Assembly: GCA_050920985.1 (NCBI GenBank)
Contig: JBPBQY010000044.1
Location: forward strand, 22,123 to 86,122
DNA length: 64,000 nt
Direction: 5' to 3'
Source: Janthinobacterium lividum
GTDB taxonomy: Bacteria; Pseudomonadota; Alphaproteobacteria; Rhizobiales; Beijerinckiaceae
Shown: positions 1 through 64,000 of the stretch, piece after piece
How positions within the stretch are numbered: position 1 is the first letter of the stretch
Layout of the letters: each line of letters starts with the position of its first letter
Made by a program: the position numbers and the translations under genes
Notes under the pieces: generated by a model
Told to the model about the DNA's origin: nothing
The model's database searches: none
What the model saw: only the letters and a program-made list of their open reading frames with translations

Positions 1-477
1 ACCCGGACCAAGGTCATCGACATGGTCAAGGATCTCAAGATCGCCATGCTCTCGACGCGGGGTCCTGATGGGAAGTTCCACAGCCGGCCGATGGCGGTGA
101 GCGACGCGGAGTTCAAGGGAACACTGTTCTTCCTGACGGATGTCCGCTCCGGCAAGGTGCATGATCTCGAGACGGATCCGGAGACGATCGTCACTTTTTC
201 CGATCACAAGGATCAGAAATACGTCGCCCTGCGCGGCCGTGGCCGGTTGACCACCGACAAGACCGCGATCCGCGATCATTGGACGCCAACCGCGAAGGCC
301 TGGTTCCCGAAGGGCGTCGATGATCCCGATATAGCTCTGATCTCGGTCGATATCGAAGACGCCGAATATTGGGACGCTCCTTCGCGCAAGATGGTGGTGC
401 TCTACGCTTATGCGAAGGCCGCCATCACGGGGCAGAAACCCGGCAACGTCGGCGAGCACGAGCGCATTTCGCTCTAA
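1..477 (+). CDS. General stress protein, pyridoxamine 5'-phosphate oxidase-like FMN-binding split barrel (5' end probably off window)
   Basis: Motifs AMLST..G.FHSRPM, FFLTD..S.KV, YVALRG, W...KAWFP.G.DDP.IALI, AEYWD; the frame is open back to base 1. Confidence 0.85.
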   Translation, partial: TRTKVIDMVKDLKIAMLSTRGPDGKFHSRPMAVSDAEFKGTLFFLTDVRSGKVHDLETDPETIVTFSDHKDQKYVALRGRGRLTTDKTAIRDHWTPTAKAWFPKGVDDPDIALISVDIEDAEYWDAPSRKMVVLYAYAKAAITGQKPGNVGEHERISL

Positions 478-586
478 GCCGAGACGGAGCCTTTGTCACA
501 GCTGCCGCTGCACGCCGGCTCCCTTCGAAGCGGGAGACGGTGGCTCGCGGCTTTGGAGCCGAACCCGAGTGCGCAAGCCGTCACAT

Positions 587-1771
587 GTGGCTCCCCCGGC
601 CGTCGTGGCCATTCCGGCTCACGACGAGGCTGAGCGTATTCGAGGCTGCCTCGCCGCCCTCGCGATGCAGCGCGATCGGCACGGAATGCCGCTGGCGTCT
701 GGCAGCTTCTCGGTTCTGCTTCTGGCCAACAATTGCCGGGACGCGACGATCGACGTGGCCCGCGCCTTTGGCGAAGTCGCGCCCTTTCCGCTCGACGTCG
801 TCGACTGTCCTCTGCCCCCATCGGAGGCGCATGCCGGCGGGGCGCGCCGGGCCGCCATGGACCGCGCGGCGGATCGGCTTGAGGCGGATGGCGCGCGGGA
901 TGGCGTGATCCTGACCACCGATGCCGACAGCCGGGCCCAGCCGACCTGGGTTGCCGCGACGTTGGCGGGATTTACGCCCGGGGTCGACGCCGTGGCGGGC
1001 TACATCGACGCCGACGCGGAGGAATATCTGGCGCTCGGCAGTGGGTTCCTGCACCGCGGGCGTCTCGAAGACCGGTACCTGTCGCGCGTCGCCGAACTCT
1101 ATGCACTGCTCGACCCTCGCCGTCACGATCCCTGGCCCAATCACCGCGTTCATTCCGGAGCGGCGATCGCAGTGACCCTCTCGGCCTACCGCGCCATCGG
1201 GGGCCTTCCGGTGCGTGCGCTCGGCGAGGACAGCGCTCTGGCGCAGGTTCTCGATGAGGCCGGTTTTCTGATCCGCCACAGCATGGACGCCGTGGTGACG
1301 ACATCCTGCCGGTTCGATAGCCGGGCGCCCGGCGGCGCCGGTGACACGATGCGGGCCCGGCACGAGAATCTCGAAGCTCCCTGCGACGGCGATCTCGAAC
1401 CTGCCGATAGGCTGTTCCGTCGGGCCCGGGCTCGGGGATCGCTGCGCCGCCTCCACGCCTCGGCGCAACTCGGCGACGATCTGTCCTGGCGCCGTCGGCT
1501 CGGGCTCGACCGAGGCGAGGCCGCGGCTCTCGCGGTCGCGGCGGCGGACTTACCTTTTGCGCGGCTGTGGCGTCAGATCGAAGCCAAGAGCCTGTCTCTC
1601 CAGCTAGGAGCACCGCTTCGACCCTCCGATCTGTCGCGGCAGATCGAGGCCATCGAGCGGCTGCTCGGGCGCTTGAAGCGGCTCACGCCGCAGCGGTCAA
1701 CAGGTCCAATCGATATTCAGGCTCTCGCCGAGCCGCGGCCGGACGCCATCGCGGTGCCACTGCCGCGATGA
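587..1771 (+). CDS. Glycosyltransferase family 2
   Basis: VVAIPAHDEAERI, LANNC.D.T, DxD motif LTTDADS, GGLP...GED, TTSCR; GTG start at 587 chosen inside ORF 410..1771. Confidence 0.85.
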   Translation: MAPPAVVAIPAHDEAERIRGCLAALAMQRDRHGMPLASGSFSVLLLANNCRDATIDVARAFGEVAPFPLDVVDCPLPPSEAHAGGARRAAMDRAADRLEADGARDGVILTTDADSRAQPTWVAATLAGFTPGVDAVAGYIDADAEEYLALGSGFLHRGRLEDRYLSRVAELYALLDPRRHDPWPNHRVHSGAAIAVTLSAYRAIGGLPVRALGEDSALAQVLDEAGFLIRHSMDAVVTTSCRFDSRAPGGAGDTMRARHENLEAPCDGDLEPADRLFRRARARGSLRRLHASAQLGDDLSWRRRLGLDRGEAAALAVAAADLPFARLWRQIEAKSLSLQLGAPLRPSDLSRQIEAIERLLGRLKRLTPQRSTGPIDIQALAEPRPDAIAVPLPR

Positions 1772-2270
1772 ACAGGTCGGCGGCTTCGTCGCCGGCGAGG
1801 GGGTAATTGGTGACCCCGAGCCAGTGACACAGCACAATCTGCCCGTTGGGCGAGAGAGAGGCGAGGCAAAGACCCGCCAAGTCCTGAAGGTCCGACGGTG
1901 ACAGATAGTAGAGCACCTCCGAAAGCACGATAAGGTCATAGCGGCCGTCGGGGAAGTCTCGCGGCAGCGTGGCTTCGCGGAACGCCACCCAGGGCCGGTC
2001 TGCATTGATGGCCTTGGCTTCTTCCAGGGCTCGCGCCGAGGCGTCGACCGCCACGAGGCGTTCACAGCGCTCCGCCAGCCGATGCGTGAAGACTCCGATG
2101 GAGCAGCCGACCTCCAGAACTGATGTGTAACGCGGGAGCGGCAGGACGTTCAGCGTCGCACTGTATTTCTCACGCTCGTAGGGACTGGTGCGAAAGCCCC
2201 AGGGATCCGAAGCTTCGGCATAGAGAGCCTCGAAGTAACCGGCGTCGAGCGACGCCTTAGGCTCCGTCAT
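1683..2270 (-). CDS. NodS-like class I SAM-dependent methyltransferase
   Basis: YFEALY....DPW.F.TS.YE.EKY, motif I LEVGCSIG, YDLIVLSEVLYYL, LCHW. Confidence 0.85.
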   Translation of the reverse strand: MTEPKASLDAGYFEALYAEASDPWGFRTSPYEREKYSATLNVLPLPRYTSVLEVGCSIGVFTHRLAERCERLVAVDASARALEEAKAINADRPWVAFREATLPRDFPDGRYDLIVLSEVLYYLSPSDLQDLAGLCLASLSPNGQIVLCHWLGVTNYPLAGDEAADLFIAAVAPRWRPAAARREPEYRLDLLTAAA

Positions 2271-3004
2271 GCCGAAACCCCGATGTAAATCTCGGTGTCG
2301 CCGAGGAAGGGTGCGAGTTGCGCCTCGGTGAAGCAGAAGGCGTCGGGATCGTCGTCAATCATTCGGGTCATCTGCGATTCGTAGCAGTCGATCGCCCGCA
2401 GCTTTGCGGCGCGATCTTCCGCGATGTCGAGCCTGAAGCCTTGCGGCGGGCTGTCTACGATCTCCTGGTCGGCCGCCAGGTGAAGCCCCCAGACCGGATA
2501 GGCCCAGAGCCGCAGGCCGGCCCGAGCGGCCGCGATCTTCGCCATGGAATAGGCGGTCTCGTGGTCGCAATGCGGATCGCGTCCCCAGGTCACGAACAGC
2601 GTCTTGGCGCCGACGTCGGAGGCACGGCGCACGATCGCCTCCACGGCGGCGTCGAAGGCTGGGCCAGCACTGGGCGTCGCGGTATCGGGAAGGTCGAGAA
2701 AGCCGAGGCGCTCCCTGGGCAGCCCGAGTTGCGCCAAGGCCCTCCTCGCCTCGTCCTTGCGCAGGGCGGTCAGGCGTTCGGGCGGAAAGCTTGGCGAATG
2801 GGGGTGTGAGCCTGCACCATCGGTCAAGATGAGAACGTGACCAACGGCCCCCTGCCGCTGTGCCCCTGCGAGCAGGCCGCCGCAACCCAGCGTCTCGTCG
2901 TCCGGGTGGGGTGACAGAACCAGGAAGGGGTCGAGCCCGATCAGATCGTCGAGTTCGCCGAGCGGCAACACCCGGAGCGCCGCGAGATAGTCGCCCGCCC
3001 TCAT
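2267..3004 (-). CDS. PIG-L/LmbE family deacetylase
   Basis: Metal motifs PHPDDETLGCG and DPHCDH, TDG.GSH, K..AI.CY.SQ; ATGA overlaps with both neighbours. Confidence 0.9.
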   Translation of the reverse strand: MRAGDYLAALRVLPLGELDDLIGLDPFLVLSPHPDDETLGCGGLLAGAQRQGAVGHVLILTDGAGSHPHSPSFPPERLTALRKDEARRALAQLGLPRERLGFLDLPDTATPSAGPAFDAAVEAIVRRASDVGAKTLFVTWGRDPHCDHETAYSMAKIAAARAGLRLWAYPVWGLHLAADQEIVDSPPQGFRLDIAEDRAAKLRAIDCYESQMTRMIDDDPDAFCFTEAQLAPFLGDTEIYIGVSA

Positions 3005-4131
3005 GCGTCCCTCCACAGGGTCCGAGCAGGACGGGTGCTGGCCAGAACGCTTGCGGCGGCATCCGCCATCGCACCGTCGGGCGCGGGTTGGCGCAGATAG
3101 GTGGCGAGGTCGCGTGCGACGCGTTCGACCGCGTGAGGCCGCATGAAGGAATTCAGGCCGAGGCCGCGATGCGCCGCCTCCATGACGTCGAGGCCGGCAC
3201 GCTCGACCACGCCGCGCGTGAGTCCCACATAGGCGAGGATTTCGGCTGTTGGACGCGCCTCGTCGGCGACCATGCGAGCGGCTTGGCTAACCCAGAGGAC
3301 GCCGGTTTCTGCCGCTACCGCGCAGGCGGCGATCCTCTGCCGCTGATAGGGATCGGCGCCCCGTCCGAGGCGGACGAGATCGGCGCGATAGAGGTCGAGG
3401 AGACGTTCGACGGCACCGAGTTGCACGGCGCAGAACCGCCAAGCACCCCCGAAGAAATTCGGTTGCCGCCGATAGTCGTCGTCGCCGCCTACAATGTCCT
3501 TGGCTTCAATATCGAGCCCATTGAGGTCGACGGTGCCGGTCGCGGTCGAGCGCATGCCCTGCGCGGTCCAGCGCGACAAGTCCGCCCGCTCCCCTGCCGC
3601 GAGATGCGGGATCACCATGATCGTCGAGCCGTCGCGCGCGACCGGTATGATGGGCCGGGTGACGGATCCGACGCCCGAGGCCAGGATCTTCTGGCCGCCG
3701 AGCCGCCAGCCGGCACCATGGCTGACCAGAGTGGCGGGCACGGCTCCTTCGGCATTCCAGACACCCGAGAGGGCGCCGGCCCGCACGGCATCGGCCAGAG
3801 ATGCGAGTTGGTCCGGCGTTCCGTACCGCTGCACCAGCGCAACCGCATTCACATGTCCCTCGAAGAGCCGGCCGACCGAGAGATCGCCGCCCCCGACAAG
3901 CCGCAGCACCCGGACCAGAGACTCGACGGCGGCGGGCGAAACGAGATCGGCGCCTCCGAGACGGCCGGGGAAGGGGGCCATGGTAAGCCCAGCGCCGTGC
4001 AGGAGCGCGAAGGCCTTCTCAGGAAACTCCGCGGCGGCGTCGCGTTCGGTCGCGCTGGCGAAGAGGATGTCGGCGACCTCGGCGGCGGCGGCCACGTAGT
4101 CTTCCGCTAGAAGGCGTCCTGAATGCGTCAT
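3001..4131 (-). CDS. Acyl-CoA dehydrogenase-like flavoprotein
   Basis: DLSVGRLFEGHVNA, L.GQKILASG, W.A.GMRSTATG, GGAWRFCAVQLG, ER..RDL.TYLRQP. Confidence 0.85.
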   Translation of the reverse strand: MTHSGRLLAEDYVAAAAEVADILFASATERDAAAEFPEKAFALLHGAGLTMAPFPGRLGGADLVSPAAVESLVRVLRLVGGGDLSVGRLFEGHVNAVALVQRYGTPDQLASLADAVRAGALSGVWNAEGAVPATLVSHGAGWRLGGQKILASGVGSVTRPIIPVARDGSTIMVIPHLAAGERADLSRWTAQGMRSTATGTVDLNGLDIEAKDIVGGDDDYRRQPNFFGGAWRFCAVQLGAVERLLDLYRADLVRLGRGADPYQRQRIAACAVAAETGVLWVSQAARMVADEARPTAEILAYVGLTRGVVERAGLDVMEAAHRGLGLNSFMRPHAVERVARDLATYLRQPAPDGAMADAAASVLASTRPARTLWRDA

Positions 4132-4198
4132 GCTCCGCGATGCTCACCCGCCTCCGTCGCGGGTCTCATCGACCCCGGAGGCAGATCCGCGCCTCGCG

Positions 4199-4891
4199 TC
4201 AGCAGCGGAGGTCCTGCTTGCGCAGGCTGAAAACTGTAGCGCCGCTGAAATTGGTCCAGTGATGGGACGGAATATTGCAATCGACGAGCTTGGTCTCGTC
4301 GAAGCGCTCGCGCAGGTCGTACAGCTCCGGAATGGGAAACAGCATGCCGAGCGTCTTCTGCAGCGTTTCGACGCTGAAGCGGCGGACGTGAAGCGACGGG
4401 CCGAAGCGGAGGAGCTTCTCCTCGGGCGAAGCCATGAGCAACTCGTCGGTGAAATCGCCCGGCAGGATCGGAACGCTAAACAGCATGGTCCCGGTGTCGC
4501 TGAGAGAGCGGGCGAGACGCATCAGCACGGCGGAATAGTTGGCTTCCACATGTTCCAGGACGTGATTGTGGACGATGAGGTCGTAGCGGTCGCGCGGCAG
4601 CCCGAAGACATCGTCGCAGAGATCGAGCCGCTCGACCCCGAGCCCGGGATAGCGCGCCGGATCAATGTCGACGGCGCGGTAGTTGGGCCCGCCAATCTCC
4701 CGCAGCAGGGCACTAAGTCCGCGCTCGGGCGCGAAATGCAGGATGTGGCTGCCAGCCCGTGGCTTCAGGAGTTCGGTGACATGCAGCGCCGCGACGCGCG
4801 TGCGCTCGAGAGAGCCGCAGTCGGCGCAGCGCACCGCGGGGCGCTTGGGCATGTGGGTGAAGGCGGTGCCGCCGCAGATGTTGCATTGCAT
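4199..4891 (-). CDS. Class I SAM-dependent methyltransferase with N-terminal CxxC..CxxC Zn-ribbon
   Basis: CNICG...RCADCGSLERTR, ILHFAPE, YDLIVHNHVLEHV, HVRRF; ATG at 4891 chosen. Confidence 0.7.
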   Translation of the reverse strand: MQCNICGGTAFTHMPKRPAVRCADCGSLERTRVAALHVTELLKPRAGSHILHFAPERGLSALLREIGGPNYRAVDIDPARYPGLGVERLDLCDDVFGLPRDRYDLIVHNHVLEHVEANYSAVLMRLARSLSDTGTMLFSVPILPGDFTDELLMASPEEKLLRFGPSLHVRRFSVETLQKTLGMLFPIPELYDLRERFDETKLVDCNIPSHHWTNFSGATVFSLRKQDLRC

Positions 4892-4955
4892 GGTGGGAGG
4901 TTTGCCCCGGCGCGGGTCCGTTCGCAAGACCGCGCCGGCCAACCGGTCAGTTGCG

Positions 4956-5450
4956 TCACGCCTCTCCGGCCGTGAACCGCATCGCCACGCCGTTCATGCA
5001 GTAGCGCAGCCCGGTCGGGCGCGGACCATCGTTGAAGACGTGACCGAGATGGCCGCTGCAGGTCGCGCAATGAATCTCGGTGCGCGCCATGCCCAAGGTC
5101 CGGTCGCGGCTCTCCCCGACCGCGCCGTCGAGCGGTCGCCAGAAGCTCGGCCAACCGGTGTGGCTGTCGAACTTGGTCGAGGAGGAGAACAGGGCCGTGT
5201 CGCAGCCCGCGCAGGCGAAGCGCCCGGCGCGGTGCTCGCGATTGAGCGGGCTCGAATAGGGTCTCTCCGTGCCCTCGCGCCGGAGCACGTCATAGGCCGG
5301 TGCACCGAGGCTCGATTGCCACTCCTCGTCGCTCTTCGTCACGGCGAAATTGCCCTCCGCTGCCAGCGTCTTTTGGCCGAAGCCGAACCAGGACGCTGTC
5401 GCCGCGAAGACTGACCCGAGGGTCAGGATCGATCGTCTGTCGAGCACCAT
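4956..5450 (-). CDS. msrB: Peptide-methionine (R)-S-oxide reductase MsrB with Tat signal
   Basis: GTERPYS, CAGC, KFDS.TGWPSF, RTEIHCATC..HLGHVFNDGP.PTGLRYCMNG; N-terminal DRRSIL. Confidence 0.95.
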   Translation of the reverse strand: MVLDRRSILTLGSVFAATASWFGFGQKTLAAEGNFAVTKSDEEWQSSLGAPAYDVLRREGTERPYSSPLNREHRAGRFACAGCDTALFSSSTKFDSHTGWPSFWRPLDGAVGESRDRTLGMARTEIHCATCSGHLGHVFNDGPRPTGLRYCMNGVAMRFTAGEA

Positions 5451-5786
5451 CGTGAAATCCTCGTTGTGACCGGCGTGTCACCGGTTGTTAGCTCCTAGTG
5501 TTACGATCCTGCCCGACCTCCGGTTTCGGATCGCGGCATTGGACAAGAGCGGAAAATAGAGCTCGGCGACGAGGACGCAATGCGGCAGGGACGTCTCGAC
5601 ATCGGGTGTGTCGTGCTCCACGTCGTCGAGGTGGGCCGGCCGATGGGGCCGCGGTGCCGCTCGGCACGGGGCGAGGTCCGCAGCGCGAACCATTGGAATC
5701 ATGCGGAGGAGGCCGACGCAGTGATTGCAACGCCGATCCGCTTCCTCGGCGGCCGCAGCATCCAAGACGCGTGACGCGCCTTCGGC

Positions 5787-7745
5787 TCACGCCACGAGCG
5801 CGCCGAGCGCCGTGTCGGCCTCGGTCCCTGCCAGCCGGTGGTTCAACTCCGACACTTCGGCCTCCGGCGCGGGACGGCCGAAGTGATAGCCCTGCATGGT
5901 GCGGCAGCCGAGACTTCTCAGGATCAGGACATGGTCGGCCGTCTCGACGCCCTCGACGATGCAGGACAGGTTCAGGTTGCGGCAGAGATCGACGATGGTC
6001 TTGACGATGTCGCGGCTGGCCCGGTCGATCACGACATCGGCGGTGAAGCTGCGGTCGATCTTGATCTTATCGATCGGCAGCCGGCGCACGTAGCCGAGGC
6101 TCGAATAGCCGGTGCCGAAATCGTCGAGGGAGATCTGGACGCCGATCGCCTTGAGGGCCAGGAGCGCCTCCCGGGCCGCGTCGAAATCGTGCATCAGCGC
6201 CGTCTCGGTAATCTCCAGCGCGATTCGACCCGGCGTGACGCCGCTGTTTTGTATCAGCGAGGCGAGCCGGCTCACCGCGACCGGGGATGCGATGTCGTGG
6301 GCGGACAGGTTGAAGGAAAGCCCCACCTCCTCGGGCCAGTCCCGCATGGCGTCGATCGCCTTGCCGAGCAGCACCGCCGTGATGGTGCCGATGAGGCCGA
6401 GACGTTCCGCCGCCACGATGAAGACGTCGGGAGACACCGCGCCGAGCCGCGGGCTGGTCCAGCGCGCCAGGGCTTCGAAGGCGACGACGTGGCGGGCCGC
6501 CACATCCACGATCGGCTGGAAGTGGAGCTTGAGGTCTCGGTCGAGGTCGGCGCGTCGGAGCTCCTGCTCGACGAGGCTCCGAGCCCGGATGGCATCTTCG
6601 TGCTCGGTGGTGAAGAGTACGGCCTGTCCCCTGCTGTGGTCCTTGGCGTAATAGAGCGCGTAATCGGCGCGCTCGATCAATTGCTCGCGATTGCCTGCCA
6701 TGTCGGGAAAGACCGCGCAGCCGATCGAGGCGGCGATCCGGGCCACGCCGGTCGGCAGCACGATGGGAGCTTCGATCGCCTCGCAGATCTGGCGTCCGAC
6801 CGCCGCGATCGCATCCGGTTCGATGTCGCCCGACAGCACGAAGGCGAATTCGTCGCCCCCGAGCCGGGACAGGTGCGCTCCGTCCCCCACGATGGCGACG
6901 AGACGGTGCCCCACTTCGGCCAGGACCAGATCGCCCGCCGTATGGCCATAGACGTCGTTGACCGGTTTGAACCCATCGAGGTCGATCATTCCCAGCGCGA
7001 ACCGTTGATCGTTGGAGGCGGCAGACTCGATCAACGAGGCGAGATCACGAAAGAAGCTCCGCCGGTTGGCGAGACCGGTGAGGCTGTCGAGATGGGCGAG
7101 GGAACTGTTCTCTTCGCTGAGGTCCGCGAGAGCACGACGCGAGCGGATCAACGCGCTAAACTCGTCGAAATGGCGGAACATGATGACCGTCATGATGATC
7201 GCCACCATGCCGAAGTTCAGCGCGACCGCGCAGAGCACGATATTCCCCGAGGTCATGAATGTGATCATGAAGGGAATCGTAACGATCAGCGTCAGAGCTA
7301 GAGCCGCCTGTCGAATATGGACAAGGCAGAAGATGCAGCCGATCACCGTGATCGACATGAAGAAGGCCACGTGAGTCTTAGCGTAGGCGTCGCCGTAGGG
7401 CGCCAGGGCCAGCGACCACGCTGTGAATGTCGCCCCCAGGACGACCACGAGAACGGTGCTTCGCCGCAGATGCTGCCGGATGACCCGGTCCGACATGATG
7501 GTTTCGTCGTACCGCATCCAGGCGACGGCGCGCTGCACGCAGATCGGCAGCAAAACGCCCGGAGCGGAGAGGGTCAGGATGTCGGGCGCGACCTCGTAGT
7601 GGGTGAAAGCGAGAGCCAGGACGTTGCTGCCGAGCAGCAGGAACAGGAGCGGAACATGTTTCTGGAGTGCGCTGAACTGCGCGCGCATCAAGACAGGATC
7701 GAGCGCCGAGGTGCCTATGATGGATCGCAAAGCCGCAGGTGACAT
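5787..7745 (-). CDS. Membrane-anchored diguanylate cyclase/phosphodiesterase (GGDEF-EAL)
   Basis: N-terminal hydrophobic helices, DSLTGLANR, DLDGFK.VND.YGH..GD, GGDEF, EALARW, DDFGTGYSSL, EGVE. Confidence 0.95.
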   Translation of the reverse strand: MSPAALRSIIGTSALDPVLMRAQFSALQKHVPLLFLLLGSNVLALAFTHYEVAPDILTLSAPGVLLPICVQRAVAWMRYDETIMSDRVIRQHLRRSTVLVVVLGATFTAWSLALAPYGDAYAKTHVAFFMSITVIGCIFCLVHIRQAALALTLIVTIPFMITFMTSGNIVLCAVALNFGMVAIIMTVIMFRHFDEFSALIRSRRALADLSEENSSLAHLDSLTGLANRRSFFRDLASLIESAASNDQRFALGMIDLDGFKPVNDVYGHTAGDLVLAEVGHRLVAIVGDGAHLSRLGGDEFAFVLSGDIEPDAIAAVGRQICEAIEAPIVLPTGVARIAASIGCAVFPDMAGNREQLIERADYALYYAKDHSRGQAVLFTTEHEDAIRARSLVEQELRRADLDRDLKLHFQPIVDVAARHVVAFEALARWTSPRLGAVSPDVFIVAAERLGLIGTITAVLLGKAIDAMRDWPEEVGLSFNLSAHDIASPVAVSRLASLIQNSGVTPGRIALEITETALMHDFDAAREALLALKAIGVQISLDDFGTGYSSLGYVRRLPIDKIKIDRSFTADVVIDRASRDIVKTIVDLCRNLNLSCIVEGVETADHVLILRSLGCRTMQGYHFGRPAPEAEVSELNHRLAGTEADTALGALVA

Positions 7746-7861
7746 CAAGGCCCCTCACAATCAGGAGAGGATGCGGCAAGACGAGCTAACGTTTCGCGAA
7801 TATCGGCGTCTGCGCGGAGAGATGGTGAACGGAGTCGAACCCGAACGCCTCGATTCCGCCG

Positions 7862-8365
7862 TCAAAGTCCAAGCGTCTTCTGCATCCAGAGCAGGTCGAG
7901 GTAGCGGTCGAACTTGAAGCCGACCTGCGGCATGAGCCCGACGTTGACGAATCCGAAGCGTTCGTGGAGCGCGATCGACGGGGTGTTGGCGGCATCGAGG
8001 GCGCCCACCATCACATGCTTGCCCAAGGTCCGGGCTCGCTCGATCAGAGCCGGAAGCAGCAGAGCCGCCACTCCCTTTCTCTGGTGCAGCGGAGCGACGT
8101 AGATCGAATGTTCCACGGTGCGGACGAAGCCATCGTGCGGGCGAAAAGGTCCGAAAGAGGCGTAACCAAACAGCGTATCGCCCTCGACGGCGGCCAGGAA
8201 AGGGAAGCCTCGCTCCTGCCGGTCGCGAAGGAAGGCCCGCCGATTGTCGAGATCGACGCCATGGTAGGAGAAATTGGCCGTCGACGTGGCGATGACGTGG
8301 TTGTGAATGGCCAGGACAGCCGGCAGGTCGCTGTCCTGCGCATCGCGGATCTCGATAGCCATCAT
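7862..8365 (-). CDS. GNAT N-acetyltransferase, phosphinothricin/methionine-sulfoximine acetyltransferase (YncA/MddA) family
   Basis: TVEHSIYV....RKGV, N.PSI.LHE.FGF..VG....VG.KF.R.LD. Confidence 0.9.
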   Translation of the reverse strand: MMAIEIRDAQDSDLPAVLAIHNHVIATSTANFSYHGVDLDNRRAFLRDRQERGFPFLAAVEGDTLFGYASFGPFRPHDGFVRTVEHSIYVAPLHQRKGVAALLLPALIERARTLGKHVMVGALDAANTPSIALHERFGFVNVGLMPQVGFKFDRYLDLLWMQKTLGL

Positions 8366-9951
8366 CGCGTCTCGTCTGTCGGTTCGGGCGGCCGAAGCGC
8401 ACGGCCGCGGCGCCGGGCATTACCCTCGGCCCAGTCGAGTTCCTCCTCGACATCACGATACGCATCGTCGCCGATGTCCCGATCGTTGCGCAAGCGGATC
8501 AACGTCTCGCGCTCGGCCCGGATCGCCGCCATACGCAGCTTGCCGAACACTTTGGGGCGCAGATGGCGCATGGTCTCGTCCTGGAGCACCACGGCATATT
8601 CCTTGCGCAGGATGGCGGCCTCGGGTTCCGAATTGCCGTCGAGCGACTGCAAGGCGGCGCGCGTCGCCTCCTGCCGGGCAAAGGCGCGCTCGCGGTCGCC
8701 CCGGCCATCGTCGCCCAGATCGAGCCAGCGCAGCAGCGGCCCGAGCGTGAGGCCCTGGATCACCAATGTTCCGAGCACGACCGCGAAGGCCGCCACGATG
8801 ACGAGATCGCGGTGGTCGGCCCGGGCGAAGGCGCCATCGAAGGGCAGCGCCAGCGCGGTGGCGAGAGTCAGGAGACCCCGCATGCCGCACCAACCGACCA
8901 CCAGCGCGCTCTTGTAGCTGCGCGGCGCGGGTGTCCGGCTTTCTTCCGAAAGCGTCACCCGCTCCACGAGGCGTGCGATGACGTTGTAGGTGAAGGTCCA
9001 GCAGAGCCGCACCGCGATGACGGTGCCGAGGATCGCCAGCCCGAAAGCGGCGTAGCGCATCACGCCGCCGGGGATCGAATCGCCAATGTCTTGCAGTTGC
9101 AGGCCGACCAGGATGAACGCCAAGGCGTTCAGGACGTAGACGGCGACCTCCCAGACAGCGAACGAGCCGCGGCGCGTCTCGGCGTTCTGTCGTGTCGGAG
9201 TCAGGCGGGCCAGCACCAGCGCATAGACCACGATGGTGAGGACCGTCGAGACGCCGAGCTTCTCGGCGATGATCCACACCGCGAAGGTGGCGACGAATTG
9301 CGTCACGACCGCGATGGAGAGGTCGGTGATCCGGGCCGTCATGAACAGATAGACCCGGGCCAGCACCCAGCCGAGCAGCACCGAACCCAGCGAATTGGCC
9401 AGGAACAGCGGGACGGCATGGCTCACCGTCAGCGTGGTCCCGAGCGCGGCCGTGACGGCGAGCCGATAGACCAGGAGCGCGCTGACGTCGTTCAGCAGCC
9501 CTTCCCCCTCCAGGATTACGACCAGACGGCGGGGGGGCGATAGACGGCCGAGGATCGCCGTGGCCGAGACGGGATCGGGCGGCGACACGACGGCGCCAAG
9601 TGCTATGGCGACCGACCAGGGCATGTCGGGCACCAGCCATCGCGCCATGATGGCCACGGCCGCGATCGTCAGCGCGACGGCAACGAGCACGAGGCTCGAC
9701 ACCGGGATCCAGTTCTCGCGCAGATCGCGCGGCGAGGCGTCGAAGGCGGCGTCGAGAATGACGGGGGCGACGAAGAGGGTCAGCGCAAGATCAGGGTCGA
9801 GCCGAATACCCTGCACGTCGATCGGAGCGATCGCGAGCGCCGTGCCGGCCAGGGCCAGCACCACCGGATAGGGCGCCCCGACACGATTCGCCAAAGCCGT
9901 CAGGACCGCGCCGCCGAGCAGCAGCGTGATGAGAAGTTCGAAGAGTGGCAT
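8362..9951 (-). CDS. CPA1-family Na+/H+ antiporter
   Basis: About 12 TM helices; SPPDPVS, ILEGEGLLND, GWCGMRG, TLVIQGLTL, EEELD. Confidence 0.9.
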   Translation of the reverse strand: MPLFELLITLLLGGAVLTALANRVGAPYPVVLALAGTALAIAPIDVQGIRLDPDLALTLFVAPVILDAAFDASPRDLRENWIPVSSLVLVAVALTIAAVAIMARWLVPDMPWSVAIALGAVVSPPDPVSATAILGRLSPPRRLVVILEGEGLLNDVSALLVYRLAVTAALGTTLTVSHAVPLFLANSLGSVLLGWVLARVYLFMTARITDLSIAVVTQFVATFAVWIIAEKLGVSTVLTIVVYALVLARLTPTRQNAETRRGSFAVWEVAVYVLNALAFILVGLQLQDIGDSIPGGVMRYAAFGLAILGTVIAVRLCWTFTYNVIARLVERVTLSEESRTPAPRSYKSALVVGWCGMRGLLTLATALALPFDGAFARADHRDLVIVAAFAVVLGTLVIQGLTLGPLLRWLDLGDDGRGDRERAFARQEATRAALQSLDGNSEPEAAILRKEYAVVLQDETMRHLRPKVFGKLRMAAIRAERETLIRLRNDRDIGDDAYRDVEEELDWAEGNARRRGRALRPPEPTDETR

Positions 9952-10084
9952 GGCGGAAGCCTACGCGAGTTCGTCCGGCCGGAGTAGCGCCTTGAGAGCG
10001 ACCCGATCAGGTGAGCCTCGTCGGTTTGCGCCCGATGGGCTTCGGCCCTAGCATGGCGTCTCCCTTCGGTGAGGCCCCATCTCC

Positions 10085-10477
10085 ATGAGCATCCTCGGCA
10101 ATCTCGGCAGTGCGCTCAGCAGTTTCGTCGAACAGCACGGCGGTGCCGAAGCGATGGCTCAGCAGGCCCTGCAGCAGGCCGGCGGCGTGCAGGGCATCGT
10201 CGGCAAGTTGCAGCAGGCCGGGTACGGCGAGCAGGTGAAGTCGTGGCTTGGCACCGGGCCGAACCAGCCGATGACGCCCGAGGGCATCGCCCAGGCGATC
10301 GGCCACGGCAAGATCGGCGAGATGGCGGCGCATTATGGTGTCCAGCCGGAGCAACTGTCCGGGATGCTCGCCAAGGTGCTGCCGGGCCTGATCGATCGGA
10401 TCAGCCCCAACGGGACGACGGAACCTCACCTCCTGCAAGGCAATGCCGCGGCTTCGCCGCTCGACCCGGCCTCCTGA
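10085..10477 (+). CDS. YidB/DUF937 family protein
   Basis: GG..G...KLQQAG.GE.V.SWLGTGPNQP, LA..LP.LIDRISPNG. Confidence 0.9.
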   Translation: MSILGNLGSALSSFVEQHGGAEAMAQQALQQAGGVQGIVGKLQQAGYGEQVKSWLGTGPNQPMTPEGIAQAIGHGKIGEMAAHYGVQPEQLSGMLAKVLPGLIDRISPNGTTEPHLLQGNAAASPLDPAS

Positions 10478-10657
10478 CACGCCGGATCGTTACGCTTTGT
10501 TGATCTCTGCCGGGCAGGTTCTGCGGAAGCGGGTCGCCGCCGGGCCGATCCGAGCGTTGCGCGCCTGCAGCGACACCGAGGATGCAGCTCCAGGCGGTTT
10601 CAGGGTCTTCGGGCCGCCGGGGTAGCCCGAGACGGCAGGTTCTGCTTTGGCTGAGGC

Positions 10658-12130
10658 ATGAAGATCATTCTGCCCTTCATCAGCAACACGCTGATGAATT
10701 TCATCATCGGCCTGCTGCTGGCGCGCTTTCTCGGCCCGGCCGAATATGGCCGGATGGCCCTGGCCCTGGCGGTGGGCCAAGTTATCCAGACCGTCATGTT
10801 CGATTGGCTGCGGCTCGCCGCCACCCGCTTCTACTCTGAGCGGGCTCGCCTGGAGAGCCCCGACCTGCGCGCCACGCTCGACGCCAGCTTTGCGATCCTC
10901 ATCGCGATCCTGAGCGGCGTTACGCTGTTCGTCTTGATAAGCGGCATCGAGATCCCGCTCTCGCACTCGCTGATCGGCTTGGCGGTCGGGGCCGCGGTGG
11001 CGAACGGCCTCTTCGACTACAACACGGCCCTTGTGCGGGCCCGCTTCCTCGACAGCCTCTACGCCCGCATCATCATGGGCAAGAACGTCCTGTCGCTGCT
11101 GCTGACCGTCGGAGGGGCGTGGTGGTTCGGCTCTGCCGCGATGGCGCTGACCGGGATCTGCCTGTCGATGACGGGTTCGCTCCTCACCTCGCGGCGTTCG
11201 CTCACCGATGCCGGCTCGTCGCCTCGCGCCGCGAAGCGGGGATTGGCCTCCCGGGCCCTGCGTTACGCCATGCCGATCGTCATGGCCAACATGCTCTACC
11301 AAGTCATCCCGCTCGTCGACCGGGCGTTGATCGCGCAGCGCTTCGGTTTCGCCGAATCGGGTCAGTTCTCGCTCGCCTACGACCTTGGCATCCGCATCGT
11401 CCTGGCGATCGGCTCGACGCTCGACGTGCTGCTGTTCCAGCTCGCCGTTCGTACCGACGAGGTCCATGGCGCCGCTGCATCGCGCCAGCAGATCGGCCGC
11501 AACATGGGGGTCGTGGTGGCCATCGTCGTCCCGACCTGCGTGGGCGCATGGCTGGTGCTCCCGTCCTTCCAGCAGCTCGTGGTCCCGCCGGAGTTCCGCG
11601 GCCCCTTCGCGCAGTTCTTCACCTTCCTGCTGCCCGGCTTCTTCTGCTACCCGCTGATCCATTACGCGCTTCACCCGGTCTTCCAGATCCGGACCAAGAC
11701 CAGGCCCTTGATCGTCACCGCCTCCCTCGCGGCCGCCGCCAACATCGGGCTCAGTCTCGCCATGCCGGCAAGCGCCGGTGCCGTCGGCTATGCGGTGGCG
11801 CTGTCGGCGGCGCTCGGCACGGGCCTCCTGGCGCTGATCGCAGCCGCCGGCCTCCTGGGGGCGTCCTGGCCGGCGCCGCGCGACCTCGGCGCGACCCTGC
11901 TCGGCGCAGCGGCCATGGCGGCCTGTCTCCTGCCGTTGCGCGCCTTGCCACCCGGTTTCTCCACGCTGCTGCTGCAGGTCGTGCTCGGTACGTTGGTCTA
12001 TGGCGGGGTCGTCTATCTCTTCGACCTCGCCGGCCTGCGCAGTCTCGCCCTGGCGCATCTACCGGCCCGATGGCGTCGCGGGCCTGGCGGCGACGCCACG
12101 CCTTTACCCAATATTGACCATGTCGCTTAA
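10658..12130 (+). CDS. Polysaccharide flippase / lipopolysaccharide biosynthesis protein (MOP family)
   Basis: 12-14 TM helices; ARFLGPAEYG, YAMPI...DR..I, G.FSLAY. Confidence 0.8.
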   Translation: MKIILPFISNTLMNFIIGLLLARFLGPAEYGRMALALAVGQVIQTVMFDWLRLAATRFYSERARLESPDLRATLDASFAILIAILSGVTLFVLISGIEIPLSHSLIGLAVGAAVANGLFDYNTALVRARFLDSLYARIIMGKNVLSLLLTVGGAWWFGSAAMALTGICLSMTGSLLTSRRSLTDAGSSPRAAKRGLASRALRYAMPIVMANMLYQVIPLVDRALIAQRFGFAESGQFSLAYDLGIRIVLAIGSTLDVLLFQLAVRTDEVHGAAASRQQIGRNMGVVVAIVVPTCVGAWLVLPSFQQLVVPPEFRGPFAQFFTFLLPGFFCYPLIHYALHPVFQIRTKTRPLIVTASLAAAANIGLSLAMPASAGAVGYAVALSAALGTGLLALIAAAGLLGASWPAPRDLGATLLGAAAMAACLLPLRALPPGFSTLLLQVVLGTLVYGGVVYLFDLAGLRSLALAHLPARWRRGPGGDATPLPNIDHVA

Positions 12131-12238
12131 GGGACCGTTCAGTTTATACTATCCGTAACCATGGATAATTTTTATTACTAACATCCTGCATTTGAGGTGT
12201 AGTGTCCAGAGCTGTAAATACCCTCCTCGTGGCTCCGG

Positions 12239-13270
12239 ATGTCGGCAATGAAACGCTGTGGTGTATCGAGCGGCTGGGCCCTGCTGGGCCTCGTGGCCCT
12301 GGCGGCGGCCTCGACGGGCGGCGCAAGGGCCGGCGGTTCCGGCCCGCATGCGGTCGGGATCCCGGGTATTGGGCCGGGCACGGGTGTCGATGTCTACATC
12401 CCCAACCCCGACCCGCAGACGCCCGTCGCCTGGTCGCAGGGAACCGAGCCACCGCCGCCGCAGGGCGATTACGGCGGAGGCACGATTCAATATATGATCA
12501 CCGGCAACGAGAGCCGGCCCGTGCCGCATCCGCGTGTGCAACCGCCCTATTTCCCGGCCAGGGTCGCCCCGATCGACGGGCCCGACGGCCGCTCGAGCCT
12601 CGCCACCCATGCCCGCCCGCCGGAAGGCAGCGGTTACGGCCGGGCGCAGGCCGGATATCGCTATGCGGCGCCTCCCGCCTACCGTGCGCCGGCTTCCGGT
12701 GGTTACGGCGGCTTCGGCTTCGGGGCGCCGGTCCCGCGCGGCGAGGCCTACGAGGCGCGAGCCCGTTACACCCCGACGGCCTACGACGGCAGCGCCGCAA
12801 TCGCGGAGCCCGTCCAGGCCGAGATCGATCCGATGTACCGCCGCCAGGAGGTCGCCTACGCGGGCGGCCAGGGGCCCGGTACGATCGTCATCGATACGGC
12901 CTCGAAATTCCTCTACCTCGTCGAGGGCGGTGGCCAAGCAATGCGCTACGGCATCGGCGTCGCCAAGCCAGGCTTCCTGTGGTCGGGCATGCACACGATC
13001 ACGGCCAAGCGAGAATGGCCGGACTGGACACCGCCGGCCGAGATGCTCGGGCGCCGTCCTGACCTGCCGCGTCACATGGCAGGAGGCATGGAGAACCCAC
13101 TCGGCGCCCGCGCCATGTATCTGGGATCCACGCTCTATCGCATCCACGGCACCAACGAGCCCAACACGATCGGCACCAATGTGTCCTCGGGCTGTATCCG
13201 CCTCCTCAACGAGGACGTGAGCGACCTCTACAATCGCGTGCGCGTCGGGACCCGCGTCGTCGTCATCTGA
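12239..13270 (+). CDS. L,D-transpeptidase (YkuD/ErfK family)
   Basis: Signal-like N terminus; GTIVIDT..KFLYLV, RYGIGV, KREWPDWTPP, NPLGARAMYL, catalytic RIHGTN...IG.NVSSGCIRL. Confidence 0.95.
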   Translation: MSAMKRCGVSSGWALLGLVALAAASTGGARAGGSGPHAVGIPGIGPGTGVDVYIPNPDPQTPVAWSQGTEPPPPQGDYGGGTIQYMITGNESRPVPHPRVQPPYFPARVAPIDGPDGRSSLATHARPPEGSGYGRAQAGYRYAAPPAYRAPASGGYGGFGFGAPVPRGEAYEARARYTPTAYDGSAAIAEPVQAEIDPMYRRQEVAYAGGQGPGTIVIDTASKFLYLVEGGGQAMRYGIGVAKPGFLWSGMHTITAKREWPDWTPPAEMLGRRPDLPRHMAGGMENPLGARAMYLGSTLYRIHGTNEPNTIGTNVSSGCIRLLNEDVSDLYNRVRVGTRVVVI

Positions 13271-13363
13271 ACGACCGACGCCTCGTCCCTGCTTCGAGGG
13301 CGCCACGTTCCTGGCGCGTGGTGGTTCAGGACGCCGAAGAGGGCGAGGCGCGGCCCCGCAAGG

Positions 13364-13673
13364 AGTGCCATTGCCGAAATGGAACGTCTGTGGGGCTGTC
13401 CCGAGGAGAGTCCGGAGGGCGAGAAGCTCGGCTTATGACAGAGACCATTTGCCCGTCGCGCCATCGACACCCCTCGAGATGATCCGGTCTGAGGTCGGCG
13501 ACATGGGCCGCCCGCAGACGGAACCTGTTGAAGTCGTCGGTTCTCGGTCCCTCGCATCGCAAATTCTGAGCGGTACGAGGCGGATCTCTCTCGATGCCGC
13601 TCAGAAAATCAGCGTGGCGTGGAACATTCCGATTCAGCTTCTCGTCATACCGCAAGACGCAAGAGCAGCGTGA
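13364..13673 (+). pseudogene. Frameshifted HigA-like HTH antitoxin remnant
   Basis: One frame reads AIAEMERLWGCPEESPEGEKL and stops at about 13440; another frame continues AYDRDHLPV..PLEMIR...VGSRSLASQILSGTRRISL...WNIPIQLLV; the usual DxLxxLVE linker is missing. Confidence 0.7.
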
Positions 13674-13676
13674 ATC

Positions 13677-14825
13677 TCAACTTTGTGTTCTCGTGACCGT
13701 GCCAGCAGGTGCAGGCCGGGCTGGCAAAGATCCATCGGCGAATTCGCGCCACAGCAGCACAAGGGCCGCCATTAGGGCCGGGCCGACGAAGAGACCGACG
13801 AGACCCCAGCTCTCGACCCCGCCGAGAATGCCGAACAGGACCCAGAGGAAGGGCAGCCGCGTCGTGCCGCCGATGAGGACGGGACGGATCAGGTGGTCGG
13901 CCAGGAAGGCCAGGATACTTCCGCCCGCCACGATCAGGACCGCCGTGACGACGGCACCTTGTGCGAGGAGAATACATCCGACCACGATGAACACCACCGT
14001 CACGGCGAAGGGCACCATGGCGGCGATGGCGGTCAGGCCCCCGAAGAGGATGGGATGGGGTACGCCAGCGAAGGCATAGACGATGCCCATGATGAGGCCT
14101 TCGCCGAGTCCCACGAGGACGAGTCCGTCGACCGTGCCATGGACGGAGGCGACCATCTGCCTGGCGACACGTTCACCCTTGGCCCCGAAAGCCTTCTGGC
14201 TCGCGTCGAGAAGCTGCCGCACCACTTCGTTCCCCTCCTTGAACAGGAAGAAGAGAGTCATCAGGGCAAAGAAGAACAGGACGACGCGATGCACCACTTG
14301 GCCGCCGACGTTTCGGCCGAGCGCCGCCACCTTGGCGCGATCGACACGCGCCGCCATGCCATGAGCCTCGACGCCGTTGGCGAGGTTGTCCTGCCACCAA
14401 TGGGTGACGGCGTCGGCGCCGAACGGCAGATGTGCCACAAAATCAGGAACAGGAATGCCGGACGTCGTGGCTTGATTGTAGAGGTCGACGATGGAGTGAA
14501 ATTCTCTCACACCCTCGAAGAGGACGATCACCAGCGGTAGGCCGAACATCAGGCCGACGCCGAGCGTGAACAGGCCCGGCAGGAGCACATTGTGCTTGCT
14601 TGGCGGGAAGCGCCTCAGGGCCTTTTCGTAAAGGGGCCAAAACGCAATGGCGAGAACGGCCGCCCAGGCGAGGGCCGGCAGGAAGTCGTGGATCGTCCAT
14701 AGACCCAACGCCACGAGGACGACGACCAGAGCCAGCCGTGCGTTGCGCTGCCGAGGTGCGGGTACGCCGCCATCAGCGTCTCCGCTCAAGCGGTCACGAC
14801 GGGGCTGAGGTTCGATCGTGGTCAT
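13677..14825 (-). CDS. AI-2E family transporter
   Basis: Multi-TM; LAWAAVLAIA.WP, FFLFKEG, D..IRP.LIGG..RLP...VLFGILGG...GL.GLFVGP. Confidence 0.9.
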   Translation of the reverse strand: MTTIEPQPRRDRLSGDADGGVPAPRQRNARLALVVVLVALGLWTIHDFLPALAWAAVLAIAFWPLYEKALRRFPPSKHNVLLPGLFTLGVGLMFGLPLVIVLFEGVREFHSIVDLYNQATTSGIPVPDFVAHLPFGADAVTHWWQDNLANGVEAHGMAARVDRAKVAALGRNVGGQVVHRVVLFFFALMTLFFLFKEGNEVVRQLLDASQKAFGAKGERVARQMVASVHGTVDGLVLVGLGEGLIMGIVYAFAGVPHPILFGGLTAIAAMVPFAVTVVFIVVGCILLAQGAVVTAVLIVAGGSILAFLADHLIRPVLIGGTTRLPFLWVLFGILGGVESWGLVGLFVGPALMAALVLLWREFADGSLPARPAPAGTVTRTQS

Positions 14826-14940
14826 AGGCGGTGCCTCACGGACGTTGAGCCGAACGGTGCATCGGCGCGATGCTGCTTCGTCCGAAGATCATCGCCCGTT
14901 ACGGCGACGGGGCGCCGGACCTCAATCCGGCGCCGACACG

Positions 14941-15189
14941 TCAGCGAACGACGCGGGTCGTGGTGACGGTGCGACCCATCATGGGGCGACGCACGACGCG
15001 CTTGGTGACGATGCGACCACCGAAGGGACCGCGACGTACCGTCTTGGTCACCACCACGGCGGCATCGACGATGGGGGCCTGGGTGGCGCCGACGACGGAG
15101 GTCGCGCCCGCGACCGGCATGGCCTCGGCAGCGGTGGCGACACAGAGACCGGCGATGGCGGCGAAACCGAGCGAGGCGATGATCTTCAT
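14941..15189 (-). CDS. Small secreted cationic protein (82 aa)
   Basis: RBS GGAGGA; signal peptide MKIIASLGFAAIAGLCVATAAEA; Val/Thr/Arg-rich mature part. Confidence 0.7.
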   Translation of the reverse strand: MKIIASLGFAAIAGLCVATAAEAMPVAGATSVVGATQAPIVDAAVVVTKTVRRGPFGGRIVTKRVVRRPMMGRTVTTTRVVR

Positions 15190-15360
15190 GACATGATCCT
15201 CCGGGATAACGGGGGAGCGCACCGTTTCCGGCTTTGACGCTCCCCAGGAAAGGGAGAGCGGCCCCGCATGATGGATCTGCCGAGGCGCATCCATCGACAC
15301 CAACGCCACTCTAGGCGTCTGAACGCGAATAGCCGCGCTCAAGTTTCATGCCGCTCGATC

Positions 15361-16413
15361 TCAGTTTCCATCAAGGTTACGCCGGAACACCAAGGCGTCC
15401 CCCTGGGTACGAACCGCGATCTCCGAGCCGATCGCGGGTGGCGCAGCGGCGAGCCAGCAGGCCTGCAGCGCGACCGCTCCACCCGGCGTCTCGAGGTCAA
15501 GCCAGGTCAGGGGTCCCAGCATGGCGGCATGGCGGACCGTGACCTTTGTCCCTTGCCCGGCCTCGGCCGCCACGATCTGCTCCGGCCGCAGCATGAGGTC
15601 CGCGGGCCCATCGGCGACGCCGTGGGGATTGCGCACCGCGACGCGTCCCAGGGCGGTCTCGGCGAAGCCGCCCGACAGCATTCCATCGAGATGAAGCGCC
15701 GAACCGGCCAGCCGTGCCGTGTCGAGATCGACGGGGTCGCGATAGAAATCCGCGGGCGTGCCGCGCTGCACGATGCGGCCCGACCGCATGACGGCAATCT
15801 CATCCGCGACCGAGAAAGCCTCGTCGCGGTCATGCGTCACCATCAGGGCGGCGGCACCGCCGCGCTTCAGGATCGTGCGGACCTCGGCGCAAAGCGTGCG
15901 GCGCAGATGGGCGTCGAGCGCGTTGAACGGTTCGTCGAGCAGCACCACGGCCGGCGAGGGTGCCAGCGCGCGGGCGATGGAGATCCGCTGCTGCTGCCCT
16001 CCCGAAAGCTCGTGTGGCATGCGTCGGCCAAATCCCGCCATGCCGACAAGCTCGAGCATGTCTTCGACCCGGCCCGAGCGGCGCCCCGCCGGCGACAGGC
16101 CGAAGCCGACATTGGCGGCGACGTCGAGATGGGGAAAGAGCACGCCGTCCTGCGGCACGTAGCCGATGCCGCGCCGAAAAGGCGGCACCCAGCAGCCGCG
16201 GCCGCCGACCGGGCCATCGGCGACGGCCTTGCCGGCCAGGGCGACCGATCCGGCATCGGCGCGGTCAAAGCCGGCCACGAGACGCAGCAGCGTGGTCTTG
16301 CCGCAGCCGGAAGGGCCGAGCAGCGCCACGATGTCGCCGGGCGCCACCGCGAGGTCGATGTCGCGCAGAACGGGGACGTCGCCATAGGATTTGGCGAGCC
16401 CTTGAACCAGCAA
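15361..16413 (-). CDS. Fe3+ ABC transporter ATP-binding subunit (FbpC-like)
   Basis: Walker A GPSGCGKT, VPQDGVLFPH, LSGGQQQR, LLDEPF, VTHD; TOBE-like tail. Confidence 0.9.
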   Translation of the reverse strand: MLVQGLAKSYGDVPVLRDIDLAVAPGDIVALLGPSGCGKTTLLRLVAGFDRADAGSVALAGKAVADGPVGGRGCWVPPFRRGIGYVPQDGVLFPHLDVAANVGFGLSPAGRRSGRVEDMLELVGMAGFGRRMPHELSGGQQQRISIARALAPSPAVVLLDEPFNALDAHLRRTLCAEVRTILKRGGAAALMVTHDRDEAFSVADEIAVMRSGRIVQRGTPADFYRDPVDLDTARLAGSALHLDGMLSGGFAETALGRVAVRNPHGVADGPADLMLRPEQIVAAEAGQGTKVTVRHAAMLGPLTWLDLETPGGAVALQACWLAAAPPAIGSEIAVRTQGDALVFRRNLDGN

Positions 16414-16539
16414 TGCGGAAGCGTTCAGGATCGGGGTCTCCGCGGCGGCGCGCCGAAGCGCCAGGCGGTCCAGGGTGTGGAGCCGGGCGGCTCCTCCTGG
16501 CTCTGCCCTGAAAAACGCGACACGCCAAGAGGCTTGTCG

Positions 16540-18108
16540 TCAGGCGCGGTCGCGGCGCTTCTGAAGCTGCACGGTCGCCCAATAGGCCGGCACGCCGGAA
16601 ACCAGGACCAGCAGCGCCGCATAGGGTGCCGCCGTGCCGTATTTCATCTGGGACGACTGAGCCCAGAGCTCCATCGACAGGGTACGGATCCCGGTCGGTG
16701 CCAGCACCAATGTGGCGGTCAACTCCTTCATCAACTGCATGAAGACCAGCAGCGCCGCGGCCCCCAGCCCCGGAAGGATGTTGGGCAAAGTGACGGTCAG
16801 CATCACCCGCCAGGGCGCGCGTCCAAGCGCCAAGGCCACCTCCTCCATGGCGGGGGGCACCTGCTCCACCGCGGGGCGCAGGGCCGTCTGGGCCAGCGGC
16901 AGGAACAGGATCGCGTAGGCGACCATCAGCAGCGCAGTGGTCTGATAGAGGAACGGGGCGGCCCGCAGGCAGAAGTAGACGAGCGACAACGCCACCACGA
17001 GACCCGGCAGGGCATGGACCACGAAGGGCAGACGCTCGGCCAGCACCGCCGCGCGCCCGCGTCGCCGGAAGGCGGCCAGCACCAGGAAGAGCCCCGTCGC
17101 CGTGGTGACGAGAGCACCGAGAGCCGCCAGCTCGACCGAATCGCCGACCGACGACAAGATACGCTCTAGCGGCAGCGAAACGTGACGGGCAAGCAGCAGC
17201 CAATAGGCCAGCATGGCGACCGGAAAACCCAGTGCCAGGCCGATCAGCCCGGCGAGCCCCGCCAAGGCCGGAACCGCGGCGAAGCCGAGTCGGGCCGGCA
17301 CATGCGGGGCGGTGGCGCCCGAGGCCGCACGTGAAAAGCGACGCCGGCCGCGCAACAGCAGCTCCGCCGCCATGACGGCGAGGCAGAGCGCGATCAGCAC
17401 GGCCGACAGCATCGCGGCTGCAGCACCATCGTAGGAGAGTTCGTAGGCCTCATAGATCGCGGTCGTGAAGGTCTCGACGCGTAGCAGCGCCAGCGGGCCG
17501 AATTCTACCAGCATGTGGAGCGTGACGAGGAGGATGCCGCCCGAGAGGGCCGGCACGAGTTGCGGCAGCACGGTCCTGCCGAAGATGCGCCAGGGACCGT
17601 GCCCGACCGAGCGCGCCACATCCTCGAGCGCCGGATCCATGCCGCGTAGAGCCGCCGCGACCGGCAGGTAGACGAGCGGATATTCGGCCAGGATCAGGAC
17701 GAAGACGGAGCCCGCCATCCCCTCGACCCGTGGTGTCAGTGACAGCCAGGCGAAGGCCGAAACCAGCGCCGGCATGGCGAGCGGCAGCGGCACCAGCACC
17801 CGCCAGATCGCGCGTCCCCGCAGATCGCTGCGCTCGACGAGCCAGGCCGCCGCGGTGCCAATGACGACGGATCCCGCCGTGACGGCGCCGGCAAGTTCGA
17901 GCGTGTTCGCCAGCAGTTCGGCCGTGAAGGGCCGGATCAGCAGGTCGAGCGCGTCGGTCCAGCCAACCGACGCCGCCTGCCAGGCCACATAGGCCAGCGG
18001 CAAGGCCGCCAGGGCGACCACGACCGCGAGCGGCAGGACGAGCCACGACGGCGTCGCGGGCAGACCGCGGCGGCGCCGATGCGAAAGGGCGAGGCCCGTC
18101 GCCGCCAT
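16540..18108 (-). CDS. Fe3+ ABC transporter permease (FbpB-like, duplicated TM module)
   Basis: Two EAA-like loops (LEDVARSVG, MEEVALALG); MKEL.ATL; ATG overlaps the SBP stop codon. Confidence 0.9.
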   Translation of the reverse strand: MAATGLALSHRRRRGLPATPSWLVLPLAVVVALAALPLAYVAWQAASVGWTDALDLLIRPFTAELLANTLELAGAVTAGSVVIGTAAAWLVERSDLRGRAIWRVLVPLPLAMPALVSAFAWLSLTPRVEGMAGSVFVLILAEYPLVYLPVAAALRGMDPALEDVARSVGHGPWRIFGRTVLPQLVPALSGGILLVTLHMLVEFGPLALLRVETFTTAIYEAYELSYDGAAAAMLSAVLIALCLAVMAAELLLRGRRRFSRAASGATAPHVPARLGFAAVPALAGLAGLIGLALGFPVAMLAYWLLLARHVSLPLERILSSVGDSVELAALGALVTTATGLFLVLAAFRRRGRAAVLAERLPFVVHALPGLVVALSLVYFCLRAAPFLYQTTALLMVAYAILFLPLAQTALRPAVEQVPPAMEEVALALGRAPWRVMLTVTLPNILPGLGAAALLVFMQLMKELTATLVLAPTGIRTLSMELWAQSSQMKYGTAAPYAALLVLVSGVPAYWATVQLQKRRDRA

Positions 18109-19136
18109 CAGTTGATGCCGACCGCCCGTTCGAGGTCGAGCGCCGACGCGGCATCGCCGATTTCGGCAGCCGTGACGGGCGAGGGATCGAGCGTGTCGAA
18201 GGCCTTCAAGGCCGTCGGCGAGGTCACGCCGGGACGCAGCGGAAAGTCGCCGGCCGCCTCGGCCAGCACCCTCTGGCCCTCCTCGCTCACCGCGAAGGCG
18301 GCGAATTGCTCCGCCTCGGCTTTGTGAGGCGCGTATTTCGGGATGGCGAGGCCCGACACCGTCACCAGCGCACCAGGATCCTTGTTGCCGATGTAGTGGA
18401 CGCGGGCCTCGAGCGTCTCGGCACCGCGCTCCTTGGCGACCGCGAGCCAGTAATTGTCGGCGTTGATGGCGAGTTCGACCTCGCCGCGATCGACGGCCAG
18501 CACCATGGCGGTGTTTTTCGGGAAGGCCTTGCCGTTGGTCTTGAGCCCGGTGAGCCACGCCTTGGCGGCTTCGGTGCCCTTCTGCTTCTCGACCGCGACG
18601 ACCATTTCGAGGAAGGCCGCGGCACGCGGATTGTAGGCGAACTTGCCGGCCCATTCGGGCTTGGCAAGATCCATGATCGAGGCCGGCAGCTTAGCCTCGT
18701 CGATCATCTTGCGATTGTAAAGGAGCACGAAGCTGCGCGCCGTGACGCCGACCCAATCCTGATGGGCGCCGCTGAACCGCGCCGGTACCGCCGACATGAC
18801 GGCGGCGGGAAGCGGGTTCAGCAGGTTCTTGTCGGCCAGCGTCACCAGGGCGGTCGAATATTCGGCGTAGAAGATGTCCGCCGGCGTGCGCTCGCCCTCC
18901 TGGGCGATCTGCTGCGCCAGGGCCGGGGCGCCGTTGTCGCGGAACGCGACCTTGATGCCGGTCTTCTGCGTGAAAGCGGCGGCGAGCGCCTCGACCGGGC
19001 CTTCGTCCTGGCTGTTATAAATCGTTAGGTTGCCGGCCTCCGCGGCCCGTACCGGGCCACCCGTCAGGAGGATCAGTGCGGACGCCAGAAGAGCCCCGCC
19101 AAGAGCAGCGGGGCGGCGCGGGGGCAGATGGGTCAT
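18108..19136 (-). CDS. Fe3+ ABC transporter substrate-binding protein (FbpA/FutA-like)
   Basis: Signal peptide; QEGERTPADIFY, WVGVTAR, GEVELAINADNYW, DPGALVTVSG. Confidence 0.9.
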   Translation of the reverse strand: MTHLPPRRPAALGGALLASALILLTGGPVRAAEAGNLTIYNSQDEGPVEALAAAFTQKTGIKVAFRDNGAPALAQQIAQEGERTPADIFYAEYSTALVTLADKNLLNPLPAAVMSAVPARFSGAHQDWVGVTARSFVLLYNRKMIDEAKLPASIMDLAKPEWAGKFAYNPRAAAFLEMVVAVEKQKGTEAAKAWLTGLKTNGKAFPKNTAMVLAVDRGEVELAINADNYWLAVAKERGAETLEARVHYIGNKDPGALVTVSGLAIPKYAPHKAEAEQFAAFAVSEEGQRVLAEAAGDFPLRPGVTSPTALKAFDTLDPSPVTAAEIGDAASALDLERAVGIN

Positions 19137-19305
19137 GGAGCGATCCTCGGGCGCTTTGGTGCGCCCATCCTGTCGAAGACCTCCGATCCGCGCCTGTATA
19201 GGCCTCGACAGCGGATCCCCGAACGTGATGACGCTCTATAGCGACGACACGGCGCGGTCGTCAATTGCTGCAGCAGACACGCAAAGCCGCACCGCTATTC
19301 TATGT

Positions 19306-19322
19306 TTTGGAATTATTCCATT
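19306..19322. promoter_or_regulatory. Putative Irr/ICE iron-control element
   Basis: TTTGGAA-TTA-TTCCATT vs consensus TTTRGAA-N3-TTCYAAA (2 mismatches), about 170 bp upstream of the iron SBP gene. Confidence 0.5.
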
Positions 19323-19592
19323 GTAACAGCGGCGCATTGATCGCCAGCGGCTGCATCGCGTCGGGCCGGGGCGCCGCTGACGGTCAGAGCTGTCGGTCGG
19401 CTCCGCGACGCCGGATAGGCACTTCACCCCGCCTTTACCATTTCGGCCTTTGATGAGGGCTCGGGTTGGATCGTTCCGGTTGTGCCTCCATGGCGTCGCT
19501 CAGCCGACGACGACCTCGCCTGACCAGACTGGACCACCTTTGCCGCCGGCCGAGGGGCTCCGGGACCACCGAGTTGCGACGGACGCATCGCC

Positions 19593-20288
19593 ATGAGGCA
19601 CCATCTTCTCTCGGCCGTTCTCGCGACGATCTGCATCGGCGCGGCCTCCCCCGTCCTGGCTGACGATGCGGATTGCGGCCTGCTCTGCCGGCTCAGCGGC
19701 TACTTGTCGACGGATCATATGGCGGCGGAGCCAAGCGACGCCGGAACTGCGGCGCCGAAGGGTCATCGGGCGCATGTGGCCCACAAGGCTTCGGCCAAGG
19801 CGGCTCCCAAGGTCGCCGACAAGGGGAAAGCGCCTGCCGTCGAGGCCGCCAAGTCCGCTTCGGCCAAGTCCGCTTCGGCCAAGTCCGCTTCGGCCAAGTC
19901 CGCTTCGGCCAAGTCCGCTTCGGCCAAGTCCGCTTCGGCCAAGTCCGCTTCGGCCAAGTCCGCTTCGGCCAAGCCCGTCGTCGCGAAAGCCACCCCCGTT
20001 GCCGCGGCCCGGGCTACACCCCTGCCGGCGAAAGCCCCGGAGGCCGAACCGCACCTCGCCGCCGTGCACCCCCGGAGCGCGACGCGTCCCGCACCCCGTG
20101 CCGAGCCGCGGGTCGTCGCCGAGGCCGCTGCCTCTCCGGATGCTGTCACGCAGCCCGCCCATCACCGCACGGCTTCGACGCGGCCACCCGTTCAGGCGGC
20201 TCACGCTCAGACGGTCTCGGCGACCATTCCCGGCGCCGCCCCGGCCATGCCGATGGGCTTTCAACCCTTCAACGTCGCGTTCCACTGA
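19593..20288 (+). CDS. Secreted Ala/Lys/Pro-rich hypothetical protein with (AKSAS)8 repeat
   Basis: Signal peptide MRHHLLSAVLATICIGAASPVLA, CGLLC motif, low-complexity linker. Confidence 0.7.
   Translation: MRHHLLSAVLATICIGAASPVLADDADCGLLCRLSGYLSTDHMAAEPSDAGTAAPKGHRAHVAHKASAKAAPKVADKGKAPAVEAAKSASAKSASAKSASAKSASAKSASAKSASAKSASAKSASAKPVVAKATPVAAARATPLPAKAPEAEPHLAAVHPRSATRPAPRAEPRVVAEAAASPDAVTQPAHHRTASTRPPVQAAHAQTVSATIPGAAPAMPMGFQPFNVAFH
19848..19967 (+). repeat. Perfect tandem repeat (GCCAAGTCCGCTTCG)x8
   Basis: Eight identical 15-bp units read directly, followed by a partial unit. Confidence 0.97.
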
Positions 20289-20340
20289 CGGAAGCGAGGC
20301 GTCGGCTTGGGTCAACCCGGGCACTCCATCCCACGGCGCT

Positions 20341-21702
20341 TTACTCAGCCGGCGGCGGCATCGACCCTTGGTGGCCGGCGATGCGGTCGAGATAGGCGAA
20401 TTCCTCGCGCGTCTGCGGCTGAACCGAGGTGATCAGCCGGGCTCCGCGGCCGTAGGTCAGCCAAGCCCAGACCCAGTTCAGATAGACGGTGACGCGATTG
20501 CGCGCCCCGATCAGGAAGAACAGGTGGACGACGCTCCACAGAAGCCAGCCGATCACGCCGGTCATCTTGATCCTGCCGAGATCGGCGATGGCAGCGGAGC
20601 GCCCCACCATGGCCATCTGACCCTGGTCGTCGTAGCGGAACGGCGCCGGGAGAGGCTCGCCGATCAGGCGCGCCATCAGCACTTTCGCGACATGCGCGCC
20701 ATGCTGTTTCGCCACCGGCGCGACGCCCGGCAGGCGCTTGCCGTCGGCACCTTCCATGTAGGTGCAGTCGCCGACCGCGTAGATGTCGGGATGGCCGGGC
20801 ACGCCGCAATGCTCGTCGATGCTGACGGCATTGCCCCGGCCCTTCTCGACCCCGATCCAGTCGGCGACCGGCGTGGCGGCGGTACCGGCCGCCCAGAGTA
20901 CGTTGGCGGACAGGATGCGCTCGCCTCCCGCCACGACGCCGTCGCGGTCGACGGTCTCGACCTGAGCGCCGGTCTTCACCTCGACGCCGAGATCCTCGAG
21001 ATGCTTGCGGGCATAGTCGGAGAGATGCGGCGGGAAGCCCGCCAGCAGGCTCGGGCCACCCTCGCACAGCACGATCCGGGCCCAGCTCGGCTGGATGCGA
21101 CGGAAGTCCCGCGCCAGTGTGGAGTGGGCGAGCTCCGCGATGGCGCCCGCCATCTCGACGCCCGTGGGTCCGCCGCCCACCACCACGAAAGTGAGAAGCC
21201 GGCGGATCTCCTCCGGATCGGTACGGCTTTCGGCCCATTCGAAGGCGGCGAGCAGGCTCGAGCGCAGCGCCAGCGCCTGGTCGAGAGTCTTCAGCACGTG
21301 GGCGTGTTCGGCCCATTCGTCGTGGCCGAACCAGGAATAGACCGAGCCCGTCCCCACCACGAGGTAGTCGTAGGGCACATCGGGCACGCCCTTGACGTGG
21401 ACGCGCTTGGCCTCCGTGTCGACGCCCGTCACCTCGCCCATCAGCGTGCCGATGCGCGGCATGTCGGTGAAGAGGCCCCGCACCGGCACGGCGATGTCGG
21501 ACGGCGCCAGCGCCGCGGTCGCCACCTGGTAGAGCAGCGGCTGGAACAGGTTGTGGTTGGTCTTGTCGATCACCGTCACGAAGGCGGGAGCGAGGTTCAG
21601 CCCGCGCGCCACCGACAGCCCGCCGAACCCCGCGCCGATGACCACGACGCGGGGCAGGTTCTTCGGGTCACGCGGGTCACGAAGCTCTGGGCTGGCGGGC
21701 AT
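20341..21702 (-). CDS. ndh: Type II NADH:quinone oxidoreductase
   Basis: GAGFGG, FQPLLYQVATA, VVGGGPTGVE.AG, W.AG, AVGD, PGVAP.A.Q.G, G.MA.VGR. Confidence 0.93.
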   Translation of the reverse strand: MPASPELRDPRDPKNLPRVVVIGAGFGGLSVARGLNLAPAFVTVIDKTNHNLFQPLLYQVATAALAPSDIAVPVRGLFTDMPRIGTLMGEVTGVDTEAKRVHVKGVPDVPYDYLVVGTGSVYSWFGHDEWAEHAHVLKTLDQALALRSSLLAAFEWAESRTDPEEIRRLLTFVVVGGGPTGVEMAGAIAELAHSTLARDFRRIQPSWARIVLCEGGPSLLAGFPPHLSDYARKHLEDLGVEVKTGAQVETVDRDGVVAGGERILSANVLWAAGTAATPVADWIGVEKGRGNAVSIDEHCGVPGHPDIYAVGDCTYMEGADGKRLPGVAPVAKQHGAHVAKVLMARLIGEPLPAPFRYDDQGQMAMVGRSAAIADLGRIKMTGVIGWLLWSVVHLFFLIGARNRVTVYLNWVWAWLTYGRGARLITSVQPQTREEFAYLDRIAGHQGSMPPPAE

Positions 21703-21755
21703 TCGGAGGTCCTCGGAGAGGCGGTGTCAACAGGCAGCGGAACGAAGGTCGGCTC

Positions 21756-22688
21756 TCAGCCGCAGACCATCTGGAACAGGGCGGTGCGCAGCGGCGGACC
21801 GTAATCGGCCTGACGGAAATAGGCCGCCTGGGGCAGCGGATCGACGTCGAGCGCGATTTCTTCGTTGCGCGGCAGCGGATGGAGGATGCGGGCCTCGGGC
21901 CGCATGCGCTTCGCCGTGTTCAGGTCGAGCACGAAGCGGTCCTTGACGGCCAGGAACATGGCCTCGTCGGTGAACCACTCCTTCTGGGGGCGCGTCATGT
22001 AGAGGATGTCGACCTTGGGAACGAGATCGCCCCAGTCGTCGGTTTCTGTATAGGGCACGCCGGCGCGGTCGAGGATGTCACGCACGTCGGCGCCGACGCG
22101 CAGCTCCGGAACCGAGACGAAGTGGACCCTGGCGCCCGGGCATTGCGCCAGGAGCGTGACCAGCGAACGCACCGTCCGGCTGTAGCGGCAGTCGCCCACG
22201 AAGGCGATCTCGACATCCGAGGTTCGGCCGAGTTCGCGCTGGATCGTGTAGAGGTCGAGCACAGCCTGCGTCGGGTGCTCGCCGGCTCCCGAGCCGGCGT
22301 TGAACACGGGCACGTCGATGCCGAGCCGCTCCAGGTTGTGCGCCACGACATGGGGCGCATTCTCCTCGTGATGGCGCAGCACCAGCGCCTTCGGCTTGTA
22401 GCCGGCGACGATACGCGTCGTATCCTCCAGGATCTCGCCCTTGGCGGCCGAGGAGAATTTGCCGGCGTCCTCCGTATAGATCACCTGGGCGCCGAGCCGG
22501 ATGGCGGCGAGCTGGAACGACATGCGGGTGCGGGTCGAGGGCTGGTAGAACAGCATCACCACGGCCTCGTCGCGGAAGATCGGCTCCGGCCTCGTATCCA
22601 GCAGCCGCGTGGTCCGTTCCGCCAGCTCGGCGAAAATATCCGGCGTGAAGATCTGGGCCTCGAGGATGGAACGTCCCTTGAGCGACAT
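21756..22688 (-). CDS. pyrB: Aspartate carbamoyltransferase catalytic subunit
   Basis: FYQPSTRTRMSF, SSAAKGE.LEDT, EHPTQAVLD, YMTR.QKE, HPLP, YF.Q. Confidence 0.93.
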   Translation of the reverse strand: MSLKGRSILEAQIFTPDIFAELAERTTRLLDTRPEPIFRDEAVVMLFYQPSTRTRMSFQLAAIRLGAQVIYTEDAGKFSSAAKGEILEDTTRIVAGYKPKALVLRHHEENAPHVVAHNLERLGIDVPVFNAGSGAGEHPTQAVLDLYTIQRELGRTSDVEIAFVGDCRYSRTVRSLVTLLAQCPGARVHFVSVPELRVGADVRDILDRAGVPYTETDDWGDLVPKVDILYMTRPQKEWFTDEAMFLAVKDRFVLDLNTAKRMRPEARILHPLPRNEEIALDVDPLPQAAYFRQADYGPPLRTALFQMVCG

Positions 22689-22790
22689 GTGCGGATCCCC
22701 GTCTCGACTGGCCGCACCCTGTGCCACGCGCGCGGCGAAAAGGACACCATCGGGGAGTGGAAAGGGCTTGCCGGAGGTTGCCGCTCTCCC

Positions 22791-23097
22791 CTCTCCCTTG
22801 TGGAGAGGGGCCGGGGGTGAGGGTCGCGACATCCTTTCCGCAAGCCGTGGATGCCGTGACGAGTCGCCTTGCTGGCTCCTCCGGACCCTCACCCCTTACC
22901 CGTCTCCACAAGGGAGAGGGAGGCGGCCGGCGTCGCGGCTATCGAGATGTGTGAATCCGGTAGCCCTTGTGGAGAGGGGCCGGGGGTGAGGGTCCGAACC
23001 ACGCCGCCGGACGATGCTGACCGCGTGGCCGAGCCCCGGCCTGCCGCGTGCGACTTAACCCCTTAGCCCTCGCCACAATCGATAGGGGAGAGGGGGG
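22791..23097. repeat. Cluster of four alternating REP-like palindromic units (BIME-like)
   Basis: CCCTTGTGGAGAGGGGCCGGGGGTGAGGGTC at about 22791-22825 and 22964-22995; inverted copy at 22884-22920; degenerate inverted copy at about 23059-23097. Confidence 0.8.
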
Positions 23098-23141
23098 AGC
23101 GGCAAGCGACGGCAATGGCGCGGGACGTTCGACTCGATCGA

Positions 23142-23870
23142 CTACTTCACCCGCATCCCGGCTGCGAGGCGTGGCCAATCCTTCTTGGGCGACCAGACGA
23201 CGTTGAGATCCGCGATGTCCCCGGCGACCGCGGGATCGTCCTGGGCGAACTGCCCAAACGGCTTGCGCACCACCGCCACGACGGGCAGCACCTGCCCGGG
23301 CCGCGGCTCGTAGGTCTCGCCGACGCTCTCCGAGCGGTTGAGGAAACACAGGATGCCGGCCACAGCGGCGCCGTAGCTCTCGATCTGCGCCACCAGCTTG
23401 GCGGTCGTCGAGAAGTTGTTGCAGACGTCCTCGACGATGAACCAGCTCTGACCGGCCTCCGGCTCGTGGCGCGAAAACACCATCTCTGACGCCTCCCGCG
23501 ATGTCGCCGAGGCCGCGACCGTGATCTTCTTCTCGGGGTAGATGTAACTTTTGCCGGCATCGAGCGCGAGCTGATAGGCGAAGGCCTTGCCGCCTTCGGG
23601 CGCCCCGATGAAGCCCGTCGCACTCGTCATGTCGATGCCGCGCGCCTTGGCCAGCCCTGCCAGTCGTCGCGAGAACACCTGAAGCAGCGCGGGCCGGCTC
23701 TCGGCCCGGGCGAAGTTGACATAGACCTCGCCGACATACTGCCGGCCCTGCGGATCACGGCCCGCATAGCCGACGAGAGGACCCATGCGGCGGCCCGAGG
23801 CGTCGCGCGGCGCCTCGTAGAAGGCGCCGGCCTGGCGCATGAGGTCGAGGGGGTCGGTGGTGTCCGTCAT
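23142..23870 (-). CDS. pyrE: Orotate phosphoribosyltransferase-like type I PRTase (PyrE-like)
   Basis: IGAPEGG, PRPP-loop variant FIVEDVCNNFSTT; ATGA-coupled to pyrF. Confidence 0.75.
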   Translation of the reverse strand: MTDTTDPLDLMRQAGAFYEAPRDASGRRMGPLVGYAGRDPQGRQYVGEVYVNFARAESRPALLQVFSRRLAGLAKARGIDMTSATGFIGAPEGGKAFAYQLALDAGKSYIYPEKKITVAASATSREASEMVFSRHEPEAGQSWFIVEDVCNNFSTTAKLVAQIESYGAAVAGILCFLNRSESVGETYEPRPGQVLPVVAVVRKPFGQFAQDDPAVAGDIADLNVVWSPKKDWPRLAAGMRVK

Positions 23871-24715
23871 CGATTGAAGCTTCTGATCTCGCCGGTGAGG
23901 CGTTGGGTCTCGGCGCGGGCCGCCGCGGCGAAGTCGGTGCCCGCCGACGCGTAGATGATGCCGCGCGACGAGTTGATGATCATGCCGCGACCGCGCGCGT
24001 CGCGTCCGGCCTCCACGGTCAGACGGACGTCGCCGCCCTGTGCGCCCACGCCGGGGATGAGGATCGGCATGTCGCCGACGATGGCGCGAACGGCCGCGAG
24101 CTCTTCCGGATAGGTGGCGCCGACCACGACCGCGCAATTGCCGTTGCCATTCCAATGATCGGCGACGCGCCGCGCCACGACCCGGTAGAGCGGCTCGCCG
24201 CCGACCTGCAGGTCCTGGAACTCGCCGCCGCCGGGATTCGAGGTGCGAACCAGGACGATGATGCCCCGCTCCGTTCTGGCGAGGAACGGCGCCAGCGACT
24301 CTCTGCCGAGATAGGGGTGGACGGTGATCGAATCGGCATCGAGCCGGTCGAAGGCGTCCTCGACATAGCCGGCATTGGTCGAGCCGATGTCGCCGCGCTT
24401 GGCGTCGTAGATTACCGGCACATCGGGCGCCGCAATCCGGATATGGCGCATGACGTCGCCGAGCGCCGCGATGCCGGGCGCGCCGAACCGCTCGAAGAAG
24501 GCCGCATTTGGCTTGAACGCACAGGCGAGATCCGCCGTCGCGTCGACGACGGCCGTGCAGAAGGCCAGCACCGCCCGGGCACGGGCCTCGTCGGAAGGGT
24601 TCGTTCCTGCGGCGGCGCGAATCGGCCCCGGCAGCTTCGACCAATCAGGGTCGAGCCCCACGCAGACGAAGAGGCCCTTGTCCCACCGCGCGTCGAGCCG
24701 TGCGCGAAAGCTCAT
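23867..24715 (-). CDS. pyrF: Orotidine-5'-phosphate decarboxylase, type 2
   Basis: VCVGLDP, FKPN.AFF, DAKRGDIGSTN, VHPYLG, RTSNPG, VVGATYP, LIPGVGAQGG, NSSRGIIYA. Confidence 0.95.
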   Translation of the reverse strand: MSFRARLDARWDKGLFVCVGLDPDWSKLPGPIRAAAGTNPSDEARARAVLAFCTAVVDATADLACAFKPNAAFFERFGAPGIAALGDVMRHIRIAAPDVPVIYDAKRGDIGSTNAGYVEDAFDRLDADSITVHPYLGRESLAPFLARTERGIIVLVRTSNPGGGEFQDLQVGGEPLYRVVARRVADHWNGNGNCAVVVGATYPEELAAVRAIVGDMPILIPGVGAQGGDVRLTVEAGRDARGRGMIINSSRGIIYASAGTDFAAAARAETQRLTGEIRSFNR

Positions 24716-25617
24716 GCCGCCACCTGCGTCGTCGAGGTCTCGCCGGCGCGGCGCGCGAGGTCGCGCTTGACGATCCGGGTCGGCAGCCAGGGCGCACGGA
24801 AGTGGATGGCGCCGTAGGAGATGGCGCGCGCGCCGAACGCCCGGACGCGGTCGAGATCGTCGAAGCCCATGATGCTCGGCGCGATCACGGGTAGCGACCC
24901 GTCGGCGGCGATCTCGCGGACAGCGCGCCAGTTCAGCGCCTGCGCGGGCCGGCCCGACACACCGCCGCCGCCGCCGCCGACGCGCTGCTCTAGCCGCCAC
25001 AGGGGGCTGCGACCCTCCGGATAGATCTGCTCCCAGGGGACGCTGTTCAGCGATATGGCTTCGGCCAAACCCTCGAGGCCGCGTGCGATGCCGCGATAAT
25101 CCTGGCTCGTCGAGACTTTGACGACGACGGGATGGCGCGACACGCGCTTCACCGCCTCGACGCCTTGAACCACTTGGCCTGCATTGCCGAGGGCATGGCC
25201 CGTGTTGGGGCAGGATGGGTTCACCTCCAGGGCCACCAGCGGCAGGTCGTTCAACCGCGCCGCCATGTCGGCGAGTTCGTCGTCGTCGCCGAAGATCGAC
25301 ACCGCGGTCTTGACCCGGGCGTAGTCGAGCCGCGGCGCGACATCGCGCAGCCACCGGTCGAAGCCCGGATTGGTCAGCCCCACCTTGTTGACGGAGCCGC
25401 CCGGCACGAGCCGGACGCAGGTCCAGGGCTTGTAGAGCTTCAGATTTCCCTCGCGCGGATGGCGCGTCAGCGTCTTCAGCACGACCGTAAACAGGTCCGG
25501 CCGGATAACGCCCGACGCCACCATGGGGCGCTGCCAGGGCCAGCCACGGCCGTCGAAGGCGAGCGACCCGCTCGACACGACATGGTCGAGCGCGTGGCCG
25601 TTGGACAATCTGATCAT
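24712..25617 (-). CDS. pyrD: Dihydroorotate dehydrogenase, class 1-like
   Basis: N.VGLTNPG, active-site E.N.SCPN (Cys), VVVK.S, NS, GGVSG; no membrane/quinone N-terminal domain. Confidence 0.85.
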   Translation of the reverse strand: MIRLSNGHALDHVVSSGSLAFDGRGWPWQRPMVASGVIRPDLFTVVLKTLTRHPREGNLKLYKPWTCVRLVPGGSVNKVGLTNPGFDRWLRDVAPRLDYARVKTAVSIFGDDDELADMAARLNDLPLVALEVNPSCPNTGHALGNAGQVVQGVEAVKRVSRHPVVVKVSTSQDYRGIARGLEGLAEAISLNSVPWEQIYPEGRSPLWRLEQRVGGGGGGVSGRPAQALNWRAVREIAADGSLPVIAPSIMGFDDLDRVRAFGARAISYGAIHFRAPWLPTRIVKRDLARRAGETSTTQVAA

Positions 25618-25755
25618 GGCGGCCTCCGCATGCGGCTCGGTCGGCGACGGGATAGCAGGTCGAGGCTCCAAGCTGAAGCCCGCCTCCGCGGAGCGTCCCT
25701 CGACGGCCTCTGTCGGTCCCCCTACATTATGGGCATCAATCCGCGGAGCGCGAGC

Positions 25756-26373
25756 ATGAGTGAGACCGGGACCTTGGCCACCCTCGCGGGCGTGTTGGCG
25801 CTCAGCGTCGTCAGCCCGGGACCGAATTTCGTTCTCGTCACCTCGACGGCCATGCGCGCGTCGCGGCGCGCCGGGCTGGCGGTCGCGGCGGGCCTGGCTT
25901 TGGCGACACTGACCTGGGTGCTGCTGACCGAAGCCGGCTTCGCGCTGCTTCTCGCACCCGGCACGATCGCGGCCGAGATCGTGCGCGTCTCCGGTGCCGC
26001 CTACCTGATCTTCATCGGGATCAAGATGGTGAGCGGAGCCCGCAAGCCGATGCCCCAGGCCCCGGTCGCGGCACCGCAAGGGATCTGGACAGCACTTCGG
26101 AAAGGCTACCTCGTCAGCATGACGAGCCCCAAGTCGATCGCCTTCTACGCCTCCATCCTCGGAGCGCTGATGCCGGCCGAGGCGCCGGTCTGGTTCGACG
26201 CCAGCGTCGTGGCGATCGCCGTCTCAGTCTCGGTGCTCTGGTACGGCTCCCTGGCGATCGCCTTTTCCGATGCCCGCGTCAGGCGCGGTTTCGCCCGCGT
26301 GAAGACAGGGGTCGAATCCGTCATGGGCCTGTGCCTCGTCGCGCTCGGGGGCCGGCTTCTGGCTAGCACCTAA
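25756..26373 (+). CDS. LysE/RhtB family translocator
   Basis: SPGPNFVLV, GAAYLIFIG.KM, M.SPK...FY. Confidence 0.9.
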   Translation: MSETGTLATLAGVLALSVVSPGPNFVLVTSTAMRASRRAGLAVAAGLALATLTWVLLTEAGFALLLAPGTIAAEIVRVSGAAYLIFIGIKMVSGARKPMPQAPVAAPQGIWTALRKGYLVSMTSPKSIAFYASILGALMPAEAPVWFDASVVAIAVSVSVLWYGSLAIAFSDARVRRGFARVKTGVESVMGLCLVALGGRLLAST

Positions 26374-26454
26374 GGCGAATTCGACAGCAAGGGGCGGAGT
26401 GCTGGCGTTGCGTGACGGCGTAGAACGGGTGCGAGGATGAAGGGAGCACCCGCC

Positions 26455-27531
26455 ATGGACGCCATCGTGACCTTGAAGGCCGAGACGCCTGAGATCGACG
26501 CCCGGCGCTGGGCCGCGCTCTCGGCGCGCGATGCCGATGCGGACGGTACTTTCGTCTATTCGGTCCGCACCACCGGCGTGTTCTGCCGACCTTCCTGCCC
26601 CTCGCGGCGGGCGCGGCGCGAGAACGTCCAGTTTCATGCCGATGCCGCGGCAGCCCGCGCGGCGGGGTTCCGGCCCTGTCTGCGCTGCCGGCCGGAGGCT
26701 GCGGGGCTCGACGAGCGCCGGGCCGTGCTGATCGACCGGGCCTGCCGGACCATCGAAGCCGCTGAGGACGAGCCCGATCTCGACGCGCTGGCGCGCGGGG
26801 CCGGTCTCAGCCGCTTCCACTTTCACCGGCTGTTCAAGGCCGAACTCGGCGTGACGCCGAAAGCCTATGCGGCGGCGCATCGGGCGGCCCGCACTGCGGC
26901 GGCGTTGGCCGAAGCCCCGACCGTGACGGCGGCGCTGTACGACGGCGGTTTCGGCTCGAGCGGCACCTTCTATGCCGCCGCACCGGCCCGCCTCGGCATG
27001 ACGCCCACGGCCCGGCGACGCGGCGGGCCGGGAGAGCGCATCCGCTTCGCGCTCGGCCAATGCTCGCTCGGCGCCATCCTGGTGGCGGCGACCGAGCGTG
27101 GCATCGCCGCCATCACCCTGGGCGACGATCCCGAGGCGCTCCTCACCGACCTGCAGGACCGTTTTCCCGCAGCCGAACTCGTCGGAAACGATGCGGATTT
27201 CGAGGCCATGGTGGCGCGCGTCGTCGGCTTCGTCGAAGCCCCGCGCCAGGGCCTCGACCTGCCGCTCGACATCCGCGGAACGGCCTTTCAGGAGCGGGTC
27301 TGGCAAGTGCTGCGGTCGATCCCCGCCGGGCAAACCCTGAGCTACGCCGAAGTTGCGGAGCGCCTGGGTGACCTCAAAGCCGTGCGCGCGGTGGCGGGCG
27401 CCTGTGCCGCAAACGCCATCGCGGTGGCGATCCCCTGTCATCGCGTGGTGCGAACCGGCGGCGGCCTTTCGGGCTACCGCTGGGGCGTCGAACGGAAGCG
27501 GGCGCTGTTGGAGCGGGAAGCCGGCGGCTGA
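26455..27531 (+). CDS. ada: Bifunctional Ada regulator / O6-methylguanine-DNA methyltransferase
   Basis: TTGVFCRPSCPSR, GFRPC.RC, AraC HTH, GTAFQ..VW, PCHRVV, Y.WG..RK. Confidence 0.95.
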   Translation: MDAIVTLKAETPEIDARRWAALSARDADADGTFVYSVRTTGVFCRPSCPSRRARRENVQFHADAAAARAAGFRPCLRCRPEAAGLDERRAVLIDRACRTIEAAEDEPDLDALARGAGLSRFHFHRLFKAELGVTPKAYAAAHRAARTAAALAEAPTVTAALYDGGFGSSGTFYAAAPARLGMTPTARRRGGPGERIRFALGQCSLGAILVAATERGIAAITLGDDPEALLTDLQDRFPAAELVGNDADFEAMVARVVGFVEAPRQGLDLPLDIRGTAFQERVWQVLRSIPAGQTLSYAEVAERLGDLKAVRAVAGACAANAIAVAIPCHRVVRTGGGLSGYRWGVERKRALLEREAGG

Positions 27532-27574
27532 TCGGCGTTTGAGACGCGGCGATGTCCATCGCCCGAGATGCGTT

Positions 27575-28633
27575 TCACTCCATCACGGGCGCCAGCTTCT
27601 GCACGGCTTCGACCTCGTCGCCGAGCCAAGCATTGGTCTTGGCGGTGCCGTCGAATGTCGAACTCGTCTTGAAAAGCTCGTACTTGCCTTCGGTCGCGTA
27701 GGGCCTCGAGCGCGACAGCAGTTCCGCCACGGTGTCCTTGTCCATCGGCTTGAAGGTCTCGACCGCCTTGAAGGCCTGATCGAGGTCCGCCTGTCGCTCG
27801 ATGCCGGTGATCACGACCGAGGTCGGCAGGTTCAGGCTGTAGTGGAGATATTCGATCGGCTGGATCGGCGCGCCGCTCTTCAGCAGCACCGAATCCGCGA
27901 AACTCTTCATGCCGAGGACGCCGATGCCATGTGCCACCAAATAGGGCACGACGAGATGCGCGAAGGAGCGGAAATGCGCGTCCATGACGTTGAGCGGCAT
28001 CTGCACGGCATCGAAGTGAAAGCCGCGCTCCGCCGCGACGTCGAGCATCTGCAGGTGGATCCGGGGATCCTTGTGGCCCGTGAAGCCGATGTGGCGGATC
28101 TTGCCGGCCTTCTGCGCTTCGACGAAGGCCTCCATGGCGCCACCCTCGCCGAAGATGCGGTCCGGATCGTCGTAGCGCAGGATCTCGTGATGCTGGACGA
28201 GGTCGATGCGGTCGGTGCGCATCCGCTTCAACGACGTGTCGATCTGGTCGGCGGCTTCGGTCTTCGACCGGCCGTCCATCTTCGACATGAGATAGACCTT
28301 GTCGCGATAGCCGCCCTGGTCGAGCGCCACGCCCATCCGCAATTCGGAACGGCCCTCGTTGTAGTCCCAGCAATTGTCGAGAAAGGTGATGCCGCGGTCG
28401 ATAGCCTGATGGATCAGCTTCACCGAGTCGTCGTCGCTGAGCACCTTCTTGCCGATGTGGAAACCACCGAGGCCGATGGCCGAGACGGTTTCTCCTGTCC
28501 GCCCCAGCTTGCGATAGAGCATCTCGCCACGCTTTTCGCCAGGATGGGCCACGAAGGGCAGGTCGGCCGGATCGACGGGGCGATTCAGCCCCTGCGGAAG
28601 GGCGGGGGGCAGGGTGGCGGCATCGTTCGGCAT
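27575..28633 (-). CDS. Aldo/keto reductase family oxidoreductase
   Basis: GLGG, GITFLDNCWDY, SK, SL.RM.TD.IDL.QHH, GKIRHIG.TGH, QMP.N, GMK. Confidence 0.92.
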   Translation of the reverse strand: MPNDAATLPPALPQGLNRPVDPADLPFVAHPGEKRGEMLYRKLGRTGETVSAIGLGGFHIGKKVLSDDDSVKLIHQAIDRGITFLDNCWDYNEGRSELRMGVALDQGGYRDKVYLMSKMDGRSKTEAADQIDTSLKRMRTDRIDLVQHHEILRYDDPDRIFGEGGAMEAFVEAQKAGKIRHIGFTGHKDPRIHLQMLDVAAERGFHFDAVQMPLNVMDAHFRSFAHLVVPYLVAHGIGVLGMKSFADSVLLKSGAPIQPIEYLHYSLNLPTSVVITGIERQADLDQAFKAVETFKPMDKDTVAELLSRSRPYATEGKYELFKTSSTFDGTAKTNAWLGDEVEAVQKLAPVME

Positions 28634-28758
28634 GGGGCATCCTTTCGGCAAAGCGGGAACCGCGGCGAGCGGCCGCGACCCTCGGCCTTATGCCGGGGAC
28701 CCCGCGCTGCCGGTCAACGTTGTCGAACCGTGAAGGTTGAGGGACGTCGGAGTCGCGG

Positions 28759-30057
28759 TTGGACATTCATCTCGATCCGCTCGGCGGATGGTCGGGCGAC
28801 ATGTTCGCCGCGGCCTTGCTCGATGCCTTCCCGGAGCACTGGGCCGCGGTCGAGCGCGCCGTCGCAGCGCTTGAACTCGGTCCGGCGTCTGCCATCCGCC
28901 TCGTCGCCCATCGCGACGCCGCCGGGCTGACGGGCCGGCGGTTCCTCGTCGCTGCCGAAGAGCCGAGCCACCATGATCATTCCGGCGAGGCGCATCATCA
29001 CCCTCATGATCACGACCATCCTCATCACCACGGCGAGACGGAGCATCGCCATGCCCACCGCGCCTGGTCGTCGATCCGCGCCCTGATCGAGGAGGCATCC
29101 CTCGACGCGCGGGTGAAGCGCGAGGCCGTGGCGATCTTCACGGGGCTTGCCGAAGCCGAGGGCCAGGTGCATGGCGTGCCGCCCGAGGCCGTCGCGTTCC
29201 ACGAGGTCGGTGCGGTCGATTCCATCGTCGATATCGTGGCGGCGGCGCAGCTTATCGCCCTCGTCGACGCCCGGCGCTGGACGGCCTCGCCTCTGCCGCT
29301 CGGGTCCGGCCGCGTGAGAACGGCGCATGGGATTCTTCCGGTTCCGGCGCCCGCCACTGCGCTCCTGCTGCGGGGCCTCGACACGATCGACGACGGCATC
29401 CCGGGCGAGCGTGTGACCCCGACCGGCGCCGCAGTGGCCCGTCATCTGCTTTTCGGCATCAACGGGGGCGTGCCCGGCCCGCGGCGCCTGGAACGCAGCG
29501 GCACCGGGTTCGGCACGCGCGAGATGACCGGTATCTCGAACTGCCTGCGCGTCCTCGCCTTCGAGCCCGCCGCACGCGCGGAGGCCGCTGGTCCGTTCGC
29601 CCACCGCGAGCTCGGCGTCGTCACCTTCGAAGTCGATGACCTGTCGGCCGAAGACCTCGCCAATGGACTCGACCATATCCGGGCCATGCCGGGCATCCAC
29701 GACGTCGTGCAATCGGTCGTCTTCGGCAAGAAGGGCCGGGTCGCCACGCAGGTCCAGGTGCTGGTGGCGCCGGACCGGCTCGACGACGCGATCCGTCTTT
29801 GCTTCGCCGAGACGACGACGATCGGGTTGCGTTTTCACAAGGTCCAGGGCGCCGCTTTGCCCCGTGGCTTCGACAAAGTCATCGTCGATGGCCACGAGGT
29901 ACGCACCAAACACGTGACGCGACCCGACGGCAGCCGTACCGCCAAGGCCGAAGCTTCCGATGTCTCGGCCGAGCCCGGCCATGCGTCGCGGCTGCGTCTT
30001 CGCCGAGATGCCGAGGCTCTCGCCCTGGCGCGCCTCGACGAGCAGGAGCCGCGCTGA
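28759..30057 (+). CDS. larC: Nickel-pincer cofactor nickel chelatase LarC
   Basis: GWSGDM..AALLD, His-rich Ni-storage segment, FHEVGAVDSIVDIV, HG.LPVPAPAT, VTPTGAA, GKKGR, ETTTIG.R. Confidence 0.92.
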   Translation: MDIHLDPLGGWSGDMFAAALLDAFPEHWAAVERAVAALELGPASAIRLVAHRDAAGLTGRRFLVAAEEPSHHDHSGEAHHHPHDHDHPHHHGETEHRHAHRAWSSIRALIEEASLDARVKREAVAIFTGLAEAEGQVHGVPPEAVAFHEVGAVDSIVDIVAAAQLIALVDARRWTASPLPLGSGRVRTAHGILPVPAPATALLLRGLDTIDDGIPGERVTPTGAAVARHLLFGINGGVPGPRRLERSGTGFGTREMTGISNCLRVLAFEPAARAEAAGPFAHRELGVVTFEVDDLSAEDLANGLDHIRAMPGIHDVVQSVVFGKKGRVATQVQVLVAPDRLDDAIRLCFAETTTIGLRFHKVQGAALPRGFDKVIVDGHEVRTKHVTRPDGSRTAKAEASDVSAEPGHASRLRLRRDAEALALARLDEQEPR

Positions 30058-30887
30058 TGGAGGATGAAACCACTAACGCGAGCCATCGCTTGGCCGCAGC
30101 TCTCGCCACGATCGATCGCGGCATCGCGGTCGCGGTCAGTGGTGGTATCGACAGCCTGACGCTCGCCACGGCGGCGCACGAAGCACGCTGTGATGTCGAG
30201 ATGTTCCATGCCGTGTCGGCGGCCGTACCTGGCGACGCCACGGCGCGGGTCGAGCGACTGGCCGCCGAGCGAGGCTGGCGTCTCCACGTGGTCGAGGCGG
30301 GCGAGTTCGACGACGCCGACTATGTCGCCAACCCGACCAACCGCTGCTTTTTCTGCAAGACCAACCTCTACGGCACGATCGGCCGTTACACTTCCTCTCA
30401 GATGGTCTCCGGCGCCAATACGGACGATCTTGGTGAGTACCGGCCGGGGCTCGATGCCGCGCGCAACAGGGCGGTTCGCCACCCCTATCTCGAGGCGGGG
30501 ATCGACAAGCGGACCGTGCGCTCTCTGGGCCGCGCCTTCGGCCTTGGCGAGCTGAGCGAACTGCCTGCCGCGCCCTGCCTGTCCAGCCGCGTCGAGACCG
30601 GCATCGCTATCCGGCCCGAGGTGCTTCGCGCCATTCACGCGATCGAGCGCGACCTTGCGGGCGACTTTCCGCGCGGCACCATTCGATGCCGGGTGCGGGC
30701 GTCGGGAGTGGTCTTGGAGCTCGATCCCGCGACGCTTGACGCGCTCGACCCGTCGCGGCGCGCTGCCGTGGAGCATGACGTCGAAGAGCGGTTCACCGCC
30801 CTTCTGCCCTCGACGGCGCTGACCTTTTCGGCCTATCGCAACGGCTCGGCCTTTCTTCCCGGCTTCGACAAGGGACATGCGCACTGA
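30057..30887 (+). CDS. larE: ATP-dependent sulfur transferase LarE
   Basis: PP-loop VAVSGGIDS, NP.NRCFFCK, G.N.DD.G.YRPG..AA, K..VR, PAAPCLSSRV; TGATG overlap with larC. Confidence 0.9.
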   Translation: MEDETTNASHRLAAALATIDRGIAVAVSGGIDSLTLATAAHEARCDVEMFHAVSAAVPGDATARVERLAAERGWRLHVVEAGEFDDADYVANPTNRCFFCKTNLYGTIGRYTSSQMVSGANTDDLGEYRPGLDAARNRAVRHPYLEAGIDKRTVRSLGRAFGLGELSELPAAPCLSSRVETGIAIRPEVLRAIHAIERDLAGDFPRGTIRCRVRASGVVLELDPATLDALDPSRRAAVEHDVEERFTALLPSTALTFSAYRNGSAFLPGFDKGHAH

Positions 30888-31594
30888 TGGCGGAGTTCAA
30901 GCTCGACCTCGCCCGCCACGAGCGCATCGGTCTCGACGAGGCGATCTTCTGCGCTGGCAAGACGGCCGACCAAATCGGCGCCATCCTGGACGCTTATTCG
31001 GCTGGAGGCGGGTTGCTTCTCACTCGGCTCGACGCCGGCAAATTCGAGGCCCTGCCGGCTCGCCTCCGGTCCCTGCTCGACTACGAGCCGCTGTCGTGTA
31101 CCGCCATCCTGGGGGCCTCGCGACCCGCGCGAGGCGGTGCGCCCGTCGCTGTCGTGATGGCAGGGACGTCGGATCTGCCGATGGGTCGAGAGGCCTGCCG
31201 GACCCTCGCCTTCAACGGCCAGCCGCACGGTGCTTTCACCGACATCGGCGTCGCGGGGCTGTGGCGGTTGCTGGACCGGATCGAGGAGATCCGCCGTGCC
31301 CCGGTAGTGATCGTGGCAGCCGGCATGGATGCGGCCCTGGTCAGCGTCGTCGGCGGGCTCGTGCGGGCCCCCGTTGTGGCGCTGCCGACCTCCGTCGGCT
31401 ACGGCGTCGCCGAGGGCGGCACGCCGGCGCTGCATTCCGCTCTTGCGAGTTGCGCACCCGGCGTGACGGTGGTCAATATCGACAATGGCTACGGCGCCGC
31501 CTGCGCGGCTCTGCGCATCTGCAACCTCTTGGCGGGCCGCGACTCCGGAGCGTCGACGGCTGCGCCAGACGCGGCTCACGCCGTCAGTCCTTAG
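30887..31594 (+). CDS. larB: NaAD carboxylase/hydrolase LarB (PurE-like)
   Basis: D..R..R.G..EAIFC.GKT, AGTSDLP, D.GVAGLWR, AGM.AAL.SVVGG, PTS.GYG, L.SCAPGV.VVNIDNGYGAA. Confidence 0.95.
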   Translation: MAEFKLDLARHERIGLDEAIFCAGKTADQIGAILDAYSAGGGLLLTRLDAGKFEALPARLRSLLDYEPLSCTAILGASRPARGGAPVAVVMAGTSDLPMGREACRTLAFNGQPHGAFTDIGVAGLWRLLDRIEEIRRAPVVIVAAGMDAALVSVVGGLVRAPVVALPTSVGYGVAEGGTPALHSALASCAPGVTVVNIDNGYGAACAALRICNLLAGRDSGASTAAPDAAHAVSP

Positions 31595-31608
31595 GAGAGT
31601 GGGAGTTC

Positions 31609-32649
31609 ATGACGCATCGCGACGCATCGGGGCCCGATCGGCTTCGCGCCACGGTGATCAGTCTCTATGTCCTGCTCATCGGCGCCAATGTCGGCGCCTG
31701 GCTCTGGGCTTTGGCGGCCTTCCACGACCATCCGGCGCTGCTCGGCACGGCGTCGTTGGCCTATAGTTTCGGCCTGCGCCATGCTTTCGATGCCGACCAT
31801 ATCGCCGCCATCGACAATGCCACCCGCAAGCTGATGGGCGAGGGGCGGCGTCCCGTCTCCGTCGGACTGTGGTTCTCGCTCGGCCACTCGACCGTCGTGG
31901 TGGGATTGTCGCTGCTGATCGCCGCCACCACGTCGGCATTGCAAAGCCGCTTCGACGTCTTGAAAGACGTGGGCTCGCTGATCGGGACGAGCGTGTCGGT
32001 GGCCTTCCTGTTTCTGATCGCCGCCGCCAACCTCGTGGTGCTGACGGGCGTTTGGCGGACCTTTCAACAGGTTAGGCGCGGTGGTCCGCTGGTAGAGGAG
32101 GACGTGGACCGCCTCATGGCCGGGCGGGGCGTTCTGGTTCGCCTGTTCCGTCCGGTCTTCGGGATCGTCGGCCGGTCCTGGCACATGTATCCGCTCGGGC
32201 TGCTGTTCGGGCTCGGCTTCGATACGGCGACGGAGGTCGGTCTGCTCGGTATTTCGGCCACCACGGCGAGCCAGGGCCTGTCGGTCTGGACCATCATGAT
32301 CTTTCCGGCCCTGTTCACCGCCGGCATGACGCTCCTCGACACGACGGATAGCGTGCTGATGGTAGGAGCCTATGCGTGGGCCTATGCCAAGCCGCTGCGC
32401 AAGCTCTACTACAACATGACCATTACGCTGGTGTCGGTCGTGGTGGCGGTGCTGGTCGGCGGGATTGAGGCACTCAACCTCGCCGCGGACCGATTGAAGC
32501 TCGAAGGGTCGTTCTGGACCGGGATAGGGGCGCTCAACGACGACTTCGGCGTTCTAGGCCTCGTCATCGTCGGGCTCTTTGCCGTAAGTTGGGCCATTTC
32601 GGTCGCGATCTATCGGGCCCGTGGCTACGACGACGCCAAGGTGGCGTGA
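31609..32649 (+). CDS. High-affinity Ni/Co transporter (NiCoT, HoxN/HupN/NixA)
   Basis: Signature GLRHAFDADHIAAIDN, FSLGHSTVV, LFGLGFDTATE, P.LF.AGM.L.DT.D, KLYYN. Confidence 0.95.
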   Translation: MTHRDASGPDRLRATVISLYVLLIGANVGAWLWALAAFHDHPALLGTASLAYSFGLRHAFDADHIAAIDNATRKLMGEGRRPVSVGLWFSLGHSTVVVGLSLLIAATTSALQSRFDVLKDVGSLIGTSVSVAFLFLIAAANLVVLTGVWRTFQQVRRGGPLVEEDVDRLMAGRGVLVRLFRPVFGIVGRSWHMYPLGLLFGLGFDTATEVGLLGISATTASQGLSVWTIMIFPALFTAGMTLLDTTDSVLMVGAYAWAYAKPLRKLYYNMTITLVSVVVAVLVGGIEALNLAADRLKLEGSFWTGIGALNDDFGVLGLVIVGLFAVSWAISVAIYRARGYDDAKVA

Positions 32650-32831
32650 GACCTGACTTCGGAGATGACGCGCTGCGTGCTGCTGCCATCTTTTCCCGGA
32701 GTGGGGAGATGGCTCGGCAAATCCGGTACGGACAGCGCAACTTGCCGCTGGTGATCTCCCGGAATCAAAGTTCGCCTTTTCTCTTCTCCAGTGGAGGACG
32801 GGCGCTGCGACCGCTCTTCTGGCAAAGATCG

Positions 32832-33899
32832 TCAGTTCACGATCGGAATATCGGCCTCGTCGAGGACGAAAGACGCCGGGATGTTCAAGTCCCATTGTAG
32901 GCCGGTGGACAGAAAAGCCAGATTGACCTCGCCATCCAGCGCCCGAGCCGCCAGTCGCTCCACGACTTTATGGCCGAAGCCGGTACGGTGCGGTTCCGCT
33001 ACTTCCGGGCCACCGAACTCCTTCCAACTGATGTAGAAGCGCCGCATCTCGGCATCGGTGGAATCGATCGACCAGACGATCTCGACGCGACCGTCGTTGC
33101 CCGACAGCGCTCCGAACCGCGCCGCGTTGCTGGCGAGTTCATTGAAGGCCAAGCCGATATTCTGAGCCGCCTCGGGATTGAGGTAAAGATCAGGTCCCGA
33201 GATCGAGATCCGCGCGCCCGCCGTGTCCAGAACCGGACCGAGCTGCCAGCGGACCAGTTCACCCACGAGGGCGCCGTGCCAGTCACGGGCGGCCAGCAGA
33301 TCGTGCGAGGCCGCCAAGCCGCGCAGGCGCGCCGAGAACCGATGCTCGAACTCGGCCGCCGTGATGCTGTCCTTCACGGTCTGGCGCGCCATCGCCTGGA
33401 TGATGGCAAGCAGGTTCTTCGACCGATGCGTCACCTCGCGCATGAGAAGGTGCATGTGGGTCTCGCGCTGCTTGCGCGAGGTAATATCCCGCGCCACGCC
33501 GATCAGCTCCGATCCCGATCCGGCCGGATAACGCCTGCCCTGCAGAAGCATCCAGCGCGTTGCGCCGTCCCCGGCGCGACGAATGCGGAATTCGATCAGA
33601 CAATGATCCGGCCCAGTCGGACCCGCGGCCCGGCGCAGCTCCTCGACCGTCTTCTCGGCGTCCTCTGGATCGAGCGACACCAGGAATATCTCGTTTGTAA
33701 GAGATGGGGAGCTGCTCAACCCCCAAAGCAGCGATGTCCCGCGATCCCCGAAAAAATCCTGGGTGCCGCTCTCCCAGCTCCAGATGCCGGTACATCCGAC
33801 ATCCAGGGCGAAGCGGAGACGGTCCACATGCAGACGAGGGTCTTCTGACCCGGGCTCTCGCCCGTCCGTCCCCGATGTGTCGGGCGACAGGCCACTCAT
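32832..33899 (-). CDS. PAS-containing HWE-family sensor histidine kinase
   Basis: GIWSWE; H-box E.THR.KNLLAIIQA.ARQT; NEL.SNA.RFGAL; W.E.GGP.V..P...GFG. Confidence 0.9.
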   Translation of the reverse strand: MSGLSPDTSGTDGREPGSEDPRLHVDRLRFALDVGCTGIWSWESGTQDFFGDRGTSLLWGLSSSPSLTNEIFLVSLDPEDAEKTVEELRRAAGPTGPDHCLIEFRIRRAGDGATRWMLLQGRRYPAGSGSELIGVARDITSRKQRETHMHLLMREVTHRSKNLLAIIQAMARQTVKDSITAAEFEHRFSARLRGLAASHDLLAARDWHGALVGELVRWQLGPVLDTAGARISISGPDLYLNPEAAQNIGLAFNELASNAARFGALSGNDGRVEIVWSIDSTDAEMRRFYISWKEFGGPEVAEPHRTGFGHKVVERLAARALDGEVNLAFLSTGLQWDLNIPASFVLDEADIPIVN

Positions 33900-34164
33900 G
33901 ACACGCCCTCTTCCGACACGGACGAACTCGAAAGGGCGTTAATGAATGCGAGGCCGACCCGATCGTCTCGATCAATCATTCGCGGAACTCGCACTGTCAC
34001 CCTACGCGGGGAGAAGCCCGTGCCGATCCCTCCGAAGTCCGCTTGGCCAGAAGCCAAAGCCGAACCCGAGTGGTCTGAAGGTGCGCGGCGCTTCGGTTCG
34101 AGTGAACGTCACACCGAGCGCTAGGTTCCGCCGCGCGACAACGGTGTGAGGTTGAGTATGAAGC

Positions 34165-34803
34165 TCAGCTGGCCATCGGCAGGAACATGTTCTTCAGCTT
34201 CTTGACCCGGGTCGCGAAGGCGTGGCGCCGCTGTTCGTTGGCGACCACATCCGCGCCCGTCACCCAATTGAGCTGAATGGCGCGGCGCTGCCCCTTGAAG
34301 GTCTTGTGCCCGTGCCAGGAATTATCGGACCGGCGAAACACCAGGAGCGTGCCGCCGTTGGGCGACACCTCGGCCACGGGATCGTCGAGGCTCTCGTTCG
34401 ACCGTAGCAGGCGCAGGCGTCCGCCTTCTTCTTCCCAGCCTTCGTTCAGGTAGAGCAGGACCGTGATGATCTTGGTCTTGGAATCCGTGTGGATATGGCC
34501 GTCCCGGTCCGATACGAAGCCGCGCACCGTGTACATGGTAGGCCGCCCGGTGAGGTCGATGTCGAACTTCTTTTCGACGGCGGCGCGGAAAGCCGGACCT
34601 TCCATCTCTTCCATCAGCGCCTTGAAGCGGCCCTTGATCGACAGTTCGGCCGGGGGATGCGAGCCGGGGCCGGGAATGCGCGGGAAGTCCGCGATCACGG
34701 GCTTGAACTCCACGGGCCGGATGAAATTCTCGACGATGGTGAAGTCGAACGGGTCGCGGGTCAGCGGTGTGGCGTCGAAGGCAGCAAGGTCGAGGATGGT
34801 CAC
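34165..34803 (-). CDS. 2OG-Fe(II) oxygenase family protein
   Basis: HxD motif IHTDSK, LLYLN..W...GG.LRL, distal SWHGH, R..IQLNW. Confidence 0.85.
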   Translation of the reverse strand: MTILDLAAFDATPLTRDPFDFTIVENFIRPVEFKPVIADFPRIPGPGSHPPAELSIKGRFKALMEEMEGPAFRAAVEKKFDIDLTGRPTMYTVRGFVSDRDGHIHTDSKTKIITVLLYLNEGWEEEGGRLRLLRSNESLDDPVAEVSPNGGTLLVFRRSDNSWHGHKTFKGQRRAIQLNWVTGADVVANEQRRHAFATRVKKLKNMFLPMAS

Positions 34804-35067
34804 AGAGGTCTCCGGGATCGAAGGACGCGCCGCGCCTCAAGGGCGGGGCCCATTTTTCTTCGCGGACCATGGCCGAACCGGGGCGTGAAGGCAACGCGGC
34901 GCAGGACACAGGGGACGCGTCACGAAGCGCGGGAGCTGCGACAGGCCTCGTAGGGCGGCTGCACCGCATTTCCCCGGGGTCACGATTGACAACCCCAGGA
35001 TCCCTCTCGCACAGTCCATCAACGGCTTCTGTCAATGCAAGCTGCAAGACTCTCGGGAGGTCGTCAG

Positions 35068-36711
35068 ATGAGTGAGGCCGCTGCTCGCCAGCCCGACCCT
35101 GCGCCGATTCTCGAGATGCGCAACATTTCGAAGACGTTCCCGGGCGTCAAAGCGCTGTCCAACGTCAGTCTCACCATCTACCCGGGTGAGGTCCACGCCC
35201 TCATGGGCGAGAACGGCGCCGGCAAGTCCACCCTGATGAAGACCCTGTCGGGCGCCTACCAGGCCGACCCGGGCGGCGAGATCCGTGTCGGCGGCGTGCA
35301 GCTGAGGGCCAGCGGTCCCATCGAGGCGCGCGCGGCCGGCGTCTCCATCATCTACCAGGAGCTGGCGCTGTCGCCGAACCTGACGGTGGCGGAAAACATC
35401 TACCTCAACCGTGAGCCCCGCCGCTTTGGCCTCATCGACCGCAGCGCCATGCTGAAGGGGTCGGAAGGCGTGTTGCGGCGCCTCGGCGCGAGTTTCACGC
35501 CCGGCACGCTGGTCGGCTCGCTGTCCATCGCCGAGCAGCAGATGGTCGAGATCGCGCGCGCGGTCCACGCCAATTCGCGCATCCTCGTCATGGACGAGCC
35601 CACGACCGCACTGTCGTCGCGCGAGTCCGAGAAGCTCTTCGACATCGTGCGCCAGCTTCGGCGGGACGGGCTCGCGATCATCTACATCTCGCACCGGATG
35701 GCGGAGGTCTACGAACTCTCCGACCGCGTCTCCGTGCTGCGCGACGGGACGTATGTCGGGACGATCATGCGCGACGAGATGACGCCCGAGATCGTGGTGA
35801 AGATGATGGTCGGGCGCGACCTGTCGTCCTTCTACAAGAAGAGCCATCGCTTCCAGCCCGATGCCGCGCCGGTCCTCGAGGTGCGCGGCATCGGCGACGG
35901 CCGGCGCGTTCACGACGTCTCCTTCGACCTGCATCCGGGCGAAGTGCTGGGCCTCGCCGGCCTTGTCGGGGCGGGGCGGACCGAGATGGCCCGCATGCTC
36001 TTCGGCGCCGATCCGCGCACCACGGGCGAAATCCGCCTCGCCGGCAAAACCGTGCAGATCCGCTCGCCGCAGGACGCCATCGACGTCGGCCTCGTCTACC
36101 TCACCGAGGACCGCAAGGCCGAGGGCGTCCTGCTCGACATGTCGGCCAAGGACAACATCAACCTCATGGTCTTCAGCAAGGATGCCAGGGCTGGCGTCCT
36201 CGACCTCGGACAGGCGCTGCGGCGCTGCAAGGACGCCATCGGGGCGATGAAGATCCGGGTCGCGGGCCCCGACATCACGGTGGGGTCGCTATCCGGGGGC
36301 AACCAGCAGAAATGCCTGCTGTCGCGCCTGCTCGAGACGCGGCCCATGGTGCTCATCCTCGACGAGCCGACCCGCGGCGTCGATGTCGGCGCCAAATCCG
36401 AAATCTACCGGATTATCGACGATCTCGCCAAACAGGGTGCCGGCATCCTGGTGATCTCCTCCGAGCTTGCCGAGGTGGTGGGCGTCTCCGATCGCGTCAT
36501 CGTCATGCGCGAGGGGCACCTCGAAGGCGAAGTGTCGGGCGACGCCATCGACCAGGAGAACATCATCGCGCTCGCCACGGCGGCGAAACGCGCCGGTCCC
36601 GGAGACGACGATGCGGCCGGTCGCGCCAGCCTGGAGCTGGGCGACCGGGCGCCGGCCGGCCAGGTCGCGGTCGGCCATAGCCCTGGCGCCTCGCGGCCGA
36701 CCGCGCATTGA
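35068..36711 (+). CDS. Monosaccharide ABC transporter ATP-binding protein (RbsA-like, two NBDs)
   Basis: [43 protein letters not shown]. Confidence 0.95.
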
Positions 36712-36751
36712 ACCTCATCCGGGACAACGACAAGACAAAGGGGCAGGAACC

Positions 36752-37795
36752 GTGAGCACCGCCAATCCCGTGAAGCCCGAGGTGAATTCCTCCGCCATCG
36801 CCAAGCAGCGCATGCGGTCCTTCATTCAGACCGCCGGCATGCTGCCGGTCCTGGTGCTGCTGGCGGTGCTGTTCAACTTCCTCAGCGCCTATGGGGATAC
36901 GGGAACGTTCAACTGGTCGGCCGGGCGGTTCCTCACCTCCAACAACCTGCCGGTCGTGGCGCAACTCGCCTCGATCAATGCCGTGCTGGCTACCGGAATG
37001 ACCTTCGTCATCCTCACCGGCGGCATCGACCTGTCGGTCGGCTCCATCCTGGCGGTCTCGGCGATGTCGGCCCTGATCGTGGCCCAGGGCGTCAATTACT
37101 CGGTCGTCACCATTCCGGTCGGCCTGCTGGTGGGCGCCGGTTTCGGCCTGCTCAACGGCACGCTGATCTCGGCGCTGAAGCTGCCGCCCTTCATCGTGAC
37201 CCTGGGGTCGCTGACGGCGGTGCGCGGGCTCGCCCGGCTCTTCGGCAACGACACGACGGTCTTCAACTCGGACCTGTCCTTCGCCGGGATCGCCGGCAAC
37301 TTCCAGACGCCGATCGGCGATATCTCCTGGCTCAGCATCATCGCGCTCGTGATCGTGGCGCTGGCCTGGTTCATCCTGCGCCGCACCGTGCTCGGCATCC
37401 ACATCTATGCGGTTGGCGGCAATCCGGCGGCGGCGCGCCTCAGCGGCATCAAGGTCTGGATGATCCTGCTTTTCGCCTACGGCACTTCGGGCCTTCTCTC
37501 AGGCCTCGCCGGTCTCATGCAGGCCGCGCAATTGCAGTCGGCCAACGGCCTGCAACTGGGCACCGGCTATGAACTCGACGCCATCGCGGCCGTCATCCTG
37601 GGCGGCACGAGCTTCGTCGGCGGCGTCGGCTCCGTCATCGGGACGCTGATCGGCGCGCTCATCATCGCGGTCCTGGCCAACGGGCTGATCCTCGCCGGCG
37701 TGTCCGACGTGTGGCAATATATCATCAAGGGTCTCGTCATCATCGGCGCCGTGGCGCTCGACCGCCTGCGCAACCAGGGCGGCGCCCGCACCTGA
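36752..37795 (+). CDS. Monosaccharide ABC transporter permease (RbsC-like)
   Basis: GMTFVILTGGIDLSVGS, LPPFIVTLG, YAVGGN..AARLSGI, YELDAIAAVILGGTS. Confidence 0.95.
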   Translation: MSTANPVKPEVNSSAIAKQRMRSFIQTAGMLPVLVLLAVLFNFLSAYGDTGTFNWSAGRFLTSNNLPVVAQLASINAVLATGMTFVILTGGIDLSVGSILAVSAMSALIVAQGVNYSVVTIPVGLLVGAGFGLLNGTLISALKLPPFIVTLGSLTAVRGLARLFGNDTTVFNSDLSFAGIAGNFQTPIGDISWLSIIALVIVALAWFILRRTVLGIHIYAVGGNPAAARLSGIKVWMILLFAYGTSGLLSGLAGLMQAAQLQSANGLQLGTGYELDAIAAVILGGTSFVGGVGSVIGTLIGALIIAVLANGLILAGVSDVWQYIIKGLVIIGAVALDRLRNQGGART

Positions 37796-37901
37796 CCGGC
37801 CCCGCGTCGCGGGCCAGGACAAGCATTCCCCCGACGGATCGTCGGGCGCGAAGGAGCGGCACCGCAGCGGTGCCGCCAACCAGACACTCCAGGGAGACAC
37901 C

Positions 37902-38846
37902 ATGCTCAAGTCCATCCTCCTCGCCGGCGCCGCAGTGGCGCTCCTCGCGGGTAGCGCCCAAGCCAAGGAACTGAAGTCGATCGGCGTGTCGCTCGGCTCG
38001 CTCGGCAATCCCTTCTTCCAGGCCCTGGCCAAGGGGGCGGAATTCGAGGCCAAGAAGACCAACCCGAACGTCAAGCTGTTGGTGTTCGGCTACGAGTACG
38101 ATCTCGGCAAGCAGGTGCAGCAGATCGACAATTTCATCGCTGCCGGCGTCGATCTAATCCTGCTGAACCCCGGTGACCCCAAGGCCCTGAAGCCCGCCAT
38201 CGAGAAGGCGCAGAAAGCCGGCATCAAGGTCGTGGCGGTCGACACCTATGCGGATGGCGCCGACGCGGCCGTCACCACCGACAACGTCCAGGCCGGCCAG
38301 ATCGCCTGCCAGTTCTTCATCGACAAGCTCGGGGGCAAGGGCAACGTCATCATCGAGAACGGGCCGCATGTGTCCTCGGTGATCGACCGCGTCGACGGCT
38401 GCACGGCGGCGATCGCCAAGGCGCCCGGCATGAAGCTCCTGTCCTCCGACCAGGACGGCAAGGGCCAGCGCGACGCCGGCCTCAACGTGATGAAGAGCCT
38501 GCTGACCCGCTTCCCCGACGTTCAGGCCATCTTCGCCATCAACGATCCCCAGGCGCTGGGCTCAGATCTCGCGGCCAAGCAGCTCAACCGCACCGGGATC
38601 ATCATCACCTCGGTGGATGGTGCGCCGGACATCGAAGCGGCCCTGAAGGATCCGAAGTCGCCCGCCATTCAGGCATCGTCGAGCCAGGACCCCTATACGC
38701 TGGCCCGGAAGGGCGTCGACATCGGCGTCGACCTGCTGAATGGCAAGGAGCCGGCTCAGAAGGTCACCCTGGTCCCCTCGACCCTCGTGACCCGCGACAA
38801 CGTCAAGGACTACAAGGGCTGGCAGGCCGACCGCACCGGCGGCTGA
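37902..38846 (+). CDS. Monosaccharide ABC transporter substrate-binding protein (RbsB-like)
   Basis: Signal peptide; NPFF, V..VD, TDN.QAG, R..G, IFA.ND, DG. Confidence 0.93.
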   Translation: MLKSILLAGAAVALLAGSAQAKELKSIGVSLGSLGNPFFQALAKGAEFEAKKTNPNVKLLVFGYEYDLGKQVQQIDNFIAAGVDLILLNPGDPKALKPAIEKAQKAGIKVVAVDTYADGADAAVTTDNVQAGQIACQFFIDKLGGKGNVIIENGPHVSSVIDRVDGCTAAIAKAPGMKLLSSDQDGKGQRDAGLNVMKSLLTRFPDVQAIFAINDPQALGSDLAAKQLNRTGIIITSVDGAPDIEAALKDPKSPAIQASSSQDPYTLARKGVDIGVDLLNGKEPAQKVTLVPSTLVTRDNVKDYKGWQADRTGG

Positions 38847-38867
38847 TCGGCGCTTCCTCTCGCAACG

Positions 38868-38895
38868 CGCCCGTTCCGCATCTGCGGGACGGGCG
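38868..38895. terminator. Hairpin between convergent SBP and KAP NTPase genes
   Basis: CGCCCGTTCCGCA-TC-TGCGGGACGGGCG inverted repeat (one G-U pair) followed by ATCTTT. Confidence 0.65.
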
Positions 38896-38914
38896 ATCTT
38901 TAAGTCTTGGCTGG

Positions 38915-40909
38915 TCAGCCCCGGCGACTAAAGCTCTGGGCTACCGCCAAGCCGCGGCGCATATCGGCCGTGCCGATCTCTGGACCGGTCGCCGAGACCG
39001 CGGCGCCGAAGGCACGGCCGAAGTCCGAGGTCTGGTCCATCGCCAGCCTGCCGGCTGCAATATCGGCATCGAAGCCTGTGAGCTCGCTGCCGGCCCCGGT
39101 TCCGTCGAGCGCCAACGCCATCGCCAGCATGGCGAAGCTACCCGGCGCTGCCCGCACGAGACGCGGATCCGCGCGCGCCACTCGATAGGCATTGACGAAG
39201 CGCTTAATGCTGCGCGGCGTGCCGCCCGTGAAGGGGGCCAACCGCTTGACCAGTTCCGTCTCGAAGGGCTGCAGCGGTCGGTCGAGCGCCGACTGCGACG
39301 GATCGACCGGGAGGGGCGACAGGGATCCGACGACGCGCCGATCGAGAAGCCGCTCGGCTAATTCGGCCGGGTCGGGCGCGGCAGGGCCGAGGTCGTAGGA
39401 CAGTTGCACGGCGCGATCGAGCCGGGCTGCCGCCAGGGCAGGATCGAACTCGCTCAGCGCCGCGCCGATCTGGTCGCGCTCCAGTGTCACCAGCATGACG
39501 AATCCGTCCCGCGCCAGCAGGCGGTGGGCCGTTGACAGGAAAGCCGCTGCCTCGGCCGGCGCCAGCCGGTCGAGACCGTCGATGGCGAAGAGCATGCGCT
39601 CGGGCCCGCCACCAGATTCCGCGGCCATGCCCTGGCTCAGCTTGGCGAAGAAGCCTTCCGCCGCCGCCTCAGGCGGGCGAGCCAGGCCGAAAAGCTCACG
39701 CGCCAGCGCCGCGCCGTGGTCCGACAGGCTGGAGCCCTGGCGCGATTCGGCGCGACGGTGCGCCTCCTCGGCGCCGTGGCCGGCGGTTTCCGCCTCTCGG
39801 GCCAGCGTATCAACGCGCCGTGTTTGATGCGCCAGCAGCCCGTCGAGGTCTCGCCGCCGTTCGGCCAGATCGCCCTTGAGCAGTGCGATGCCCCGGAAGA
39901 TGGGCTCGAGGAAGCGGGCCGCCCGCACTACGGCGGCGAGCAACGCCAGCGCCGCCAGGGCCAACGCGATGCGGCTCGCCGGCTGCAGCAGATCGAGATG
40001 ACCACGAGCCCAATCGGTGACGGCGGCGAAGTGGTCGCCGAAGCCCGCGAGCCAACGCGTCATGGCGTCGGGATCGTCGGCGCCGGAACCCGCCGCCCAG
40101 CCCAGCACGCCGAGCAGGACGGCGAGGACCAGCAGCGTGCCCTGGCCCTTGAAGCCCCACAGAGCCCGCAGCGCGAGGCCGAGCTTCGAGCCGCCGCCGC
40201 TCGTCTCGGCCCCGTCCCGTACCAGCTCCTTGAAGGTCCGGACGGGATCGCCGGTCGGTAGGCCGAAGGCGCGGAGCCGCGCTTCGATCCGGCCACGGTT
40301 CGATCGCGCGAAACCGTCGACGCGCGAGCCCGCGCCGTCGAACAGCACCGTCTCTGTCAGCCGGGCGCGGCGGGCGCCCAGGCTGTCGAGCGTCTGGCGT
40401 TCGCTGTCGAGGCTGCGGCGGAGGGCATTGACGCGCTCTCCGGCGAGCCGAGCGGCCTCGCGCGGATCGCCGCCCGCATGGACGGCTTCCTCGGCGAGGC
40501 TGGCTTGATTTTCTGCCAATGCATCGAGCGCGGCCTCGACGAGGAGCGGTGCCGCGCCGCGGCCCGGCGCTGCGTCGATCCGGGCCAGGATCACGCGGCT
40601 TACGAAGGTGGATTGTCCGGATCCGTCCCGCGCGGCTTCGGCGAGTTGGGCGGCGCTATCGAGAATGGCACCGAGGAAATGGCTCTTGCCGGAGCCTGCC
40701 GGGCCGAAGATGCCAATGGCGAGGGGCGTCTCCGCGTGTCGGTGCAGGCCGACCTCGGCCAACAGAGCCGTGGCCGCGCGACGATCGAGATCCGTGGCTC
40801 CGGCTGCATCGGAAGCGAAGACCGGCAGGGCATCCGGGGCGCGCGGTTCAGGCCGCGGGGCCGGCTCGACGGGAGACGGCTGGTAGGACGCGATGGCGGT
40901 CGAGGTCAC
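38915..40909 (-). CDS. KAP-family P-loop NTPase with internal TM helices
   Basis: PLAIGIFGPAGSGKS, TM segments plus coiled coils, Walker B-like FAIDGLDRL, TPRSIKRFVN.YR; RBS AAGGAG before GTG 40909. Confidence 0.8.
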   Translation of the reverse strand: MTSTAIASYQPSPVEPAPRPEPRAPDALPVFASDAAGATDLDRRAATALLAEVGLHRHAETPLAIGIFGPAGSGKSHFLGAILDSAAQLAEAARDGSGQSTFVSRVILARIDAAPGRGAAPLLVEAALDALAENQASLAEEAVHAGGDPREAARLAGERVNALRRSLDSERQTLDSLGARRARLTETVLFDGAGSRVDGFARSNRGRIEARLRAFGLPTGDPVRTFKELVRDGAETSGGGSKLGLALRALWGFKGQGTLLVLAVLLGVLGWAAGSGADDPDAMTRWLAGFGDHFAAVTDWARGHLDLLQPASRIALALAALALLAAVVRAARFLEPIFRGIALLKGDLAERRRDLDGLLAHQTRRVDTLAREAETAGHGAEEAHRRAESRQGSSLSDHGAALARELFGLARPPEAAAEGFFAKLSQGMAAESGGGPERMLFAIDGLDRLAPAEAAAFLSTAHRLLARDGFVMLVTLERDQIGAALSEFDPALAAARLDRAVQLSYDLGPAAPDPAELAERLLDRRVVGSLSPLPVDPSQSALDRPLQPFETELVKRLAPFTGGTPRSIKRFVNAYRVARADPRLVRAAPGSFAMLAMALALDGTGAGSELTGFDADIAAGRLAMDQTSDFGRAFGAAVSATGPEIGTADMRRGLAVAQSFSRRG

Positions 40910-41102
40910 GAGCGGCTCCTTGAAGACACCTCGGAGCCTTAGCGCTTGAGCTTGACGCTTGTGAGGCGGGCTGTCCCCGGACCAGGGCCCTCGGTCACCT
41001 GGCTCACTCACCGGCAAGGACGCGGCCCCGCGGACCCTCGCCGGTTCAGCCGCCGCCCTCCGGTCTCGTGGCGCAGCCCTGCGATGCGCTTTCTGCTCAG
41101 AA

Positions 41103-41116
41103 GACAATCGATTGTC
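41103..41116. promoter_or_regulatory. Perfect 14-bp palindrome GACAATCGATTGTC in a divergent promoter region
   Basis: Read directly; immediately followed by a second palindrome, CACATGTG. Confidence 0.4.
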
Positions 41117-41222
41117 ACATGTGTCTGTTTCGGAGGCTCTGGAGATGTGTGATCCTCATTATACAGGACGCGACATAAAGTCGTGCCTGGCGCCCTATGA
41201 CGATCTATAGTTGGAGAGTGAG

Positions 41223-41474
41223 ATGCCATCGAGAGATATAGCGGGCGACAACCTCGCCATCCTGCAGACGTATGCCCCGGATAGCTACAAGAGTCTCGAG
41301 AAGAAATTCAGGGAGTCCGATGACAAAGCCACCCGAAAGGCGATGCTAGACTGGATGGTCGAGCATCACTTCGGAGACGAGAAGGCTCCGGGTCACATGT
41401 CTGGAAAGCCAGGCGACAAGATGCAGAAAGGAACGGAGGACTTCATCAAGGCCGTGGCCACGGCCCTGCGGTAG
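41223..41474 (+). CDS. Hypothetical small charged helical protein (83 aa)
   Basis: RBS GGAGAG; host-like codon usage; no family recognised. Confidence 0.65.
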   Translation: MPSRDIAGDNLAILQTYAPDSYKSLEKKFRESDDKATRKAMLDWMVEHHFGDEKAPGHMSGKPGDKMQKGTEDFIKAVATALR

Positions 41475-41600
41475 GTTCGGCTGCCTTGCGATCGCATCAG
41501 GCCGCCTCCGATCGCTCGTCACGACCCGAACGAGAGCCGCCGGGCTTCACGAGAGCCTCCGTCCGAATGCGCGACGACCATGAGGGTCAGGGAGGAACAG

Positions 41601-42275
41601 ATGAGAACGCTGTCTGCACCGGATCTGCTGAAGTACACGACCATGAACGCGCAACGCGCCCTCGATAAGGAGCCCGCCGATGCCGCGTGCTGGAACTGGG
41701 TACTCTATGGACTGCAGGCCATACCGGTCCCACAGCCGTCATTGCTGTTCGGCTATGTCCATCGTGCGCCGGCGCCGAACCAGACGCGGGCCGATGCCGC
41801 TGCGGCGATCGACGGCAATGCCAACCATCTCTACGACAACCTTCGAGCGCACCAGCCGCTGCGGCAGGAGCTCGACTCCATCCGCATGGCCTACGATCTC
41901 GAGACCGACGACGCCACGACCCGCAATCACGTCCGGGACGCGGTCTTCGAGGTCACCGTCAAGGCTGCCGGCTTCACGATCTCGGCCGGCGCCACATCCT
42001 ATTGCATCTGCATGTTCGAACCGCAGGACACGGTGATGTGGGATCACTGGTGGCTCGAGATCGACGGCGCCGTGGTCGAGACCGTGACGGGCCAGAGGCT
42101 CTACGCCTACTCGAACCAATATCTGGCGCCGGCCTTCTGCCACCCGCGCGACCGGGTCCAGAACAAGATCGCGGCTCACGGGCTCTTCGCCGAGCAGCAG
42201 GCCCGGGTTCACGCCCGGTATGTCACGTCGCTGCAGGACGGGCAGGCCCACTGGCTGGAGATGCTGAGCGGCTGA
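41601..42275 (+). CDS. Hypothetical protein, possible papain/transglutaminase-like Cys-His enzyme
   Basis: RBS GGAGG; ACWNW near the N terminus and DHWWLEIDG..VET downstream. Confidence 0.6.
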   Translation: MRTLSAPDLLKYTTMNAQRALDKEPADAACWNWVLYGLQAIPVPQPSLLFGYVHRAPAPNQTRADAAAAIDGNANHLYDNLRAHQPLRQELDSIRMAYDLETDDATTRNHVRDAVFEVTVKAAGFTISAGATSYCICMFEPQDTVMWDHWWLEIDGAVVETVTGQRLYAYSNQYLAPAFCHPRDRVQNKIAAHGLFAEQQARVHARYVTSLQDGQAHWLEMLSG

Positions 42276-42374
42276 TGCCGTCCTGGCTGCCGCTCTCGCC
42301 GGGTTGAACGGCATCCTGGCGGCTGCTACCTGTCACGCCGATCCCCATTCTGCGAGCGACAGCCGGCAATCCCC

Positions 42375-44030
42375 ATGGCAGCCAATCAATTCGTCTATCA
42401 CATGCAGGGCCTGACCAAGGCCTATCCCGGCGGCAAGAAGGTGTTGGACAACGTCCACCTGTCCTTCTACCCGACCGCCAAGATCGGTGTGCTGGGCATC
42501 AACGGCTCGGGCAAGTCGACGCTGCTGCGCATCATGGCCGGCATCGACACGGAATTCGTCGGCGAGGGTTTCGTGGCCGAGGGCGCGCGCGTCGGCTACC
42601 TGCCGCAGGAGCCGCATCTCGACCCGGACCTCGGCGTGCGCGGCAACGTCATGCTGGGCGTCGCCAAGAAGCAGGCGATCCTCGACCGTTACAACGAACT
42701 GGCGATGAACTACTCGGACGAGACCGCCGATGAGATGACCACGCTCCAGGACGAGATCGAGGCGCAGGGTCTGTGGGATCTCGATGCCCAGGTCGACCAG
42801 GCCATGGATGCGCTCGGCTGCCCGCCCGAGGATGCCGACATCGACAGCCTGTCGGGCGGCGAGCGCCGCCGCGTGGCTCTGTGCAAGCTGCTGCTCGAGA
42901 AGCCCGAGATGCTTCTGCTCGACGAGCCCACCAACCATCTCGACGCCGAGACGGTGTCGTGGCTCGAAGGTCACCTGCGCGCCTATCCGGGTGCGATCCT
43001 GATCGTGACCCATGACCGCTACTTCCTCGACAACGTCACGGGCTGGATCCTCGAGCTCGATCGCGGCCGTGGCATTCCCTACGAGGGCAATTATTCGAGC
43101 TGGCTGAAGCAGAAGCAGAAGCGCCTGCTGCAGGAAGGCCGCGAGGACGAGGCGCGCCAGCGCGCGCTCGAGCAGGAAAGCGAGTGGATCGCCTCCTCGC
43201 CCAAAGCGCGGCAGTCGAAGTCGAAGGCCCGCGTGCAGCGCTACGAGGATCTCGTGGCGAAGAGCGAGGAGCGCGTGCCCTCCATCACCCAGATCGTCAT
43301 TCCGGTGGCGGAGCGGCTCGGCCAGAACGTCATCGAGTTCGACGGGCTGAAGAAGGCCTTCGGCGACCGCCTGCTCATCGACGACCTGTCGTTCAAGCTG
43401 CCGCCGGGCGGCATCGTCGGCATCATCGGGCCCAACGGCGCCGGCAAGACCACCTTGTTCAAGATGATCACCGGCCAGGAGACGCCCGACGCCGGCACCC
43501 TGAAGATCGGCGAGTCGGTGCAGCTCGGCTACGTCGACCAGTCCCGCGACACGCTCGACGGCAAGAAGAACGTCTGGGAGGAGATCTCCGACGGCAACGA
43601 GATCATCTATCTCGGCAAGAAGGAGATCAACTCCCGCGCCTATTGTTCGGCCTTCAACTTCAAGGGCGGCGACCAGCAGAAGAAGGTCGGCATGCTGTCG
43701 GGCGGCGAGCGCAACCGCGTGCATCTCGCCAAGATGCTGAAGAAGGGCGCCAACGTCCTGCTCCTCGACGAGCCGACCAACGACCTCGACGTCGACACGC
43801 TGCGGGTGCTGGAAGACGCGCTGCTGGCCTTTGCGGGCTGCGCCGTCATCATCAGCCATGATCGCTTCTTCCTCGACCGCATCGCCACCCATATGCTGGC
43901 CTTCGAGGGCGACAGCCACGTCGAATGGTTCGAGGGCAACTTCGCCGATTACGAAGAGGACAAGAAGCGGCGCCTCGGCGTCGACAAGCTCGTCCCCCAC
44001 CGCATGAAGTACAAGAAGTTCTCGCGCTGA
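42375..44030 (+). CDS. ettA: Energy-dependent translational throttle protein EttA (ABC-F)
   Basis: Two NBDs (G.NGSGKST, GPNGAGKTT), LSGGERRR, LDEPTNHLD, HDRYFLDNV, FEGNF.DYE. Confidence 0.97.
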   Translation: MAANQFVYHMQGLTKAYPGGKKVLDNVHLSFYPTAKIGVLGINGSGKSTLLRIMAGIDTEFVGEGFVAEGARVGYLPQEPHLDPDLGVRGNVMLGVAKKQAILDRYNELAMNYSDETADEMTTLQDEIEAQGLWDLDAQVDQAMDALGCPPEDADIDSLSGGERRRVALCKLLLEKPEMLLLDEPTNHLDAETVSWLEGHLRAYPGAILIVTHDRYFLDNVTGWILELDRGRGIPYEGNYSSWLKQKQKRLLQEGREDEARQRALEQESEWIASSPKARQSKSKARVQRYEDLVAKSEERVPSITQIVIPVAERLGQNVIEFDGLKKAFGDRLLIDDLSFKLPPGGIVGIIGPNGAGKTTLFKMITGQETPDAGTLKIGESVQLGYVDQSRDTLDGKKNVWEEISDGNEIIYLGKKEINSRAYCSAFNFKGGDQQKKVGMLSGGERNRVHLAKMLKKGANVLLLDEPTNDLDVDTLRVLEDALLAFAGCAVIISHDRFFLDRIATHMLAFEGDSHVEWFEGNFADYEEDKKRRLGVDKLVPHRMKYKKFSR

Positions 44031-44150
44031 GGCGATGACTCGTCGGGCTCTGCGAGCGATCGCTGAGTCTGCGGCCTGAATGGGTACGGGAGAATCCTCT
44101 CTGCCTGATTGGCTATCGGGTTCACTCTCCTCGAAGCGTCGGGGTTCAGC

Positions 44151-44198
44151 GCCCTTCTTCCCTGCGGGGTGAAGGTGCCCGACAGGGCGGGCGGAGGA
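44151..44198. repeat. Single degenerate REP-like unit
   Basis: CCCTTCTTCCCTGCGGGGTGAAGGTGCCCGACAGGGCGGGCGGAGG resembles alphaproteobacterial intergenic palindromic repeats. Confidence 0.35.
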
Positions 44199-44357
44199 TT
44201 GGGAGCCGGCTAGACGCCCTCGTCCGGTGCTTCGTGCTCTCGTCTCCCGAGACCTGACACGAGAGCACCGTCTGTCACATTAACTGAAAATCAGTCGTTG
44301 AATTTGTCGTGAGCCGAACAGCGTCGATGATGGCCGCCTCCGAGCATCGAGGCGAGT

Positions 44358-45551
44358 ATGGCGACGAAGGATCAGGACCAATTAGTAGCAGGGCAGCGTC
44401 CCGGCAAGGAACAGGTCGTCGGGCTCGATGTCCTGCGCTTCGCAGCGGCGCTCCTGGTCATGTTCTATCATCTCGGCAGCATGTCCTGGCGGGTGTCCGG
44501 CAACCCTGCCGCCAGGATCATCGACGCTCCCCTGAGCCTTCCCCGTATGCTACCCCTGACCTCTTTCGGGTGGGTCGGAGTCGAGCTCTTCTTCGTGATC
44601 TCGGGCTTTGTCATCCTTTACTCGTCGGAGGGTCAGTCTGCAGCGGCCTTCGCCAAGCTCCGCGCCCTGCGCCTGCTGCCCTGCATCTGGTTCAGTGCAC
44701 TGGCCTGCGCCTGTGTTGCCGTGATCTTCTCGCATGAACCCGTCTACTGGACCCTGGCGCGTCTTCTGATGACCCTGGCCGTTTATCCCGTGCCGTTTTG
44801 GATCGACAATGTCTACTGGACCCTCAACGTCGAAATCTCGTTCTACCTTCTAGTTTATGTGCTGATCCGGCAAGGTAATCCGGCGCGCCTGGAAATAGTG
44901 GTGACTGCTCTAGGCTGCTTCAGCTCGGTGCTATGGCTGCTGGCAGACACGGGCTTGGTTCCCCACCTTGCGTACTACCTCAATAAGCATGTCTCGCGCG
45001 TTCTGCTTTTCACTCAGGGCGGTTATTTCGCACTCGGCGTCATCGCTTTTCGCGTCATGCGGGATGGCGCTACCATGCGGAGGATCGCCGCTGCCGCGCT
45101 GTGCCTCGTCGGCGCGCTCTGCGAAATCCGAGCAGGATCGACGATCGATAGCGTGTTCCTCGGTGTCGAGGACAACCCCATCATCCCTCAATCGGTGTTC
45201 CTCGTTGGGATGGCAATCTTTGCCACCTCCCTCCTGCTCAGGGCACCCCTCGGCGCGTGGCTCTCAGGCTGGCGTCGGCCCATCAGGCTGCTGGGCCTGT
45301 CGACCTATCCGCTCTATCTGCTTCACACGACATTCGGCGGCTTGGCATTGCATGTCGCGCTACGGGTTGGCTTGTCGGACGAGGCCGCGCTGGCGGCGGC
45401 GATCCTGTTCAATCTCGGCCTGGCCCTCTTCGTCGCGTCTCGCGTGGAACCGCTCCTGCGCGGTCGCCTACGAATGTGGTTGGACCGCCTGCCTCTCGAC
45501 AGTCGCATGGGCGGACCAGTGACGGCCAATCCCGTACCGGCGCGACGCTGA
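44358..45551 (+). CDS. Acyltransferase family 3 (OafA-like) membrane protein
   Basis: LD.LRF.AA.LV..YH, GVELFFVISGFVI, R.LRL.P, YWTL.VE..FY, G..TY.LYL.H. Confidence 0.92.
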   Translation: MATKDQDQLVAGQRPGKEQVVGLDVLRFAAALLVMFYHLGSMSWRVSGNPAARIIDAPLSLPRMLPLTSFGWVGVELFFVISGFVILYSSEGQSAAAFAKLRALRLLPCIWFSALACACVAVIFSHEPVYWTLARLLMTLAVYPVPFWIDNVYWTLNVEISFYLLVYVLIRQGNPARLEIVVTALGCFSSVLWLLADTGLVPHLAYYLNKHVSRVLLFTQGGYFALGVIAFRVMRDGATMRRIAAAALCLVGALCEIRAGSTIDSVFLGVEDNPIIPQSVFLVGMAIFATSLLLRAPLGAWLSGWRRPIRLLGLSTYPLYLLHTTFGGLALHVALRVGLSDEAALAAAILFNLGLALFVASRVEPLLRGRLRMWLDRLPLDSRMGGPVTANPVPARR

Positions 45552-45562
45552 CTGATCTCCGC

Positions 45563-45715
45563 TTGCTTGGCAGGAGGGGCGAGCCCCCAGGCTCATGGAA
45601 AGGGATGGGCAAGGTGCAATACCCGTTCCACCTACCCGGCTCAGCTCAGCCTGCACCCTCCAACAAACAGAACCGACGCCCCGTGCTACAAGTCGCGCCG
45701 CCACGGCGCCTTCTT
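45563..45715 (+). ncRNA. Putative structured small RNA (BjrC1505-like, from recollection of that family)
   Basis: Intergenic; hairpin GGGATGGG-CAAGGTGCAATA-CCCGTTCC, then CCTACCCGGCTCAGCT..AACAAACA and a terminal GC hairpin with a T-rich tail. Confidence 0.45.
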
Positions 45716-45825
45716 GCAGAGCTGCGCGCACGACATTCACCATTTTGGGTCTGAGCTTGGACTCAGCGTCGGCTGCCCCATAAACAGACGACAGCCGACA
45801 AGCTCGGCCTTTCAGGGAGACAACG

Positions 45826-46254
45826 ATGCGTTCGACGATGCTTCTGGCCGGGATGGCCGTCGCGGCCCTTTTCGCCGCCGCGCCCGCTTCCGCCGAGACG
45901 GTCCAGTATAAGGCCACGATCATGCCCGCCACCGAGGTGCCGCCCGTCACCAACAGCAAGGCCACGGGCGACCTCGCCGCAACCTACGACACCACCACCA
46001 AGGTGCTGACCTACACCGCCACCTATTCGGGCCTGACCGGCCCCGCCACGATGGCGCACTTCCACGGCCCGGCACCGGTCGGCAAGAACGCCGGCGTGAT
46101 GGTGCCGATCAAAGGCGACCTCGCGAGCCCCATCAAGGGCACCGCGACCCTCACCGACGAACAGGCCAAGGCGCTGACGAGCGGCGACATGTATTTCAAC
46201 ATCCACACCGCCGCCAACAAGGCCGGCGAGATGCGCGGACAGGTCGTCAAGTAA
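45826..46254 (+). CDS. Secreted CHRD-domain protein
   Basis: Signal peptide; EVPP..S.ATG, YSGLTGP.T.AHFHGPA, G.MYFN.HT.AN..GE.RGQ. Confidence 0.92.
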   Translation: MRSTMLLAGMAVAALFAAAPASAETVQYKATIMPATEVPPVTNSKATGDLAATYDTTTKVLTYTATYSGLTGPATMAHFHGPAPVGKNAGVMVPIKGDLASPIKGTATLTDEQAKALTSGDMYFNIHTAANKAGEMRGQVVK

Positions 46255-46261
46255 GTCACGG

Positions 46262-46287
46262 GATCCGCGGCGGGTCGCCTGCGGATC
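46262..46287 (+). terminator. Hairpin downstream of the CHRD gene
   Basis: GATCCGCGGCG-GGT-CGCCTGCGGATC. Confidence 0.5.
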
Positions 46288-46364
46288 AGAAACGACCGGC
46301 TTCCGCCGAGCCCCGGCGGAGGCCGCCTGCTGAACTCGGTCGCCTTCCTCTCGCGGCGAGAAGC

Positions 46365-47900
46365 ATGACCGGCCCGCAGCCCAATATCCTCATCGTCATG
46401 GTCGACCAGCTGGCGCCGCGGTTCCTGCCGATCCACGGTCACCCGCTGGTCAAGGCGCCCAACCTCGAGCGGCTGGCTGGGCGCGGCACGGTCTTCGACA
46501 GCGCCTATTGCAACAGCCCGCTCTGCTCGCCCTCCCGCACCGCCTTCATGACGGGGGCGCTGCCGTCCCGCACCGGCGGCTACGACAATGCCGCCGAGTT
46601 TCGTGCCGACATCCCCACCTTCGCGCATTACCTGCGCCGGCTCGGCTACCGCACGATCCTGTCGGGCAAGATGCATTTCTGCGGGCCCGACCAGTTGCAC
46701 GGTTTCGAGGAGCGGCTGACCACCGACATCTATCCCGCCGACTACGGTTGGACGCCGGACTGGGAGCGGCCCGAGGAGCGGCCGAGCTGGTACCACAACA
46801 TGTCCTCGGTGACGGAGGCGGGGCTCTGCGTCCGCACCAACCAGATGGATTTCGACGAGGAGGTCGCCTTCGCGGCCGAGCGGGCCATCTACGACCACGT
46901 CCGCGCCAAGGACCGCCGGCCGTTCCTGATGGTGGCGTCGCTGACCCACCCGCACGATCCTTTCGCCATCACCCAGCCCTATTGGGACCTCTACCCGCAC
47001 GAGGACATCGCCCGGCCTTCGGTCGGGCTCGGCGACGTGGCGCGCGATCCCCATAGCGACCGCATCCGCCACGTCTGCGCCATGGACGCCGAGCCCATCA
47101 GCGACGAGCAGATCCGGAACGCCCGGCACGCCTATTTCGGGGCGATCTCCTTCTGCGACGCGCAACTCGGGCGCCTGCTCGACGCGCTCGACGCCACCCG
47201 CCTCGACGACACGGTGGTGCTGTTCCTCGGCGACCACGGCGAGATGCTGGGCGAGCGCGGCCTCTGGTACAAGATGAGCTTCTTCGAGGGTGCGGCGCGC
47301 GTGCCGCTGGTGATCTCGGCGCCGGGCCGGTTCGCTCCGGGGCGGGTCTCGGCCTCGGTGTCGCTGATCGACGTGCTGCCGACGCTGGTCGAGATCGCGG
47401 GCGGGGACGTCGCGCATCTCGCGAGCCCGGTCGACGGGCGGAGCCTCGTGCCGCATCTCGCGGGGCAGGGGGGGCACGACGAGGTCGTGGGCGAGTATCT
47501 CGCCGAGGGGGCCCTGGCGCCACTGGTCATGCTGCGGCGGGGGCCCTGGAAGTTCATCCATTCGCCGGCCGATCCGGACCAGCTCTTCGACCTCGCCGCG
47601 GATCCCGAGGAGCTGCGCAACCTCGCCGCCGAGCCCGGCTCGGCCAGGCGTGTGGCGGAGTTCCGCGCCGAGGTGGCGCGACGCTGGGACTTGGCCACGC
47701 TCGACCGCGCCGTGCGCGAGAGCCAGAGCCGGCGTCGCCTCGTCGATGCCGCGCTGATGACCGGCGTCACCAAGCCCTGGGATTTTCAGCCGTTCCGCGA
47801 CGCCACGAAGCAGTACATGCGCAACACCATGGACCTCGACGACCTCGAAGCCATGGCGCGCTTCCCCCGCGTCACGCGGGGCGGAGAACCGGAGCCCTGA
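46365..47900 (+). CDS. betC: Choline-sulfatase
   Basis: PNILIVMVDQL, FGly motif CSPSR, GKMHF.GPDQLHGFE.RLT, HPHDP, DHG.MLGERG.WYKM, W.FQP. Confidence 0.95.
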   Translation: MTGPQPNILIVMVDQLAPRFLPIHGHPLVKAPNLERLAGRGTVFDSAYCNSPLCSPSRTAFMTGALPSRTGGYDNAAEFRADIPTFAHYLRRLGYRTILSGKMHFCGPDQLHGFEERLTTDIYPADYGWTPDWERPEERPSWYHNMSSVTEAGLCVRTNQMDFDEEVAFAAERAIYDHVRAKDRRPFLMVASLTHPHDPFAITQPYWDLYPHEDIARPSVGLGDVARDPHSDRIRHVCAMDAEPISDEQIRNARHAYFGAISFCDAQLGRLLDALDATRLDDTVVLFLGDHGEMLGERGLWYKMSFFEGAARVPLVISAPGRFAPGRVSASVSLIDVLPTLVEIAGGDVAHLASPVDGRSLVPHLAGQGGHDEVVGEYLAEGALAPLVMLRRGPWKFIHSPADPDQLFDLAADPEELRNLAAEPGSARRVAEFRAEVARRWDLATLDRAVRESQSRRRLVDAALMTGVTKPWDFQPFRDATKQYMRNTMDLDDLEAMARFPRVTRGGEPEP

Positions 47901-47955
47901 GACGGCTTTCGGCCGCTGCTTTACGCTGGCCTTTAACCGGATGGCGTCGAGAAAG

Positions 47956-48198
47956 TCAGGCCTTGCCGGACTTGCACTTGCGCATGAAGGCCGAGCGGGG
48001 CTTGCCGTGCACGTTGGCGGTGTCGGCCTTCTTGGAACATTCGAGGGACTGGGCGGTGCGGGGCTTCTGGGCGGCCTTGGCGGCCGGTGCCATAGCGGGG
48101 GCGGCCGGAGCGGCAGCGGGCGCGGCTGCCTGGGCGAAGGCGCCGCTCGCCGACAACGTGAGGGCCAGGGCGGCGATGAGCGTCAGTCTGCTGGTCAT
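47956..48198 (-). CDS. PsiF-family small secreted protein
   Basis: Signal peptide, AP-rich linker, ECS..AD...HGK.R..FM.KCK. Confidence 0.8.
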   Translation of the reverse strand: MTSRLTLIAALALTLSASGAFAQAAAPAAAPAAPAMAPAAKAAQKPRTAQSLECSKKADTANVHGKPRSAFMRKCKSGKA

Positions 48199-48410
48199 GA
48201 CATGTCCATCCGTGGTGAGGTCGAGGCAGCGCCGGAGGTGAGTCGCCGAGCGATGTCTCAGCAAAGCCTAAGGTCCTGGCTGTCTCCGTCAAAGCACGCC
48301 GAGTTCTTGGTTCGGGACTTTGCCGCTTTTTCGGGCTCCTGTGACGCGCTTGTCACAGCCTGTCGCCTGAGCCACCATCGCCCACGAGGCGCGAGACCGG
48401 GAGGCCGACG

Positions 48411-48620
48411 ATGCGTTGGAGTTTGAGGCTCTTCCTGCTGGCCGCTTTCTCGGCCGCCCCGGCCCTCGCGCGTTCGCTGCCGAAGGCCGAGCCCACCCCT
48501 GCGGCGAGGCCCTGTCCCGAGATGGGCGAAGGCTTCGTCCGCCTCGCCGGCTCGGACACCTGCGTGAAGCTCGGCGGCAGCGTTCGGGTCGAGGTCCTGA
48601 AGCAGAGTGGCGACCGCTGA
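48411..48620 (+). CDS. Small secreted protein matching the N-terminal motif of alphaproteobacterial Omp2-type porins
   Basis: Signal peptide plus C...G.GF...G.DTC.K.GG.VR.E. Confidence 0.7.
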   Translation: MRWSLRLFLLAAFSAAPALARSLPKAEPTPAARPCPEMGEGFVRLAGSDTCVKLGGSVRVEVLKQSGDR

Positions 48621-48684
48621 CAGGCATGCGGTGGGCTGTTAAGCCTCCGGGCACAGACTGCCACGCTCGCTACAGGACAAGATC

Positions 48685-48840
48685 ATGATTCACCGTCACG
48701 CCTGCCGCGTCCTGGCGCTGCTCATCGTCGCCTCGGCCCTGGCCGGCTGCGATAAGTGCGCCGATTATTTCATCGCCAATCCCTTCGCCACCAAGCCCGC
48801 CGCCACCTGCCCCTCCGGCGCCATCCCGGCCGCGAAGTAG
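48685..48840 (+). CDS. Small lipoprotein (51 aa; not in the ORF track)
   Basis: MIHRHACRVLALLIVASALAG-CDKCADY...AAK*; lipobox LAGC; AGGA upstream. Confidence 0.7.
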   Translation: MIHRHACRVLALLIVASALAGCDKCADYFIANPFATKPAATCPSGAIPAAK

Positions 48841-48927
48841 CCATCCTCCGCGCGGTTGACGAAAGGCCCGGCGTCGGCACAGTGCCGCCGACACGCCGGT
48901 GGGCCGGCTCAGCTTCGAGAACACGCC

Positions 48928-49875
48928 ATGGGTCTCACCGTCGCGGTCCAGATGGATCCCATCGACCGCATCAATATCGCGGGCGACTCTACCTTCGCGC
49001 TGCTGCTCGCCGCCCAGGCACGCGGCCACGGCCTGCTCTACTACACGCCGGAATCGCTGTCGCAGAAGGCCGGCAGCGTCTTCGCGCCGATGCGGCCGCT
49101 GAGCGTTCGGGACGAGGTGGGCAACCATTTCACCCTGGGCGAGCCGAAACACACCGACCTCGCCGAGGTCGACGTGGTGCTGCTGCGCCAGGATCCGCCC
49201 TTCGACCTCGCCTACATCACCTCGACGCATCTCCTCGAACGCGTCCACCCCAGGACCTTCGTGGTCAACGATCCGGCAGGCGTCCGCAACGCCCCGGAAA
49301 AGCTCTTCGTGCTCGACTTTCCGGAGTTGATGCCGCCGACGCTGATCTCGCGCGACCGCGCCGCCATCGAGGCGTTCCGCGCCGAGCACGGCGACATCGT
49401 GATGAAGCCGCTCTACGGCAACGGCGGCGCGGCCGTGTTCAAGGTGTCGCAACGCGATCCGAACTTCGGCTCGCTCTTCGACCTCTTCACGGCGACGTTC
49501 CGCGAGCCCTGGGTGGCGCAGCGCTTCCTGCCCAAGGTGACGGAAGGCGACAAGCGCATCATCCTGGTCGACGGTGTCCCGATGGGCGCCGTCAACCGGG
49601 TCCCGGCCGCCGACGACATCCGCTCCAACATGGTGCGGGGGGGCGCCGCGGGCGCCACCGACCTCTCGCCGCGCGAGCTCGAGATCTGCGCCGCGATCGG
49701 GCCCGAACTGCGCCGCCGCGGGCTGCTCTTCACTGGCATCGACGTCATCGACGGGCATCTCACCGAGATCAACGTGACGTCGCCGACCGGCCTGCGCGCC
49801 ATCAAGCGGCTCGGCGGGCCGGACCTCTCCGAGGCGATCTGGGATGCCATCGAGGGCAAGGTCGGGAAGGGCTGA
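48928..49875 (+). CDS. gshB: Glutathione synthetase
   Basis: [52 protein letters not shown]. Confidence 0.97.
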
Positions 49876-50024
49876 GGGGCGACCGCCGGGAGGTGCGGCG
49901 TAGCTCAATCGCGATAGAGCGTCGCCCGAAGCTGTGCGACCTCTATCCGGAGTACCGAGGTGAGAGCATCGACGCCCGTCATAATCTCAGTCGGCGAGGG
50001 ACACGTTACCGGGCAGACCGGATC

Positions 50025-50261
50025 TCAATGGGAAAACAGCTTAAAGACAACGGCGACATTGGTGGCGAGAATGAAACCAAGCATCCATCGGTGTAAGATC
50101 TGCTCGCCTTTGACGCCGGCAATATCGAGCCTCAAATCCGTCACGGCCTTGGCGAGGTCTTCATCGCGCTTTCCGAAAACCGTGGCCGCTTTGAGCGCCT
50201 TGTCCTCCGCGGCACCGAGATCCCGGAAAGCCTCGTAGATCTCGCTTTGTATCGCGCTCAT
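50025..50261 (-). CDS. Small coiled-coil protein with C-terminal TM anchor (DUF1640/CCDC90-like)
   Basis: EIYEAF..LGA.E.KA..AA, heptads, L.RWMLG..LA..VAV..KL. Confidence 0.65.
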   Translation of the reverse strand: MSAIQSEIYEAFRDLGAAEDKALKAATVFGKRDEDLAKAVTDLRLDIAGVKGEQILHRWMLGFILATNVAVVFKLFSH

Positions 50262-50418
50262 CGTAGCGTCTCCTCGCTTGAAAGTAGCGCGTCCACTCGC
50301 AAGTTGCGACTCTTCTGTGTCGACCTCATGGAAACGTCGCCGACATTAGCCCTCCTTTCTCCCTCCACAGTCTGATGCCATTCCGGTCACGTCGGCACAG
50401 GGCCGGACAGGAGTTGCG

Positions 50419-51153
50419 GTGATGGTGGCGGCGCGTGATCCTCTCGTTCTCATCGTCGAGGACGATCCCGACATCAGCGCCCTGGTGGCCCGCTATCTCG
50501 GCGAGAACGGCTTCGACACCGAGATCGCGCGGGACGGCGTGGCCATGGATCGCCGCATGGAGGTCCGCCGGCCCGACCTCGTGGTGCTCGACATCAACCT
50601 GCCGGGCGAGGACGGGCTGTCGCTCTGCCTCCGCCTCCGCAATGCCGGCGGGCCGCCCGTCATCATGGTGACGGCCAAGGGCGAGGACGTCGACCGCATC
50701 CTCGGCCTCGAAATGGGCGCCGACGACTATCTGCCGAAACCCTTCAATCCGCGCGAGCTCTTGGCGCGGATCCGCGCCGTGCTGCGCCGTCATGCGGCTG
50801 GTGCCGGCGCCGCGGCGGTCCCGGGCCCCGCCCGCGTGCTGCGCTTCGCCGGCTGGACGGTGGATCGGGGCGCGCGGCGCCTCACCGATCCCGAGGGAGC
50901 CCGCGTGGCGCTGACCAGCGCCGAATTCGACCTCCTCTCGACCTTCTGCGATCATCCCGGCCGGGTGCTGTCGCGCGAGCGGCTGCTCGATCTGACGCAG
51001 GGCCCCGGCAGCATTTCGCAGGACCGTAGCGTCGATATCGTGGTCAGCCGCCTCCGTCTGAAGATCGAGAAGAACCCGCGCGAGCCGGACTTCGTCCAGA
51101 CCGTGCGCTCCAGCGGCTATATCTTTTCGCCCGCGGTCGAAGCCGCGCCGTGA
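50419..51153 (+). CDS. OmpR-family response regulator
   Basis: VEDD, LDINLPGEDG, MVTAK, GADDY.PKPFNPRELLARI, wHTH LT..EF.LL, RS.D..VSRLR.K.E. Confidence 0.95.
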   Translation: MMVAARDPLVLIVEDDPDISALVARYLGENGFDTEIARDGVAMDRRMEVRRPDLVVLDINLPGEDGLSLCLRLRNAGGPPVIMVTAKGEDVDRILGLEMGADDYLPKPFNPRELLARIRAVLRRHAAGAGAAAVPGPARVLRFAGWTVDRGARRLTDPEGARVALTSAEFDLLSTFCDHPGRVLSRERLLDLTQGPGSISQDRSVDIVVSRLRLKIEKNPREPDFVQTVRSSGYIFSPAVEAAP

Positions 51154-52385
51154 AGCGCCTGTTCCGTCTCCTGCCGGGCCGTATCGCCACGCAGCTCATT
51201 CTGCTCGTGGTCCTGTCGGCGGTCATCTTCCATTTCTGCATGAGCGGCGCCTTCCTGCTCAATCGCAACGGCTGGTTTCCGGCTCCGCACCCCGGCATGG
51301 TGGGACGTGTCCCTTACGCGTCGTCACTGGTCAAGCAGGCCGATCCCGCCGATCGCGATGCCGTGCTGCGTGCCCTGGAACGGGCCGACCCCGCTCTCGA
51401 CCTTCGTCGCGAGCCGGACGGTGTGCCGGTGCTGCCCGGCCGACGGGCCATCCTGCTGCCGGACGGAGCGACCCTCAGCGTCCACGACGAAGCCTTTCGG
51501 CGGAGCGGACCGGACCCGTCGGTCTTCGCCTTCGGAACGCTCATCTTCATCGCGCTCTCGACCACGCTCTTCGTCGTCTGGGCGGTGCGTGGCATCACGG
51601 CGCCGCTCGACCGCATGGCGACGGCGGTGGACGGTTTCGCCACCGATTCCTCGTCCTTGCGTGCGCCGCGGGCCCTGTCGGAATCCGGGCCGGTCGAGAT
51701 CGCCACCGTGGCGCGCGGCTTCAACCGCTTGCAGGCGCGCATCTCCCGCATGCTGACGGAACGCACCGGCATGTTGGCCGCCGTCAGCCACGACCTGCGC
51801 ACGCCCATCACCCGGCTGCGGCTGCGGGCCGAATTCGTCTCCGACACGGCGCTCCGCGACCTGATGCTGCGCGATCTCGGCCAGATGGATGCGCTGGTCC
51901 ACGCCGCCCTGTCGTTCATCCGCGACGGGGCGGTCGAACGGTCGCCGGCGCGGCTCGATCTCGCGACGCTGCTCCGCACCGTCTGCGACGAGGCGGCCGA
52001 CATGGGCCAACGCGCCCGCTATGCCGGGCCGGACCATCTCGTCATCCAAGGTCACGAGGACGAGCTGCGCCGCGCCGTCGGCAACCTCGTCGACAATGCG
52101 GCCCGGGTCGAGGCCGAGGCCGTGGTGGGGCTGATCCGGGAGGCGGACGGCACCGTGGCGGTCACGGTCAGCGACGACGGGCCGGGAATCCCGCCCGAGC
52201 GGCTCGACGACGTCATGCAGCCCTTCCGGCGCGGCACCGACGATTCGGCACGGCCGCAGCCGTCGGGCTTCGGCCTCGGCCTGCCCATCGTCCAGGCCAT
52301 CGTGACGGCGCATGGCGGCACGCTGACCTTGAGCAACCGCGAGCCGCATGGCCTGTGCTGCCGTATCGCCCTGCCGGCCAGCTGA
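51150..52385 (+). CDS. Sensor histidine kinase (2 TM, HAMP, HisKA, HATPase)
   Basis: SHDLRTP.TRL, NL.DNA, DDGPGI, G.GLGL; GTGA overlap with the regulator. Confidence 0.95.
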   Translation: MKRLFRLLPGRIATQLILLVVLSAVIFHFCMSGAFLLNRNGWFPAPHPGMVGRVPYASSLVKQADPADRDAVLRALERADPALDLRREPDGVPVLPGRRAILLPDGATLSVHDEAFRRSGPDPSVFAFGTLIFIALSTTLFVVWAVRGITAPLDRMATAVDGFATDSSSLRAPRALSESGPVEIATVARGFNRLQARISRMLTERTGMLAAVSHDLRTPITRLRLRAEFVSDTALRDLMLRDLGQMDALVHAALSFIRDGAVERSPARLDLATLLRTVCDEAADMGQRARYAGPDHLVIQGHEDELRRAVGNLVDNAARVEAEAVVGLIREADGTVAVTVSDDGPGIPPERLDDVMQPFRRGTDDSARPQPSGFGLGLPIVQAIVTAHGGTLTLSNREPHGLCCRIALPAS

Positions 52386-52505
52386 GCCGTCTGCGCCACC
52401 AGCCCGGCGAAGGACAGGCTCGTCATCCTGGCGCGAGCCCGCTATGGCAGAGATCACGCTGAACCTGGACACCGCCATGCCCCGACCCTGCCCGACGAAT
52501 CGCGC

Positions 52506-53693
52506 GTGACCTTCGGCATGGTGCACGTCCGCAGTCTGGCCTCCGCTGTCGCGATGCTGGCCCTGGCGTCGTCGCTCGGCGCCTGCGCCCTGGGATCGCG
52601 CGAGGACTTTACGCTCGCCGAACAGGCCGTGGCGGCGGTGCCGGGGTTCGGCGCCGTGCGGGTCTGGGGCGACGCGCCGGCACAGGAGATCGCCCGAGCG
52701 GTCCTGGGATCGGCGGCGCGGCCGAGCCCCGGCCACGACGTCAACGTCCTGGCCCTGTCGGGCGGCGGGGCAGGGGGCGCCTTCGCCTCCGGGCTCCTCG
52801 ACGGCTGGACGCGGCGCGGCGACCGCCCGAGCTTCGACGTCGTCACCGGCGTCTCGACGGGGGCTCTCATCGCGCCCTTCGCCTTCCTGGGCCCGGCCTA
52901 TGACGGCATCCTGGCCAGGCTCTACACGGGGGAGGGTGCCGGCGGCATCGTGGAGCCCGCCAACCTCATCGCCATCGCGACCGGCGACGGGCTGCTCGAC
53001 CCCGCCCCGCTGCGCCGCATGGTCGAGAGCTACGCGACGCCGGAACTGATCGCCGCGGTGGCGGCGGAACACCGGCGCGGTCGCCGTCTCCTCGTCGTCA
53101 CCACCAACCTCGATGCCCAGCGCCCCGTCGTGTGGAACATGGGCGCCATCGCGGCGAGCGGCCGGCCCGACGCTCCGGCCCTGTTCCGCGAGATCCTGGT
53201 CGCCTCCGCCAGCGTGCCGGCGGTGTTCCCGCCCGTGATGATCCATGCCGACGCCGGCAGCCACGCGCTCGAGGAGATGCATGTCGACGGCGTCGCCACG
53301 GCACAGATCTTCACCCGACCGGACGTCTTCGCCGGCGCCGGCGCCACACCGGGGCTGCGCCGCCGCGTCCATATCTGGGCCGTGGTCAACAATACGCTGC
53401 CGCCGGAATTCGCCGTCACCGCCAAGGGCACGCTGCCCATCGCCTACCGCTCGCTGTCGACGGTGTTCAAGGCCCAGACCTCGGCCGAGGTGACGGCGGC
53501 CTCCGAGATGGCGCATCGGCTCGGCGTCGATTTCGAGCTCGCCTATATCGACCATGCCGTGGCCTTCGACCCGACGACGCCCTTCGGGTCGAGCTACATG
53601 GACCGGGTCTATGCCATCGGCACCCGCGAGGGGCAGGATGGGAGCGTCTGGCGGCGTGACCTCGCCGGCCTGGGCACCCCCGCCAGGCCCTGA
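52506..53693 (+). CDS. Patatin-like phospholipase family lipoprotein
   Basis: Lipobox LGAC; LSGGGAGGAF, GVSTG nucleophile elbow, ASAS.P..FPP, HVDG. Confidence 0.9.
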   Translation: MTFGMVHVRSLASAVAMLALASSLGACALGSREDFTLAEQAVAAVPGFGAVRVWGDAPAQEIARAVLGSAARPSPGHDVNVLALSGGGAGGAFASGLLDGWTRRGDRPSFDVVTGVSTGALIAPFAFLGPAYDGILARLYTGEGAGGIVEPANLIAIATGDGLLDPAPLRRMVESYATPELIAAVAAEHRRGRRLLVVTTNLDAQRPVVWNMGAIAASGRPDAPALFREILVASASVPAVFPPVMIHADAGSHALEEMHVDGVATAQIFTRPDVFAGAGATPGLRRRVHIWAVVNNTLPPEFAVTAKGTLPIAYRSLSTVFKAQTSAEVTAASEMAHRLGVDFELAYIDHAVAFDPTTPFGSSYMDRVYAIGTREGQDGSVWRRDLAGLGTPARP

Positions 53694-53833
53694 CGACGCG
53701 GGAACGCTCGTCCGCGCGCAGCGGATGGACGAGATGTAATCCCTCGCCGTCTTGATGGATCGCGCCCGCGACGACACATTGAAGGTACTGAACCGGGCCC
53801 CTCTGGCGCCCCCTGACCTTGGTCGGTGGCGTG

Positions 53834-54490
53834 ATGTCGGATCAGTCTGTGCGAGACGTGGCGCGAGCCGCGTCGCCGTTCCGTCGGGGTCCGGATCCAT
53901 CCTCCCTCCCCACAGCGGCCTTCCTCGTGCAGCCCTTCCTCACCGGCCCGTGCCGATGGTTGCGCGGGCGTGTCGATCCTTTGGAGGTTCTCTTGGTCTA
54001 TCGCTCTCCCCGCCCGCCGTCCGATCTCGCCGCCGACGCGGCCGAGTTCCGCGAGCCCGCCTTCCGGGACGCGCTGATCGCGGGCGTGGCGATGGTGACC
54101 CATGCGGACGGCCACATGGCCTCGGCCGAGCGGAGCCGCTTCCTGTCGCTGATGGAAGAAGACCCGGCCCTCGCCACCTTCCCGCGCGACGGCGTCGTGG
54201 CCGAACTCGCCACGCACGAGGCGAACTACCGCTTCGATCCCGAAGTCGGGGCCGAGATGGCCCGCGAGAAGCTCGCCGGCATCGCGGGCCGCACGCGGCT
54301 CTGCGCGGCGCTGGTCCGCATCTGCCGCGCCATCATCCCGGCCGACGGCGTCATCCATCCCGCCGAGCACCGCGCCCTCGCCGAGATCCGCTCGGTGCTG
54401 GGGATAACAGCGCGTCCGGTGGTGTTCGGCGCCTACGGCAACTCCGCCTTCGTCACCGCCACGTCCCGCCGGACGGCGACGGGGTCGTAA
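53834..54490 (+). CDS. TerB-family (tellurite resistance/DjlA-like) protein
   Basis: Two ADG....E repeats (HADGHMASAER; PADGVIHPAEH..L.EI...LG). Confidence 0.8.
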   Translation: MSDQSVRDVARAASPFRRGPDPSSLPTAAFLVQPFLTGPCRWLRGRVDPLEVLLVYRSPRPPSDLAADAAEFREPAFRDALIAGVAMVTHADGHMASAERSRFLSLMEEDPALATFPRDGVVAELATHEANYRFDPEVGAEMAREKLAGIAGRTRLCAALVRICRAIIPADGVIHPAEHRALAEIRSVLGITARPVVFGAYGNSAFVTATSRRTATGS

Positions 54491-54579
54491 GACACCGAGG
54501 AGGGGCCGCACACCGCCATGTCTGTGGCAGTTGAAGGTACCGAACGGGTGAGCAGTACAGCCGGAAGCGCTGATCAGAC

Positions 54580-54628
54580 GGCTGGCGGGGGACCTGGATT
54601 CGAACCAAGCTTGACGGAGTCAGAGTCC
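54580..54628 (-). repeat. att site: degenerate 3' fragment of tRNA-Gln(CTG)
   Basis: Minus strand GGA-CTCTGAC-TCCGTCAAGCTTGGTTCGAATCCAGGTCCCCCGCCA; no 5' acceptor or D-arm upstream. Confidence 0.85.
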
Positions 54629-54973
54629 CCGTAAACGCACTGAATTCATTTGCCTTTTCTGTAGCCCGTGGTCTTTCGTTTACAGTCGCTCGCTGAACAT
54701 CGCTTCCGGCATGTAGCGCTGCGAACGCCAGTGGCCTCGGCATTGGCCCGGTCTCGGGGCCGGGCACCTCCGATAAGCCCCCTTCTCGGCGGTGAAAGTG
54801 ACTTGGTAGGCGCTTCTACGCCCGCCGGCTCCGCTTAGTCCTTCAAAGACCGCAGACATGCTTCGCGCTAACGCGTTGCTTTCGCTTGAGAAGAAGCGAG
54901 TGGGTCTCGGGCTAGGGGATAGCGAGATACCTATGAATGCCTGCTGTCGACAAAGGTGGTAGGTTTCACGCGA

Positions 54974-57900
54974 ATGAGCAAACAAAACCAAATTGCAGTG
55001 GGGATCGGTCCTTTGGCGAACACCGGCGAACTCGATTTCTATGACGCGGAGGCACTGCTCGACCGCCTTAGCACGGGACTTCAGAGCCAAGCACGTCAGG
55101 TCGTGTTTGTGGTCGGCTCAGGGCTGACTAATCCGGCCACTCCCGGCGGCCCCGGTGTTCCGGGGGTACAGGGTGTTATAGACCTGATTAGGGCCGAATT
55201 CACTGGCATTCAGTTGCAACAGCTTGAGGATACCTTGAGTACGTCTAGCAACGCGTACCAAGATGCCTTCAAGTTTCTCCTTGGGCGTAGAGGACCACAT
55301 ACAGCTAACGGCATAATAAAAAAGGCTGTAGCAAAGGCAAGGCGCATTTCAGTCGATGGCGATGGCGTCACTAAATACGAGATTAGTGCTTCGACCGATG
55401 ATGAAATTTGCAGATTATTCGACAATGACTCCTCTGGTTGGCTTTTAACGCCCGCGGTTGATGGCCTAGGCCGCATTGTTTCCGCCGAAAACAGCCCGTT
55501 CAACCGCATGGTGGTGACAACGAACTTCGATCCGCTGATTGGTGCAGCAATCGCGCGACATGGCGGCCATTCGTTCCGAACGTTTTTACACCGCGACGGC
55601 AGCTTAGGTCAGGCAGATGGATCTGGCACACACATCGTCCATCTGCATGGATACTGGTATGGATCCGACACGCTACATACTCCCCGACAGCTAGTTCAGC
55701 CTCGCCCGCAGCTAAAAGCTTCCTTGTCTCACCTTCTTCGCGGCAATATTTTTGTCGTCATGGCTTACAGTGGATGGGACGATGTTTTCACACGCACTCT
55801 CATGGACGTTGTTCTTGAAGACAGTTCGTTTCCTGAAATACTGTGGTGTTTTTACAATAAGAATCCTGAACCACGACAAGACCTGCTGAATATTCTGGGC
55901 CCCGGCATCGATCGGGGCAGCGTTATGCTTTATTCTGGAATAGATGTTCACGATTTTCTTCCCAGGCTAGGAGAACGGTGGGGCCTAGTAAAAGACGTAA
56001 GCGTCACAACGGCGGACCAGCCCGCAGCCTCTGAAGACGTAACCATCTCATCAGATAAGGCATCCGGCACAATCAGCGGAAGTACCCTTTCACTCCTACT
56101 GAGAGACATCGATCAAGACCGCCCTCCGCTTATTGAATTCCTAGTCGGACGCGACCAAGACCTCGAAGCTCTAGCTACATCTGCTTTTCGGGTCGGCTTT
56201 ATCACGGGGTTTGGAGGTCAAGGTAAATCGGCTTTAGCCGCTGCATATTTCAAAAGTGTTGAGGCAGCCTCAGCTTTTCCACTTCGGATTTGGCGCGACT
56301 GTCGGGAGCAGAGCGCACGATTTGAGGATCAGATTGTCGCAATCGTAAAAGCCTTAAGCAATGGAAGCGTAAGCGGCGCTGAATTGGCTCAACAGCCTAT
56401 TTCGGACTTGGCTGACCTTTTCGTCAAGCTCACAGAAGATGCCCCCATGTTGCTCGTCTTCGATAACATGGACCACTATGTCGACATAGAACGTCGCACA
56501 TTGACAGGTGATGCCGGTCGTTTCGTGGAAAGGTTCCTACACTCAGACTCGCTATCGCGGCTTGTTCTAACATGCCGTCCAACAATAAAGCAAAGCGATG
56601 AAGCAACGTTTTCCCGACATCTCGAAGGGTTAACACTGCCAGCTACCGAACGCTTGTTCGCTTTACGGAAAACGATGGCCGATTTAGCTAGCGTAGAACG
56701 TGCCCACGCCGCGACAAAGGGGCATTCGTTTTGGCTCGATCTTTTAGCAGCTCAGGTCGCCCGGAGAGCTCCTGAAGTCAAGTTGGATGATCTTTTGTCG
56801 TCGATTTCGGACGGCACAGGCGAGCTACCTGACGCAACGCTTCGCTCAATTTGGCGTTCCTTGCGGCCACGCGAACAGGTAACGCTGCAAGCGCTTGCAG
56901 AGGTACTAAGACCGACCACCCACCTTGAGCTGGCAGACTATGTTAGAAACAGCTTGCATTATAAGAACTTTAACAAAGCGGTCAAGCTTCTTAGAGACCT
57001 CAACCTTATCGTTGTAAAAACGAAGGATAATGAAGCGGAGACTTACGAACTCCATCCGCTCATTCGCGCATTTATCCAAAAGACTATACCTCGGATTGAA
57101 CGTACACCTTTCATATTAGCCATCCTCCAGAGTTATGCTGCATGGCTAGGCTCGCACAAAATACAGTTGAGCAAGCGGCCTGGGCCTGGGATCGTCCACC
57201 GATGGATCGAGGCTGCTGAGCTGTGCCTAAATGCGGATAAAAACGAAGAAGCTTTAGGGCATCTAAGTGAAATAGGCCGTGCTGTAAGACTGTCTGAGCC
57301 TCCGAACGAGTTCGTCAGAGTATCCCAACGCCTGTTCGATTCTTCCGATCTATCTAAGCTGAAGCTTTCGCGATCTTTCGATCGCGTGTACAATGCATAT
57401 CTACGGCTTCTCGTCCATCTTGGTCGAACAGAAAGCGCAGCGGAAGCTCTGCATATGTTCAGCTCAACCCTCGATGGTAAGGATACGCGTTATATATTGT
57501 ACTGCGATATGCAGTGTTATATGCATTGGGTAAACGGAGAGTATTCAGTGGCCATTCGCTGGGGCATGGAGGGAGAAGAGCTTCGATCTTCCGGGGTAGA
57601 TACTAAGTACTCCGCTGCTCATAATTTAGCGCTTGCTCAACGGGACGCAGGTGCTATCGAACCAGCGCTCAAGTATTTTCTACAAGGGGTGCCGCTGGCC
57701 GATGTAGTCGATCCGAATAAGATAGATAGGGACCTTGGCGGTGCTTTGTACGGCAATGTCGGTCGTTGCCTTCAACTAATGGGGCAAATCGACTCTGCAA
57801 TTTCTTGTTTCAAGAAATCTGCTAAGCTAATCGAAGACGAGAAGGACGATCTAGATTTCGAGAATCAAGCTTTCATTCGACAGTGGATTGGTGATCTACT

Positions 57901-58096
57901 TTTTGTGCGTGGAGATACGAAGACATCACGGCTGTTTATGGAAGCTGCAGTTGGCAAGTGGTCTATTATTTCTCCCCCAAGAGCCGAAAAACTTGTCGAA
58001 GCGATCCGTACACGCTTCGGTGAAGGTGAGATAAACCCCCATGATGCAGAACTCCAAGTTCTGATTTGGATCATGAAAGTAGATCTACCGAATTGA
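54974..58096 (+). CDS. SIR2-like + STAND (NB-ARC-like) NTPase + TPR protein; Avs/NLR-like antiphage candidate
   Basis: SIR2: VFVVGSGLT, TTNFD, HLHG, YSGWDD. NTPase: VGRD.DL, GFGGQGKS, LLVFDN.D, LTCR, GHSFWL, YELHPLIR. Helical repeat C terminus. Confidence 0.88.
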   Translation: MSKQNQIAVGIGPLANTGELDFYDAEALLDRLSTGLQSQARQVVFVVGSGLTNPATPGGPGVPGVQGVIDLIRAEFTGIQLQQLEDTLSTSSNAYQDAFKFLLGRRGPHTANGIIKKAVAKARRISVDGDGVTKYEISASTDDEICRLFDNDSSGWLLTPAVDGLGRIVSAENSPFNRMVVTTNFDPLIGAAIARHGGHSFRTFLHRDGSLGQADGSGTHIVHLHGYWYGSDTLHTPRQLVQPRPQLKASLSHLLRGNIFVVMAYSGWDDVFTRTLMDVVLEDSSFPEILWCFYNKNPEPRQDLLNILGPGIDRGSVMLYSGIDVHDFLPRLGERWGLVKDVSVTTADQPAASEDVTISSDKASGTISGSTLSLLLRDIDQDRPPLIEFLVGRDQDLEALATSAFRVGFITGFGGQGKSALAAAYFKSVEAASAFPLRIWRDCREQSARFEDQIVAIVKALSNGSVSGAELAQQPISDLADLFVKLTEDAPMLLVFDNMDHYVDIERRTLTGDAGRFVERFLHSDSLSRLVLTCRPTIKQSDEATFSRHLEGLTLPATERLFALRKTMADLASVERAHAATKGHSFWLDLLAAQVARRAPEVKLDDLLSSISDGTGELPDATLRSIWRSLRPREQVTLQALAEVLRPTTHLELADYVRNSLHYKNFNKAVKLLRDLNLIVVKTKDNEAETYELHPLIRAFIQKTIPRIERTPFILAILQSYAAWLGSHKIQLSKRPGPGIVHRWIEAAELCLNADKNEEALGHLSEIGRAVRLSEPPNEFVRVSQRLFDSSDLSKLKLSRSFDRVYNAYLRLLVHLGRTESAAEALHMFSSTLDGKDTRYILYCDMQCYMHWVNGEYSVAIRWGMEGEELRSSGVDTKYSAAHNLALAQRDAGAIEPALKYFLQGVPLADVVDPNKIDRDLGGALYGNVGRCLQLMGQIDSAISCFKKSAKLIEDEKDDLDFENQAFIRQWIGDLLFVRGDTKTSRLFMEAAVGKWSIISPPRAEKLVEAIRTRFGEGEINPHDAELQVLIWIMKVDLPN

Positions 58097-58549
58097 AGTT
58101 CCTCGGACCTTGTAAGTGGCTCTGCTTTCGCTCTGAAAATCGTCCTACGGTTCATGAGCGTCGTAGACGCGAGAGTGAAACAACGAGCAATCTGCCTTCA
58201 GTTTTGGTAGATTGGCTGAACACCGCTGTGCTCCCCCTTGGACGAGCTCTGAACTTGTGAGACGGAAGCTTCCGAGAAGGGCCACTTTCGGAAGCTGGCT
58301 GAGAGCCTGCCTCGAGTGGCGACCCGGGACTTGCTCTGGTCCACCTTGCAGTGCGTGTTCACGACCTGCTGCCCCTACGCGACCTGTGATCAACAGTGGC
58401 ACTCGTCCGTTGACGCGAGGTCGTAGGGCAAGCTCCTGTATTGTCTTGCTACTTCTCGCTAACCTGTAGCCTGCTTCCAAAATGCCGTAGTGGGCAGGGT
58501 CCCCCATGTGCTATCGATTAGTACAGGACGGGCAACTCTGGAAGCCACG

Positions 58550-59458
58550 ATGAAATCCGAGTGGGAGCTTTTCGTTGTCGGCAAGGGTCCGCCGGTACCA
58601 AGCAACAGCAGCTGGAGACCATTGCTGGCCGTACATCACGGTACTCATCTTAAGGCCGCCGGTCGCATCGCCGAAGACGAACGCATCGCCAGCGACCTAG
58701 TCGCTGATGGCAGACTAGCCAGCACGAGGGAGAAGTTCGTTTTCACGACGCCGAAGAGATGGCCTGACGGCAATCGGTATGGAAGCTTCGAATTCGAGCT
58801 CGACTGGCTCCACGTGATCAAGGGTCGTCAGCTTTATTGGGTCGAAAGCCTCGCTGGATATGAGGTTCCAGTTTTCCGGATCCTAGCATCGCGAAAGGAC
58901 GTAAGCGCTTTACCGGTTGTCCCATACGATCCCGTGGCGGACCAAGGTCCTGTCCGGCTGGTCGGTACCGAGTGGTACTGGGCGCGCGATCATGCGGCGG
59001 AAATCCTGCTTGACGAGGACGTACCGCTCGCGGACATCAATACGCTCTCGTTCGCAAAACACGACGACAAGCGTTGTAGCCAGCGACCGGGCGGATCATG
59101 CCCTGAGGCGGGAGCAGCCAATAGCTGGCACTCTCATGCTGCTTTGATGAGCATGTTGCTCGGCCGCCGCCTAACCTCGCTGGACAAGCTTTTGGTTCAG
59201 AATGGGAAGTTCTCGCCGGGAGCATTCAACGCTTTGGGTTGGTTGTGGTTCTACTTAGGAGGTGTGCGGTCGAGAACCGGGCCATTGGCGAACGATGCGC
59301 AGGCAGCGGACCTGCTGCGCTCGGCGCTTCTTCTCTTGCATGCCGGCGACCGCGATGGCGCACTTCAGGTGCTCGATCTGGTCGACGCTCAATCACGGGT
59401 TCTTCAGTCATTCGAGCAGGCCATCGAAGGCCATTTCGGTGTTCCTGCCTGGGATTGA
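58550..59458 (+). CDS. Hypothetical protein with putative ADP-ribosyltransferase (DarT/HYE-like) fold
   Basis: HHGTH...A.RI, FVFTTP..W..GNRYG, AEILLDEDVPL.DI resembling the DarT AEFLV..VP..I catalytic strand. Confidence 0.55.
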   Translation: MKSEWELFVVGKGPPVPSNSSWRPLLAVHHGTHLKAAGRIAEDERIASDLVADGRLASTREKFVFTTPKRWPDGNRYGSFEFELDWLHVIKGRQLYWVESLAGYEVPVFRILASRKDVSALPVVPYDPVADQGPVRLVGTEWYWARDHAAEILLDEDVPLADINTLSFAKHDDKRCSQRPGGSCPEAGAANSWHSHAALMSMLLGRRLTSLDKLLVQNGKFSPGAFNALGWLWFYLGGVRSRTGPLANDAQAADLLRSALLLLHAGDRDGALQVLDLVDAQSRVLQSFEQAIEGHFGVPAWD

Positions 59459-59749
59459 CTCAGGTCAGAATTTTGCTGATTGCGGGCACCTTGGTTTGCC
59501 CACCCTCGGACTAGACTAAGCGCTGCGAACATCGTCTCTCCGCTACGATTGGGTCAGGGCACTCTTGTTCCGAGAAGGGCGATGATCGGCAGTGACTGGT
59601 CTCGGCAAACGGCCGCTGGCGACCCGATGTCATCGCAGAAGGACAAGGAAGTTTCATGTACCATCTTGGTGCTGCGGCGGCCCGAGTCGGGCGAGCGCTA
59701 CCATTGTGGTCTGAGACAGCGCTGACGTGCAGAACGGGAGGGGACTGAC

Positions 59750-60115
59750 GTGGGAGGCGCACGCTTTGCAAGAACATGGTGCATATTATGCGCTATTTTG
59801 ATAGCAGCTTTAGGTGCCGCAAACATATTTTTGGGCGTGATCTACAACATCGACCCATCCATTGGCTATCAGCACACATTCTTTGTGATCGCAAGCATAT
59901 GGATGCTTCCTCCCTTAGTACTTTTTTTAGCTAGATGGGATCCTATGTACGATTGGTTTCTCCGGAAATGTAAGGAGAAGCAGCCACAGCTCGACGCCGA
60001 GTACCAAACCCGGTTGTTGGTGATCGTTTCTAGTTTCTGCGTCATATTCTCATTGTATTGTTCCTATAAAGATTATGCCGTTATCGTGTGGCACGTTACC
60101 AAGTTCAATTTTTAG
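59750..60115 (+). CDS. Hypothetical small membrane protein (about 3 TM)
   Basis: Three hydrophobic stretches; AT-rich codons; GGGA upstream. Confidence 0.55.
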   Translation: MGGARFARTWCILCAILIAALGAANIFLGVIYNIDPSIGYQHTFFVIASIWMLPPLVLFLARWDPMYDWFLRKCKEKQPQLDAEYQTRLLVIVSSFCVIFSLYCSYKDYAVIVWHVTKFNF

Positions 60116-60453
60116 CTGCTTGTCTCCACCGGTTCGGTTCATCGCTACCGAGAAGGACCGTTACCGGAGGCAACCGATCGAGGTTGCTGGACACCTATGC
60201 CGTCGCACACGAAAAGCACGACCGGCGAAGCGGTTGATCGCTGCAAGTCTCGGCGCTAAAGGGTGCGTCGCGTCGTACAGCCGTGTTCGCTTCGCTTTCT
60301 GAATATCCGAAGCGAACTCACCGCTTCGACCGCTATAGGTGAGACTTGGCTGATAGCAGCGTGCATGTGAGGGGTGTGGCAGGTGTAGTAACGATCTCTC
60401 GTCCGGTGGAATCCGGTGCTGCGTCGCTCACCGTCCGACGTGAGGAGGAATGA

Positions 60454-61005
60454 ATGGGTTGCTCTCGCGCGCTGTTTCTGTGCGTCCCTCTGGTAGTTTT
60501 CGCGGTGACGCAGGGCGCATATCGGATCTATCTTCCGCACCTCCCAACGGCTCTCGCCTACTGGCATGCCCCAGGCGGGCCTAGCGGTCCCTATTACAGC
60601 CCATTCCTGTCTAACCAGACGGAGCTTAACGATCAGAACTTCAGTTTCTTTTGGATCTGTATTGGGTTGAACGCGACGTTTTGCATCCTGTGGGTGTCGG
60701 CTGGATTGTGGGTGACGTTCAGGCGTTGGTCCGAAACGATCAAACGACGGCGCCTCCAACAAGGAGATGATCAACTGCTGGCTCAGATGTTTGCCGCTAT
60801 CGCACTGTGCCTCTGGTTCCTCTTCGGGAATATTCCAGGGCGAGTGCATGGCGTCTATGAGGCAGTGATGGTCGAAAATCTATACATGTACGTATACATT
60901 TATGCGATTTTTGTTTACTTAACGGTGGGCATCGCTGCCTTCATTGTCGTGTACGGGTTCGCCCTGCGTGCCTTTCGACGGGAAAGGTTGGGACTGATGC
61001 GGTGA
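60454..61005 (+). CDS. Hypothetical membrane protein (about 4 TM)
   Basis: RBS GAGGA; hydrophobic aromatic-rich helices. Confidence 0.55.
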   Translation: MGCSRALFLCVPLVVFAVTQGAYRIYLPHLPTALAYWHAPGGPSGPYYSPFLSNQTELNDQNFSFFWICIGLNATFCILWVSAGLWVTFRRWSETIKRRRLQQGDDQLLAQMFAAIALCLWFLFGNIPGRVHGVYEAVMVENLYMYVYIYAIFVYLTVGIAAFIVVYGFALRAFRRERLGLMR

Positions 61006-61296
61006 TGCAGACCGTATTCCACCCCGAGTGGCCGTCCGACTGGTACGTTTGGGTGTGCCCTAAGCGAAGTGGACAGGTCGCTTCGTTTGGCTCCGATGAC
61101 GGGGCATTCAAATCGAAGTTTCTCAATCGAACCACCTAAAATGAAGCACTTTTCGATAGTGGACCGACGGCCGAGTGACGCTGCCTGGACAACTAATTTG
61201 CAGCCACCATCCGCGATCGCGCTACGCCCGGGATGAGTTGGGACCGGAGCACGACTTGCTCCAGGACCCCTCCGGTAATTGCCCTTTTCGGAACGT

Positions 61297-61329
61297 AAAA
61301 AGGGCGCCCCGGCCGACCCGGGACGCCCT
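61297..61329 (-). terminator. Intrinsic terminator on the minus strand
   Basis: Plus strand AAAAAGGGCGCCCCGG-CCGA-CCCGGGACGCCCT = GC hairpin plus T-run on minus, downstream of the PemK-like remnant. Confidence 0.6.
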
Positions 61330-61409
61330 GGCACGTAGCTCCCCCGAGGAAAACGGACACCCTTCCGGAGCCGCAAGTCCATTCAGTATAGGCACGGCTG
61401 TCCCGGGGC

Positions 61410-61618
61410 TCAAGCCGAGTGCGGCGCCAGCGCCGGGAAACGGCGCAGCACCAGCGCCAGCACCGCCGTGAACTCCTCCGGAGGCAGGCGATGCCGGCCG
61501 GAGCGGTCGAGCGACAGTCGGCTGACCGCGACCGTGGTAGGCTTATCGCACACGGCCCAGGACGGTCCTGCCCCGTCGATCGCCGTGGCGAGCTGCACGG
61601 CCCAGGGATTAGCATCCT
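61410..61618 (-). pseudogene. C-terminal remnant of a PemK/MazF-like toxin
   Basis: DANPWAVQLATAIDG.GPSWAVCDKPTTVAVSRL...L..EEF..VL.LVL; in-frame TAG immediately upstream, N-terminal half absent. Confidence 0.55.
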
Positions 61619-61715
61619 AGTCCTGAGACGACCACGGAACCACTACGACGGTCCGGAAGGCAGATTTCGGAGAAGCTGAACAGAGCAGTACAGCCGAAAC
61701 GCTCTGCTCAACGAC

Positions 61716-61762
61716 TGGCTGGGGGACCTGGATTCGAACCAAGATTGACGGAGTCAGAGTCC
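61716..61762 (-). repeat. att site: 47-nt 3' fragment of tRNA-Gln(CTG) ending in CCA
   Basis: Minus strand GGA-CTCTGAC-TCCGTCAATCTTGGTTCGAATCCAGGTCCCCCAGCCA; 5' half absent. Confidence 0.9.
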
Positions 61763-61878
61763 AAAAAAGCCGGTTTTGAGCACCTTTAACGGGCTTTGCT
61801 AAGCCGAAATTGCTGAGCGAAATCAACGAAACGAGCTGTAACGAGCTTCGTTGACCATCGGTCCGTTTTGCGTCATCT

Positions 61879-61947
61879 GCTTACCTGCCGCTTACCCGCT
61901 CGGGGTGTCCATTGATCTAGGGCGCCCTCGGGTAAGCAGCTTACCCG
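61879..61947. promoter_or_regulatory. GCTTACC repeat array and perfect palindrome (putative integrase arm-type/operator sites)
   Basis: GCTTACC at 61879 and 61890 (11-bp spacing); CGGGTAAGC-A-GCTTACCCG at 61929-61947, abutting the RBS. Confidence 0.6.
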
Positions 61948-61957
61948 GAGGCGAGGC

Positions 61958-63151
61958 GTGCCGACAATCAAGCTCAATCAGCGCGCAGTCGACGCCCTCG
62001 CATTCGAGGGTAAGCGCAACATTGTATGGGATGCGGGGACGCCCGGCTTTGGGGTTATCGTCTACGCCACGTCCAAGGCCTACACGGTCCAATATCGGGT
62101 TGACGGGCAATCCCGCCGGGTGAACCTCGGGTCAACGGCCGAGCACAGCTTCAAGGCCGCTCGCGACAAGGCGGCAGACATCCTCCAGGCGGCCCGTAAG
62201 GGAACGGACCTGATCTCGCCTCCGGTCGCGAAGCGAGTCACGTTCCAAGCCTGCGCTGAAGAGTGGATGAAGCTCAAAAGGCCCGAGTGGTCCCCCGCCA
62301 CCTATGAGGATTACGAGGACCGCTTTTCCAGGCTCATCTTCGCTCGACAGAATGGCGACGGTGCTGAGGTCGGGATCGGCGCCAAGGCGCTACAGGACGT
62401 CTCCCCGGTAGACGTGGAGAAGCTACACGCGAGCATGGTCGGAAGTCCTCGAAATCAGAGCTACACGGTCACGCTTATCAAGGCCGTGTTCAACTATGCC
62501 GTTCGGGCGAAACACCTCGACCCCTCGCACCACAATCCCGCAAACTTGGCACAGCTCCCCCGCAACAAGGATGCCGAGCCGAAAGAGCAGCGTGTCCTAA
62601 CCGGCCCGGAGGTGGAGAAGTTGGGCAAGGCGCTCGCCGCTATGGAAGCCGCTGGCGAAGTCTCCCCCCATCTCGCGGGACTTCTACGAATCTCCCTACT
62701 GTGCGGATTGCGGCCCGGTGAGGCTCGAAGCGTGAAGTGGGAGAATGTGGACCTAGACAGTCGCATCATGCGCGTGACGGGGAAGACGGGCACTCGGCGC
62801 GTGCCGCTGTCGGACGCTGCGGTCGAGGTGCTGAAGCGGGTCCATGAGTACCGGCAGGCCGCGAACCCTTACGTCTTCATAGGTCGCGTGACAGGGCAGC
62901 ACCTTGTCGGGATCGCAAAGCAGCTCGACAGGATTGCCGAGCGGGCAGGGGTGCCGCGCTTCAACCCCTATGTCTTCCGCCACAGTGCCGCGACACAGTC
63001 ACTCGCGGGCGGCGCCGACGTGCGAGCTGTGCAAGCGCTGCTGGGGCATACTGACTTGAAGACGACGATGGTCTACCTTCATGCGGATGAGGACCGGAAG
63101 CGGAAAGCGGTGGGTCACGTTGAGGCGTTCGCGAAAGCATTTGCAAAATGA
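61958..63151 (+). CDS. Tyrosine recombinase/integrase with N-terminal arm-binding domain
   Basis: WD...PGFGV.V......Y.VQYR..G..RR..LG; catalytic CGLRPGE, GKTG, YVFRHS.AT, LLGH....TT.VY. Confidence 0.95.
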   Translation: MPTIKLNQRAVDALAFEGKRNIVWDAGTPGFGVIVYATSKAYTVQYRVDGQSRRVNLGSTAEHSFKAARDKAADILQAARKGTDLISPPVAKRVTFQACAEEWMKLKRPEWSPATYEDYEDRFSRLIFARQNGDGAEVGIGAKALQDVSPVDVEKLHASMVGSPRNQSYTVTLIKAVFNYAVRAKHLDPSHHNPANLAQLPRNKDAEPKEQRVLTGPEVEKLGKALAAMEAAGEVSPHLAGLLRISLLCGLRPGEARSVKWENVDLDSRIMRVTGKTGTRRVPLSDAAVEVLKRVHEYRQAANPYVFIGRVTGQHLVGIAKQLDRIAERAGVPRFNPYVFRHSAATQSLAGGADVRAVQALLGHTDLKTTMVYLHADEDRKRKAVGHVEAFAKAFAK

Positions 63152-63525
63152 TACGTCGCTTGAAGACATTCTTTTCTGATGTGCATCCCAAGTTTATTGA
63201 AGCTACCGGCATAGCGCTGGTTCTGGCCGCTGCGCTTTGGTCTTATTACACCAAAGAAGCTCTTGATACCAAACTACAAAGAAATGAAGCGAAACTCCTC
63301 AACCTCAGGCTAGTTGGAATTGAGCAGATGATTGCTGCGGATCACGCACTGCGCAAAGAATTCCTTTTTGAAGATCGCGACAATTTCGATGCTGCATATA
63401 AAGCGATTGATGATTTAAGAAATGATGGGACCTATAAAATGCTCTCCTGGTTGAAGCTAAGTATGTATTCATGTGGGACCATTCTTCTAATTGCAGCAAA
63501 GATAAAAGAGGGTTTGAAAAGATGA
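63148..63525 (+). CDS. Hypothetical 2-TM protein translationally coupled to the integrase
   Basis: ATGA overlap; hydrophobic helices near both ends with a coiled linker; AT-rich. Confidence 0.65.
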   Translation: MIRRLKTFFSDVHPKFIEATGIALVLAAALWSYYTKEALDTKLQRNEAKLLNLRLVGIEQMIAADHALRKEFLFEDRDNFDAAYKAIDDLRNDGTYKMLSWLKLSMYSCGTILLIAAKIKEGLKR

Positions 63526-63581
63526 TGGCTCTGAAAAGCGGTTACCTCACAAGCTACGGGTAACGAGCGACGTGAAGCAGC

Positions 63582-64000
63582 TTAATTTAATGCCCACTGC
63601 GAAATTAAGTTCGCCTCGCCTATCGGCACTTGTAGTAGCTGAAATCGTGCAACGAGCCCATCTTGACCCGGTATAAAATTGACAATGCAAGGTATTGCCT
63701 CTGGTTTCGGCGCGCTCAATTCGACCAATCTCGCATAGTATACTTTTATTAATTCAATAGCGTTGCCAGAGTCATGCATCAGATATGCCATCAGCCGCTT
63801 ATGACTTTCTAAATATTCGATTGATGAAATATATATTTCTAGGCTTTCATATCCCTCTCGAATGATTTCCGACTTGAAAGATTCCTGAACTTTTCGGTTA
63901 CTTAATAGCTGTTGAGTATCTATCCTCATACTTATTTCAAGTTTAGGCGACTTAGTATTTACGTCGTTTATGGAAATGGGCACAGTAGTTATGGGAGGCT
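63582..64000 (-). CDS. 3' part of a low-GC hypothetical gene (5' end off window)
   Basis: Frame stays open to base 64000; no family recognised. Confidence 0.55.
   Translation of the reverse strand, partial: PPITTVPISINDVNTKSPKLEISMRIDTQQLLSNRKVQESFKSEIIREGYESLEIYISSIEYLESHKRLMAYLMHDSGNAIELIKVYYARLVELSAPKPEAIPCIVNFIPGQDGLVARFQLLQVPIGEANLISQWALN

Follow-up and report, generated by a model that had tools for sequence, protein, structure and literature searches.

A Patescibacteria-related operon probably displaced the canonical pyrimidine genes in the Lichenibacterium clade

The pyrD-pyrF-pyrE-pyrB operon described here is in all likelihood the sole UMP-pathway set of its genome, derived from a five-gene operon of a Patescibacteria-related donor that displaced the canonical genes in an ancestor of the Lichenibacterium clade. 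The genome carrying it is that of a Lichenibacterium/Lichenihabitans strain, an alphaproteobacterium (Hyphomicrobiales) of a lichen-associated clade. According to the proposed history, this ancestor would have gained pyrD-pyrC-pyrF-pyrE-pyrB by horizontal transfer, and afterwards would have lost its class-2 quinone pyrD, its type-1 pyrF, its Thermus-type pyrE and its pyrB-pyrC' pair. The pyrC of the operon would have been deleted later, in the sublineage of the genome from which the window (the whole stretch of 64,000 nucleotides analysed) was taken. In the de novo route to UMP the operon would supply steps 2, 4, 5 and 6, i.e., aspartate carbamoyltransferase (ATCase), dihydroorotate dehydrogenase (DHODH), orotate phosphoribosyltransferase (OPRTase) and OMP decarboxylase.

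Four minus-strand ORFs were verified at the locus (Table 1), with ATGA overlaps between pyrD and pyrF (24712-24715) and between pyrF and pyrE (23867-23870). The class-1 Cys-type DHODH (SCPN), the type-2 PyrF, the PyrB with HPLP and YMTR.QKE and the ATGA coupling reported in the initial annotation were all recognised as motifs and overlaps at this locus, and the lack of pyrC, carAB and pyrK within the operon was borne out as well. The four genes are thus as first noted, but they are not the original form of the operon, as the older version found in clade relatives has the order pyrD-pyrC-pyrF-pyrE-pyrB, with pyrC between pyrD and pyrF. The operon of the window genome is a reduced form whose own pyrC is gone.

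Table 1. Features of the pyr operon, in positions of the window.
Feature	Position	Strand	Description
pyrD-like	24712-25617	-	301 aa, P0001; soluble class-1-type DHODH, Cys136 base, without membrane domain, without PyrK partner
pyrF	23867-24715	-	282 aa, P0002; type-2 OMP decarboxylase
pyrE-like	23142-23870	-	242 aa, P0003; divergent type-I phosphoribosyltransferase, putative orotate PRTase
pyrE-pyrB spacer	22689-23141	.	453 bp; GC-rich palindromic REP-like elements inserted
pyrB	21756-22688	-	310 aa, P0004; aspartate carbamoyltransferase catalytic chain; without pyrI, without adjoining pyrC

Profile searches of the whole genome (98.97% complete) revealed no class-2 pyrD, type-1 pyrF, canonical pyrE or second pyrB. 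PF01180 recruited the PyrD-like protein and PreA and nothing else, leaving the former as the only DHODH candidate; PF00215 recruited the operon PyrF alone (the only OMPdecase match), and PF02729 only the operon PyrB and ArgF, the only other OTCace. With TIGR01367, Apt, ComF, Prs and PurF were retrieved together with the PyrE-like protein, and nothing else. No match to PyrK (PF10418) was detected at E<=0.1 across the genome. CarA and CarB are encoded elsewhere in the genome, and a dihydroorotase gene of the PRK09060 type (NF006559, 693 vs 482 bits) lies on a separate contig; these genes would now provide the remaining steps. The search for canonical pyrD, pyrE, pyrF and pyrB outside the operon, suggested in the initial annotation, thus came back empty.

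The same pattern was observed at the level of the genus. The GTDB genus was covered by 25 genomes, of which 17 carried only the new PyrD, PyrF and PyrB and 8 only the canonical ones, in a strictly either/or distribution that covers these three proteins, canonical pyrE having been checked in the window genome only. Because the canonical pyrD, pyrF, pyrE and pyrB are absent and the two sets are mutually exclusive in the genus, the operon is read as the only pyrimidine set of the genome. These results run against the idea, put forward in the initial annotation, that the operon could be an extra respiration-independent route or a modified-pyrimidine pathway working beside a canonical set. Such a role would suit divergent enzymes and a soluble, quinone-independent DHODH, but with the canonical genes missing from a 99%-complete genome, no congener holding both sets and the orotate-binding residues invariant, we regard it as most improbable.

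The normal alphaproteobacterial state to which the operon had been compared, with a class-2 PyrD, a type-1 PyrF and an HPGP PyrB with pyrC, was indeed found in a congener, G319, which encodes a type-1 PyrF, an HPGP PyrB adjoining a pyrC-like gene and a PyrD of class 2 that has an N-terminal domain and reads NVSSPNTPGLR. Canonical genes of this kind serve the same pathway steps, but they are located at scattered loci, their PyrB is only 32-37% identical to that of the operon, their PyrD is of another class (Ser base, N-terminal domain) and their PyrF of another subfamily, and none of them is present in the window genome. Between topA and plsY, the canonical site of the pyrB-pyrC' pair, the window genome has no pyr genes; the 1.4-kb topA-plsY gap holds an acyltransferase-3-like ORF, and no remnants of pyrB or pyrC' were found in it even at E<=10. 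In addition, L. minor carries both dihydroorotases and represents a surviving intermediate. Extra DHO_dh fragments in another genome (G322) were considered as possible relics of a class-2 pyrD and turned out to be a frameshifted PreA.

Across the order, the new PyrD was found in the window genome alone among 301 sampled genomes. In a tree of TopA, the single marker used as species tree, all 14 of the included new-set genomes grouped in one clade (support 99/97), which fits a single displacement. As in other xenologous displacements of housekeeping genes, the organism retains an essential function but exchanges the gene lineage behind it, with an either/or distribution among close relatives; in contrast to the usual cases, four to five consecutive core-pathway steps were here swapped at once as an operon, and the nearest relatives of the incoming genes belong to Patescibacteria. 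The displacement of essential housekeeping genes by an entire core-pathway operon can here be followed inside a single genus, as a clean and datable case.

The PyrD-like protein matched PF01180 (DHO_dh) along residues 44-284 with 61 bits, against a gathering threshold of 27, but scored below the cut-off of every curated NCBIfam DHODH equivalog (92 vs 269 for NF005574, 69 vs 270 for TIGR01037, 67 vs 330 for NF041011), and the class-2 model NF003652 gave 26 vs 267. Its sequence shows a distinctive N terminus (MIRLSNGH..SGSLAFDGRGWPW) and the motif NPSCPNTGH, which contains the catalytic Cys136. Seven residues (K48, N77, N133, C136, N138, K167 and N191) are invariant across 45 members of the family and align with the motifs that serve catalysis and FMN/orotate binding in L. 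lactis DHODB. The PyrD subunit of this class 1B enzyme (1EP1/5UE9) has the same TIM-barrel, was the top Foldseek match (E 4e-17, TM 0.74) and, of the solved structures, also matched best in sequence (E 7e-15); both proteins share the catalytic Cys of the SCPN loop and the Lys/Asn ligands of FMN and orotate. However, identity is around 22%, the class-1 FMN-phosphate motif GxGG(I/V), which is GmGGV in L. lactis, reads APSIM in the PyrD-like protein, and the family has invariant residues of its own (W28, W65, W89, W195, W230, Q172 and Q226). Furthermore, DHODB has PyrK, whereas the window genome encodes none, and no PyrK gene adjoins the PyrD-like gene at the loci inspected in Lichenibacterium and Patescibacteria, so that the partner gene typical of class 1B is missing.

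Class 2 does not accommodate the protein either, as the barrel begins 40 residues in and Cys occupies the position where class 2 has Ser. Class 1A DHODHs (L. lactis DHODA and the trypanosomatid enzymes), the second-best structural match group (TM ~0.65), are likewise stand-alone soluble enzymes with a Cys base and without a separate electron-transfer subunit, but the sequence match to them is weaker (E 1e-5 to 1e-7), with the N-terminal half alone aligning. Fold, catalytic residues and gene context agree and support the identification of the PyrD-like protein as a dihydroorotate dehydrogenase. It would oxidise dihydroorotate with FMN and Cys136 as the base, on its own and without PyrK, probably passing the electrons to a soluble acceptor, which could be O2 or, following class 1A, fumarate. 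The DHODH of an aerobe would in this way have moved off the quinone pool to a soluble acceptor.

The PyrE-like protein also fell below the cut-offs of its candidate families (PF00156, 16.2 vs 26.3; TIGR00336, 16.5 vs 106.8; TIGR01367, 28.8 vs 150). Its AF2 model (pLDDT 94.9) presents a type-I PRTase fold closest to OPRTases, which were its best structural matches (Foldseek top 4paw, 2yzk, 4rv4, 2ps1 and 2wns; E 1e-10 to 3e-8), and the best PDB match of its profile was 2wns, the OPRT domain of human UMPS. With OPRTases such as those of H. pylori (HP1257, 4PAW), A. pernix (2YZK) and human (2WNS), it shares this fold, a segment resembling the PRPP loop (IVEDVCNNFSTT) and a place in a pyr operon beside pyrF; it differs from them in its identity of just 12-20% and in having ~50 more residues, with extensions at both termini. 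As it is encoded in a pyr operon and the genome has no other candidate, we read it as a likely orotate phosphoribosyltransferase, which would make OMP from orotate and PRPP. Fusions of PyrF to a PRTase, found in Patescibacteria and other bacteria, were also inspected for Rosetta-stone support, but carry a canonical PyrE domain in place of the PyrE-like one and thus offer none.

The two operon enzymes PyrD-like and PyrE-like belong to families that standard annotation misses, and the relatives of both, two large Patescibacteria families, are labelled 'hypothetical protein' by NCBI. The scores below curated thresholds, together with the fact that Patescibacteria generally depend on salvage, could suggest that neither protein acts as DHODH or OPRTase (the former being, for example, a dihydropyrimidine-type reductase, the latter a salvage PRTase) and that the organism needs pyrimidines from outside. 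This seems very unlikely, as in two phyla these genes share operons with pyrB, pyrC and pyrF, the fold and the active-site residues fit DHODH and OPRTase, and an ATCase, a dihydroorotase and an OMP decarboxylase would be pointless without the steps in between. The assignment as DHODH and OPRTase gives these families a functional anchor and, if correct, many Patescibacteria would be capable of more pyrimidine synthesis de novo than their annotation suggests.

The other two proteins were assigned by their curated models. PyrF is an OMP decarboxylase of subfamily 2 (TIGR02127, 245 bits vs a cut-off of 110.6), with the decarboxylase domain of Leishmania UMP synthase as its closest solved structure. 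PyrB passed TIGR00670 (260 vs 237 bits) and contains the motifs QPSTRTR, EHPTQAV, ILHPLPRNEE (HPLPR) and LYMTRPQKEW; it has HPLP in place of the HPGP of class A ATCases, and lacks the adjoining pyrC' of that class. Class A, with PyrB in complex with a DHOase-like PyrC', is the form usual in Alphaproteobacteria, and its arrangement is seen in G319.

Regarding the origin of the operon, sequence comparison indicates that it is foreign to Alphaproteobacteria, as the initial annotation had proposed, the nearest outside relatives of PyrD-like, PyrE-like and PyrB being the tiny-celled Patescibacteria (CPR). Identities to proteins of this group reach 60-67% for PyrD-like (many of them 'hypothetical proteins'), 48-61% for PyrE-like, ~50% for PyrB, 40-55% for PyrF and 28-29% for the operon pyrC against sampled Patescibacteria pyrC. 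The relatives of PyrD-like and PyrE-like come from Paceibacteria, Parcubacteria and related groups, where they sit in pyr clusters with pyrC and pyrF, and one Parcubacteria contig has a type-2 pyrF beside the pyrE-like gene. Among the best 120 matches, every named relative outside Lichenihabitans was a Patescibacterium. The PyrB tree placed the Lichenibacterium clade as sister (SH-aLRT 99) to a group that includes a Patescibacteria sequence, with other CPR sequences around them, on a long stem branch (1.05). By contrast, the PyrF tree (153 sequences) was star-like, without any supported sister group, and assigns no donor; its nearest relatives include a contig of actinobacterium-like character. 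The resemblance to Patescibacteria first suggested for PyrD and PyrE was confirmed for both and extends to PyrB.

Such unevenness in identity, the PyrF tree with its actinobacterium-like neighbour, the long PyrB stem and the absence of the same five-gene order from the sampled CPR contigs would be expected if a third, unsampled lineage (which also supplied Patescibacteria) or several donors had given the operon, with Patescibacteria being its best-sampled relatives and not the donor. We consider this unlikely, although with a real chance of being right, in view of the exclusively Patescibacterial named relatives of PyrD-like and PyrE-like, the supported position of PyrB and the pairing of pyrF with the pyrE-like gene in Parcubacteria. 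Transfer in the opposite direction, from the Lichenibacterium lineage to Patescibacteria, would also be compatible with the unrooted PyrD and PyrE trees, in which both groups appear as the two sides of one branch. When the PyrD tree was rooted with L. lactis DHODB and PreA, the root fell on a CPR branch and the clade inside CPR, weakly (93/58), so it is chiefly the taxonomic distribution that indicates which way the genes moved. Patescibacteria contain a broad and diverse family (1071 and 692 matches, the named ones spanning several CPR groups), whereas in other bacteria its only occurrence found was in a single sub-clade of a GTDB genus, the sisters of which, like 300 sampled members of the order, carry canonical genes; a reverse transfer is thus scarcely credible.

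Patescibacteria, with their reduced biosynthesis, are usually seen as recipients, and gene flow from Patescibacteria-like donors to free-living Proteobacteria seems to have been described only rarely, with no report of it found in the literature searched. Neither was a description of the operon found in the literature on Patescibacteria DHODH/OPRTase, Lichenihabitans pyrimidine or Lichenibacterium. As a more speculative reading, which we hold only tentatively, the PyrD-like protein could represent a further DHODH class (a lone 1B-like barrel without PyrK and with another acceptor) and the PyrE-like protein a new OPRTase family, both native to Patescibacteria, and the transfer of the operon into an aerobic lichen-associated alphaproteobacterium, replacing a respiration-linked pathway, might record a past episymbiont-host association of Patescibacteria with Lichenibacterium ancestors.

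Finally, the transfer would be old, in agreement with what had been proposed from its host-like GC, because the GC content of the operon (0.684) is close to that of the remaining window (0.672), the pyrE-pyrB spacer contains REP-like elements of the host, and the operon is common to the whole clade at 63-95% identity. The REP-like 31-mer of this spacer has 76 copies genome-wide at <=3 mismatches, and the length of the spacer in relatives ranges from 0 to 283 bp.

The four minus-strand genes of the operon (window 21756-25617) were located as the initial annotation had described them, with ATGA overlaps at the pyrD-like/pyrF and pyrF/pyrE junctions, followed by a 453-bp spacer before pyrB, and with the motifs quoted there (NPSCPNTGH, HPLP, YMTRPQKE and the N terminus MIRLSNGH) all present. 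Judged by family scans, PyrF and PyrB are ordinary, scoring above the cut-offs of TIGR02127 (245 vs 110.6 bits) and TIGR00670 (260 vs 237 bits), and their closest solved relatives are a trypanosomatid UMP synthase and plant PYRB, respectively. The other two products appear odd by the same measure: PyrD-like matches Pfam DHO_dh with 61 bits and stays below the cut-off of the nearest DHODH equivalog (92 vs 269 bits), and PyrE-like falls below those of PF00156 (16 vs 26) and TIGR01367 (29 vs 150).

Features of the pyrimidine operon, its surroundings and related loci
Feature	Location	Strand	Description
PyrD-like	window 24712-25617	-	301 aa ORF
PyrF	window 23867-24715	-	282 aa ORF
PyrE-like	window 23142-23870	-	242 aa ORF
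pyrE-pyrB spacer	window 22689-23141		GC-rich palindromic element, several direct and inverted copies, core CCCTTGTGGAGAGGGGCCGGGGGTGAGGGTC
PyrB	window 21756-22688	-	310 aa ORF
Type-II NADH dehydrogenase (ndh)	window 20341-21702	-	starts 54 bp 3' of the pyrB stop, same strand
Dihydroorotase, PRK09060-type	own genome, contig C24:8129-9235		NF006559, 693 vs 482 bits
Patescibacteria pyr cluster	contig L023		pyrD-like, pyrC, pyrE-like, type-1 pyrF
Patescibacteria pyr cluster	contig L027		pyrD-like, pyrC, fused PRTase-pyrF gene
Patescibacteria pyr genes	contig L070		type-2 pyrF adjoining pyrE-like

The family-by-family search of the own assembly (5.70 Mb, 98.97% complete) was accompanied by 14 control genomes, in all of which every family was recovered, apart from the PyrK Fe-S domain PF10418 (9/14). 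PF01180 matched only PyrD-like and the dihydropyrimidine dehydrogenase subunit PreA, PF00215 only the operon pyrF, PF02729 only the operon pyrB and ornithine carbamoyltransferase, and TIGR01367 only Apt, ComF, PRPP synthetase, PurF and PyrE-like. A second pyrimidine route, as had been suggested for the operon, is thus not borne out, since canonical pyrD, pyrF, pyrE and pyrB were not found elsewhere in this genome and PyrB, PyrD, PyrE and PyrF are supplied by the operon alone. As genes for CarA, CarB and a dihydroorotase are carried on other contigs, the predicted pathway is a mosaic, in which CarAB and PyrC come from elsewhere in the genome and the remaining four enzymes from the operon.

PyrE-like, modelled (pLDDT 94.9) as a type-I PRTase with OPRTases as best structural matches, is the only candidate for the OPRTase step in this genome. 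For PyrD-like, the AF2 model (pLDDT 88.8) shows a class-1 DHODH barrel; its best Foldseek match is the L. lactis DHODB PyrD subunit (E 4e-17, TM 0.74), with class-1A enzymes in second place (TM ~0.65). Across 45 family members, neither the catalytic Cys nor the Lys/Asn ligands vary, and both line up with their DHODB counterparts. Peculiar to the family are five tryptophans, all invariant, the sequence APSIM where other class-1 enzymes have GxGG(I/V), and an N terminus conserved over 40 residues. PyrD-like differs from class 1B DHODB, despite the similar barrel, in its lack of PyrK: because no match to PF10418 was found anywhere in the own genome (9/14 controls positive), we infer that it must act alone, and its electron acceptor may be fumarate, O2 or another compound.

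Relatives of PyrD-like at 72-95% identity belong to Lichenibacterium ramalinae, L. minor, Lichenibacterium sp., Lichenihabitans sp. and a Hyphomicrobiales bacterium, and in a sample of 301 genomes from across the order the type was found in the own genome alone. In GTDB, Lichenibacterium, Lichenifustis and Lichenihabitans make up a single genus (bioRxiv 10.1101/2025.08.19.671110), of which 25 genomes were searched, the canonical pyrE search being confined to the own genome. For DISPLACEMENT within one genus, three independent searches agree on 17 genomes with the new set vs 8 with the canonical one. Those 17 contain the new PyrD (~37-66 bits on PF01180, profile positions ~39-285), type-2 PyrF and the new PyrB (76-100% identity) and no others of these kinds, the genes of G323 being fragmented at contig ends. 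The other eight (G301, G308, G310, G313, G315, G319, G320, G324) are canonical only, with type-1 PyrF (119-201 bits, partial in G301), PyrB 34-42% identical to that of the operon and class-2 PyrD, full-length in six (246-266 bits) and, in the incomplete assemblies G310 and G308, a split copy and a fragment, respectively. In congener G322, PreA is frameshift-split (locus L075, C6:126500-129500), being either a pseudogene or an assembly error.

The usual alphaproteobacterial state assumed by the initial annotation was read directly in congener G319: PyrD with the class-2 N-terminal domain and Ser-base loop NVSSPNTPGLR, type-1 PyrF, and PyrB (HPGP) adjoining a pyrC-like gene, with topA and plsY-dprA flanking the pair. 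The topA-plsY slot of the own genome (C14:122390-123791) holds an acyltransferase-3-like ORF, and no pyrB/pyrC' remnants were detected in it. In a TopA tree, our single marker for the species tree (822 columns, careful search, outgroup from two further genera), the 14 new-set genomes included form one clade (99/97) with the six canonical ones outside, for which the simplest history would be that the new set was gained once and the old one then lost.

Beyond the Lichenihabitans group (at least 67% identity), the next PyrD-like hits lie at 58-67%, and every named one among the matches listed is a Patescibacterium (Paceibacterota, Parcubacteria, Taylorbacteria, Vogelbacteria, Staskawiczbacteria, Minisyncoccia); the search gave 1071 hits, and most homologues have no taxon name. 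The named ones listed for PyrE-like are likewise Patescibacteria (48-61%), so the likeness to CPR proteins suggested initially for both holds. The PyrB tree was rooted with a congener's canonical PyrB, whose branch is very long; in it the Lichenihabitans clade (100) has as its sister (99) a small group containing a Patescibacteria sequence, and the two lie within a larger group with Paceibacterota and Kaiserbacteria; Dormibacterota and Thermomicrobiales are further out. The PyrD trees recover the Lichenihabitans clade as monophyletic (98-100), with the outgroup root weakly placed among CPR sequences (93/58). Acquisition of the whole operon from a distant lineage is therefore supported for PyrD-like, PyrE-like and PyrB but less so for the rest, as the PyrF tree gives no resolved placement (a Patescibacteria fusion protein and an actinobacterium-like contig are among the nearest relatives, 55-59% identical) and the operon PyrC is only 28-29% identical to sampled Patescibacteria PyrC. 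Mixed ancestry of the operon is possible; we take the donor to have been a relative of Patescibacteria, the exact donor being unsampled. Among type-2 PyrF relatives, those from Patescibacteria included, many are UMP-synthase-like PRTase fusions (P0368/P0516 and other 470-590-aa hits); their PRTase was rejected as a PyrE-like family member, the domain being of the canonical PyrE type. On Patescibacteria contigs L027 and L028 (1-6700), the pyrD-like/pyrC/pyrF cluster directly adjoins a PIN gene and two genes for serine recombinases (Resolvase/Recombinase domains), and may be mobile in that genome.

The order pyrD-pyrC-pyrF-pyrE-pyrB was found in L. minor, several Lichenihabitans MAGs and the 2.66-Mb, 5.71-Mb and JGI contigs examined, pyrC encoding a 361-aa protein of the 'dimer' type (TIGR00856, 282 bits). 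This gene is missing in the window, L. ramalinae and four other genomes, and the operon was apparently once longer. L. minor (G316) apart, which has both, the two dihydroorotases have complementary distributions in the genus: the PRK09060-type gene (at least 82% identity) occurs in the new-set genomes without operon pyrC (G000, G304, G306, G309, G318) and in G323, where fragmentation of the operon prevents scoring, and was not found in ten genomes with the five-gene operon. Between the own genome and canonical G301, G313 and G315, this dihydroorotase is 82-87% identical (L081-L093) vs 77-78% for TopA, which hints at transfer within the family; G308, G319 and G320 carry a version at 52-55%. Such a transfer may have allowed the loss of operon pyrC.

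The chemistry of the operon is that of the textbook pathway. What is new is a pair of enzyme families missed by curated models and 'hypothetical' in NCBI, a modelled DHODH that has a 1B-like barrel and stands alone, PyrK being absent, and the apparent displacement, in an alphaproteobacterial clade, of four to five genes for an essential pathway by ones with relatives in Patescibacteria; no paper reporting this was found.

The host-like GC of the operon (0.684 vs 0.672 in the host; 0.36-0.51 in Patescibacteria loci) and the spacer element, which looks like a REP/MITE-like family with 76 genome copies of its core at up to 3 mismatches, point to long residence in the host lineage, in agreement with the old transfer proposed initially. 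The location is stable in the crown clade (ada-lysE-operon-ndh2), and the conserved pyrB-ndh adjacency makes co-transcription of the two possible. Just past ndh, an ORF at 19593-20288 (+) encodes the pentapeptide SAKSA many times in succession (KSASAKSASAKSA...); its product is either a low-complexity protein of tandem repeats or an artefact of translating a DNA repeat.

Follow-up and report, generated by a model that had tools for sequence, protein, structure and literature searches.

The window, a stretch of 64,000 nucleotides from the 5.70 Mb assembly (98.97% complete) of a lichen-associated alphaproteobacterium, contains the only lar cluster of that genome; the features considered here are listed in Table 1. 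Profile searches placed LarC, LarE, LarB and the NiCoT permease above the curated cut-offs, which in bits are 90 for TIGR00299, 50 for the LarC2 model NF052512, 150 for TIGR00268, 175 for NF033503 and 333 for TIGR00802. The sequence TGATG occurs at both the larC/larE and larE/larB junctions, with the A common to stop and start, and nicO, preceded by GGAG, starts 14 nt past the TAG of larB. A first-pass annotation had described this TGATG-coupled run followed by a NiCoT gene, facing an aldo-keto reductase (AKR) gene across a divergent region of roughly 125 bp; the layout was borne out, and the spacer measured exactly 125 bp. The GGAG of larC falls inside the spacer, as does the palindrome CAACGTTG at 28715-28722, which is kept in most of the closest relatives. 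Neither an Rfam family nor a sigma-70 consensus was found in the spacer.

Table 1. Features of the AKR-lar locus and of the downstream sugar transporter (positions in the window).
Feature	Position	Strand	Evidence and assignment
AKR (aldo-keto reductase)	27575-28633	minus	PF00248, E 1.8e-29; 352 aa; candidate NPN/NPMN client of the NphT type
AKR-larC divergent spacer	28634-28758	none	exactly 125 bp
larC	28759-30057	plus	PF01969, E 7e-91; TIGR00299, 185 bits; NF052512, 96.4 bits; TTG start
larE	30057-30887	plus	TIGR00268, 211 bits; ATP-dependent sulfur insertase
larB	30887-31594	plus	NF033503, 241.7 bits; NaAD carboxylase/hydrolase
nicO	31609-32649	plus	PF03824, E 4.8e-100; TIGR00802, 414.8 bits; HoxN/NixA-family nickel/cobalt permease, 346 aa
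ABC ATPase	35035-36711		
ABC permease	to about 37795		
ABC binding protein	37902-38846		

By homology, the larC product is a CTP-dependent nickel cyclometallase in which LarC1 and LarC2 are fused and residues 71-100 are rich in His. In LarE, C97, C100 and C174 form the CXXC...C pattern that signifies the [4Fe-4S] type (PMC9283937), and NicO carries HAFDADH, the HX4DH signature. This arrangement resembles the lar locus of Lactiplantibacillus plantarum (larA, larB, larC1/C2, larE and a nickel transporter) in that three biosynthetic genes and a dedicated nickel importer stand beside the cofactor-using enzyme, here a putative one. It differs in that LarC is a single fused protein and not the product of larC1/C2, LarE has the Fe-S cysteine pattern in place of one sacrificial Cys, the nickel transporter belongs to the NiCoT permeases, the candidate client has the AKR fold, and the genome is without LarA.

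The absence of a LarA racemase/epimerase, noted for the window in the first-pass annotation, extends to the whole 98.97%-complete assembly, in which neither PF09861 (at E<=0.01) nor NF033504 (at E<=1) found a match, so that no larA is seen elsewhere to account for the operon. The LarA superfamily was ruled out as the client here on this basis; as a control, the same search detected LarA in 6 of 12 related genomes. In that half of the relatives tested, LarA is present as well, so that the AKR need not be the only client of the lar genes. DUF362 is absent from the genome, and two OCD/mu-crystallin homologues are encoded on other contigs, not near lar genes.

A PDB sequence search gave NphT (9yeb_A) as the best solved-structure match of the AKR (E 5.9e-25), the next AKR having an E of 4.4e-17. 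NphT, an NPMN-dependent hydride transferase from Alicyclobacillus cellulosilyticus, has its structure in PDB entry 9YEB, and the class it represents was described for the first time in June 2026 (Semersky et al., Nat Chem 2026; PMC13524815). Features that define the NphT type are covalent NPMN loading (+450 Da), nickel content, no use of NAD(P)H, intermolecular hydride transfer and a shortened cofactor cavity with no room for the AMP half of NAD(P); in NphT, H144 coordinates the nickel, K200 tethers the cofactor, and T142, I199, W218, Y219 and the G248 backbone make further contacts with NPMN (PMC13524815). The nickel-pincer AKRs rest on this single characterised enzyme; the sugars tested on it are probably promiscuous substrates, and some of its homologues may bind NPAD (PMC13524815).

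In the alignment, H187 of the window AKR, which lies in the nickel-ligand motif IG[FI]TGH, falls on H144 of NphT, K243 on K200, T185 on T142 and M242 on I199, while the tetrad D86, Y91, K118 and H149 aligns with D47/Y52/K75/H106. G277 is invariant, like G248 of NphT; nothing in the window AKR could be aligned with the W218/Y219 loop. When conservation was scored over 42 homologues, H187 and K243 were each retained in 41, down to 34% identity. Two terminal segments were also conserved, LPPALPxGLNRPxDPADLPF at the N-terminus and G-K-Y-E-L-F-K (E319, K322; G-[KR]-x-E-x-[YF]-K in the homologues) at the C-terminus. The AF2 model (pLDDT 92, pTM 0.90) has the AKR fold, and its top Foldseek matches, from a fold library without 9YEB, were all AKRs (probability 1.00, TM 0.60-0.67).

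With NphT the window AKR shares the TIM-barrel fold, the nickel-ligand His in T-G-H, the tether Lys ending strand 7, the D-Y-K-H tetrad and a place on one side of a tree split away from canonical AKRs; with NphT and the lar-linked AKRs that bear this His/Lys pair, it also shares adjacent larB, larC and larE, no larA and no signal peptide. On the other hand, identity to NphT is only 32% and confined to residues 38-246 (the first two thirds), a shorter loop follows strand 7, without the TWYEPF segment holding W218/Y219, and about 37 extra N-terminal and 40 extra C-terminal residues are present, with a conserved ExxK motif. Furthermore, the window AKR belongs to a different, mostly Tat-exported clade and is divergent from the lar genes, whereas NphT is in line with them, and the neighbouring sugar genes are not conserved. 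The first-pass annotation had pointed to NphT as an AKR-fold, NPN-dependent sugar hydride transferase; such an enzyme is indeed described (PMC13524815), but with 32% identity, separate clades and a different C-terminal third, the two enzymes are not of the same subfamily. Judged from its sequence, the window AKR is a new member of the published NphT-type class and not a new kind of enzyme.

Canonical AKRs have the same overall fold and catalytic tetrad, but in the window AKR GFTGH replaces GxSN[FW], GMKS replaces [WY]SPL, and the loop of about 40 residues that joins strand 7 to helix 7 is missing from the sequence. The other AKRs of the genome, taken as an internal control, carry GxSN[FW]-type and [WYF]-S/A-P/L-L motifs at these positions, with S, or A in one case, at the tether position; among the AKRs aligned over this region, GFTGH and MK are confined to the window AKR and one paralogue. 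The AKRs with the His/Lys pair split from the canonical ones of the genome with a support of 100/99, and the window AKR reached no curated NCBIfam AKR model (best 40 bits against cut-offs of 327-550). Membership among the canonical AKRs that depend on NAD(P)H was rejected, given that GxSN[FW], [WY]SPL and the clamping loop are all missing by comparison with the genome's own AKRs. The strand-8/helix-8 motif TGIERQADLDQ is still similar to the one with which canonical AKRs bind adenosine, so that use of the dinucleotide form NPAD is conceivable.

Linkage with the lar genes was assessed in the 59 loci of AKR orthologues with enough flank to be informative. In 37 of these larCEB adjoins the AKR (13 divergent and 24 co-directional); in the remaining 22, most of which carry an Acetobacteraceae label, no lar genes lie within 8 kb of the AKR. 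LarC was present in all 12 tested genomes with the AKR subfamily and in all 18 with its sister clade (30/30), compared with 11 of the 201 genomes of an order-wide sample, and four genomes of the same family had neither AKR nor LarC. The co-occurrence of this AKR subfamily with larBCE, which the first-pass annotation had suggested as a check, is thus seen both in LarC distribution and as linkage in two independent gene orders.

The His/Lys motif, the tetrad, the match to NphT, the absence of LarA, the larCEB linkage and the co-occurrence with LarC support the earlier proposal that the AKR is the NPN client, and make it highly probable that the locus is a self-contained nickel-pincer module in which the AKR is an NPN-type client of the adjacent lar operon. 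From the gene identities, organisation, motifs, LarA absence, linkage and co-occurrence computed here, we infer cofactor loading, covalent attachment and a reaction type as follows. By homology with characterised enzymes, NicO would import Ni2+, LarB would carboxylate and hydrolyse NaAD, LarE, with its Fe-S-type cysteine pattern, would form the two thiocarboxylates, and LarC would insert nickel to give the nickel-pincer mononucleotide. The cofactor would be loaded onto the divergently transcribed AKR, where, by analogy with NphT, the pincer is probably thioamide-tethered to Lys243 and His187 would complete the coordination of nickel. Tyr91 may act as the acid/base with Asp86, Lys118 and His149 of the retained tetrad, and hydride may pass between alcohol or hemiacetal and carbonyl substrates via C4 of the bound pincer, in a redox-neutral disproportionation or transhydrogenation that would be independent of NAD(P)H. 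Because the module is compact and complete (importer, three biosynthetic genes and predicted client) in a LarA-free, culturable alphaproteobacterium, and has close orthologues in the genetically tractable Methylobacterium, it would be a good system for asking about the in-cell role of nickel-pincer AKRs.

A CUT2-type monosaccharide ABC transporter begins 2,386 bp past nicO; the two genes in between, both on the minus strand, encode an HWE kinase and a 2OG-Fe(II) oxygenase. Its position agrees with the 2.4 kb given in the first-pass annotation; the suggestion that it supplies the substrate finds no support other than synteny within the genus, outside which the link to this transporter is not conserved.

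A plain NAD(P)H enzyme that happens to lie beside the lar genes, with the cofactor serving an unrecognised client such as an OCD homologue or a protein of unknown fold, would be compatible with the two OCD/mu-crystallin genes, with the NPAD-dependent OCD reported in a work that PMC13524815 cites, and with the 22 loci in which the AKR stands apart from lar genes. We consider this improbable, since the nicotinamide-binding S-N and S-P-L motifs are swapped for T-G-H and M-K, the loop that clamps the dinucleotide is missing, the lar linkage recurs in two different gene orders, every tested genome with the clade has LarC, and the OCD genes do not lie near lar genes. Less improbable, though still unlikely, is that the AKR uses a nickel-pincer in a reaction other than the intermolecular hydride shuttling of NphT, which could be an intramolecular redox step, for example one that epimerises or isomerises a sugar or a hydroxy compound, or that it uses NPAD, covalently or non-covalently. 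The C-terminal third, with its shorter loop past strand 7, no equivalent of W218/Y219 and the extra G-[KR]-x-E-x-[YF]-K tail, points in this direction, as do the canonical-like G-x-x-R-x-x-x-L motif retained past strand 8, the probable promiscuity of the sugars tested on NphT and the possible binding of NPAD by some NphT homologues (PMC13524815). However, the full tetrad, including the single Tyr acid/base, is kept, the tether Lys is conserved, as it also is in NphT, and LarB scores as the standard equivalog, which releases AMP.

The window AKR falls within a large branch that is uncharacterised and mostly Tat-exported; the published work (PMC13524815) does not discuss this export. The Tat signal model TIGR01409 found no match in the window AKR, and an in-frame stop lies 18 codons upstream of its ATG. 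In two orthologues (L046 and L024) and the representative P0133 the signal scored 18.8-24.2 bits (cut-off 16.7). Orthologues with Tat signals, at 75-82% identity, are found in Methylobacterium, Beijerinckiaceae and some Lichenihabitans, and the signal-less form persists, at 75-93% identity, in many Lichenibacterium, Lichenihabitans and Acetobacteraceae loci. The nearest sequence neighbours (52-60% identity) form a P0125-like clade from Nostoc, Verrucomicrobiota, Planctomycetota and Acidobacteriota, with the same His/Lys motif and C-terminal ExYK motif and with LarC in all their tested genomes; unlike the signal-less, lar-adjacent window AKR, they have twin-arginine signals and are lar-adjacent in only 2 of 80 loci. 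These sequence comparisons indicate that the window lineage has lost the export signal.

Tat export suggests why a nickel cofactor tethered to the enzyme might be used instead of NAD(P)H. Tentatively, the window enzyme may be a cytoplasmic offshoot of a usually periplasmic branch of His/Lys AKRs, in which the tethered nickel-pincer stands in for the NAD(P)H absent from that compartment, the Lichenibacterium/Acetobacteraceae lineage having dropped the signal and brought the chemistry into the cell. The periplasmic enzymes would presumably be exported as pre-loaded holo-enzymes and, more speculatively, the signal-less lineage would act in the cell on imported sugars or polyols. If this is true, AKR-type hydride chemistry would be possible outside the cytoplasm. 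The Tat signals above the TIGR01409 cut-off in orthologues at 75-82% identity, together with the missing signal and upstream stop of the window AKR, could also be taken to mean that the module is a decaying remnant whose AKR, deprived of its ancestral signal peptide, is non-functional or mislocalised. This is very improbable: the signal-less form is kept over many loci, the reading frame and all catalytic and cofactor residues are intact (GC3 0.86), as are the lar genes, which remain coupled, and NphT itself is cytoplasmic.

The gene calls, model scores, junction sequences and spacer length confirmed in all details the arrangement described in the first-pass annotation, that is, larC, larE and larB coupled through TGATG and followed by a NiCoT gene, with an aldo-keto reductase (AKR) divergent from larC across a region of about 125 bp. 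The nickel-pincer cofactor biosynthesis genes larC, larE and larB and the nickel permease gene nicO all exceeded the curated NCBIfam cut-offs (4/4); TGATG is present at both the larC/larE and the larE/larB junctions, nicO starts 14 nt past larB and is preceded by GGAG, and the spacer between the AKR gene and larC is exactly 125 bp. The G+C content of the window is about 68%, and tblastn detected a single lar cluster in the assembly. The AKR is 92% identical to that of Lichenibacterium ramalinae, which places the organism among the Hyphomicrobiales as a lichen-associated bacterium resembling Lichenibacterium. In LarE, C97, C100 and C174 form a CXXC...C pattern; the equivalent cysteines in Thermotoga maritima LarE, a [4Fe-4S]-dependent and non-sacrificial enzyme, are C92/C95/C172 (PMC9283937). 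Even so, the matching NCBIfam model bears the name 'sacrificial sulfur transferase'.

Features of the AKR-lar region and its surroundings in the window
Feature	Coordinates	Strand	Model score	Remarks
Ada-type methyltransferase/AraC regulator	26437-27531	+		convergent with the AKR gene
Aldo-keto reductase (AKR)	27575-28633	-		352 aa
Palindrome CAACGTTG	28715-28722			inside GGTCAACGTTGTCG, AKR-larC spacer
larC	28759-30057	+	TIGR00299, 185 bits (cut-off 90)	TTG start
larC, C2 part			NF052512, 96.4 bits (cut-off 50)	
larE	30057-30887		TIGR00268, 211 bits (cut-off 150)	
larB	30887-31594		NF033503, 241.7 bits (cut-off 175)	
nicO, HoxN/NixA nickel permease	31609-32649		TIGR00802, 414.8 bits (cut-off 333)	
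HWE histidine kinase	32832-33899	-		
KAP-family P-loop NTPase domain ORF	38915-41107	-		730 aa

An alternative start of the AKR at Met38 was ruled out, given that the subfamily conserves residues 10-37 at the protein level, and it is also disfavoured by the AAGGA ribosome-binding site at the ATG at 28633. No Rfam family was found in the spacer or the operon (E ≤ 1, 27000-35200), and a scan for sigma-70 promoters and terminators gave no signal above the shuffled expectation. The palindrome CAACGTTG is kept in five of the six aligned spacers of the closest relatives, while the rest of the spacer varies; it is possibly an operator common to both divergent promoters. No obvious regulator gene lies near this spacer.

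AKRs adjoining larBCE were described in 427 cases by Semersky et al. (Nat Chem 2026; PMC13524815), who also solved the structure of NphT (PDB 9YEB) and put at 798 the number of homologues sharing its His/Lys motif; the AKR-fold nickel-pincer enzyme named in the first-pass annotation is a real precedent. In NphT, the nickel-pincer mononucleotide is covalently bound via K200, H144 is on the nickel, the AKR-type tetrad D47/Y52/K75/H106 is retained, and the activity is aldose disproportionation through intermolecular hydride transfer (PMC13524815). When the window AKR was compared with all PDB sequences, the top match was 9yeb_A (E = 5.9e-25), and the next AKR had an E value of 4.4e-17. Alignment with the full NphT sequence, taken from the genome of Alicyclobacillus cellulosilyticus, paired D86, Y91, K118 and H149 of the window AKR with the four tetrad residues in that order, H187 with the nickel ligand H144, and K243 with the tether K200; T185 and M242 correspond to T142 and I199. 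In an alignment of 42 homologues with identities down to 34%, both H187 and K243 are present in 41, and the tetrad is also maintained (Y91, 42/42; H149, 41/42; K118, 40/42; D86, 39/42, with Glu in the other three).

If the window AKR were a plain NAD(P)H enzyme, the canonical motifs would be expected in it; they are replaced, which makes this alternative unlikely. We used as an internal control the other AKR paralogues of the genome that align over these positions: GFTGH in the window AKR stands in place of their classical GxSN[FW]-type motif, and GMKS in place of their [WYF]-S/A-P/L-L. Moreover, strand 7 and helix 7 of the canonical paralogues are separated by around 40 residues, a region that in canonical AKRs helps to clamp the dinucleotide; these residues are wholly missing from the window AKR and partly missing from NphT. 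The AlphaFold model of the window AKR is a confident AKR barrel (pLDDT 92, pTM 0.90), and its Foldseek matches are AKRs only (TM 0.60-0.67; library to April 2026, predating 9YEB). A remaining alternative is that the enzyme runs a reaction other than that of NphT, or uses the NPAD form of the cofactor. The two proteins share the residues described above, but they are 32% identical and their alignment stops at residue 246; the window AKR has nothing equivalent to the TWYEPF loop, in which W218 and Y219 of NphT contact the cofactor. What its family shows instead is a G-[KR]-x-E-x-[YF]-K motif conserved at the C-terminal end, with E319 and K322 present in 90% or more of the homologues; the C-terminal tail is modelled with good confidence up to about residue 340.

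Another remaining alternative is that the cofactor client lies elsewhere in the genome, for which two OCD homologues on other contigs could be considered. The classical client LarA, which the first-pass annotation had noted as missing from the window, is likewise undetected across the whole assembly (5.70 Mb, 105 contigs, 98.97% complete), either with PF09861 (E ≤ 0.01) or with the full-length model NF033504 (E ≤ 1), and DUF362 gave no match in the assembly. The LarA result is meaningful because the same PF09861 search detected LarA in six of 12 related genomes, including Lichenibacterium minor. On the basis of the 9yeb_A match, the His/Lys pair and tetrad, the linkage to lar and the lack of LarA, the first-pass proposal that the AKR is the client is supported, and the window AKR is very probably the client of the lar operon, acting in the manner of NphT. 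The nickel-pincer AKR class is already known: its publication dates from June 2026, and its predicted members number in the hundreds; the window AKR is from an uncharacterised branch of it, with some distinct features.

Within the genus, the LarA homologue of L. minor (genome G010, contig C119:14713-15318) has no equivalent in the window genome or in Lichenibacterium ramalinae, indicating that the set of cofactor-using enzymes varies.

The genome collection gave 531 relatives, of which we examined the best 80, all with at least 75% identity. Among the 59 of these loci with sufficient upstream flank, larCEB is divergent from the AKR in 13 (mostly Lichenibacterium, Lichenihabitans and Lichenifustis), larC-larE-larB-AKR is co-directional in 24 (Methylobacterium, Beijerinckiaceae and Roseomonas), and no lar gene is found within 8 kb in 22, mostly labelled Acetobacteraceae. 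Thus, larCEB adjoins the AKR in 37/59 loci, and the co-occurrence that the first-pass annotation proposed to check extends to whole genomes: LarC is encoded in all 12 AKR-carrying genomes searched, eight of them from loci without nearby lar, and LarA is missing in six. LarC was found in 11 of 201 genomes evenly sampled from the order, a sample in which the AKR subfamily occurs in the window's own genome only; LarC and the AKR are both missing from four genomes of its family. Given the two gene orders and this strict co-occurrence, chance adjacency is a less likely explanation than a functional link, with the counts coming from related genomes and hence from non-independent events. Five loci with 78-80% identical AKRs (L017, L023, L030, L039 and L054) carry the labels Burkholderiaceae, Janthinobacterium lividum, Buchnera and Nakamurella; their contigs, mostly from lichen-metagenome bins, look like mis-binned alphaproteobacterial sequences and not true occurrences in those taxa.

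In a maximum-likelihood tree, the canonical AKRs of the genome were separated from all AKRs with the NphT-type His and Lys (split support 100/99); the window subfamily (100/100) is nested in a large clade, outside which the core NphT clade (100/97) is placed. Most members of this large clade have a twin-arginine signal at the N-terminus, and export is not mentioned by Semersky et al. (PMC13524815). In the window subfamily, MERRSFLQGAALGAGLA or a similar start is present in 24/24 co-directional orthologues and in 2/13 divergent ones; TIGR01409 scored above its cut-off in two orthologues and one clade representative, those giving a match. Orthologues with this signal include L011, L014, L024, L046 and L066 (75-82% identity). 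The signal is absent from the window AKR, its Lichenibacterium relatives and the Acetobacteraceae forms, which start at about the expected mature N-terminus, LPPALPxGLNRPxDPADLPF. Since the signal is lacking and an in-frame stop lies 18 codons upstream of the ATG, the window AKR is predicted to be cytoplasmic, as is NphT. Judging from the tree and the N-termini, it is a descendant of a mostly exported lineage, with the signal lost in its own lineage and in the Acetobacteraceae forms, so that the same enzyme is predicted to be periplasmic or cytoplasmic depending on the genus. The sister P0125-like clade (loci L142-L221) comprises widespread His/Lys AKRs, many with a Tat signal, from Nostoc and other cyanobacteria, Verrucomicrobiota, Planctomycetota and Acidobacteriota; lar genes are adjacent in only 2/80 of its loci, yet 18/18 of the genomes tested encode LarC elsewhere.

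Regarding the substrate, our guess by analogy with NphT would be sugars or polyols. The CUT2 sugar ABC transporter does begin 2.4 kb downstream, as previously annotated, with two opposite-strand genes intervening; however, its synteny is restricted to the two closest genomes and does not reach beyond the genus, and the idea that it supplies the substrate is therefore unsupported. Gene clustering over the 80 loci revealed no conserved neighbour other than larC, larE and larB; the remaining neighbours vary by genus (hydrolase, isochorismatase, luciferase-like monooxygenase, aldehyde dehydrogenase, PLP decarboxylase, two-component systems). The KAP-family ORF, just past the transporter, is without obvious link to the AKR-lar module.

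A second AKR of the His/Lys type, 60% identical to the window AKR, was found outside the window (contig C105:702-1541, minus strand). It contains GFTGH, TMK and a C-terminal YELFK, and is cut by the end of its 1,541-bp contig. The G+C content of this contig is 63.7%, compared with about 68% for the window, and the assembly is rated 2.87% contaminated; this AKR may be a true paralogue that is a second client of the cofactor, or it may derive from contamination.

Follow-up and report, generated by a model that had tools for sequence, protein, structure and literature searches.

Two unrelated integrative elements, one since decayed, probably stacked in tandem at a single tRNA-Gln(CTG) gene in Lichenibacterium

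The 64,000-nt stretch of DNA analysed here (the window) contains no intact tRNA gene by ARAGORN and carries two 3' fragments of tRNA-Gln(CTG), both on the minus strand. The intact gene, present as a single copy genome-wide (C12 c[102795..102868], ARAGORN), is oriented like both fragments and lies 16.7 kb past the window end, where the sequence-only reading had predicted it. Between the fragments is a 7.1-kb interval, referred to here as the islet, and between the right fragment and the tRNA is an 18.9-kb element, island A, which ends at window-equivalent position 80672. GC content is ~0.70 in the core, drops to 0.48–0.58 exactly from the left fragment to the right end of the islet, and is 0.55–0.65 across island A. 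The landmarks of the tRNA site are as follows.

54550–54582, minus strand: flank 3' of the left fragment, ~33 bp, resembling the flank of the right fragment
54583–54628, minus strand: left (distal) displaced tRNA-Gln(CTG) 3' fragment, starting at GGA
61683–61715, minus strand: flank 3' of the right fragment, 33 bp, carried by the islet
61716–61762, minus strand: right displaced tRNA-Gln(CTG) 3' fragment, 47/47 identical to the intact gene
80673–80746 (window-equivalent), minus strand: intact tRNA-Gln(CTG)

Alignment to the intact tRNA bears out the earlier claim that each fragment opens with the GGA of the anticodon stem and is missing the 5' half. The right fragment spans G29 (GGA, 5' arm of the anticodon stem) to the CCA end, with 48/48 identity when one extra base is counted, and island A and the islet share it as an att site, distal for the former and proximal for the latter. 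The left copy is real, but its extent is slightly narrower than first given, starting at 54583 and not at 54580; the two changes ascribed to it are correct, because it carries one substitution (at 54610 in the variable loop, T to G in the tRNA sense) and one 1-nt deletion (A72, between 54586 and 54587). Its anticodon stem-loop portion is intact, and it is the only mutated copy of the two. A 39-nt version of the repeat was reproduced in 0 of 200 shuffles (of the sequence of a related locus), so that chance can be rejected as its origin, and no further copies of the fragment are found in the genome (blastn-short, E ≤ 1). The similarity between the fragments extends ~33 bp past the tRNA 3' end (54550–54628 against 61683–61762: 81-bp alignment, 90%) into a flank to which that of the intact tRNA is unrelated. 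The left flank is partly similar to the tRNA-Gln downstream flank of one relative (G018) and is probably native tRNA downstream sequence. The right flank can form a 13-bp hairpin (−19.9 kcal/mol) that is not significant, and a role of the shared flank as a tRNA terminator was rejected (z −1.7 and +0.4).

The islet has the following content.

54629–61682: islet body, low-GC foreign DNA without an integrase
54974–58096, plus strand: SIR2-NB-ARC(STAND)-TPR protein, 1040 aa, full length (Pfam)
58550–59458, plus strand: orphan ORF, 302 aa, no family match
59750–60115 and 60454–61005, plus strand (span 59750–61005): two hydrophobic orphan ORFs, putatively coding
61434–61676, minus strand: PemK/MazF-like toxin pseudogene at the tRNA-proximal edge (tblastn)

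Its main gene encodes a protein with the Pfam domains SIR2_2 (residues 185–311, 8.7e-9), AAA_16 (396–507) and TPR (931–962), that is, an N-terminal SIR2 effector, a central STAND/NB-ARC NTPase and a C-terminal repeat sensor in one protein. Comparison with 120 homologues shows the gene to be full length, which upholds the earlier suggestion that defence cargo has been kept, and 421 homologues have the same length, most with a precomputed NB-ARC annotation. Gao et al. 2022 are said to have described SIR2-STAND antiphage NLR-like proteins of the Avs5 type, whose single-gene layout is the same; unlike these, however, the islet protein is matched by no PADLOC Avs model, and its TPR C-terminus and overall family carry just the annotation 'SIR2 family / NB-ARC domain protein'. 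PADLOC returns the SIR2 domain alone, with pAgo-associated models at E ~1e-8, and there is no full match to a curated defence-system model and none in NCBIfam. Judged by its domains, the protein is a candidate single-gene NLR-like antiphage sensor-effector. No close relative of it occurs in the genome contigs searched; homologues at 50–55% identity sit in unrelated contexts, and the one in Allosphingosinicella stands solitary between core genes. The 302-aa ORF has no Pfam, PHROG, PADLOC, NCBIfam or PDB match (best E 0.67 in the PDB sequence search), and its AF2 single-sequence model is unusable (pLDDT 37.8). Its one homologue (43% identity) has no SIR2 neighbour, and the idea that the two genes form an obligate pair was rejected. 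The two hydrophobic ORFs have no significant family match (Pfam sub-cut-off E 0.0023; PHROG E 0.009), and Rfam gives no match at E ≤ 0.1 over 54000–64000.

As the sequence-only reading had it, the islet lacks an integrase: Pfam on its ORFs, tblastn with the integrase of island A and a six-frame PF00589 scan (C12:76703–83837, E ≤ 1) all return nothing. In the same scan of the genome the island A gene is the only match on the contig, and a hidden integrase pseudogene in the islet was rejected. Fresh support for a loss comes from the toxin pseudogene, which corresponds to residues 49–129 of a 145-aa homologue (58% identity), lacks its first ~48 codons, has an in-frame TAG at 61617–61619 and is broken 6 nt from the att flank; the homologue in genome G007 (L049:1427–1864(−)) is a Pfam PemK_toxin match at 5.3e-11. 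We interpret this break at the tRNA-proximal edge as the scar of a deletion, and the deleted segment most likely held the integrase: in G007 and a further genome (G011), an integrase of a second family directly adjoins the intact tRNA, the position that is deleted in the islet. The right-hand ~650 bp of the islet is a patchwork of genus-like fragments, with short 71–87% matches for 61048–61654 at scattered loci.

Island A begins immediately to the right of the right fragment, and its leftmost portion falls within the window.

61763–61957: left end of island A, upstream of the integrase, with GCTTACC/GGTAAGC at 61879, 61890, 61931 and 61939
61958–63151, plus strand: P4-type tyrosine integrase, 397 aa, intact (Pfam)
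63148–64000: low-GC cargo slot after the integrase, GC 0.41–0.48
63148–63525, plus strand: membrane ORF of the cargo slot, 125 aa, no family match
63582–64478, minus strand: orphan ORF of the cargo slot, 299 aa, no family match, extending beyond the window

The integrase has Arm-DNA-bind_3, Phage_int_M and Phage_integrase (PF00589, 3.3e-29) domains, its motifs RHSAAT...LGH...Y are readable, and it is 85% identical to an island integrase of Lichenibacterium minor; a metagenome search with it returned only relatives at 30% identity or less. The motif GCTTACC is present in four copies at each end of island A, and these repeats are probably its arm-type sites: of 17 occurrences in the 146-kb contig, 8 lie in the two ends of island A and none in the islet. 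Besides int, the island carries genes for an AlpA-type excisionase/regulator (L001:15621–15980), a PrimPol-helicase (PrimPol-AAA_25), TerS, TerL, portal, adaptor and Neck1, and no capsid, protease or tail gene is found among its scanned ORFs. A co-oriented tDNA and its fragment form perfect 48-bp repeats at the island ends, a tyrosine integrase lies inside, and the element looks functional and phage-derived. Compared by protein, the relative in L. minor differs in its interior, where it holds a tape-measure-like gene as well as a second integrase, and island A may therefore equally possibly be a decayed mosaic prophage or a P4-like/PICI-like phage satellite. When the DNA of island A was compared with the genus, just a paralogue in its own genome came up, with few candidates scored for so long a query.

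Use of the same site by other elements was assessed in 30 other Lichenibacterium species genomes (31 including the present one). An integrase of the island A type is found in 3 of the 31, and relatives of island A occur alone in two, L. minor and one Lichenibacterium MAG, where they carry the identical boundary, TTTTTT followed by GGACTCTG; in the MAG, homology to the present genome begins exactly at 61716. The second integrase family occupies the same tRNA-Gln(CTG) in G011 and G007, and since the flank of the displaced fragment in G011 equals the tRNA flank at the empty site of a further genome (G009), the gene is a true integration site. Across Lichenibacterium, tRNA-Gln(CTG) is an integration hotspot with several users, which belong to at least two integrase families and make up three or more kinds of island. 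The comparison with relatives also speaks against a stable core region, the islet cargo being missing from all 30 other genomes (54631–61048 has no DNA match in them). The left-flank genes, for a histidine kinase, a patatin and a protein of unknown function, stand beside tRNA-Gln in no relative, the IalB flank gene has no exact-protein record, and exact-pattern scans of genome and metagenome contigs gave no match. In the present genome, the DNA that follows the tRNA in G009 and G018 either has no counterpart or maps to a different place. We infer the ancestral state of the site, because the search turned up no conspecific genome in which the site is empty or holds one element, and synteny 3' of tRNA-Gln is not conserved among the species genomes compared.

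The junction between island A and the islet crosses a 48-bp repeat, and the genome is probably metagenome-assembled, so we considered whether alternative occupants of the site in two strains had been joined in tandem through the repeat. The Logan unitigs for the sample number in the millions, suggesting a metagenome, and the k = 31 graph branches at the repeat, because the unitig carrying the integrase begins 30 nt into it (SRR33594943); a true tandem array, however, predicts the same branch. Usual assemblers finish at k ≥ 55, enough to span 48 bp, the contig is 146 kb long, estimated contamination is 2.9%, and the mutations of the left fragment make the left junction unique, all of which leaves an assembly artefact with hardly any credence.

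The locus is best explained by two unrelated integrative elements having accreted in tandem at a single tRNA-Gln(CTG), one of which then decayed, to which we assign a probability of about 0.75; the successive integrations proposed earlier are supported by the intact co-oriented gene to the right. Going by the anatomy of the site and the Islander-type model, a tyrosine integrase would have inserted each element by a recombination centred on the anticodon loop, each bringing its own 3' 47 nt of the tRNA, so that the gene was restored and the resident 3' part displaced as a fragment. The islet would be the remainder of the other, distal element, in which a deletion from just past the att flank into the PemK gene removed the tRNA-proximal end, most likely together with the integrase, and the distal cargo, including the intact SIR2-NB-ARC-TPR gene, survived. 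The final topology is identical whichever element arrived first and by itself does not make the islet the older one, as the sequence-only reading had it; island A may instead have been there when the parent of the islet inserted into the displaced distal fragment and decayed fast. Such a fragment retains the whole anticodon loop and 3' arm, and integration into a resident att site has been described for tandem elements (PMC5704250). We nevertheless consider this order unlikely: the islet is heavily decayed, with no integrase, a truncated, stop-bearing toxin gene and a patchwork right end, whereas the repeats of island A are perfect and its integrase is intact, and the outermost fragment is the sole mutated copy.

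Tandem accretion with decay has close parallels. Anticodon-centred att sites with 3' fragments form the commonest class in Islander (2083 of 3919 islands; PMC4383910), which also lists 125 tandem arrays at one tDNA (Hudson, Lau and Williams 2015, PMC4383910), and the present locus resembles these in its anticodon-centred att sites, its array at one tDNA and the intact tDNA and co-oriented displaced 3' fragments that mark the island ends. The islet is likewise bounded by co-oriented tDNA fragments and consists of foreign DNA missing from relatives, but an array member in Islander needs its own integrase, and an interval without a tyrosine integrase gene would there be merged or dropped; the host here also differs, Lichenibacterium being a little studied genus of lichen-associated Hyphomicrobiales. 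In the tycheposons of Prochlorococcus, tRNA-stacked elements, some with PICI-like int/primase modules, are separated by partial tRNAs; older elements are shifted outward by new arrivals, and degenerate remnants stay behind (bioRxiv 10.1101/2020.12.28.424599). The likeness lies in the organisation; the integrase/replication lineage and the phylum are different.

The pathway from integration through integrase-less decay to accretion has already been described (PMC5704250), and the CIMEs of Streptococcus thermophilus (ICESt1/ICESt3-CIME; PMC5704250) resemble the islet, which most likely also lost its integration genes by deletion and keeps the core repeats at its ends, and like it they stand in tandem with an intact element at one target. 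The earlier suggestion that the neighbouring integrase could mobilise the islet in trans would make it a CIME-like hitch-hiker, moving alone or with island A once the integrase of island A had acted on the left fragment and on either the right one or the tRNA as recombination partner. The islet has kept the core repeats, both fragments begin at the same base, and the left anticodon stem-loop is intact; its neighbour carries an intact integrase and an AlpA gene; and CIME-ICE tandems have been observed transferring together (PMC5704250). CIME att sites, however, are recognised by the partner integrase, with cis-mobilisation demonstrated, and the CIME partner is conjugative, whereas the partner here is phage-like. 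The island A integrase has an arm-binding domain, and, as a sequence proxy for att recognition, GCTTACC is absent from 54631–61715; the islet ends carry no repeated motif, the deletion on its proximal side has taken the arm region up to 6 nt from the flank, and no copy of it occurs elsewhere in the 30 other genomes. Mobilisation by the island A integrase is not favoured, because the islet lacks the candidate arm-type repeats of that element, and we hold a mobilisable islet to be very improbable. It would be similarly far-fetched for the island A integrase to excise a 26-kb composite between the outer fragment and the tRNA, with replication and packaging by the PrimPol/terminase/portal genes of island A; if that were true, a recombinase-less SIR2-STAND cassette would spread among Lichenibacterium strains on a satellite-like element. 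On tandem accretion with decay, the islet most probably survives as a fixed fossil, no longer self-mobile, and not an obvious substrate for the island A integrase.

The structure illustrates cleanly a process that is well known and leaves current understanding unchanged; its value lies in correct annotation and in a worked example, and the missing arm-type sites give a sequence-level reason to doubt easy trans-mobilisation. The islet may still benefit its host, provided that the SIR2 gene acts in phage defence. On this reading the locus shows a route to the chromosomal fixation of defence genes, in which an element lands in a tRNA hotspot, its mobility genes are deleted, it is pushed outward by a newcomer, and an intact immune gene stays behind.

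The sequence-only reading had proposed successive integrations at a tRNA-Gln(CTG) gene, with the intact gene to the right of position 64000 in the orientation of two displaced 3' fragments. A tRNA gene search finds no intact copy within the 64-kb window; the whole genome, which belongs to the genus Lichenibacterium, has 53 genes for tRNA and tmRNA, of which only one is tRNA-Gln(CTG), located where predicted (the window is C12:22123–86122, and window-equivalent positions continue the numbering past the window end):

54583–54628, minus strand: left tRNA-Gln(CTG) fragment, first base the same as in the right fragment
61716–61762, minus strand: right tRNA-Gln(CTG) fragment, 47/47 identical, spanning the tRNA between GGA in the 5' arm of the anticodon stem and the CCA end
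Window-equivalent 80673–80746 (contig C12, c[102795..102868]), minus strand: intact tRNA-Gln(CTG), 16.7 kb beyond the window end

The two changes noted earlier in the left copy are a substitution at 54610 and the loss of one nucleotide, A72, and its core (the anticodon stem-loop) is intact. Both partial copies are on the strand of the intact gene, there is no third partial copy anywhere in the genome, and a chance origin of the repeat is excluded. Similarity between the fragments continues ~33 bp past the tRNA 3' end (81 bp aligned at 90%), into a flank that is unrelated to that of the intact gene. The GC content is ~0.70 on either side of the array, 0.48–0.58 in the 7.1-kb islet between the fragments, and 0.55–0.65 in the 18.9 kb from the right fragment to the tRNA. 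Both fragments share their start base in the anticodon stem, and the identity block extends to the 3' end, a pattern that is the signature of an anticodon-loop crossover; anticodon-centred sites form the largest class in the Islander collection (2083/3919 islands), in which 3760 islands have 3' fragments (PMC4383910). Logan k=31 unitigs end inside the tRNA repeat. That a metagenome assembler joined two alternative occupants through this repeat is highly improbable. The left fragment is preceded by high-GC sequence whose last gene (53609–54534) has long open frames on both strands with a Pfam match on neither, a 73%-identical paralogue on contig C26, and 75–77% matches elsewhere in relatives, never beside tRNA-Gln.

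The stretch between the right fragment and the intact gene, island A, is phage-like:

61763 to window-equivalent 80672: island A, the tRNA-proximal element
61958–63151: P4-type tyrosine integrase, intact, with arm-binding, central and catalytic domains
63148–64000 and positions 1–600 of L001, the stretch following the window: low-GC slot directly 3' of the integrase, with two orphan ORFs (125-aa membrane, 299-aa)
Within L001:2900–9100 (window-equivalent 66800–73000):
TerS
TerL, gpA-type
Portal, lambda-type
Ad1-like adaptor
Neck1 protein, gpZ-like
In island A:
HTH_17 protein
PrimPol-AAA_25 primase-helicase
AlpA-like gene, adjoining the tRNA

The packaging and portal genes neighbour the AlpA/PrimPol-helicase module, and no capsid, protease or tail genes were recognised among the ORFs scanned; island A has either a satellite-like architecture or that of a decayed mosaic prophage. 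In L. minor RmlP026, the same tRNA carries an 18.5-kb island whose distal end has an integrase 85% identical to that of island A. The boundary is the same (TTTTTT followed by GGACTCTG) and the tRNA-proximal arm is homologous, but the interior is unlike: it encodes an MBL-fold protein and a second integrase, and has a tape-measure-like gene. For MAG GL61, a third genome, homology with the present one sets in exactly at 61716. Because island-A-type integrases occur in 3 of 31 Lichenibacterium genomes and the L. minor island shares the boundary while differing in its interior, island A is a phage-like integrative element that is discrete, mosaic and sporadic in its distribution. Both island A and the L. 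minor relative (L037:9459–12000) have a low-GC block (GC 0.41–0.50) after the integrase, with different contents; the MBL-fold protein in the L. minor block is weakly like LmuA or DRT-associated MBL (E about 1e-12). In this element family the block may serve as a slot for variable defence cargo.

The islet was described earlier as having lost its integrase and kept its defence cargo, and both statements hold. No recombinase was found in 54629–61715 by Pfam on ten ORFs, by tblastn with the island-A integrase as query, or by scanning the genome in six frames for PF00589 (E ≤ 1). Its features are as follows:

54974–58096: SIR2_2/STAND (AAA_16)/TPR gene, 1040 aa, the islet's main gene
58550–59458: orphan ORF, 302 aa
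61434–61676, minus strand, same direction as the tRNA: PemK/MazF-like toxin pseudogene

The SIR2-STAND-TPR protein, a putative defence protein from its domains, is full length against the 120 homologues listed, which come from many phyla; NB-ARC is found in homologues, PADLOC recognises the SIR2 domain alone, and in an Allosphingosinicella MAG the homologous gene is a lone insert between housekeeping genes. The 302-aa ORF has a single homologue among 5.8 billion proteins (43% identity, not beside a SIR2 gene), and its single-sequence AF2 model (pLDDT 37.8) is too poor to use; two hydrophobic ORFs are also orphans. Compared as DNA with 30 other genomes of the genus, the cargo part has no match, and the final ~650 bp match short scattered genus sequences, the PemK/MazF-like pseudogene among them. 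The pseudogene corresponds to residues 49–129 of a 145-aa homologue (58% identity), with a TAG in frame and the first ~48 codons gone, and it breaks off 6 nt from the 33-bp flank; we read this break as a deletion scar at the tRNA-proximal edge of the islet. Nearby, 61285–61462 is 80% identical to C35:27971–28145 and 61048–61155 is 76% identical to C4:219406–219513, both in the same genome; these stretches are short and non-coding-looking, and also resemble L. minor loci.

It had further been suggested that the neighbouring integrase could mobilise the islet in trans. That integrase carries an arm-binding domain, and of the 17 copies of the heptamer GCTTACC/GGTAAGC in the 146-kb contig, 8 are in the terminal 200–270 bp of the island A ends; by analogy with arm-binding integrases, these repeats are taken to be its candidate arm-type sites. 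Such repeats flank island A only, the islet ends have no repeated motif in common, and the islet has lost its proximal arm; mobilisation is therefore very unlikely. Judged by lambda- and P4-type systems, two arm-bearing partners would be lacking both for the islet by itself and for the composite.

The same tRNA is occupied in other ways elsewhere in the genus. G011, another Lichenibacterium genome, has a different, 10.7-kb island there; next to its displaced fragment is sequence that matches what flanks the tRNA in G009, whose site is empty. In G011 (L029:18366–19670) and in a further genome, G007 (L026:331–1605), the intact gene has as its immediate, convergent neighbour a tyrosine recombinase of a second, unrelated family; this is the position of the deletion scar in the islet. 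Synteny is kept across 12 relatives on the 5' side of the tRNA and is not kept on the 3' side.

With two same-strand fragments that have a common start base and an intact gene beyond them, tandem integration is the right interpretation, and a three-step history is the most economical. An element carrying its own tRNA 3' part and a genus-like flank would have integrated first; a deletion would then have taken away its proximal end, integrase included; and island A would finally have integrated into the regenerated tRNA, pushing the remnant outward. Arrival in the reverse order, island A first and the islet's parent later, would yield an identical map, but the islet is decayed while island A is intact, and we consider that order rather unlikely. 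Streptococcal elements are described as following the same route as in the three-step history (an integrated element decays to a cis-mobilisable one, and accretion follows; PMC5704250), as are islands in Prochlorococcus (bioRxiv 10.1101/2020.12.28.424599). Islander lists 125 tandem arrays (PMC4383910). tRNA-Gln(CTG) is an integration hotspot in Lichenibacterium, and its array, of a type already well known, adds one more case.

Follow-up and report, generated by a model that had tools for sequence, protein, structure and literature searches.

A SIR2-STAND-TPR gene on a small tRNA-Gln-associated islet probably encodes a stand-alone, Avs-like immune sensor-effector

The reading frame at positions 54974-58096 of the window (the whole stretch of 64,000 nucleotides analysed here) raises the question of what purpose is served by a bacterial protein that joins a SIR2 domain, a STAND NTPase and a helical-repeat tail, and to which known systems it is related. 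A preliminary description had proposed an NLR-like antiphage sensor-effector. From the evidence presented below it is likely that the gene specifies a stand-alone NLR-like (Avs-like) immune sensor-effector which was acquired on a small tRNA-Gln-associated islet.

54974..58096, + strand: SIR2-STAND-TPR gene, complete, 1040 amino acids from ATG (ORF list and translation)

Initiation at an upstream GTG (54956) instead of the ATG at 54974 would extend the product from 1040 to 1046 residues, with the stop codon ending at 58096 in both cases. The ATG, which had been chosen in the preliminary description, is a reasonable start because residues 1-17 are disordered in the AF2 model and lack conservation in an alignment of 44 sequences (A1); a database record holds the identical 1040-residue protein, i.e. 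the ATG form. Residues are numbered from this ATG, and conservation refers to A1, whose 44 homologues share 39-55% identity. The gene is present in one copy in the genome. A search at E<=1e-3 listed 317 homologues, of which the top ones are full-length, and the protein is thus far beyond a chance ORF. Promoter and terminator scans gave site numbers no higher than chance.

The gene lies in a 7.1-kb islet with a GC content of about 51%, compared to about 70% in the flanks and the genome. Its borders are marked by two tRNA-Gln fragments, and an integrase gene is located beyond the right one:

54587..54628, - strand: 3' fragment of tRNA-Gln, left copy, 42 nt; direct repeat, GC drops here from about 70% to about 51%
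61721..61762, - strand: 3' fragment of tRNA-Gln, right copy; direct repeat, other islet boundary
61958-63151, beyond the right fragment: tyrosine integrase gene (PF00589, 3e-29)

The left and right fragments match at 41 of 42 positions as a direct repeat, and a 23-mer of the fragment also occurs inside an intact tRNA-Gln(CTG) located 16.7 kb past the window end; inside the window, ARAGORN and Rfam detected no tRNA or ncRNA. Neither the 40 relatives searched (24 congeners plus 16 genomes from within the order) nor 400 genomes from within the class contained the SIR2-STAND-TPR gene. It is intact and horizontally acquired. That it is a decaying, non-functional passenger on a stranded islet is extremely unlikely. 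Such a fate would fit an islet in which no integrase was found between the two tRNA fragments, and a family of which several copies elsewhere are split or carry frame breaks; however, the 3.1-kb frame is uninterrupted here, and all family-invariant catalytic and switch residues are kept.

The N-terminal part of the protein comprises the putative effector and a linker:

55037..55981, + strand: SIR2 effector domain (SIR2_2, or defence-type 'SIRim'), residues ~22-336 (PF13289, invariant residues, AF2/Foldseek)
55994..56074, + strand: linker, residues 341-367, disordered and unconserved (pLDDT <50 in the AF2 model, no consensus in A1)

The SIR2_2 model (PF13289) matched residues 179-305 with 36.1 bits (Pfam gathering threshold, 24.5), and matches were obtained in 44/44 family members. 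G48 of the Rossmann loop VVGSGLT is near-invariant in A1. In the motif TTNFDP (residues 182-187), T182, N184, F185, D186 and P187 are invariant, as are H225 and G226 in HLHG (residues 223-226; n=44 for both motifs). N184 (55523-55525), D186 and H225 (55646-55648), all invariant in A1, are the predicted catalytic residues; N184 and H225 are invariant in alignment A2 as well and align with the TTNFD and HIHG motifs of FAM118B. Because residues 1-340 contain just two cysteines (C146 and C292), the domain must lack a Zn-ribbon, the Cys tetrad of classical sirtuins being absent. Absence of the Zn-ribbon fits the defence-type NADase class (Bonhomme preprint, 10.1101/2024.09.18.613514). When the SIR2 domain was modelled alone (pLDDT 92.6), Foldseek retrieved SIR2/HerA, SPARSA, DSR2, ThsA, KomC and, at rank 48, EfAvs5. 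By analogy, the domain is predicted to be an NAD-destroying enzyme.

The centre of the protein is formed by the nucleotide-binding module:

56078..57085, + strand: STAND NTPase (NOD), putatively of the NB-ARC/AP-ATPase type, residues ~369-704 (motifs, family HMMs, PDB profile, Foldseek)

According to the AF2 secondary structure, the NBD is followed by a helical domain with the motif GHSFWLD and by a winged-helix domain ending in LHPL. The following positions are invariant in A1: G412, G415, G417 and K418 (56225-56227) in Walker A (GFGGQGKS, residues 412-419); D497, N498 and D500 in Walker B (LLVFDNMD, residues 493-500); all four positions of sensor-1 (TCRP, residues 533-536), with R535 as the sensor-1 arginine; G583, W587, L588 and D589 in GHSFWLD (residues 583-589), which is only GxP-like because the proline is absent; and L693, H694 (57053-57055) and P695 in the MHD-like motif LHPL (residues 693-696). 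A beta-hairpin precedes H694 in the model. With the window protein alone as query, NB-ARC (PF00931) scored 14.7 bits, below the cut-off of 23.5, AAA_16 likewise stayed below the Pfam threshold, and nSTAND3 (PF20720) gave no match at E<=1. Within the family, NB-ARC was matched by 42/44 members at E<=1e-3 (best 2e-11), NACHT by 19/44 and nSTAND3, weakly, by 5/44. A full-length profile search of the PDB returned PH0952 (8e-13), then NRC2, Roq1 and ZAR1, and Foldseek matches of the NOD were PH0952, ADP-bound Apaf-1, MalT, CED-4 and NRC2/3. Judged by sequence, an NTPase of the NB-ARC type is supported, rather than the nSTAND3 of Avs5.

The C-terminal third of the protein was assigned as follows:

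57092..58075, + strand: TPR-like alpha-solenoid, presumed sensor, residues ~707-1034 (AF2 model, Pfam, Foldseek)

This region is all-helical in the AF2 model, with about 17 consecutive helices and a pLDDT mostly >85. The window protein itself gave one TPR_1/TPR_12 match (residues 925-956), which was below the Pfam threshold; TPR_12 was matched in 27/44 family members (best 1.8e-15). Weak matches to the TPRs of TTC29 and GPSM2 were obtained, as well as a match by fold to a consensus TPR superhelix (2.6e-5). In whole-chain Foldseek searches with the model of the complete protein (pLDDT 85.3), the STAND-TPR protein PH0952 ranked first (3.5e-15) and the SIR2-STAND protein EfAvs5 (9jap) second (4e-11 over 1101 columns). 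ADP-bound Apaf-1 (1z6t) matched at 1.3e-9 (500 columns, rmsd 6.3 A), and the apoptosome in its open form aligned at an rmsd of about 23 A. The model is therefore in a closed-like state; as modelled, the protein resembles the closed, ADP-bound state of Apaf-1.

Taken together, HMMs, the PDB profile search and a confident AF2 model combined with Foldseek back the SIR2-STAND-TPR architecture of the preliminary description. The motifs named there are present, including the GxP-like one in its proline-less form and the helical-repeat C terminus, and every named catalytic or switch residue is invariant across the 44 homologues. For the protein alone, SIR2_2 exceeded the Pfam threshold, and NB-ARC, AAA_16 and TPR remained below it.

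Relatives were found in 185 of 185,579 species (about 0.1%) belonging to at least eight phyla, many of them soil bacteria. They occur on conjugative plasmids, and a copy on a Granulicella plasmid directly adjoins the Gabija genes GajA/GajB; no homologue was found in phage genomes. Clustering of the ORFs within 6 kb of 47 loci did not reveal a conserved partner gene, the only neighbour clusters being generic ABC ATPases (seven loci) and integrases (five loci), and many homologues are flanked by housekeeping genes. Among 123 ORFs taken as nearest neighbours at 41 loci, only a handful had PADLOC matches at 1e-10, a count that includes several generic models and stands without a background control. 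Association of the family with defence islands is thus modest. Since no neighbour is conserved in the 47 loci, the gene works alone.

A different arrangement would be a two-gene, NAD+-using system formed with the downstream DarT-like ORF 58490-59458, which is adjacent to the SIR2-STAND-TPR gene, co-oriented with it and part of the same 7.1-kb islet. There is hardly any chance that this is the case. The two genes are separated by a gap of about 400 nt with a palindromic element, ORF 58490-59458 has no Pfam or PADLOC match, and the annotated contexts of homologues are wholly different. Coupling was rejected on the grounds of zero co-occurrence, no homologue of the ORF being present within 6 kb at the 46 other loci.

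Analogy makes the SIR2-STAND-TPR protein most likely a one-gene anti-phage alarm that resembles Avs5, yet belongs to a different family. In the resting state the protein would be closed, with ADP bound to the NB-ARC-type NOD, H694 of LHPL positioned over the nucleotide and the TPR packed on the NOD. Binding of a phage (or other invader-derived) protein to the TPR would release this lock. At Walker A/B (K418, D497/D500), nucleotide would then be exchanged and bound, leading to oligomerisation, by which the N-terminal SIR2 domains might be gathered into an active assembly. Active SIR2 would hydrolyse NAD+ via N184, D186 and H225, and the resulting depletion would amount to abortive infection, halting the phage along with its host cell. 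Avs5, DSR2, ThsA, SPARSA, Apaf-1 and PH0952 are the examples after which all of these steps are proposed: the closed resting state, the type of trigger, oligomerisation, the chemistry of the NADase and the effect against phage.

The NLR-like switch might instead serve a non-phage role such as the exclusion of plasmids or ICEs, the recognition of kin or of self versus non-self, or stress-triggered dormancy, or the SIR2 domain might ADP-ribosylate a target. SIR2-type enzymes are able to transfer ADP-ribose, which counts for the latter variant. A non-phage role would agree with the many loci situated among housekeeping genes, with the modest defence-gene neighbourhood, with the concentration of the family in soil bacteria of complex lifestyles, and with the fact that defence and non-defence STAND clades are intermingled (PMC12803255). 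Such roles are nevertheless unlikely, though not negligibly so: effector type, single-gene mobility, patchy distribution, the plasmid location beside Gabija and effector swapping match antiphage STANDs, and all characterised bacterial SIR2_2-type fusions in the fold search are antiphage NADases.

With respect to known models, PADLOC v2.0 matched no Avs model on the window protein. It recognised the SIR2 core alone, remotely, via the models for pAgo-associated SIR2 and PDC-S65, and membership of the SIR2 subtype in PDC-S65 was rejected as the similarity is weak and confined to the core. Weak matches to PADLOC Avs4 were present in 8/44 relatives. As the family is missed by the PADLOC v2.0 models, it is under-represented in inventories of the defence systems of soil and symbiotic bacteria. 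The gene represents a clean, intact example of a SIR2-armed bacterial NLR-like family whose switch appears to be of the Apaf-1/plant-NLR type, not nSTAND3. The principle of a STAND sensor combined with an NADase effector is already established, and the gain is therefore one of breadth and not a new concept. One characterised member would bear on whether NB-ARC-type NODs activate SIR2 in rings or in filaments, on which phage protein is recognised by the new class of TPR sensor, and on a possible connection, via the FAM118-like SIR2 subtype, between SIR2-NLR immunity in bacteria and in eukaryotes.

EfAvs5 and PaAvs5 are SIR2-STAND NADases with phage-protein triggers (PMC11897194, PMC12931631), and an nSTAND3 (PF20720) NTPase is part of the definition of Avs5, as for PaAvs5 (PMC12931631). 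Like Avs5, the window protein combines an N-terminal SIR2 domain, a central STAND NTPase and C-terminal helical repeats in one polypeptide encoded by a stand-alone mobile gene, and the logic to be expected, in which a phage protein would elicit oligomerisation and NAD+ depletion, is the same (PMC11897194, PMC12931631). EfAvs5 (9jap) is the closest solved protein that shares the overall architecture. This common domain order and the second rank of EfAvs5 in the whole-chain Foldseek search could suggest a genuine Avs5 (AVAST type 5) member that shares the triggers and the filament mechanism of Avs5. Such a membership is very unlikely and was rejected because the window protein gave no nSTAND3 match, no PADLOC Avs5 model matched, and EfAvs5 did not appear in the profile searches of the PDB (full-length profile at E<=1, SIR2 profile at E<=10). 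Whereas Avs5 has nSTAND3, the NTPase of the window protein is NB-ARC/AP-ATPase-like; moreover, the protein is about 200 residues longer and has another TPR sensor and another SIR2 subtype. The structural alignment with EfAvs5 shows 12% identity, with no similarity detected at the sequence level. The suggestion in the preliminary description that the protein may be an undescribed Avs variant has thereby gained support, given also the lack of any PADLOC Avs match.

PH0952 of Pyrococcus horikoshii (6mfv) is the best match for the NOD and TPR parts both by sequence profile and by fold (TM 0.55 on the target, 724 columns). In both proteins a TPR solenoid comes after an NB-ARC-like NOD and the two are arranged in a closed form, but PH0952 lacks a SIR2 effector and is not known to act in immunity, and identity is 14%. 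With Apaf-1, CED-4 and the plant NLRs NRC2, ZAR1 and Roq1, the window protein shares the order NBD-HD1-WHD, Walker A/B, sensor-1 and a His motif ending the WHD. The effector there is CARD, CC or TIR instead of SIR2, and the sensor WD40 or LRR instead of TPR; in addition, the window protein lacks the GLPL proline of the plant NLR/Apaf-1 clade (GHSFWL) and has LHP in place of MHD/LHD.

The defence SIR2 NADases SIR2/HerA, SPARSA SIR2-APAZ, DSR2, ThsA and KomC have the same SIR2 fold (TM 0.5-0.66) without Zn-ribbon and differ in their regulators (HerA, pAgo, a tail-tube sensor, a SLOG domain). By sequence profile, the nearest solved relatives of the SIR2 subtype are FAM118B and pAgo-associated SIR2; human FAM118B was the best match of the SIR2 profile in the PDB (4e-9), outranking all SIR2 proteins of bacterial defence systems, and its catalytic N163 and H206 align with the Asn and His of TTNFD and H-I/L-HG in the window protein (Bonhomme preprint). 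FAM118A/B (SIRal/SIRanc) of humans, together with fungal and animal SIR2-NACHT/NB-ARC-TPR/ankyrin NLRs, make up the eukaryotic 'clade A' of immune sirtuins, whose bacterial sister group is not named in that preprint (10.1101/2024.09.18.613514). Clade A could conceivably have its prokaryotic counterpart, or the stock from which it arose, in the bacterial SIR2-NB-ARC-TPR lineage, a speculative link to which only a small chance is given. It would agree with the profile match to FAM118B, with NOD relatives that include Apaf-1 and plant NLRs, and with the identical tripartite architecture. On the other hand, FAM118B was not among the Foldseek top 50 for the SIR2 domain, and no special structural affinity to it is therefore shown.

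The sole different SIR2 subtype on a related NOD and TPR chassis was found in a distant protein of Pantoea ananatis (WP_207806739.1; plasmid pOC5aB), the gene for which adjoins an integrase on this conjugative plasmid. Relatives of about 775 residues that seemed to be 'SIR2-less' were rejected as carriers of alternative effectors, being N-terminally truncated gene calls that start inside the SIR2 domain. The homologous chassis of WP_207806739.1 is 27% identical over 653 residues (E 4e-65), and both proteins contain RPP, GGQGKS, WRD, VFDN.D.Y.D, TCRP, LEGL, ELHPL.R.FI and YGN.G.C. Its SIR2 domain is of the ThsA/LmuA/Dsr1 type (PADLOC 9e-23) and differs from that of the window protein, to which it has no detectable similarity. 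Such a swap of effectors on a common NOD and TPR chassis is typical of Avs families, and with SIR2, NOD and a TPR region of about 330 residues the window protein fits the broad Avs-like single-gene STAND plan (PMC12803255).

The gene for the SIR2-STAND-TPR protein (window positions 54974-58096, plus strand) is a single open frame of 1040 aa counted from the ATG, which is the version recorded in the database (P0002). An alternative GTG start lies six codons 5' of this ATG, and residues 1-17 were neither conserved in the alignment nor ordered in the AlphaFold2 model. Motif conservation was scored on an alignment of 44 homologues with 39-55% identity, here called the family. All motifs listed in the preliminary description were recovered and are invariant or nearly so:

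VVGSGLT: SIR2 loop with G48
Residues 182-187: SIR2 motif TTNFDP with N184 and D186
Residues 223-226: SIR2 motif HLHG with H225
GFGGQGKS: Walker A with K418
LLVFDNMD: Walker B with D497, N498 and D500
TCRP: sensor-1 with R535
Residues 583-589: GHSFWLD, at the NB-ARC GLPL position
Residues 693-696: LHPL with H694 and P695, closing the winged-helix domain

The motif previously described as GxP-like holds as to its place, GHSFWLD being located at the GLPL site, but its proline is missing. With the frame open and the motifs retained, we consider it very improbable that the gene is a dead relic.

The earlier SIR2 assignment was borne out by Pfam (SIR2_2, 36.1 bits versus a threshold of 24.5); matches of the protein alone to AAA_16, NB-ARC and a single TPR were all sub-threshold, and NCBIfam returned no model for it. 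Across the family, SIR2_2 was matched in 44/44 members, NB-ARC in 42/44, TPR_12 in 27/44, NACHT in 19/44 and nSTAND3 in 5/44. The SIR2 domain contains two cysteines only and is therefore predicted to have no Zn-ribbon, which fits the NADase-type 'SIRim' class and not deacetylating sirtuins (10.1101/2024.09.18.613514).

AlphaFold2, run on the 44-sequence alignment, gave a confident model (pLDDT 85.3, pTM 0.61) with the following parts:

Residues ~22-336: Rossmann-type SIR2 domain
Residues 341-367: disordered linker
Residues 369-704: nucleotide-binding, helical and winged-helix domains (the STAND NTPase part, NOD)
Residues 707-1034: all-helical solenoid, in agreement with the helical-repeat C terminus proposed before

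In a whole-chain Foldseek run against the PDB, the best match was the archaeal STAND-TPR protein PH0952 (6mfv; 3.5e-15), followed by the SIR2-STAND protein EfAvs5 (9jap; 4e-11, 12% identity over 1101 columns) and ADP-bound Apaf-1 (1z6t; 1.3e-9, rmsd 6.3 Å over 500 columns). Lower matches comprised MalT, CED-4 and plant NRC2, NRC3, ZAR1 and RPP1, as well as the defence SIR2 proteins ThsA, KomC, SPARSA, DSR2 and SIR2/HerA. Because open apoptosome chains aligned far more poorly (rmsd ~23 Å) than ADP-bound Apaf-1, the predicted conformation is closed-like. When the family profile was searched against PDB sequences, the NOD matched PH0952 (8e-13), NRC2, Roq1 and ZAR1, and the SIR2 part matched SIR2-APAZ and FAM118B. 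Among solved structures, human FAM118B matched the SIR2 profile best (4e-9), a point in favour of seeing in the family the bacterial equivalent of FAM118 and the clade-A SIR2 NLRs of eukaryotes. However, the fold ranking did not single out FAM118B: a SIR2-only model (pLDDT 92.6) matched all defence-type SIR2 NADases (TM 0.5-0.66), with SIR2/HerA and SPARSA first and EfAvs5 in 48th place. We regard this kinship as unlikely.

At 54.5 kb the GC content of the window drops from ~70% to ~51%, and the gene lies in an islet delimited by tRNA fragments:

54587-54628 and 61721-61762: direct repeat of 42 nt (41/42 identical), the 3' part of tRNA-Gln(CTG), bounding the 7.1-kb low-GC islet
61958-63151: tyrosine integrase gene, just outside the second tRNA fragment

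No integrase is encoded within the inner islet, which carries the gene. Intact tRNA-Gln(CTG) is located 16.7 kb past the window end (L087:16796-16869; approximately 102795-102868 on contig G000:C12), which therefore points to a tandem array of islands. Core genes (a two-component system and patatin) lie 5' of the islet. The GC drop, the tRNA repeats, the adjacent integrase and the core genes upstream are evidence for recent acquisition of the gene. Past the integrase, GC content is ~45% (63000-64000), and two ORFs without Pfam match (63148-63525, plus strand; 63582-63998, minus strand) are presumably cargo of a second island. A 25-nt palindrome, TTCCGAGAAGGGCCACTTTCGGAAG, was observed in intergenic stretches of the islet (58270-58294, 59568-59592, 60146-60170; other copies 72-80% identical) and may be a hairpin of the REP or terminator type.

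The gene is present in one copy in the genome and was not found in 24 congeneric species, in 16 genomes of the same order, in 400 further genomes of the same class (E<=1e-50) or in the phage genomes searched. Relatives occur in 185 of 185,579 species (one genome per species), about 50 of them full-length, in mostly soil-dwelling Alpha-, Beta- and Gammaproteobacteria, Acidobacteriota, Gemmatimonadota, Actinomycetota, Verrucomicrobiota, Bacteroidota, Dormibacterota and Binatia. Granulicella tundricola and Rhizobium phaseoli carry full-length copies on conjugative plasmids. On Granulicella plasmid pACIX905 (L086:3916-7496), the family member has both Gabija genes (GajA, E 8.5e-264; GajB, 6e-237) directly upstream in divergent orientation, with IS110, recombinase, HNH and NYN genes close by; this locus is, by its gene content, a plasmid-borne defence island. 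Several family copies (L016, L044, L046) have a broken frame or are split into two annotated CDSs (ATP-binding protein and SIR2 family protein), among them the copy on R. phaseoli plasmid NZ_CP013588.1 (117594-120508).

The annotated surroundings of three homologues (Allosphingosinicella, Asticcacaulis, Bradyrhizobium) were entirely unlike each other. Clustering of all ORFs within 6 kb across 47 loci yielded no partner gene; the only recurrent ORFs encoded ABC ATPases of a generic kind (in 7 loci) and integrases (in 5 loci, one of them the window locus). Downstream lies one ORF in the same orientation:

58490-59458, plus strand: 322-aa ORF, no Pfam or PADLOC match

A homologue of it was found near the gene in none of the 46 other loci. 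Given this, together with the missing Pfam and PADLOC matches, a coupled 'NAD-using pair' is not supported, and a two-gene system has a very low probability; the gene appears to be stand-alone and mobile. A PADLOC scan of the nearest neighbours (123 ORFs, 41 loci) gave scattered matches (mad3 twice, PDC-S14, a type II REase, an RT, PDC-S48, mad8, QatC and others). These raw matches suggest some association of the family with defence islands, the signal not being strong.

Effector and chassis (NOD plus TPR) were also encountered in other combinations. The 963-aa 'SIR2 family protein' WP_207806739.1, encoded next to an integrase on the conjugative Pantoea ananatis plasmid pOC5aB (L085:3143-6034), matches the window protein along the whole chassis (653 residues at 27% identity, E 4e-65) and keeps all switch motifs; its N-terminal SIR2 domain is of the ThsA/LmuA/Dsr1 type (PADLOC, 9e-23), and PADLOC recognised no Avs in it. 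Conversely, the SIR2 subtype of the window protein (TTNFDPL, WYGSDTLHT) occurs without the NB-ARC-TPR chassis in proteins of ~300-560 aa, one of them with a TIR_2 domain, from Corallococcus, Vibrio jasicida, Paraburkholderia and others (L059-L084; P0138). Matches of ~775 aa without Pfam SIR2 were rejected as carriers of other effectors, being N-terminally truncated gene calls. Avs-type immune proteins characteristically swap their effector modules while keeping the sensor-switch chassis (PMC12803255).

An Avs-like abortive-infection sensor is the best-supported reading and, in our analysis, a probable one. Every step past the architecture is inferred for the family. By analogy with Apaf-1-ADP and PH0952, the resting protein would be closed and ADP-bound, with the winged-helix histidine and the TPR acting as the lock. 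Once its TPR bound a phage protein, it would open in a nucleotide-dependent manner and oligomerise, and assembly would switch on the SIR2 domain, in which N184, D186 and H225 would hydrolyse NAD+. SIR2 activation by assembly is known from EfAvs5 filaments (PMC11897194) and has been discussed for ThsA and FAM118B (PMC12700824); T7 gp1.7 and JADA are phage-protein triggers of SIR2-STAND proteins (PMC11897194, PMC12931631). The main rival, a role in non-phage conflict or signalling, or transferase instead of hydrolase chemistry, appears rather unlikely.

Avs5 has been described as SIR2 plus nSTAND3 (PF20720) plus TPR/Sel1/PPR repeats (PMC12931631). In contrast, nSTAND3 was not matched at all in the window protein, and the family NTPase is predominantly NB-ARC. 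Family-profile searches did not find EfAvs5, for the SIR2 profile even at E<=10. PADLOC v2.0 gave remote matches to the SIR2 core only (pAgo-associated SIR2; PDC-S65) and weak Avs4 matches in 8/44 relatives, none to Avs5. Membership in Avs5 was rejected on these grounds and is most improbable; the absent nSTAND3, the profile-invisible EfAvs5 and the remote PADLOC matches indicate that the likeness is one of design and not of descent detectable here. The 2026 survey distinguishes 589 STAND clades, of which 198 are associated with defence, and probably contains the present family (PMC12803255). Systems that couple a STAND sensor to a SIR2 NADase effector are already known and structurally characterised; new is an uncharacterised SIR2-NB-ARC-TPR family, missed by PADLOC v2.0, whose switch clade, sensor and SIR2 subtype differ from those of Avs5.
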